From NCBI GenBank assembly GCA_044356295.1, contig JBIKWN010000038.1:1-22352 (forward strand): a stretch of DNA of 22,352 nt, in the 5' to 3' direction. Below the pieces are notes generated by a model. That model searched no databases. It was not told where the DNA came from and was given only the letters and a program-made list of their open reading frames with translations. The stretch comes from Bdellovibrionota bacterium (lineage in GTDB: Bacteria; Bdellovibrionota_C; UBA2361; JBIKWN01). Below, in pieces: positions 1 to 22,352 of this stretch. Position 1 is the stretch's first letter; each line of letters starts with the position of its first letter. The position numbers were made by a program, and so were the translations under genes.

Positions 1-588
1 AAAGAGAGGCATTATGGATTCCTTTGTGAATTTATGGACGATTTTATTTCAGACAAGAGGCTTGCTTCATCGAGGTATCAAAATTGCAAGCTTCCATACC
101 TGCAAGATTTTACTACAAGTTCCTTTGATCTTGCTCTTGTTGGACACCTACTATTTACTTATGCGAACGAAACAACTTTTAATTTAGATTTCCATGTAGA
201 GTCACTTGAAGAGCTAACTCGAGTAGCTAAAGAAGTGCGTGTATTTCCGGTTGGAGGGCTCAATGGAGAAATTTCTCCGATCCTTAAAGTATTGCGAGTC
301 CAATTGCAGACAAAGGGAATTTTTTCTGAAGTAGTAGCTTCACCAAATGATATGGTGAAAGGAGAAGGATGGAATCAAATGCTTGTACTTTCTCGAGATG
401 AAGAAAGAATTCAATTTCCATTTCCAATGATCTCTCATCCAGATAATTTTTATTTTTCCACGCAAAAAAGCCCTTGGAAAATAGCCATCGACGATAACCA
501 ATTTCCTTCCATTGAAGAAGTTTTGGAAAACGAACAACGATGGCAAAAGATTTCGAACATATCCTTCGACCATATTTTTGATAGATAG
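1..588 (+). CDS. SAM-dependent methyltransferase-like protein, C-terminal part (5' end outside window)
   Basis: Frame is open from base 1 (KERHYGFLCEF precedes the M at 34). The segment LPYL..SFDLALVGHLLFTY...FHVESLEELTRVAKEVRVFP resembles the post-motif-I part of class I methyltransferases; motif I is not in the window. Confidence 0.55.
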   Translation, partial: KERHYGFLCEFMDDFISDKRLASSRYQNCKLPYLQDFTTSSFDLALVGHLLFTYANETTFNLDFHVESLEELTRVAKEVRVFPVGGLNGEISPILKVLRVQLQTKGIFSEVVASPNDMVKGEGWNQMLVLSRDEERIQFPFPMISHPDNFYFSTQKSPWKIAIDDNQFPSIEEVLENEQRWQKISNISFDHIFDR

Positions 589-614
589 CGATTTTTTATA
601 GATAGCGTCTAAGC

Positions 615-986
615 CTAGACAATCAACGGATTTATAATTGACCTAAACTGGTCCGGAGTAAAAGGTTTAGAAAGAAAACCTTTCGCACCAGCATCAGTAG
701 CATTTTTTACGTCATCAGCAGTTGCATGGGCAGACATTAAGACAAAGGGAAGGGTATTGCCGTTGGCATTGAGGGATTTTAGAAATTCAACCCCATCAAG
801 ATGTGGCATACGAAGATCAGAGACGATAACCTGCCCGGTGCCCCCATTTTTGAGGTATTCTAGGGCTGACCTCGGATCGATGAAATCAGATACCGTAAAC
901 CCAAGCGCTGATAAAAGCAGCCTGAGCGCATTTAAAACGCCTGGCTCATCATCAACAAGAATTATGTGTGGTTTTTGAGTGTTCAC
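615..986 (-). CDS. Single-domain response regulator (CheY-like receiver)
   Basis: ILVDDE, VIVSDLRMP (phospho-Asp), LMSAH and FLSKPF motifs. The start is more likely the GTG at 986, preceded by AAAGGAAA, than the ORF-track start at 1034, which overlaps mutS. Confidence 0.9.
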   Translation of the reverse strand: MNTQKPHIILVDDEPGVLNALRLLLSALGFTVSDFIDPRSALEYLKNGGTGQVIVSDLRMPHLDGVEFLKSLNANGNTLPFVLMSAHATADDVKNATDAGAKGFLSKPFTPDQFRSIINPLIV

Positions 987-1027
987 AAAGACTGATTTCC
1001 TTTCCGAATTATAGTAGATTATTGCAC

Positions 1028-4000
1028 GTGGCACTACCTGCAGAGAAATTTAAATATGGCTCCCTCCCTCCTATGCTTCAGCAGTATCTGGACTATAAGG
1101 AGCGTTACCCAGATTGTCTGCTTTTTTTTCAAGTGGGTGACTTTTATGAGCTTTTTTTTGATGATGCTATTACAACAGCACAGTCTATAAACATCACTCT
1201 AACCAGCCGTGATAAAAACAGTGAAAACCCAATTCCGATGTGTGGTGTTCCACTTTCAGTTGCTGATCAGTATTGTGATCGATTGATTCAACTTGGTTTT
1301 TCAGTAGCTATTGTTTCTCAGGTCTCTGATCCATCTGCTTCACAAGCTAAAGGAATGGTGACAAGGCGACTTGAAAGAATTATTACTCCATCAGTAAAAG
1401 TTCTTGCAGGGGCGGAAAGTGCTGCAGCGCAAGGTCTATTAGCCGCGATTGCACTTCGTGGAACTCAAGAAGCTGCAGTTGCTTTTACGGATGTGCAATC
1501 TGGAACTATCCAAATTAAAGATTCAATTCTTGTTTCTGAAATACCAAATGTTTGCGCCCTCTATTCAGTAGCAGAAATTCTTTTGCCAAAACAGATAGGC
1601 ACACAGCCTCTCGATAGAAGAACATCATGGGTTCGCTCGTTAGAATCAGTTTTTGATAAAAAAAATATTAAATTTCGATTTTTTGATCTTGCTCCATCAC
1701 AACAGTGTCAACGTCTTGAACACTTCACTTCATTAAGTCCTCTCGCAAAAGATGCTGTCATTTCATTGATGAGTTACCTGGACGAAGTTATAGTCGAAAG
1801 ACAAGTTCCGATCGAGAGAATTGAGGTTGCAAAAGAGTCAGATCGCGTTTCAATTGATGCAACCACGAGAATGAATCTTGAACTGGTAAAAAATGTTCGA
1901 GACGGGAGTGAACGAGGAACACTTTATGAATATTTAAAATTCACTGTAACTCCTGGAGGAGCGCGATTTTTAAGAAATGAAATAGTAAATCCTCTCAGAA
2001 TTGCTGCTGAGATTGATAGTAGACTTGAAAAAGTTCAAGCATTCTTGAATGCATCTGATGAAAGAAGTTTGCTAAGAAAATTACTGTCAGAAGCCCCAGA
2101 CATTGAAAGAATTGCAGCACGTACGGATTTAGAAGTAGTAACTCCCCGAGAGTTGGCATCATTACGAGACATCCTCGAAAAAATTCCGCTTATTGTTCAG
2201 GTTCTAGAGTCTTTTTGGAGTACTCTCATTTGTCCTACTGAAAAGGAGTTAGCTTTAAAGCTTTTTAGTTCACTTAATGAGGCACTCGTATTAGAGCCGC
2301 CACTTTCCTCTGTTGATGGGGGAATTATTAAACCTTCTTATAATGATGAACTACATCGTTTGGAATTATTAGAAAATTCTAGTAATTCGTGGCTTGCAGA
2401 GTTTGAGCAAGAACATCGTGCTGCAACATCAATTCCATCATTAAAGGTTAAGTATACATCCGTTTTTGGATATTTTATTGAAGTATCCAATGCTCATCTG
2501 GCAAAAGTTCCGTCGACATATATAAGAAAACAAACCACCGCTAATTCAGAGCGTTTTATTACTGAAGAACTTAAGAAACAAGAAGCCGAGATTCTTCAAG
2601 CTCATGACAAGCGAGTCATCCTTGAAAAAGAGCTTTTTTCGATATTAAGAAATTCATTAAAAATGCATATCCCATTTTTAAAGAAAGTTCATACGATTGT
2701 TTCAGAGCTTGATTTTATCTTATCCCTTTCTGAATGTGCTTTTATACATCGCCTTACTCGACCAAGTATCACCACTGAGCCAGTGTTAGATATTAAACAA
2801 GGTCAACATCCTCAGATATCAAAAATTCTAGGGTCGCAGTTTATTCCGAATGATCTCTTAATAGAAGGAGGCAATCACGCCAATAATCCAGCGATCATGT
2901 TAATTACTGGACCAAACATGGGCGGTAAATCAACCTACCTTAGGCAAAATGCATTACTTGTTGTGATGGCCCAAATTGGAAGTTTTATTCCTGTTGAAGC
3001 TGCCACAATTGGAATTACTGATCAGATTTTTGCAAGGTTAGGGGCTTCTGATAATTTATCGGAAGGTGAGAGTACCTTTATGGTAGAGATGCGGGAAGTA
3101 TCTTTGATAGCACGTAATGCAACGTTTCATTCACTTGTAGTAATAGATGAAATTGGAAGAGGGACTGCCACCAGAGATGGCCTTTCTATTGCTCAAGCTA
3201 TCTTAGAGTGGTTAATTGTTCAAGTAAAAGCCCGTGTTCTTTTTGCTACTCATTTTCATGAGTTAACAGAGCTTGAATCTTTATACCCAGCAGTTGTAAA
3301 AAATATCTCTGTTGGTTCTACTGAAGTAGATGGCGAACTTATCTTTACTCATAAAATCATTAGTGGATCTGCGACAAAGTCCTTCGGTATTGAAGTCGCA
3401 AAAATGGCAGGTCTTCCTGCTTCGATCATTGAAAGAGCAAAGATTCTTCTTCAGAAGTTATTAGATAAGAATGAGGTAAAATCCTCTAATAAAAAAGCAC
3501 AACTAACTCTTTTTACATCTCCAATTGTTGTTCAAGAAAAACACGCACCTCCTCTGCTGACTGATTCGCAACAAAAAATAATGACAACACTTGAGACAAT
3601 TAAAATTGATACAATGACCCCCCTTGATGCACTCAATTCACTTTCTCAACTCAAAAAATATTTACTTATTGTTTTGTCTTTCCTCATTATTTTCTCAATA
3701 AGTTCTCCTGAAATCTTTGCAGAATCCAAAAAAAATAGTTACGAAGAGCTAAAGACTCAATATCTACGATTAAGAAATACGGATAGCTCTGTTAAAAATT
3801 ACGATCTGTGGTTACGAGTTGCAGAAGACTTAGTTGCAGTTGCCCCAAGTCTTTCTGAGAATCAGTCTGCTCAAGCTCTCTATAATGCCGCTACAGCTTA
3901 CCGTACGATGTATTCCGCCTTAGGTAAGGAAGAAAGTAAGGAGTTAGCAATACGTATTTATTTGCAAATTACTGATGAATATCCACGAGCACAGATTGCC

Positions 4001-4858
4001 GCAGAGAGCCTCAAAAGTCTGTATGAGTTTTTTAAGGACGAAGATCCAAAAAAAGCTCTGACTTATTTAGAGAGATTGAAAGATGAGTACCCAAATTCTG
4101 AACTCTCAGACTTTGCACGAATCGCTACACAATCTGATCCTAAAGCGAATTCAAGATCCTCTGATAGAAAACTACTTACCAATGATCAAAAAATTATCGT
4201 TATAGATCCTGGGCATGGAGGAGAAGATCTCGGAGCTGTTGGAGTGGGGGGATTATTGGAAAAAGATGTGACTCTTTCAATTTCTGAGGCGATTCAAAAA
4301 GTTCTCAATCAAGACCCGAATTATAATGTCCTTTTAACTCGTCGATCTGATGTATTTATGCCCCTTGAGCAAAGAACTGCTTTTGCCAATCAAAATGATG
4401 CAGATTTATTTCTGAGCATACATTGTAATTCTTCTGAAAAAGGAACCTTAAACGGCTTCGAGATTTTTACTTTAGATAATACAGGTGACGCAGCAACAAA
4501 AAAACTTGCCGAAAGAGAAAATAGCTCAGGAGCCCGAGCTAAAGAGCAAAATGACTTATCAATGTTTTTATCTGACCTGATTCAGACAACCAAAACTCCT
4601 GAATCAACCCTTTTGGCATCAATGATTCAGCAGTCTATTAAAAGTAATTTTTCAGATATTGAAAATTTTCCTATTCGTAAAGCCAAAAAAGCACCATTCT
4701 TCGTTTTAGTTGGTGCACATATGCCTTCAGTGCTCGTTGAAACTGCTTTTATCAATCATCAAGAAGATGGAGTCATGCTCTCTACTGATGAGTTTCGAAA
4801 TAAGTTTGCAGCTAGTATTTCAGATGGGATACAAGCGTTTTTCCGGCATACGAAATGA
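1028..4858 (+). CDS. mutS: DNA mismatch repair protein MutS in frame with a hydrophobic segment, TPR-like region and N-acetylmuramoyl-L-alanine amidase (Amidase_3)
   Basis: MutS motifs: PMLQQY..K..YPD, FFQVGDFYELF, PMCGVP, TGPNMGGKSTYLRQ, GESTFMVEM, DEIGRGT, FATHFHEL, SFGIEVAKMAGLP. Amidase motifs: VIDPGHGGED, EKD, FLSIHCN, VLVETAFIN. No stop codon between them. The GTG start at 1028 is inferred. Confidence 0.9.
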   Translation: MALPAEKFKYGSLPPMLQQYLDYKERYPDCLLFFQVGDFYELFFDDAITTAQSINITLTSRDKNSENPIPMCGVPLSVADQYCDRLIQLGFSVAIVSQVSDPSASQAKGMVTRRLERIITPSVKVLAGAESAAAQGLLAAIALRGTQEAAVAFTDVQSGTIQIKDSILVSEIPNVCALYSVAEILLPKQIGTQPLDRRTSWVRSLESVFDKKNIKFRFFDLAPSQQCQRLEHFTSLSPLAKDAVISLMSYLDEVIVERQVPIERIEVAKESDRVSIDATTRMNLELVKNVRDGSERGTLYEYLKFTVTPGGARFLRNEIVNPLRIAAEIDSRLEKVQAFLNASDERSLLRKLLSEAPDIERIAARTDLEVVTPRELASLRDILEKIPLIVQVLESFWSTLICPTEKELALKLFSSLNEALVLEPPLSSVDGGIIKPSYNDELHRLELLENSSNSWLAEFEQEHRAATSIPSLKVKYTSVFGYFIEVSNAHLAKVPSTYIRKQTTANSERFITEELKKQEAEILQAHDKRVILEKELFSILRNSLKMHIPFLKKVHTIVSELDFILSLSECAFIHRLTRPSITTEPVLDIKQGQHPQISKILGSQFIPNDLLIEGGNHANNPAIMLITGPNMGGKSTYLRQNALLVVMAQIGSFIPVEAATIGITDQIFARLGASDNLSEGESTFMVEMREVSLIARNATFHSLVVIDEIGRGTATRDGLSIAQAILEWLIVQVKARVLFATHFHELTELESLYPAVVKNISVGSTEVDGELIFTHKIISGSATKSFGIEVAKMAGLPASIIERAKILLQKLLDKNEVKSSNKKAQLTLFTSPIVVQEKHAPPLLTDSQQKIMTTLETIKIDTMTPLDALNSLSQLKKYLLIVLSFLIIFSISSPEIFAESKKNSYEELKTQYLRLRNTDSSVKNYDLWLRVAEDLVAVAPSLSENQSAQALYNAATAYRTMYSALGKEESKELAIRIYLQITDEYPRAQIAAESLKSLYEFFKDEDPKKALTYLERLKDEYPNSELSDFARIATQSDPKANSRSSDRKLLTNDQKIIVIDPGHGGEDLGAVGVGGLLEKDVTLSISEAIQKVLNQDPNYNVLLTRRSDVFMPLEQRTAFANQNDADLFLSIHCNSSEKGTLNGFEIFTLDNTGDAATKKLAERENSSGARAKEQNDLSMFLSDLIQTTKTPESTLLASMIQQSIKSNFSDIENFPIRKAKKAPFFVLVGAHMPSVLVETAFINHQEDGVMLSTDEFRNKFAASISDGIQAFFRHTK

Positions 4859-5733
4859 ATGATTCTGCAAAAGTAAAGCTTACTCTTATTCTCGATCAAG
4901 CATCACAGCAGGGGATCAAGATTGCAGTAGTTGGAGGAGTTGTCCGTGATCAGATTATAGGGAAAAACTACCAGCATACTGACTATGATTTGTGTGTCGA
5001 GGGGGATGCGTTAGATTTTGCTGAAGCGCTCCATGTGACATTAGGAGGTGATATTAAAAAATATCCCAATTTTCGCTCGGCTACTATTTTGATTGATGGA
5101 TTGAACATAGACTTAGTCTCTGCTCGAACTGAATTTTATCAAAAGCCAGGTGCACTTCCTACAGTTTCTTGGTCATCAATTGATCAAGATCTTCCACGCC
5201 GAGACTTTACTGTTAATGCTATTGCTCTTTCTTTAGCGGACTATCTGAGCGGCAACAAAAATTACATAGATGTTACTGGTGGTATTTCTCATATAGAAAA
5301 AAAAGTCATATCTATTATTCATCAAAAAAGTTTTTTAGATGATCCTACAAGGCTTTTTAGGGCTGTGCGATATGAAGCACGTTTAGGATTTCATCAATCT
5401 GAATTAACATTGAGCTCTTTTCAAGAAGCTCTCGGATTAGATGTATTGACCACAATAAGTCACAAAAGAATTTTCAATGAAATTCAGAAAATTCTGGAAG
5501 AAGAGAATTGGTTAATAATGTTTATGAGAATACATGAACTTCATTTGAAGATACCTTTTCTACCTTCTCTTTCTTTTAAAGATGTAATAGTTATTCTGAA
5601 ATCATACCAACAGAGTGAAAGATATACAGAGTTTCTAAAGCTTGTTTGTAAGCAGCTTCCAAAGACCGATGCAACGTCGCTATTGCAGCAATTAAGCCTT
5701 TCTCGAGATCTTCGTGTTCAAATTTTAGGATAG
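4855..5733 (+). CDS. Class II tRNA nucleotidyltransferase (CCA/A-adding; poly(A) polymerase family)
   Basis: VGGVVRD, DYD catalytic pair, RRDFTVNA, and DDPTRLFRAVRY. ATGA overlap with the upstream stop codon. Confidence 0.9.
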   Translation: MNDSAKVKLTLILDQASQQGIKIAVVGGVVRDQIIGKNYQHTDYDLCVEGDALDFAEALHVTLGGDIKKYPNFRSATILIDGLNIDLVSARTEFYQKPGALPTVSWSSIDQDLPRRDFTVNAIALSLADYLSGNKNYIDVTGGISHIEKKVISIIHQKSFLDDPTRLFRAVRYEARLGFHQSELTLSSFQEALGLDVLTTISHKRIFNEIQKILEEENWLIMFMRIHELHLKIPFLPSLSFKDVIVILKSYQQSERYTEFLKLVCKQLPKTDATSLLQQLSLSRDLRVQILG

Positions 5734-5739
5734 TAGTAT

Positions 5740-6909
5740 ATGCCTTTTTCAACGTTGCAAGAATTAAATCAATTTGTTTCCGTAAAACTTCAGTCGGAGC
5801 TTCACGGAAGGACTGTCTCATTTCTACCTATTCCGAATATTCCTACAGCAGATTGTGGGTCTGCTATTTTTCTGGAGCTTGCCCAGCTTCATAATATCGA
5901 TCCTCAAGGGCTCGGTGAGAGGTTGCTACCACTGTTAGACTCTAATCAGTTCAACGTAAGTCATGGCTTTCTTAATTTTAGTGGTAATAATGATCTTTCA
6001 TGGCTTTTAACTACTGAACCAAGAATCAAAAACCCCGCATCATTTCAGAATCTAAGAATAGGCGTCATGAGCGACAGTTTTGATGCTATGGGTAAATCTT
6101 CGATGCAATCAATTCGCATTCGTTCAATGGCGCTTTTTCAAATTTATCTTTTACTTTTTGTTGATAATAACAACCCAATTTCTCATTATGAAATAGAGCT
6201 TCTTGTCCGAGAGGGAAGTGTTATCGTAACAAAAGAAAACTTTTTTGATAGAGCTAAAGAATTTCTGCTACAGGATAACGTCTCTATTAATCCAGATCAT
6301 ATTTCTGATGAAAAACCTATATTTTTACATATCTCTCCAAAGGGGTTAACTAAAAAGCTTTATCAGTCTTTTATAGAATCTGAACGTTCAGAGCAGTATT
6401 GGTTAAAATTCTTATCTCTTGAACGAGTTTTCTATAATGCTCCAACACTTCCTTGGTCATCATCTTTTATTGATCGATTATTCCAAGATGACAAACAATT
6501 CCTCTCATCTCTTTTTTACTTATCCTCATCGCTTCAAGCAACAGAGCTTGATGATACGGTTCCATTTAATTATGAAAATGCCAATATTTATTGGTGGATA
6601 GGAAAAATTTTATCCAAATGTAAACAACAACAGATTTCTTCCCTGCCTCAAGAAAATAATCTCGAACTTACAGATGAAAATCGTGCTCTGATACTAATGT
6701 TAAAATTTTTTAATCAGTATATCTTTGAAGCGAAATATCATGGTAAGTTTTTTGACTTGTCTAATATGCTTACAGCCCTATTGGCCTATTCGGAAAGATC
6801 GATCAATCATCCGACCCACCGTGCAGCTCTAGAGAGACGAGAAGTCCGCTCAGATATTGCCTATATTCTGGCTGGTGTTTCAAAGCGGTTGGAATTATTC
6901 TCTCTCTAA
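5740..6909 (+). CDS. Degenerate arginyl-tRNA synthetase-like protein (N-terminal and DALR-like domains; no recognisable HIGH motif)
   Basis: N-terminal ADCGSAIFLELAQLHNIDPQGLGERLL...GFLNF resembles the ArgRS N-domain. C-terminal LTDENRALILMLKFF...LELFSL resembles the DALR anticodon domain. It sits directly upstream of a SPOR gene, the usual position of argS. Confidence 0.55.
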   Translation: MPFSTLQELNQFVSVKLQSELHGRTVSFLPIPNIPTADCGSAIFLELAQLHNIDPQGLGERLLPLLDSNQFNVSHGFLNFSGNNDLSWLLTTEPRIKNPASFQNLRIGVMSDSFDAMGKSSMQSIRIRSMALFQIYLLLFVDNNNPISHYEIELLVREGSVIVTKENFFDRAKEFLLQDNVSINPDHISDEKPIFLHISPKGLTKKLYQSFIESERSEQYWLKFLSLERVFYNAPTLPWSSSFIDRLFQDDKQFLSSLFYLSSSLQATELDDTVPFNYENANIYWWIGKILSKCKQQQISSLPQENNLELTDENRALILMLKFFNQYIFEAKYHGKFFDLSNMLTALLAYSERSINHPTHRAALERREVRSDIAYILAGVSKRLELFSL

Positions 6910-7880
6910 TGGTAAAAAAATCGAATGAACGTTGGGAAGTTCGCCTAGCCCTATCGCAATTAGTTATTTTAATTGGTGTCATCACAGGATGCCTTGCAAT
7001 ATCGTTCTATCTTGGCTTCTTCTCGGGTAAGAAGGTCGGTGCATCGGCTACCATGGAGAGTTCTCTAGCCACACTTCCTAAGGTTCCAATTACTGGCGAT
7101 TTAGCAGCAGGTGATAATTCATCAGAAAATGCAGAAGAGGCAGTAACTGATGTATATGCAAAACTTAAAGCTTCTGGTGCCTCGAAAACCAACTCTGTCG
7201 TTGAGATTCCGATGCCTTCTGTTGAAGCTATTAAAGAAGCTGATAACGATATCACTGCTGAAGGGGAAAAGATTTTAAACGATTCTCTAGAAGCCATTGA
7301 GCAGCCTTCAAGTAATACGCCTGTTTCTAACAAAAAATCATTGGGACTCAATGACCCGTGGGAATCTGAGCCTCATGCAATAAAAAATAAAACGATAGAT
7401 GACGTACTTGATAAAATGGGAGCAGAGAAGATTGTTCCTACTAAAAATGAAGCTATGCCTGCCAATGATTCAGTCATAGTTGATGCAAAACAATTGGCAG
7501 CATCAACAGCAGTACCAACAGTGATACCAACTCTTGTTCAAGCAACATCAACGCCAACACCAAAAGCAACGGCTACTCCAAAAGCCATAGTTACTCCTAC
7601 AAAAACCAATGGAGCAGGTATTACCTTAGGAGTTAAAGAAAAAGGTTGGTTTGCACAGGTTGCGGCCCCAAAGACAAAATCTGAGGCAGACGGACTTGCT
7701 GCAAAGCTTCGTAGTAACGGATTTAGAGTTTCAATTGAAACAGCGAATATTAAGGGAGATCAATATTTCAGAATTTTAGTAGGTCCAGAAGATAACAGAA
7801 CTCAAGCAGAGAATTTGATTGGACAACTCAAACGAGAGAGCTACCTAAGTGGGGCACCTTTTATCCGAGCTATTAAATAA
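6909..7880 (+). CDS. SPOR-domain cell-division protein (FtsN/DedD-like)
   Basis: N-terminal TM helix, Pro/Thr/Ala-rich linker, and C-terminal WFAQVAA..AEGLAAKLRSNGF-type segment followed by YFRILVGP. TAATG stop/start overlap with the upstream gene. Confidence 0.85.
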   Translation: MVKKSNERWEVRLALSQLVILIGVITGCLAISFYLGFFSGKKVGASATMESSLATLPKVPITGDLAAGDNSSENAEEAVTDVYAKLKASGASKTNSVVEIPMPSVEAIKEADNDITAEGEKILNDSLEAIEQPSSNTPVSNKKSLGLNDPWESEPHAIKNKTIDDVLDKMGAEKIVPTKNEAMPANDSVIVDAKQLAASTAVPTVIPTLVQATSTPTPKATATPKAIVTPTKTNGAGITLGVKEKGWFAQVAAPKTKSEADGLAAKLRSNGFRVSIETANIKGDQYFRILVGPEDNRTQAENLIGQLKRESYLSGAPFIRAIK

Positions 7881-8156
7881 CAGGACTTTTTAGATATCTG
7901 TACTAACATATTGTAATTACAGCATTTTTTCTGTAATTTTTGGTGTAATAATCAAAAGTTCATGAAGAATTACGAAAAAGAACGCCTTCGAAGCTCCTAA
8001 CTACATAATATTATAGGGATTGTTCATCTTAACAAAACTCTCCTTTGGTAGTTATGATCAGAAACAATAATTAATTTTCTTATGTTACCTGTCTTATGAA
8101 ACCCACATATCCGATAAGAGATCTAATGTATACTACTTAAAAGAGTACCCGTTGAA

Positions 8157-10199
8157 ATGAATTCTACTATTACCTCTTCTTCTGATGAGAATGCATCGTC
8201 ACTGATTGAAAGTATCCTTTACTCTGCGGGTACTGATGTCGGAATGCGTCGTGAAGAGAACCAAGATTCGTACGGCATTATGCTCGGTGATGGATATCGT
8301 TTGTTTATCGTTGCTGACGGTATGGGTGGAGTAAAAGGCGGAAGCATCGCTTCGAATTTAACCATTGCGGTTATAGAGAAAACACTGCGGGATCGTGCTC
8401 ATATTCAGATTGAAGATGTTGTTGATGCAATAGATAAAGCGAATGCTGAAGTTTACAAAAAAGGTAGTAATGATGAAGCATTGCAAGGAATGGGTACAAC
8501 CATTGCTGCTTTGTTTGTTACGCCAACTGCTGCATATACAATTCATGTTGGTGATTCAAGAATCTATCAAGTTGCTCAAAGTAGCATACGACAACTCACA
8601 GAAGATCATACACTTGTACAAGAATTAGTTAGGTCAGGGGCTATTACAGAAGATCAAGCGGAACATCATCCCGTTGCTCATATGCTGACAAGATCAATTG
8701 GACCATCTGAAAAAATTGAGATTGAAGTCCATGTTATTCAACCAGTACCGAAAGCTGGTGATAAATTTCTTATTTGTAGTGATGGGCTTTTTAATCTTGT
8801 CAAACTTGCAGAGATTGCTGAGATAGTTTCTGAAGTTTCTACTGATGAAGCTGTTCAGTATCTCATAGATCTAGCTAATGAACGAGGCGGAACCGATAAC
8901 ATTACAATTCTTATTGTTGATTCCAATAAATATGCACCGCTCAAAAATTCTTCACCTAAAAAAAATATTGATCCAATAGAGGCTCCAGTAAGACTTTTAG
9001 AAGCTATAGAAGTTGTATCAGAGCCATCATCAGGAATGAAAGGGGGATACCATTCTACCAATGAAGTGGTTGAACCTAGAAAGGAAAGCATCAAGGAAGT
9101 CATCACTGATAAGCTTGAAACTGACCAACCAAAAGGACAAGAAATAGTACATCTTGTAGAAGCAGCAAAGGAAGAAAATGAACTGAATCCGTTTATTCCT
9201 GAAACAGTTGTGTCTGAAATATCGGAAGAGAATCTGGATGCAGAAGTCGCACAAGAGTCGCTCGAAGATGTGGACCTGCTCAACATTCAGCCCGCTATTT
9301 CAAGAAGATACATACTTGTTGGGAGTGGCTTTATAGGAGGTCTCCTTGCTTCATATCTTTTATTTGCGACCCTCTCTCGAAATCATTCAACACGTCAAGA
9401 TGAAGAACCCTCGATTGAGGTTGCTAACGTTCTAGAAACAACTGAACCATCAAAAGTTCTTGAGCAAGTCACATTAGCACCATCATCACCATTAACTGAA
9501 ACTGTAAAAATTGGTCCTGCTGAGAAAGCTTCTGTTATTAAGCGTCGTCGTGACCTTGAAATAAGTTTGCGTGATATTAATGTTCGACTAGAGCTTTTGG
9601 ACGCAGAGAAATCTAGCGACGTTCAAGACTTGCAGCGAAATTCAGCTCGTAAAGCAGAAGAATTATCTGGTAAAATTGAACAATTAAAAACAGATATTGA
9701 AGTTTCTATTCGCCAACTAGCCACATGGTACGATCGAAAACGTCGTCTTGAAACAAGTGATAAAGTTAACATGGCTTCAGAGCTTGCGTCGACGATTCCT
9801 TCTATCAAGACAAAAAAGGAAGAGTTCGAAAAAATTACCTGGGATTATTTGAAAGAAGTAGAAGCGCTACGTTATAATCAGGCAGATCCACTGAGAGACC
9901 AAGTACTTGCCGATCTTGCTAAAAAGCGAGCTGATAAAATGCACGAACTTTCAGATGAAGTTCGTCGTGCAATTGAAAAGGCATTAGAAAGTGCTGATGA
10001 TACCGTTGCTGAGCTCACATTACAGCGAAGTGCCTTGGAAAAAGAGCTTGATAATGTTAGACAAGAGCTTGATTTTGCCAGAACGATTATGACTAATGAT
10101 TCAATAAAAATCGATTCTACTAAGCAAACTTTGATTACTCGAAAAAATGCAGCAACAACTGAGTTAAACGAGTTACAACGACTTCTCACCGATAATTAG
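8157..10199 (+). CDS. PP2C (Stp1/PrpC-type) Ser/Thr phosphatase with TM segment and C-terminal coiled coil
   Basis: TDVGMRREENQD, VADGMGG, GMGTT, HVGDSR, DHT, LTRSIG, CSDGL and GGTDNIT motifs, then an acidic linker, hydrophobic YILVGSGFIGGLLASYLLFATL and a long heptad-rich tail. Confidence 0.9.
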   Translation: MNSTITSSSDENASSLIESILYSAGTDVGMRREENQDSYGIMLGDGYRLFIVADGMGGVKGGSIASNLTIAVIEKTLRDRAHIQIEDVVDAIDKANAEVYKKGSNDEALQGMGTTIAALFVTPTAAYTIHVGDSRIYQVAQSSIRQLTEDHTLVQELVRSGAITEDQAEHHPVAHMLTRSIGPSEKIEIEVHVIQPVPKAGDKFLICSDGLFNLVKLAEIAEIVSEVSTDEAVQYLIDLANERGGTDNITILIVDSNKYAPLKNSSPKKNIDPIEAPVRLLEAIEVVSEPSSGMKGGYHSTNEVVEPRKESIKEVITDKLETDQPKGQEIVHLVEAAKEENELNPFIPETVVSEISEENLDAEVAQESLEDVDLLNIQPAISRRYILVGSGFIGGLLASYLLFATLSRNHSTRQDEEPSIEVANVLETTEPSKVLEQVTLAPSSPLTETVKIGPAEKASVIKRRRDLEISLRDINVRLELLDAEKSSDVQDLQRNSARKAEELSGKIEQLKTDIEVSIRQLATWYDRKRRLETSDKVNMASELASTIPSIKTKKEEFEKITWDYLKEVEALRYNQADPLRDQVLADLAKKRADKMHELSDEVRRAIEKALESADDTVAELTLQRSALEKELDNVRQELDFARTIMTNDSIKIDSTKQTLITRKNAATTELNELQRLLTDN

Positions 10200-10334
10200 T
10201 GTCCTTGTAGCCTTGCTCTATAAAGTCAAATTACAATGCTTTTTATTGCAATAAGCCGCTATGTATAGTGAAAAAGTCTAAAGCTTCCACCCCATTTTTT
10301 ACATCTGAGCCGAGCTGCAATATTATATCTTTCT

Positions 10335-11933
10335 ATGAAAAGAGCAGCCCTCATCAGTGTATCTGACAAAACCGGTCTTATTGAATTTGCTCAAGGTTTG
10401 CTTGACCTTGGCTTTATTCTTTTAACAACAACAGGCAGTAAAAAAGCACTCGACGAATCAGGAATTGAATCGATTTCGATTGAAGATTATACAAATCAAA
10501 AAGAGATACTCGGAGGACGAGTTAAAACACTTCACCCTAAAATTCATGGTGGACTTTTGGCCAAACGTTCTGATCCTGAGCACATGAAGACTCTTCTCGA
10601 TCAAGATATCTTACCTATCGATGTTGCAATCATTAACCTCTATCCGTTTACTCAAAATCTCTCTGCTGATGTTGCAAAGAATCCTGCAAAGATGATTGAG
10701 TTAATTGATGTTGGTGGTCCAACCATGATTCGAGCAGCCGCAAAGAATTTCTCAGGGGTATTACCAGTGCTTGATCCCGCTGATTATCAAACGGTTCTTC
10801 AAGAGCTTCGAGAGAAAAAAGTTGTTGCCGAAACCACGCTTGCCCTCAGAAAAAAACTAGCGCTGAAAGTTTTTACATTTACAGCTAACTATGACCTGCA
10901 GATAGCAAAGTATTTATCCCATCTTGATGTAACTTCTACACAGGACTTATCACAAGGAGTAGTTAACTTTGAAACAGACTTTGAACTTGGAGAAGTCACG
11001 GGAGTGGTTCTTACTTCAGAGCAATCACTTCGTTACGGTGAAAATCCTCATCAAACTGCTGCACTCTATGCGTCTGCTGATAATCGATTTAAAAAGAACT
11101 TTGAACAGTTAAATGGGAAAGAGCTTTCTTTTAATAATTTACTCGATTTTGATGCCTCGCTTCAAATGATTCAAAGTATGCCTAATGATAAAAATGGAGT
11201 CGTTATTATTAAGCACTTAAATCCTTGTGGTGCTGCATTTGGAAATACAATTGCTGAAGCGATCGCAAAAGCCAAAAAGTGTGATCCAAGAAGCCATTTT
11301 GGGGGCATTATTGCTTCTAATAAAATAATTACTGAAGCTGCCGCTCATGATATCGCTGGTGAATTTGCCGAAGTTGTAGTTGCACCAGAGTATGAACCAC
11401 GTGCGTTAGAGATTTTATGCAAAAGTAAAAATCTTCGTGTGCTACAGGTGCCTTTAAAAAGATCAGCTTCCTTTGAATTTCGCACTATTCAGTCAGGGGT
11501 TTTGGTACAAGCATCAGATATAACAAATTCAAAAGTTAGTGAAGCAAAAGTTGTTAGTAAGCGGACACCCACCCCAGATGAGCTGCTTGACCTGTCGTTT
11601 GCCTGGACGATGTGTGGTCATATAAAAAGTAATGCAATCGCTTTAGCAAAAGATTCGATGCTTCTTGGTGTAGGAGCAGGACAGATGAGTCGAATTGATT
11701 CAGCTGAACTGGCAGTGAATAAGGCACACACTCATTCGCATGATTTAAGCGGTGCTGTTGCAGCATCTGATGCCTTCTTTCCTTTTCCTGATACAGTAGA
11801 GTTTCTGGCAAAAAATGGGATTAAAGCAATTATTGCACCAGGAGGAGCAAAGCGTGATCCTGAAGTCATAGCTACAGTTGATGATTTAGGAGTTGCCCTT
11901 CTCTTTACAAGCGATAGGCATTTTAGACATTAA
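10335..11933 (+). CDS. purH: Bifunctional AICAR transformylase/IMP cyclohydrolase
   Basis: ALISVSDKTG, GGRVKTLHP, IDVGGPTMIRAAAKN, LRYGENPHQ, KHLNPCG, GAGQMSR, SDAFFPF, RHFRH. Confidence 0.98.
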   Translation: MKRAALISVSDKTGLIEFAQGLLDLGFILLTTTGSKKALDESGIESISIEDYTNQKEILGGRVKTLHPKIHGGLLAKRSDPEHMKTLLDQDILPIDVAIINLYPFTQNLSADVAKNPAKMIELIDVGGPTMIRAAAKNFSGVLPVLDPADYQTVLQELREKKVVAETTLALRKKLALKVFTFTANYDLQIAKYLSHLDVTSTQDLSQGVVNFETDFELGEVTGVVLTSEQSLRYGENPHQTAALYASADNRFKKNFEQLNGKELSFNNLLDFDASLQMIQSMPNDKNGVVIIKHLNPCGAAFGNTIAEAIAKAKKCDPRSHFGGIIASNKIITEAAAHDIAGEFAEVVVAPEYEPRALEILCKSKNLRVLQVPLKRSASFEFRTIQSGVLVQASDITNSKVSEAKVVSKRTPTPDELLDLSFAWTMCGHIKSNAIALAKDSMLLGVGAGQMSRIDSAELAVNKAHTHSHDLSGAVAASDAFFPFPDTVEFLAKNGIKAIIAPGGAKRDPEVIATVDDLGVALLFTSDRHFRH

Positions 11934-11960
11934 AATTTTAATATTTGCAGGAGCTATCCT

Positions 11961-13226
11961 ATGAAAGTACTCGTTATTGGATCTGGAGGAAGAGAACATG
12001 CAATTTGTTGGAGACTGAGGCAGTCAAAGATAGTAACTCACGTTTTTTGTGCTCCTGGAAATCCAGGGATTGAAATGTCAGCAAAACTTGTTGATATAAA
12101 AGTTGACGATATAAGTGCGCTTATATCGTTCGTAAAAGAGAATGGTATTGAACTTACTGTTGTTGGACCTGAGTATCCATTAAGTCTAGGGATTGTTGAT
12201 GCGTTTCGATTGGAAAATTTAAGAATTTTTGGTGCCTCAAAAGAAGCCAGTCAGCTTGAGTCCTCAAAAGCATTTGCTAAAAAGATAATGAATGATGCTG
12301 GTGTGCCAACTGGACACTTCAAAGTTGTTCAATCTAAGAAAGAAGCATCAGATTATATCGCACAATGCGGAGCACCGATCGTTCTAAAAGCAGATGGACT
12401 AGCAAGCGGAAAAGGAGTTTTTGTTTGTAAAACAATCGATGAAGCTCAGGAAGCAGTAGCAAGCTTATATAAGAATTCAGATAGTGGTTCTGTTGTTATT
12501 GAGGAATTTCTAGAAGGTATTGAAGTCTCGTACATTATAGCCACTGATGGGGAAAATATTATTCCCATGCAGGCTTCTCATGATTATAAACGAATCTTTG
12601 ATCATGATGCTGGTCCAAATACAGGAGGAATGGGTTCAGTTTGTCCTACTCCGCGATTTAATGATGAGCAAGAAGATTTTGTATTACATCATGTGATGGT
12701 ACCGGTACTTGCCCAGATGAAAAGACGTGGGACTCCTTTCTCTGGATTTCTTTATGCAGGCTTGATGATTGCTCCTAATGGAACGATGAAGGTCCTTGAA
12801 TTTAATACTCGACTTGGAGATCCTGAAACCCAAAGTATCATGAGACAGTTTGATTCAGATCTGCTGGAAACCTTATATGAGTTAAGCGATCCTTCTTCGA
12901 ATGTAGTGATTCAAAATATTCCAGCCCCAACATGGGCAGAAAAAGTTACAGTTTCAATTGTACTTGCTGCTGAAGGATATCCCGATGCTCCTAAAACTGG
13001 TGATGAAATTACTGGGATTCACTTAGCTGAAAGCCTTCCAGATGTTGTTGTATTTCATGCCGGAACAAAATTTGAGAATGGTAAGTTAGTTACTACGGGA
13101 GGACGCGTTCTGGTAGTGAGTGCCCAAGCGAACTCTCTTGAGTCTGCTCGTGCACAGGCATATAAAGCTTCAGATATGATTCAGTTTCGAGGACGACAAA
13201 TGCGAAGAGATATCGGTATTAACTAA
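11961..13226 (+). CDS. purD: Phosphoribosylamine-glycine ligase
   Basis: VLVIGSGGREHA, APGNPG, KADGLASGKGV, GPNTGGMG, EFNTRLGDPE, VFHAGT, GGRVL. AGGAG RBS upstream. Confidence 0.98.
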   Translation: MKVLVIGSGGREHAICWRLRQSKIVTHVFCAPGNPGIEMSAKLVDIKVDDISALISFVKENGIELTVVGPEYPLSLGIVDAFRLENLRIFGASKEASQLESSKAFAKKIMNDAGVPTGHFKVVQSKKEASDYIAQCGAPIVLKADGLASGKGVFVCKTIDEAQEAVASLYKNSDSGSVVIEEFLEGIEVSYIIATDGENIIPMQASHDYKRIFDHDAGPNTGGMGSVCPTPRFNDEQEDFVLHHVMVPVLAQMKRRGTPFSGFLYAGLMIAPNGTMKVLEFNTRLGDPETQSIMRQFDSDLLETLYELSDPSSNVVIQNIPAPTWAEKVTVSIVLAAEGYPDAPKTGDEITGIHLAESLPDVVVFHAGTKFENGKLVTTGGRVLVVSAQANSLESARAQAYKASDMIQFRGRQMRRDIGIN

Positions 13227-13259
13227 AAAATCGAGAAGTCTCAGCAATCACCAATAATT

Positions 13260-13289
13260 TCCTTCGTGTCCTTCGCGACCTTCGCGTTA
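13260..13289 (+). repeat. Intergenic REP-like 9-nt-period repeat (CTTCGCGNN x3); unoccupied copy of the IS110 target
   Basis: TC-CTTCGTGTC-CTTCGCGAC-CTTCGCGTT-A lies between convergent purD and the TonB receptor gene. It is 28/30 identical to the reconstructed empty IS site (21088-21109 joined to 22345-22352). Confidence 0.85.
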
Positions 13290-13300
13290 CAAAATTTCCC

Positions 13301-15298
13301 CTAGAAATGATAAGTCGCCTGAGCCCTCACCGTTCTTCCATAAAGCGGCAAATTAGACTGCACATGCTCCTCTGCTCCAGGTGATGCTAGCTCTCTATCA
13401 AATAGGTTATAAGCACCAAAACTTAGATCAAGATTTGGTAATACGTCATTACCAAGAACAGTAGCATTAATACTCGTCATTCCACCGATTGTTTCGTCTG
13501 AAATAGTTTTTCGCGAACCAGTAAACTGTACCTGAGGAGCGAGTGACCACTTCTCACCAATTAATGGAATTGATATCCCTGAAGTAACAGTAGATTGTGG
13601 AGCATTAGTAAGCTGTTGATTGGTATTACCATTTTCAGTTGAAATAAGTGATCCAGCAAAGAACATTTTGATTCCATCTTTGATACGAAGATCGTATTGA
13701 ACTTCAATCCCTTTGCTTTGTGCAGAATTAAGATTTTGAAATTGAGTCATTGAATCATCAAGCTGTGTTTGAGTGATAATTTCGTCTAGCTCCTGGGTGA
13801 ATAGGTTAAATGAAATTCTACTATATTTATTGATACGATGCTCAACTGCTAATTCATATGAATAGATTCGTTCTGGTTTTAAAGAAGTATTCTGTAATTG
13901 AAGTGCAGATCTGTAGTTTGATTCATAGAAGTTGGCAATACGAAATGCTCGACCGAGCATCCCTTTAAAGGTGGTATCATTGTCGAGGGTATAGAGTATC
14001 GCACCACGAGGGCTAAATTCTGGAGCTGATGTTGAATAATCATCACTTCTAATACCGCCAACTATTTTTAAATTACTTTTTAATTCGTACTCAAGTTGGC
14101 TATAGAATGAAAGAAGGGCTCTTGAAGAGTCGAGGTCTAAATATGATTGTGTTGTAGGTATAATATCTTTATTTGTCAGTGATAGCGTGGAGTGATCTTG
14201 ATATTCAACTCCATAAATTAATGAGGCATCTTTAGAAAGTTTATTAGAAAGACGCAGCTCAGTCCCATACAAAGTAGACCTGCTTTGATCGTCATTAATC
14301 AAATCATTGTCACCTGAAGAGAAATCAAAAACTCCTTTATAGCTCACACGATCAGCATAAGCTCTAATAAGCATAGAGAAGTCTTTTGAGATATCTTGAT
14401 TCGTATTTAATTCAACATGAGTACTGACATCTCTTGTTGTATTTAATGGGCTATTAAATCGAGTACCGTATGCTCCAGTAGGGACTGTTTTATCTCTTTC
14501 TTTAGTAAAAAATTCAAAATTTGTTCCATTTAATGAAGCTCGTAACGACGCCTTGCGAGCTAATTCATCATCTCTATTTTGAGCTACGCCCAAATTATTA
14601 TTAGACTGATTAAACTCAGGAAAAAAAGTATTTTCTTCACCATCATTAGTGAGTGTCGATACAGATGCAGCAATTTGAGCGCCGTTATCAAGTTTTTTAC
14701 CTAATTGCACCACGCCCTTTCTACGCCGGAATGTACCGTATTCGCCAGTTAGGACTGTACCATCAATAGCACCGCCTGTTTTAGTAATGACATTGATTAC
14801 CCCAAGCAGTGCGTTCGTTCCCCATAAAGAAGAGCCAGGACCTTTAATAATCTCAATCCTATCTATATCTTGAATATCTACCGGAAACTCTTCTGCAATT
14901 GGTGCGTAGTCATATACTGGATCGTTAATTCTGTGACCATCAACTAAAAGTAAAATACGCGTGTTGTAATCACCTGGTCTTGCAATACCTCGTACGCCTA
15001 AGTATTCGTAGTTTCTGTCATTTGATACATAGAATCCAGGTACTCTCGTAAGAGTTTCAGCAAGTGTTCTATAACCAAATAATCGAATATCTTCGGAAGT
15101 AATAACTGTAACAGCTGCAGGTGCGTCACTTATAATTTCTGCTTTTTTGGAAGCAGAGGTTACTTTTATGTCCATCAATTCTTCAAGCGAAAGATTCGCT
15201 AAGTCAGAAGTCTGGGCGAAAGCATTAATAGTGGATGTAGTTAAAGCAATCCAAGTTACTAGAAATACAAATTGAAAGAATGTTCTAAAAAGTAGCAT
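13301..15298 (-). CDS. TonB-dependent outer-membrane receptor
   Basis: Signal peptide, LSLEELMDIKVTSASKK, plug motifs (APAAVTVITSEDI, IDRIEIIKGPGSSLWG..A..GVINVITK), YNLFD and a terminal Phe. Confidence 0.93.
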   Translation of the reverse strand: MLLFRTFFQFVFLVTWIALTTSTINAFAQTSDLANLSLEELMDIKVTSASKKAEIISDAPAAVTVITSEDIRLFGYRTLAETLTRVPGFYVSNDRNYEYLGVRGIARPGDYNTRILLLVDGHRINDPVYDYAPIAEEFPVDIQDIDRIEIIKGPGSSLWGTNALLGVINVITKTGGAIDGTVLTGEYGTFRRRKGVVQLGKKLDNGAQIAASVSTLTNDGEENTFFPEFNQSNNNLGVAQNRDDELARKASLRASLNGTNFEFFTKERDKTVPTGAYGTRFNSPLNTTRDVSTHVELNTNQDISKDFSMLIRAYADRVSYKGVFDFSSGDNDLINDDQSRSTLYGTELRLSNKLSKDASLIYGVEYQDHSTLSLTNKDIIPTTQSYLDLDSSRALLSFYSQLEYELKSNLKIVGGIRSDDYSTSAPEFSPRGAILYTLDNDTTFKGMLGRAFRIANFYESNYRSALQLQNTSLKPERIYSYELAVEHRINKYSRISFNLFTQELDEIITQTQLDDSMTQFQNLNSAQSKGIEVQYDLRIKDGIKMFFAGSLISTENGNTNQQLTNAPQSTVTSGISIPLIGEKWSLAPQVQFTGSRKTISDETIGGMTSINATVLGNDVLPNLDLSFGAYNLFDRELASPGAEEHVQSNLPLYGRTVRAQATYHF

Positions 15299-15323
15299 GA
15301 GTGGCTACTCTAGTAACTCAAGA

Positions 15324-16352
15324 TCAATTCATCAATACGATTTTACCAAACTGCTTGCCTTCCTCTAGGTATTTAATCATTTCGATACCTTTTGATAGCT
15401 TTTCAATCCGATCAATTGGAATTTTAATATTCTGATTGTGGATAAAAGCCATCGAATCAATAAAGTCCTGTTTGCTTCCCATAGTAGAGCCAGTAAGGCT
15501 AACCTGTTTGGCGAAAAGTAATCTGTTATCAAAGGTCACTTCGAAGCCTGAAGTATTACCAACTGTAACAATTCGTCCGCCACGCCTAACGCTTTGAAGG
15601 CTTCTGGCTATTGTCTGAGCGCCAACATTATCTACTACAATATCAACGCCTCTTCCCTTGGTTATTTTCATAATTTCAGATGGCCATGCTGAGGTTTTTT
15701 TGTAATCGATAACGACTTGAGCCCCAAGTGATTCAGCAAGTTTTGCTTTCTTTTCGCCTCCAGCGAGTGCAAAAACCTGTGCGCCAAGAGCTTTTGCCAT
15801 GAGAATCGTCAAAGAATTAACTCCACCCCCTGAGCCAACTACAAGTACAGATTCTCCAGCCATTAACTTTGCTTGTTTAAGAAGCATTCTCCAAACTGTT
15901 GTGCCTACTAAGATAGGGGCAGCAGCTTGCTCGAACGTACATGCTTCAGGCATACGAAATACGTTTTTAATTGGAACCGTAATGTACTCTGCAAGACCTC
16001 CACGAAGCTGTTCTCCAATAATCCGATATCCAGGACTTACACTATCTTCTCCTCGTCTTGTCCATTCATCCTCCGAGGTATTAACTCCTGGATGAATAAT
16101 AACTCTTGCACCAGCTTTATATTCACTTGCGCCGTTTACTGAAACAATCTCACCGCTAATGTCACTTCCAGTGATATGTGGCATCTCAACATTTAATCCT
16201 TTCCATCCTTTGCGAACCCAAATATCTAAGTGATTCAGTGCTGCAGCTTTTATCTTAATGAGGGCTTCACCTGGCTGCGGTGACGGGTCTGGAAGATCGG
16301 CATACTTTAAAACATCAATATCGCCATGCTGTTCAAAAAAAATCGCTTTCAT
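15324..16352 (-). CDS. MDR-family NAD(P)H oxidoreductase (quinone oxidoreductase/alcohol dehydrogenase-like)
   Basis: AAALNHLDIW, PHITGSDISG, VLVVGSGGGV Rossmann motif, GVDIVVDNVG, GSTMG, FGKIVL. Confidence 0.9.
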   Translation of the reverse strand: MKAIFFEQHGDIDVLKYADLPDPSPQPGEALIKIKAAALNHLDIWVRKGWKGLNVEMPHITGSDISGEIVSVNGASEYKAGARVIIHPGVNTSEDEWTRRGEDSVSPGYRIIGEQLRGGLAEYITVPIKNVFRMPEACTFEQAAAPILVGTTVWRMLLKQAKLMAGESVLVVGSGGGVNSLTILMAKALGAQVFALAGGEKKAKLAESLGAQVVIDYKKTSAWPSEIMKITKGRGVDIVVDNVGAQTIARSLQSVRRGGRIVTVGNTSGFEVTFDNRLLFAKQVSLTGSTMGSKQDFIDSMAFIHNQNIKIPIDRIEKLSKGIEMIKYLEEGKQFGKIVLMN

Positions 16353-16358
16353 AAGATA

Positions 16359-17255
16359 CTATTTCCTTTTTCTGTACATTCGAGTCATCCATCCTCGTTC
16401 AATTTTTGATTCAATAGGTATCCATCTTGTAGAGAGAAAAGAGCTATCAATCAAACCAGATTTCTCTTGCATTATGCCAGAGATGATGAGTATTCCAACA
16501 GAAGAAAGATTTGCATAGAAATCTTTTTCAAATTGTTGCAGAAGTTCTGCATAGATATTAGCGATAATAATATCGCTCGAAAAACATGGCTGATCGCCAA
16601 CTTGAAAAGTAATATTTGCTATATTATTTAACCCAGCATTTTCCTTAGCATTTTCAATGGCGTCCTTATCATTGTCTACGGCGATTATCGAGCACTGTGG
16701 AAATATTTTTTTGCATGCAATTGCTAAAATCCCAGACCCTGTTCCAAAGTCAAGAATCATTGGATGTATTGCACTCTTTTGTAAATCAGAGATTACTTGC
16801 ATGACTTCATCAGACTGTAAAAATGAAATAACAGTTTTCGTAGTAGCATGATGTCCAGTGCCAAAACCCATTCCTGGAATAATAAAGAGAGTTTCTTTAT
16901 TTGATGCACCATCTGAGTATTGTGATAAAACGGCATCAGAACTTGTAACGGGAATAACTTTTAATCTCCCGATCTCAATAGGCTCTAAAAGATCCTTCGA
17001 AGCTTGAGTCCAATTCGTCTCTGGAATTTCTTCTAGTGTATAAGAGTCAAAAAAAGGATCAGTATTTTGACTCGCAAAAAAATGAGCATCTTTTGATGAG
17101 AAAGTATTTATACATACTTGAACAAGCCCGTTATTTTCTGCGTAAACTCCATCTGCACCTGCTTCCATTAAAGAAAATTCAATCTCAGATAGAGCTTCAT
17201 CATCAGAGAAAAGCTGCTTGTTTTTTAATGAATAAGATATCTTCCAATACGGCAT
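16359..17255 (-). CDS. prmA: Ribosomal protein L11 methyltransferase
   Basis: PGMGFGTGHHATT, ILDFGTGSGILAI, AVDND..AIENA.ENA..N, IIANI, LIISGI. Confidence 0.92.
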   Translation of the reverse strand: MPYWKISYSLKNKQLFSDDEALSEIEFSLMEAGADGVYAENNGLVQVCINTFSSKDAHFFASQNTDPFFDSYTLEEIPETNWTQASKDLLEPIEIGRLKVIPVTSSDAVLSQYSDGASNKETLFIIPGMGFGTGHHATTKTVISFLQSDEVMQVISDLQKSAIHPMILDFGTGSGILAIACKKIFPQCSIIAVDNDKDAIENAKENAGLNNIANITFQVGDQPCFSSDIIIANIYAELLQQFEKDFYANLSSVGILIISGIMQEKSGLIDSSFLSTRWIPIESKIERGWMTRMYRKRK

Positions 17256-17327
17256 GCAAGTAACTTTAAAGATCTTATGAGGGTTTGCAATAGAATTTAT
17301 AAGAGAAATCGAGGCGATCGTTTAAAT

Positions 17328-18062
17328 TTACGACTTCGTTTCTGGAGTTGTAGGAGTTATACCCATCTCGTTTAGTGTTTTCTTCTCCATACGTTTTGCT
17401 ACACGGGAAGAGACGCCTCCATACTTCTTTCTTTGAAAAACAAGTTTAGGAAGTGGAGCAGCTTCAAATACATCAACTGCTAGCTTGTAGTAGACTGTTT
17501 TAGATTCAGGCGAGAGCGTACCGAAAACTGCACACATCTCTTTTAATTTCTTCATGCTTGGACCGATTTCGTATTCGCAAGCTTTTAAATATGCCACCTG
17601 ATCAATTTGGTTAATTACATCAGCCAAAAGGAATTTAAGAGCAACTTCTTCACGTGCTTGGGATCGTTCTTTTTTTACTCGAGAAGCAAGATGAGTAATT
17701 TCAACGAGTTGATCAACTGAAAATGGCTCAAATAATAATCCATCGGCGCCACTTAGTACTGAAGCAGCAACCATTGTTGATTGTTGATCTTGAGATCTTT
17801 TTACAAGAATAAATGCGCAGTCTTGTGCTTGAGGAAGTCCTTTAGCTTGTGCAATGAATTCTGTAGTTTCTGTATCATCAAATCTAAATGAGATAAAAAC
17901 AACATCAATGGGCGAGACAGAAGTCTCGATTCTTTGCATCGCTTCTTTTAATTTTCCGTATTGAGCACCGCTTTTGAATGAACTTACAGATGACATTGCC
18001 TGCTTAAGGCGCATCCTAGCGTCAAGGTCGGAGTCAATAACAAGAGCGTCGTAGGTTTCCAC
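17328..18062 (-). CDS. Atypical (pseudo-)receiver domain protein with unknown helical C-terminus
   Basis: Receiver-like pattern LVIDSD...IDVVFIS...GADGLLFEPFS, but the phospho-Asp position is Ser and the conserved Lys position is Glu. GTG start. Confidence 0.6.
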   Translation of the reverse strand: METYDALVIDSDLDARMRLKQAMSSVSSFKSGAQYGKLKEAMQRIETSVSPIDVVFISFRFDDTETTEFIAQAKGLPQAQDCAFILVKRSQDQQSTMVAASVLSGADGLLFEPFSVDQLVEITHLASRVKKERSQAREEVALKFLLADVINQIDQVAYLKACEYEIGPSMKKLKEMCAVFGTLSPESKTVYYKLAVDVFEAAPLPKLVFQRKKYGGVSSRVAKRMEKKTLNEMGITPTTPETKS

Positions 18063-18126
18063 AGTATCTACTTTTTAAACGAATCTAAACTTACTAAAGA
18101 TACGTATCGTATCAATTGGGGAATTT

Positions 18127-19443
18127 CTAAACAGCTAAAGAGCTAGAATAAATAAATTTTTTATCAACCGACGTTCGATTAAACACAGAAGGGCGTTGTA
18201 TACGGGTTTCTTGGAAATAGCCTTTCCTATTAAGGAAAAGAGATAATAAATACTTATGGTTAGATTGAATAGAAGATGCCTCATCTTCGGTAATTAAAGT
18301 AAACAAAGAGAAATAAAATGTACCCTGTTCCCCTTGGCATCTCAGGGCTTGCCCAATGTGGCGGTAGGGGAAGCTAACCAATGTGTTAGGTTGATTTTTT
18401 GCAGTGAAAACTTCGTTCAATTCCACTGCAACACAGGGCAACGCTCTTCCTGTCTTTGAAGAGGCAATAAGAAGTCCTGCCATACTAACCATGGCTAAAA
18501 TGTACTTAGGGATTTCATAAGGATTAAATGAGGAGTCTTCAACTAATAGTTGGATAACTACTTCTGAGCCAGATATTCCTGACTTTTCAAATCCAATTCT
18601 TCTTAGTCCATTAGTAGCAAAAATAAGGGTACTAACTTTTTGGGTGTGCTCGGTTTTGTAGACTCTAAGTTCACAAATAGGCAGGGGGCGGCTAGGAGGT
18701 TCAAATCCCAGGCCAGAGATCTGTGATTTTAGGTCTAAGTTTGTCTCTGCAATATGTTTTCCATACTGCATTTCAAAGGGCTCGAAAGGAGAAGTTAGCT
18801 CAGGAAATTGAACTCGTGAGGTTTTTTCAGTTTTTATTTTTTTTTGCCACGCTCTATCGATAAAGATATCTGCGCCTGCAAACCAATCTGACACAGTAGT
18901 TCCTTGTCGATTATGATGGGCTACAAAGATGCCAACTTTTTCTAAGAGGGAAGACCAGCCATGGTTGAGTACATCTGATTTTAATTGTCGAATAATATTA
19001 CGGATCTCTTTTCGAACATCGTACTCAGAGAAAGTATAGGAAAGCTTGGAAGATACCCTCAGGAAAACTCTATCGCTAATGTCTCTCTCTTCCAAAAGAT
19101 TCGCAAACTGATGACGATGACATTGATAGATGACATCTGTTTTTTCGAAGTCTATTGTTTTAATGGTTTCAAGAGTAATTAATATTGAGGTCTCTTCTGT
19201 AAGAACTTTTTGAACAGTCTTTTCGACAGGGAAAATAATTCCAATACTTTCTAGTGCGCAAGGATACCCACATTCAAGGAGGTAAATCAGGCTTGATTCA
19301 AGGGCTTCGCGAATATGTTCTTTGTCTAAACTTGAAAATTCTTTCCTGAGCTGAGTTACGTTGTCCTTTTCACGGGATCCAATTGGATCTCGTGAAGAGA
19401 CAGCATCTAAACAAAACTCCACTGGAACAGGAGAAATCGCCAT
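18127..19443 (-). CDS. Hypothetical protein, possible C-terminal Suppressor-of-fused (SUFU)-like domain
   Basis: 438-aa ORF co-oriented with its neighbours. LIFATNGL...GSEVVIQL...LITEDEA is weakly SUFU-like. Confidence 0.5.
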   Translation of the reverse strand: MAISPVPVEFCLDAVSSRDPIGSREKDNVTQLRKEFSSLDKEHIREALESSLIYLLECGYPCALESIGIIFPVEKTVQKVLTEETSILITLETIKTIDFEKTDVIYQCHRHQFANLLEERDISDRVFLRVSSKLSYTFSEYDVRKEIRNIIRQLKSDVLNHGWSSLLEKVGIFVAHHNRQGTTVSDWFAGADIFIDRAWQKKIKTEKTSRVQFPELTSPFEPFEMQYGKHIAETNLDLKSQISGLGFEPPSRPLPICELRVYKTEHTQKVSTLIFATNGLRRIGFEKSGISGSEVVIQLLVEDSSFNPYEIPKYILAMVSMAGLLIASSKTGRALPCVAVELNEVFTAKNQPNTLVSFPYRHIGQALRCQGEQGTFYFSLFTLITEDEASSIQSNHKYLLSLFLNRKGYFQETRIQRPSVFNRTSVDKKFIYSSSLAV

Positions 19444-19541
19444 TCGGGTTACTACCTGGAAAAGTTTAAAGTATCAGCTTGATTTAAGGGTGAGTGAAAC
19501 TCGGCTCTCAAAAGAAGAAGGTGCTGAACGCCCAAAAGAAA

Positions 19542-19868
19542 TTATAGTAATCCAGTAATTGCTGCAACTAGTTTATCTTTTGGAACTGCACCGACGATCT
19601 GATTTACTTGTTTCCCACCTTTAAAGAAAACAAGATTTGGAATTCCTTTTACGTTGAAATCTGCAGGGGACTTTGGATTATCATCAACGTTTACTTTTAC
19701 GATTTTAATTTTACCGTCGTATTCATTTGCCAACTCTTCAAGCACTGGGGCAATTGATTTACAAGGACCACACCAAGGGGCCCAGAAATCTACAAGTACT
19801 GGCACAGCAGACTGTAATACTTCACTTTCAAAATTTGAGTCCTGAATTTCGCTAACTTTGCCCGCCAT
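19542..19868 (-). CDS. trxA: Thioredoxin
   Basis: VLVDFWAPWCGPCK active site, GIP cis-Pro loop, 108 aa. Confidence 0.97.
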   Translation of the reverse strand: MAGKVSEIQDSNFESEVLQSAVPVLVDFWAPWCGPCKSIAPVLEELANEYDGKIKIVKVNVDDNPKSPADFNVKGIPNLVFFKGGKQVNQIVGAVPKDKLVAAITGLL

Positions 19869-20037
19869 TTTCTAAACACCTTTATCAATAAACTAGTTCA
19901 ATATCGTGGTACTGATGATAGCGGAGTTAAAGAGTTTTACCCACCCCCCCAAAATCAATCCTAGTCGTTCTGGGGTGAGGTCACCCCAAACGCAATGTAC
20001 CAACATTGTAAAAGTTTAAGGCACTTAAAATCAACAC

Positions 20038-20064
20038 TCAACAATTTCAATAACTTGTCGATAA
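20038..20064 (+). promoter_or_regulatory. Candidate sigma-28 (FliA)-type promoter
   Basis: TCAA-N15-GTCGATAA versus consensus TAAA-N15-GCCGATAA, about 120 bp upstream of the 20186 ORF. Motif match only. Confidence 0.35.
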
Positions 20065-20185
20065 GTATAGGTAAAGAATTAGTTTAAGTTACTTGAATCT
20101 ATACCCCCATGAGGGACGTCATAACTGATGAGTAGTTTAAGTAGTTTAAACTTTGACCGCTTAGGAAAAAGGAATAACAGACACT

Positions 20186-21046
20186 ATGAGCCATAAAATA
20201 TTTACAGTTGATTTCGTCGGACAGGATTCGAGTTTAACCCTCGCACTTAGCTCAAAAAAGATTAGTGATTCTGAAACTAGTTTCAATCAGTGCTACCTGA
20301 GGCTTGAAGATGAATTTAGTATACCGTCACTTCGAAGTCGCTACAGTGCTGAAGCTGAAAATCCTCTTCATCAGTTAGAACATCACTTAATGAGACTTTC
20401 TCAAAACGGTGAATTAGGAACGAGTGAAATTATTTTTGGATGTTACTCAGATCCATTCTTTCCTTTTCAAGGTAAGTTTGATGTTTCCATAAAAGCATTG
20501 GAGTTATTCGCTCGGTATGTTCCTGGGCATTTAACGATTCAAACAAGGTCACCACTTCTTGTTATCGCACTTCCTGTTTTAAAAAGATTAGGAAACAGAG
20601 TCACTGTTTCTGTCGCTGTAGAAACAAACGATGAAACTTCTGTTTACCGCTATACTCCTGGGCTCCCACGTATAGAAGAGCGCTTGAAAATGGTAACTGC
20701 ACTCCGTCGTTTTGGGATTGAAACAGCTATTCAGGTTGCTCCGGTCCTACCCTATGGAGATTGGAAAAACGACGCACAAAAATTTGCTCAAACACTAATC
20801 GAACACGCTGATTTCATCACTGTGCTTGCATTTAATACATTGATAGAAAAAGAGGGACTATCAGCACGCGCAGTGAAAAATCAAACAGGTGCTGCTCGGC
20901 TAGCAGAGGACAGGAAGTTCCACTGGCTCAGAGCCGACAGCGCCAACCCCTTACTGAACGCGATTGAAGCAATTGATGGCGCTAAGTTAAAAGTCCCAAC
21001 AAGAACTTTTCAAACAAATCGTCAGCTTACATTTTTTGCGGCATAG
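20186..21046 (+). CDS. Radical-SAM-like protein related to the SPL/PA0069/Rv2578c group, lacking CxxxCxxC
   Basis: IFGCYSDPF, LTIQTRSPL, TPGLPRIEERL...LRRFGI...VAPVLP and C-terminal RQLTFF. Only one Cys (QCYL) in the cluster-binding region. Confidence 0.7.
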   Translation: MSHKIFTVDFVGQDSSLTLALSSKKISDSETSFNQCYLRLEDEFSIPSLRSRYSAEAENPLHQLEHHLMRLSQNGELGTSEIIFGCYSDPFFPFQGKFDVSIKALELFARYVPGHLTIQTRSPLLVIALPVLKRLGNRVTVSVAVETNDETSVYRYTPGLPRIEERLKMVTALRRFGIETAIQVAPVLPYGDWKNDAQKFAQTLIEHADFITVLAFNTLIEKEGLSARAVKNQTGAARLAEDRKFHWLRADSANPLLNAIEAIDGAKLKVPTRTFQTNRQLTFFAA

Positions 21047-21119
21047 AAAGCATAGAAGCATAGATATAAGGAGTAAATTTTGTACAATCCTTCGCGTACT
21101 TCGCGACCTTGTATATAGA

Positions 21120-21331
21120 AAGTATCACTTTATTAGGGGTACACTTTTAAGGTGTGTGGGTAATGTGACAGTTCGAATCGTGCCCTGTTTGTAATAAACG
21201 CCGCGAAGCATGAACGTCACATTACTTTCTTTATCTGCTCGAACAGTCGCTAGAACGTGCACTAGGGAGAGATTATCCCCCTAGGATACGCACTGTTCGC
21301 ATTCGCAAGTAAGAGCTTATAAAGCTTTTTT
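21120..21331 (+). ncRNA. Putative bridge RNA of the IS110 element (5' hairpin, target-binding loop, donor-binding loop); ends approximate
   Basis: Stem TAATGTGAC-A-GTTC (21161-21174) / GAAC-GTCACATTA (21212-21224) encloses TCGTGCCCT and CGCGAAG. A second stem (CTTTAT..GCTC / GAGC..ATAAAG) encloses ACAGTCGCT and GCAAG. These segments match the target and donor junction sequences. Confidence 0.85.
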
Positions 21332-21361
21332 CCACACAGAATACATAAGGAGAATATCAAT

Positions 21362-22327
21362 ATGAAAAACGAAACGGAAGTATTTGTTGGCATAGATGTC
21401 AGTAAAGATTGGCTGGATGTTAATTCTGGTAGAGCTTGGCGAGTAGCGAATACATTTTCGGGTGTAAAAAAGCTGATAAAAGAACTCTCTAAGTTAAATC
21501 CAGTACTTGTAGTATTAGAGTCAACTGGAGGCTATGAAAACTTAGCACTTGAAGCTTTATGGGAGGCTAAGATTGAAGTTGCTAGGGTAAATCCAAGACG
21601 TACAAAATGTTACGCAAGAGCACTTGGTAAAGAAGCAAAGTCTGATGCTATAGATGCTGATATGCTAAGGTGCTTTGCTATGCAAACACGTCCTGCACCA
21701 ACCCCAGCCCCAACTGCCGAGGTTAAAAAACTAAAATCTCTTATTAATAGAAGAACTCAACTGATTACTATGAGAACTGAGGAGAAAAACCGAGTAAAAA
21801 ATCCTATCTCCTGCCCACCCATAAAACGTCACATACAAAAGATGATTAAATTTATCACTGCTGAAATTATTCAGCTTGAAGAACAAATTGATATCATTAT
21901 TAAAAATTCCGAGACACTTAATGAAAAAGCCCAAGTGCTCCAACAAGAAACTAGTGTAGGACCTATTCTGACTATGACTCTTTTGGCGGAGCTGCCCGAG
22001 TTAGGAACAATCTCTCGGCAGCAGGTTGCGGCACTGGTAGGAGTTGCTCCTTATACTAATCAAAGTGGTACTTTTGAGGGGAAAAGACCCATCAGAGGTG
22101 GCAGAAAGCATATTAGACACATACTCTATATGGCTACCGTCTCTGCCGTGAGACGAAATCAAAAAATTAAACAATTCTTCCTCTCCATGGTCAGACGAGG
22201 AAAGCCTAAAATGATTGCTCTTATTGCTGCTATGCGTAGGTTGATTGTTACTCTTAATGCGACTCTTCGTGACTTTTATTCTAACAAAAATCTCAGAAAT
22301 GCAGATTTGTTAGAAACACATGCTTGA
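21362..22327 (+). CDS. IS110-family transposase/recombinase (DEDD RuvC-like plus Tnp domain)
   Basis: VGIDVSK (D), VLESTGGYE (E), KSDAIDA (D,D), VGVAP...QSG (catalytic Ser), GGRK.IR..LYMA, A.IAAMRRL. AAGGAG RBS at 21347-21352. Confidence 0.96.
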   Translation: MKNETEVFVGIDVSKDWLDVNSGRAWRVANTFSGVKKLIKELSKLNPVLVVLESTGGYENLALEALWEAKIEVARVNPRRTKCYARALGKEAKSDAIDADMLRCFAMQTRPAPTPAPTAEVKKLKSLINRRTQLITMRTEEKNRVKNPISCPPIKRHIQKMIKFITAEIIQLEEQIDIIIKNSETLNEKAQVLQQETSVGPILTMTLLAELPELGTISRQQVAALVGVAPYTNQSGTFEGKRPIRGGRKHIRHILYMATVSAVRRNQKIKQFFLSMVRRGKPKMIALIAAMRRLIVTLNATLRDFYSNKNLRNADLLETHA

Positions 22328-22352
22328 CTTCTTATACAGTCGCTTCGCGTTA

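Follow-up and report, generated by a model that had tools for sequence, protein, structure and literature searches.

The window analysed here (the whole stretch of DNA, 22,352 nt, a contig of an uncultured Bdellovibrionota genome) ends in an insertion sequence, and the question raised by the locus is whether the structured, non-coding left end of this element encodes an RNA that directs its insertion. The element, at 21110-22344, is very probably an intact insertion sequence of the IS110 group that moves by bridge-RNA-guided recombination. The evidence seen here consists of the anatomy of the element, its conservation, the covariation of its stems and guides, copies at sites of the predicted type, and intact catalytic residues. 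The host genome has 38.6% GC and occurs in lake-water metagenomes. The element and its immediate borders are laid out as follows:

21110-22344: IS110-group insertion sequence, 1235 bp, with one ORF and a non-coding left end (LE)
21101..21109, + strand: occupied left target TCGCGACCT, i.e., the left target (LT) TCGCGAC (21101-21107) followed by the core CT (21108-21109)
21110..21361, + strand: LE, non-coding, 252 nt; its start TGTATA is the inverted repeat of TATACA (22333-22338)
22336..22344, + strand: right end, i.e., the left donor ACAGTCG followed by the core CT
22345..22352, + strand: right target TCGCGTTA, which has two different continuations, on contigs C81 and C101

Copies of the element were sought in the window's own assembly. 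Contig C29 ends with another copy of the query's first 90 bases (window 21100-21189), contigs C81 and C101 both start with its last 127 bases, and the sequence outside each of these matches is unrelated to the flanks in the window. The left junctions (with a slash at the joint) read ...TCGCGAC-CT/TGTATATAG in the window and ...TCGTGTC-CT/TGTATATAG on C29, and the right junctions on C81 and C101 both read ACAGTCG-CT/TCGCGTTA. There are thus two left junctions (C22, which is the window, and C29) and two right ones (C81 and C101), with differing flanks, CT at every joint, and no target duplication at any of the four. Hence, the element occupies at least two sites and its insertion is scarless. 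The copies at different sites, at least two, were merged by the assembler as identical sequence, and the window and its contig stop at 22352 because the element is repeated. The start of the LE, CT/[TCA]GTAT, is common to 73 related loci. Contigs from four lake-water DNA runs contain the element with identical sequence; no circle junction, empty-site joint, or loose end occurs among the contigs of these runs, which drop rare forms and were searched with a right flank of 8 nt.

The IS110 group is distinguished from the IS1111 group by a long non-coding left end before the coding sequence and a short right end (PMC11208160). This is the layout of the present element, in which 252 nt precede the gene and 17 nt separate the stop codon from the element end. 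The gene itself is the following:

21362..22327, + strand: recombinase gene, 321 aa, with the ribosome-binding site (RBS) AAGGAG at 21347-21352, 9 nt before the ATG

The product contains the Pfam domains PF01548 and PF02371 (E 7e-22 and 5e-17, both past the cutoff) and matches the NCBI equivalog model NF033542, "IS110 family RNA-guided transposase" (183 bits, cutoff 140). Among the best 8000 candidates of a collection of 5.8 billion sequences, the nearest non-self protein is 76% identical and at least 7938 of those scored have E ≤ 1e-30, so that the protein family has thousands of members. The earlier note on this DNA had called the 321-aa protein compact, which it is not, since this length is ordinary for the family and IS621 has 326 aa (PMC11208158). 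The structurally solved recombinases of IS621 (PDB 8wt6) and ISCro4 are homologous (phmmer E ~7e-27, residues ~7-297), and the catalytic residues align with both chains. The active site of IS621 is made of a DEDD motif and a serine-glycine loop (PMC11208158). In the alignment with 37 relatives, no variation occurs at D12, E53, D95, D98, or G236, and conservation of S235 reaches at least 90%. The gene is thus predicted to encode a DEDD/serine recombinase, with ORF, RBS, and predicted catalytic residues all intact. A search of genome contigs with this single protein gave only one weak match (26%).

Between the left boundary and this gene, the LE has the potential to fold into three elements:

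21126..21154, + strand: 5′ stem-loop, in which CACTTTA (21126-21132) pairs with TAAGGTG (21148-21154)
21158..21227, + strand: target-binding stem-loop (TBL), outer stem 21158-21175/21211-21227
21187-21199, + strand: inner hairpin of the TBL, GTTTG/TAA/TAAAC
21237..21316, + strand: donor-binding stem-loop (DBL), outer stem 21237-21240/21313-21316
21253-21256 and 21295-21298, + strand: inner stem of the DBL, GAAC/GTTC
21257-21293, + strand: long extra hairpin of the DBL, ~40 nt
21326..21331, + strand: run of six T just 3′ of the DBL, possibly the 3′ end of a small RNA, judging from sequence only

The RNAfold prediction for 21115-21335, a check that the earlier note had put forward, yields two long stem-loops at -68 kcal/mol (z = -4.2, with none of 200 shuffles as stable). 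The outer stem that had been proposed for the target loop (21161-21174/21212-21224) is present and turns out to be longer, and a 5′ hairpin exists as well, with its best fold at 21126-21132/21148-21154, the one placed at about 21140-21156 being an alternative. This hairpin is modest in the window (-7.7 kcal/mol, z = -1.2); it occurs in most relatives, 31 of 63 having z < -2. The extra hairpin of the DBL is common to one relative (L007, 56% identical). A terminator after the DBL was considered as a feature of the family and dropped, as at least four T within 25 nt are found in 8 of 90 loci.

No family of Rfam 15 fits the region, the top match being an irrelevant snoRNA (E = 0.49), and a covariance model was therefore built from relatives. 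These have recombinases of 40-56% identity and come from same-phylum genomes (12 of 124 have a recombinase match at E ≤ 1e-55, the window's own genome included) and from 80 metagenome-contig loci. The model, R1, is based on 15 aligned upstream regions and their RNAalifold consensus, which consists of two stem-loops, and comprises 146 positions and 21 pairs. It gives 91 matches, full or cut at an end, in 90 of the 95 sources searched, and recovers 73 of the 76 metagenome loci outside the seed (four cut by the contig end). All primary matches are located just upstream of the recombinase gene, on the gene's strand. The five sources lacking a match comprise two distant loci (L005 and L012) and three in which no upstream DNA is present (L033, L035, and L097). 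In the window, as in the whole genome, there is a single match, at 21151-21317, with 101 bits.

The alignment of the 91 matches keeps 93.3% of its paired cells paired, versus 73.2% in shuffles and 31-50% when the partners are slid. Both sides have changed together at 18 of the 21 pairs: helices 1-2, in the TBL, have compensatory changes at 12 of 12 pairs and 92-96% of cells paired, and helices 3-4, in the DBL, at 6 of 9. Because the alignment was fitted to the structure of R1 and many of its rows are kin, some nearly identical, the shuffle statistics overstate independence and lean to the structure; the control with slid partners and the number of pair types remain clear despite this bias. The conservation of the stems in homologs, on which the earlier note had staked its reading, is thereby upheld. 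By these comparisons, the predicted left-end RNA, with two loops behind a 5′ hairpin, has the architecture of a bridge RNA.

The loops carry four segments that can be read against DNA, and these, like the inner hairpin of the TBL, lie exactly where the earlier note had placed them:

21178..21186, + strand: left target guide (LTG) TCGTGCCCT, in the sense of the target top strand and thus pairing with the bottom strand
21202..21208, + strand: right target guide (RTG) CGCGAAG, the reverse complement of the core plus right target (RT)
21243..21251, + strand: left donor guide (LDG) ACAGTCGCT, identical at 9/9 positions to 22336-22344
21305..21309, + strand: right donor guide (RDG) GCAAG, which pairs with the core plus left end CTTGT

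The individual matches that had been claimed for them are all found. The LTG agrees at 7/9 positions with the occupied target TCGCGACCT, where the difference at position 4 would amount to an rU:dG wobble with the bottom strand, and at 8/9 with TCGTGTCCT (13264-13272), a repeat variant that is also the left flank of the copy on C29. Neither of the occupied sites matches the LTG at position 6. The RTG is an exact reverse complement (7/7) of CT+TCGCG (22343-22349), the sequence at both right junctions. The LDG has its identical counterpart at the right end, and the pairing of the RDG with CTTGT consists of four Watson-Crick pairs and one G-T wobble. The core CT takes part in all four pairings, as LTG and LDG end in CT and RTG and RDG end in AG.

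The relation between guides and insertion sites can be followed in the 86 loci with full-length R1 matches. The left boundary was defined by the core followed by the [T/C/A]GTAT motif, which is independent of the target guides, and could be placed in 67 loci with enough flank; the right boundary was set where the donor loop matches the DNA that follows the stop codon, in 84 loci, 76 of them with enough flank. When the best ungapped matches are scored, the left target plus core from an element's own flank agrees with the 5′ side of its loop 1 at 6.90 of 9 positions on average, versus 4.48 for the flanks of other elements (n = 67), and matches of at least 7/9 are found in 42 of 67 cognate and 171 of 4402 (3.9%) non-cognate comparisons. 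For the reverse complement of the core plus right target and the 3′ side of loop 1, the figures are 6.95 versus 4.62 (n = 76), with 61 of 76 cognate and 187 of 5674 (3.3%) non-cognate comparisons reaching 7/9. In four controls using the wrong sense or the wrong side, cognate and non-cognate scores are the same (3.7-4.2 in both classes). These results support the view that loop 1 tracks the insertion site of its own element across relatives, which is the covariation of guide and target that had been anticipated for homologous elements.

Such matches might also be thought of as repeats at the level of DNA, with no RNA involved, in which case the LDG would duplicate the right end as a protein-binding site and the target-like segments would be captured fragments of REP-like repeats. 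The LDG and the left donor do form a 9-bp direct repeat within the element, and the RTG, the only minus-strand copy of CTTCGCG in the window, resembles a repeat unit. However, the stems that flank these segments keep pairing through compensatory changes, and hence a folded single strand is indicated. Furthermore, the target-like segments change with the unrelated target of each relative, also in genomes without 9-mer repeats, and the opposite senses of left and right guides are those of an RNA that pairs with the bottom and the top strand. An explanation by DNA repeats is scarcely credible in this light.

Loop 2 shows an analogous relation to the ends of the element. The LDG agrees with the right end at positions 1-7 throughout more than 12 donor types; as the right ends of the relatives were located by their match to the LDG, this comparison is partly circular. 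In 69 of 84 loci, a TTGA.. box precedes the site so located by 6 nt. In all of the 66 lettered loci, the middle base of the RDG, which precedes the invariant AG, is the complement of the first LE base (LE/RDG base states T:A 57, A:U 7, and C:G 2). These observations support a loop 2 that tracks the element's own ends.

In IS621, the RTG is followed on its 3′ side by a base that pairs with donor position 7, and the RDG by one that pairs with target position 7, an arrangement called the handshake (PMC11208158). The corresponding positions are:

21209..21210, + strand: TBL handshake positions CA; donor position 7 (G22342) is a possible partner of C21209
21310..21311, + strand: DBL handshake positions TA; no pair forms between U21310 and C21107 (target position 7)

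Pairing of the TBL handshake base with donor position 7 holds in 80 of 80 loci, and four of these have changed on both sides. The DBL handshake is pair-compatible in 53 of 67 loci, and the window is among the 14 of 67 that are incompatible. Here, U21310 could instead wobble with the donor G of its own element. In IS621, such a handshake wobble with the own donor disfavours or slows strand exchange, and other bases at the DBL handshake position still permit recombination (PMC11208158).

The covariation of both loops with DNA bears on another explanation of the left end. It could act only as a cis-acting leader of the recombinase mRNA, influencing translation or stability, with the protein alone picking the site. 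Structured 5′ leaders are common in IS elements, and the region does lie between the promoter half and the start codon. Yet a leader cannot explain why loop 1 copies the element's own left flank and is antisense to its right flank in 67-76 loci, with flat wrong-sense controls, nor why the bases of the RDG and of the handshake covary with DNA that lies outside the RNA. In addition, the RNA of IS621 is necessary and sufficient for specificity in vitro (PMC11208160). A role restricted to that of a leader is accordingly very unlikely. The bispecific layout of IS621-type RNAs, which the earlier note had recognized in this left end, is instead borne out by the family assignment, the RNA model, and the guide tests, and at the level of sequence the element is supported as a bridge-RNA element of the IS621 type in all respects except one handshake position.

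This exception, together with the state of the guides, raises the question of whether the element is still active. The LTG has no perfect site in the genome; there are 8 sites with one mismatch and 96 with two, and of the occupied copies one falls in the first class and the other, with the difference at position 4, in the second. Hence the specificity is, as had been claimed, the element's own, with the qualification that the guides are imperfect for every genomic site. It is also the case that the lone-sequence minimum-energy fold partly closes both guide loops, as the LTG pairs with the RTG over 5 bp and ACAG of the LDG pairs with CUGU, and that opening them costs 6.6 (LTG/RTG) and 4.4 (LDG) kcal/mol. 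This fold was rejected as the functional structure of the loops, the open-loop form being preferred because covariation supports it.

One may then suppose that the element is of bridge-RNA type by descent and is now poorly active or inactive, its guides and handshake having drifted and its copies being relics of transposition. The lack of a perfect site for the LTG, with position 6 mismatched at both occupied sites, the unpaired U21310 opposite the target C and its possible wobble with the cognate donor G, and the self-pairings that close the loops in free RNA all agree with this, as does the low tolerance of mismatches in IS621 (PMC11208160). Against it stand the at least two copies of identical sequence at different sites, the intact ORF, RBS, and catalytic residues, and the identity of the element in the contigs of the four lake-water runs. 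Moreover, natural IS110 guides are commonly 0-2 positions off their sites, the natural site favoured by IS621 itself has a non-canonical pair at position 4 (PMC11208160), and the wild-type handshake guides of IS621 are suboptimal too (PMC11208158). Drift into inactivity is therefore an improbable account of the element, which the handshake mismatch and the self-pairing of the guides keep alive, and the identification as a bridge-RNA element is untouched by it.

The sites at which the element lands belong to a REP-like palindrome of the host genome, the arms of which consist of three 9-mer units (…CTTCGCGTA CTTCGCGAC CTTCGCGTT…). One unoccupied copy lies in the window:

13261..13289, + strand: unoccupied copy of the landing site, three 9-mer units, with the exact 14-mer TCGCGACCTTCGCG at 13273-13286

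The uninterrupted site TCGCGAC-CT-TCGCG (LT-CT-RT) has 83 exact copies in the assembly, or 85 if overlapping units are counted. An inverted arm lies at most 80 nt upstream in 35 of the 50 target copies with enough DNA, the 33 others being at contig ends. The 9-nt period equals the left target (7) plus the core (2), and every unit begins with the core CT, so that recombination could take place at each unit junction of an arm. The junction used by both insertions is the outermost one of a palindrome arm. The junction next to it, TCGCGTA-CT-TCGCG (74 copies), carries a further mismatch, at position 7, and is unused, which fits a choice of site based on the guide. A target made of a tandem 9-mer array also accounts for the complementarity between LTG and RTG. 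The window's own copy sits in a single-arm repeat without inverted partner, and a stem-loop is therefore not required here. The 9-mer-array palindromes of the host genome, as landing sites for an RNA-guided insertion sequence, thus have a first concrete role.

This preference is not confined to the present genome. The left target resembles the right target (at least 5/7 positions) in 7 of 60 loci versus ~0.7 expected, and a subset of the IS110 clade lands in tandem 9-mers in unrelated genomes. It is conceivable that IS110 recombinases themselves create, expand, or homogenise the 9-mer-array palindromes, via recombination between targets or half-matches, an idea that is best regarded as a long shot.

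The expression of the element would depend on the joining of its ends. Two promoter-like hexamers are found at opposite sides of it:

22324..22329, + strand: -35-like TTGACT, overlapping the stop codon
21112..21117, + strand: -10-like hexamer TATATA, in the left end

Once the right and left ends are joined, these two are 17 nt apart. In 69 of 84 loci, the TTGA.. box keeps the same spacing to the donor, and both promoter halves are fixed in the relatives. IS110 elements rebuild a promoter across the circle junction (PMC11208160), and by analogy TTGACT and TATATA form a putative promoter only across the joined ends of a circle. A scan of the integrated locus found one promoter-like site versus 3.1 expected, and no convincing promoter. 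The sole terminator-like site in the same scan is the target repeat itself. The sequencing runs listed as carrying the element include no RNA run.

With IS621 as a guide to transcription, RNA-protein binding, and chemistry, the following cycle can be proposed. Excision would join the element's two termini, and TTGACT and TATATA, 17 nt apart, would then form a sigma-70 promoter from which the left end is transcribed into an RNA of ~200 nt and, further on, the recombinase mRNA. The RNA would fold into the 5′ hairpin, the TBL, and the DBL. In the donor loop, ACAGUCGCU and GCAAG would hold the joined element ends ACAGTCG-CT-TGTAT, and in the target loop, UCGUGCCCU and CGCGAAG would hold the genomic site TCG(C/T)G(A/T)C-CT-TCGCG, the held target being the outermost unit junction of the 9-mer REP-like palindrome. 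A tetramer of the recombinase would finally cut both DNAs after the CT core and swap strands, which would result in insertion without duplication. The guides may be reprogrammable, as they are in IS621.

IS621 of E. coli is indeed the natural reference for this element, as described by Durrant et al. 2024 (PMC11208160) and Hiraizumi et al. 2024 (PMC11208158) and in PDB 8wt6. The two have in common both protein domains and the catalytic residues; from PMC11208160, a left-end RNA, here a predicted one, that comprises a 5′ hairpin, a target loop, and a donor loop, a CT core, a promoter, here a putative one, rebuilt across the circle junction, a repetitive extragenic palindrome as natural target, and a tolerated non-canonical pair at target position 4; and, from PMC11208158, a handshake base that adjoins the RTG. 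The rules for guides and strands match those given for IS621 and its orthologs (PMC11208160 and PMC11208158). The similarity between the proteins is nevertheless remote (phmmer E = 7e-27, residues 8-297), and the two elements differ in their guides and targets, in the ~40 nt of extra hairpin in the donor loop, in the DBL handshake base, which here is not complementary to the target, and in the tandem 9-mer array in which the present element lands. With the whole element as query, blastn found nothing in any complete E. coli genome, and the link to IS621 therefore rests on protein homology and on the published description.

The bridge-RNA class, its rules, and its programmability were already published in 2024, and the knowledge of the mechanism is unchanged by this element. 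Close relatives may be among the thousands of predicted orthologs in the supplement of PMC11208160. What the locus adds is a fully dissected natural example from an uncultured Bdellovibrionota, with ends, occupied and empty sites, guides, and handshake mapped, and the element could serve as one more ortholog for the engineering of bridge recombinases.

Two other known systems provide points of comparison. ISPpu9 and ISPpu10 of Pseudomonas putida, also of the IS110 family and compared here by their description, resemble the element in that they insert into copies of a conserved intergenic palindrome. A preprint on ISPpu10 describes a stem-loop 5′ of the target as an extra determinant of specificity, in contrast with the target of the window copy, which has no inverted partner and needs no stem-loop. 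The other is ISMno7, an IS110-like element on plasmid pMNOD02 of Methylobacterium nodulans ORS 2060; a literature search that was not aimed at ISMno7 turned up no bridge-RNA publication naming it. It differs from the present element in host phylum, GC content, guides, and donor. The proteins are ~41% identical (residues 1-304), and R1 matches ISMno7 over its full length with 57.8 bits, directly upstream of the transposase gene.

The landing site of the IS110 element is a palindrome of nine-nucleotide units, belonging to a REP-like family in which each arm is composed of three 9-mer units (CTTCGCGNN). The family is dispersed over the whole host genome, where the motif CTTCGCG is found in 469 copies and tandem pairs of 9-mer units number 180, and many contigs of the assembly terminate in these repeats. 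Its occurrences are as follows.

Window 13261-13289 and 21090-21109: REP-like 9-mer palindrome repeat.
Elsewhere in the genome: the same repeat on contigs C1, C2, C4, C6, C12, C23, and others.

The tandem-repeat nature of the target makes the two target guides of the bridge RNA, left and right, complementary to each other. Positions 21178-21182 pair with 21202-21206, and in the minimum-energy fold this guide–guide pairing closes the target loop (5 bp, 6.6 kcal/mol). The likeness between half-targets is not restricted to the window. In a subset of related IS110 elements from other genomes the left target likewise resembles the right target, at five or more of seven positions in 7 of 60 loci, when about 0.7 would be expected, and this subset also inserts into arrays of tandem CTNNGYG-type 9-mers.

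Loci with left and right targets alike: L007, L075, L054, L046, and the window element.
Added by eye: L008, L011, and L088.

L007, the closest genome relative of the window element, shares with it a further feature of the RNA. In both, the donor loop has an inner hairpin lengthened by some 40 nucleotides (window 21257-21293), which occupy identical columns of the alignment; this extension is absent from the remaining 89 aligned RNAs. The right end of the element is short, extending only 17 nt past the stop codon of the recombinase gene, and it is this codon that the predicted junction promoter overlaps with its −35-like box (window 22324-22329).

In the relative L065, about 110 nt upstream of the match to the RNA model, the first part of the target-binding stem-loop is present twice in tandem together with its left guide, an arrangement suggesting that the left end has been partly duplicated. 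In the relative L080, a second, weak match to the model (positions 1745-1885; 22.4 bits) lies on the same strand downstream of the recombinase gene, and a neighbouring, degenerate element may have its left end there.

Upstream of the element in the window are two neighbouring ORFs, listed jointly.

20186-21046 and 19542-19868: an ORF of 286 aa whose match to Radical_SAM stays below threshold (21 bits vs. a cutoff of 29.5), and a minus-strand ORF of 108 aa with a WCGPC motif, a putative thioredoxin.
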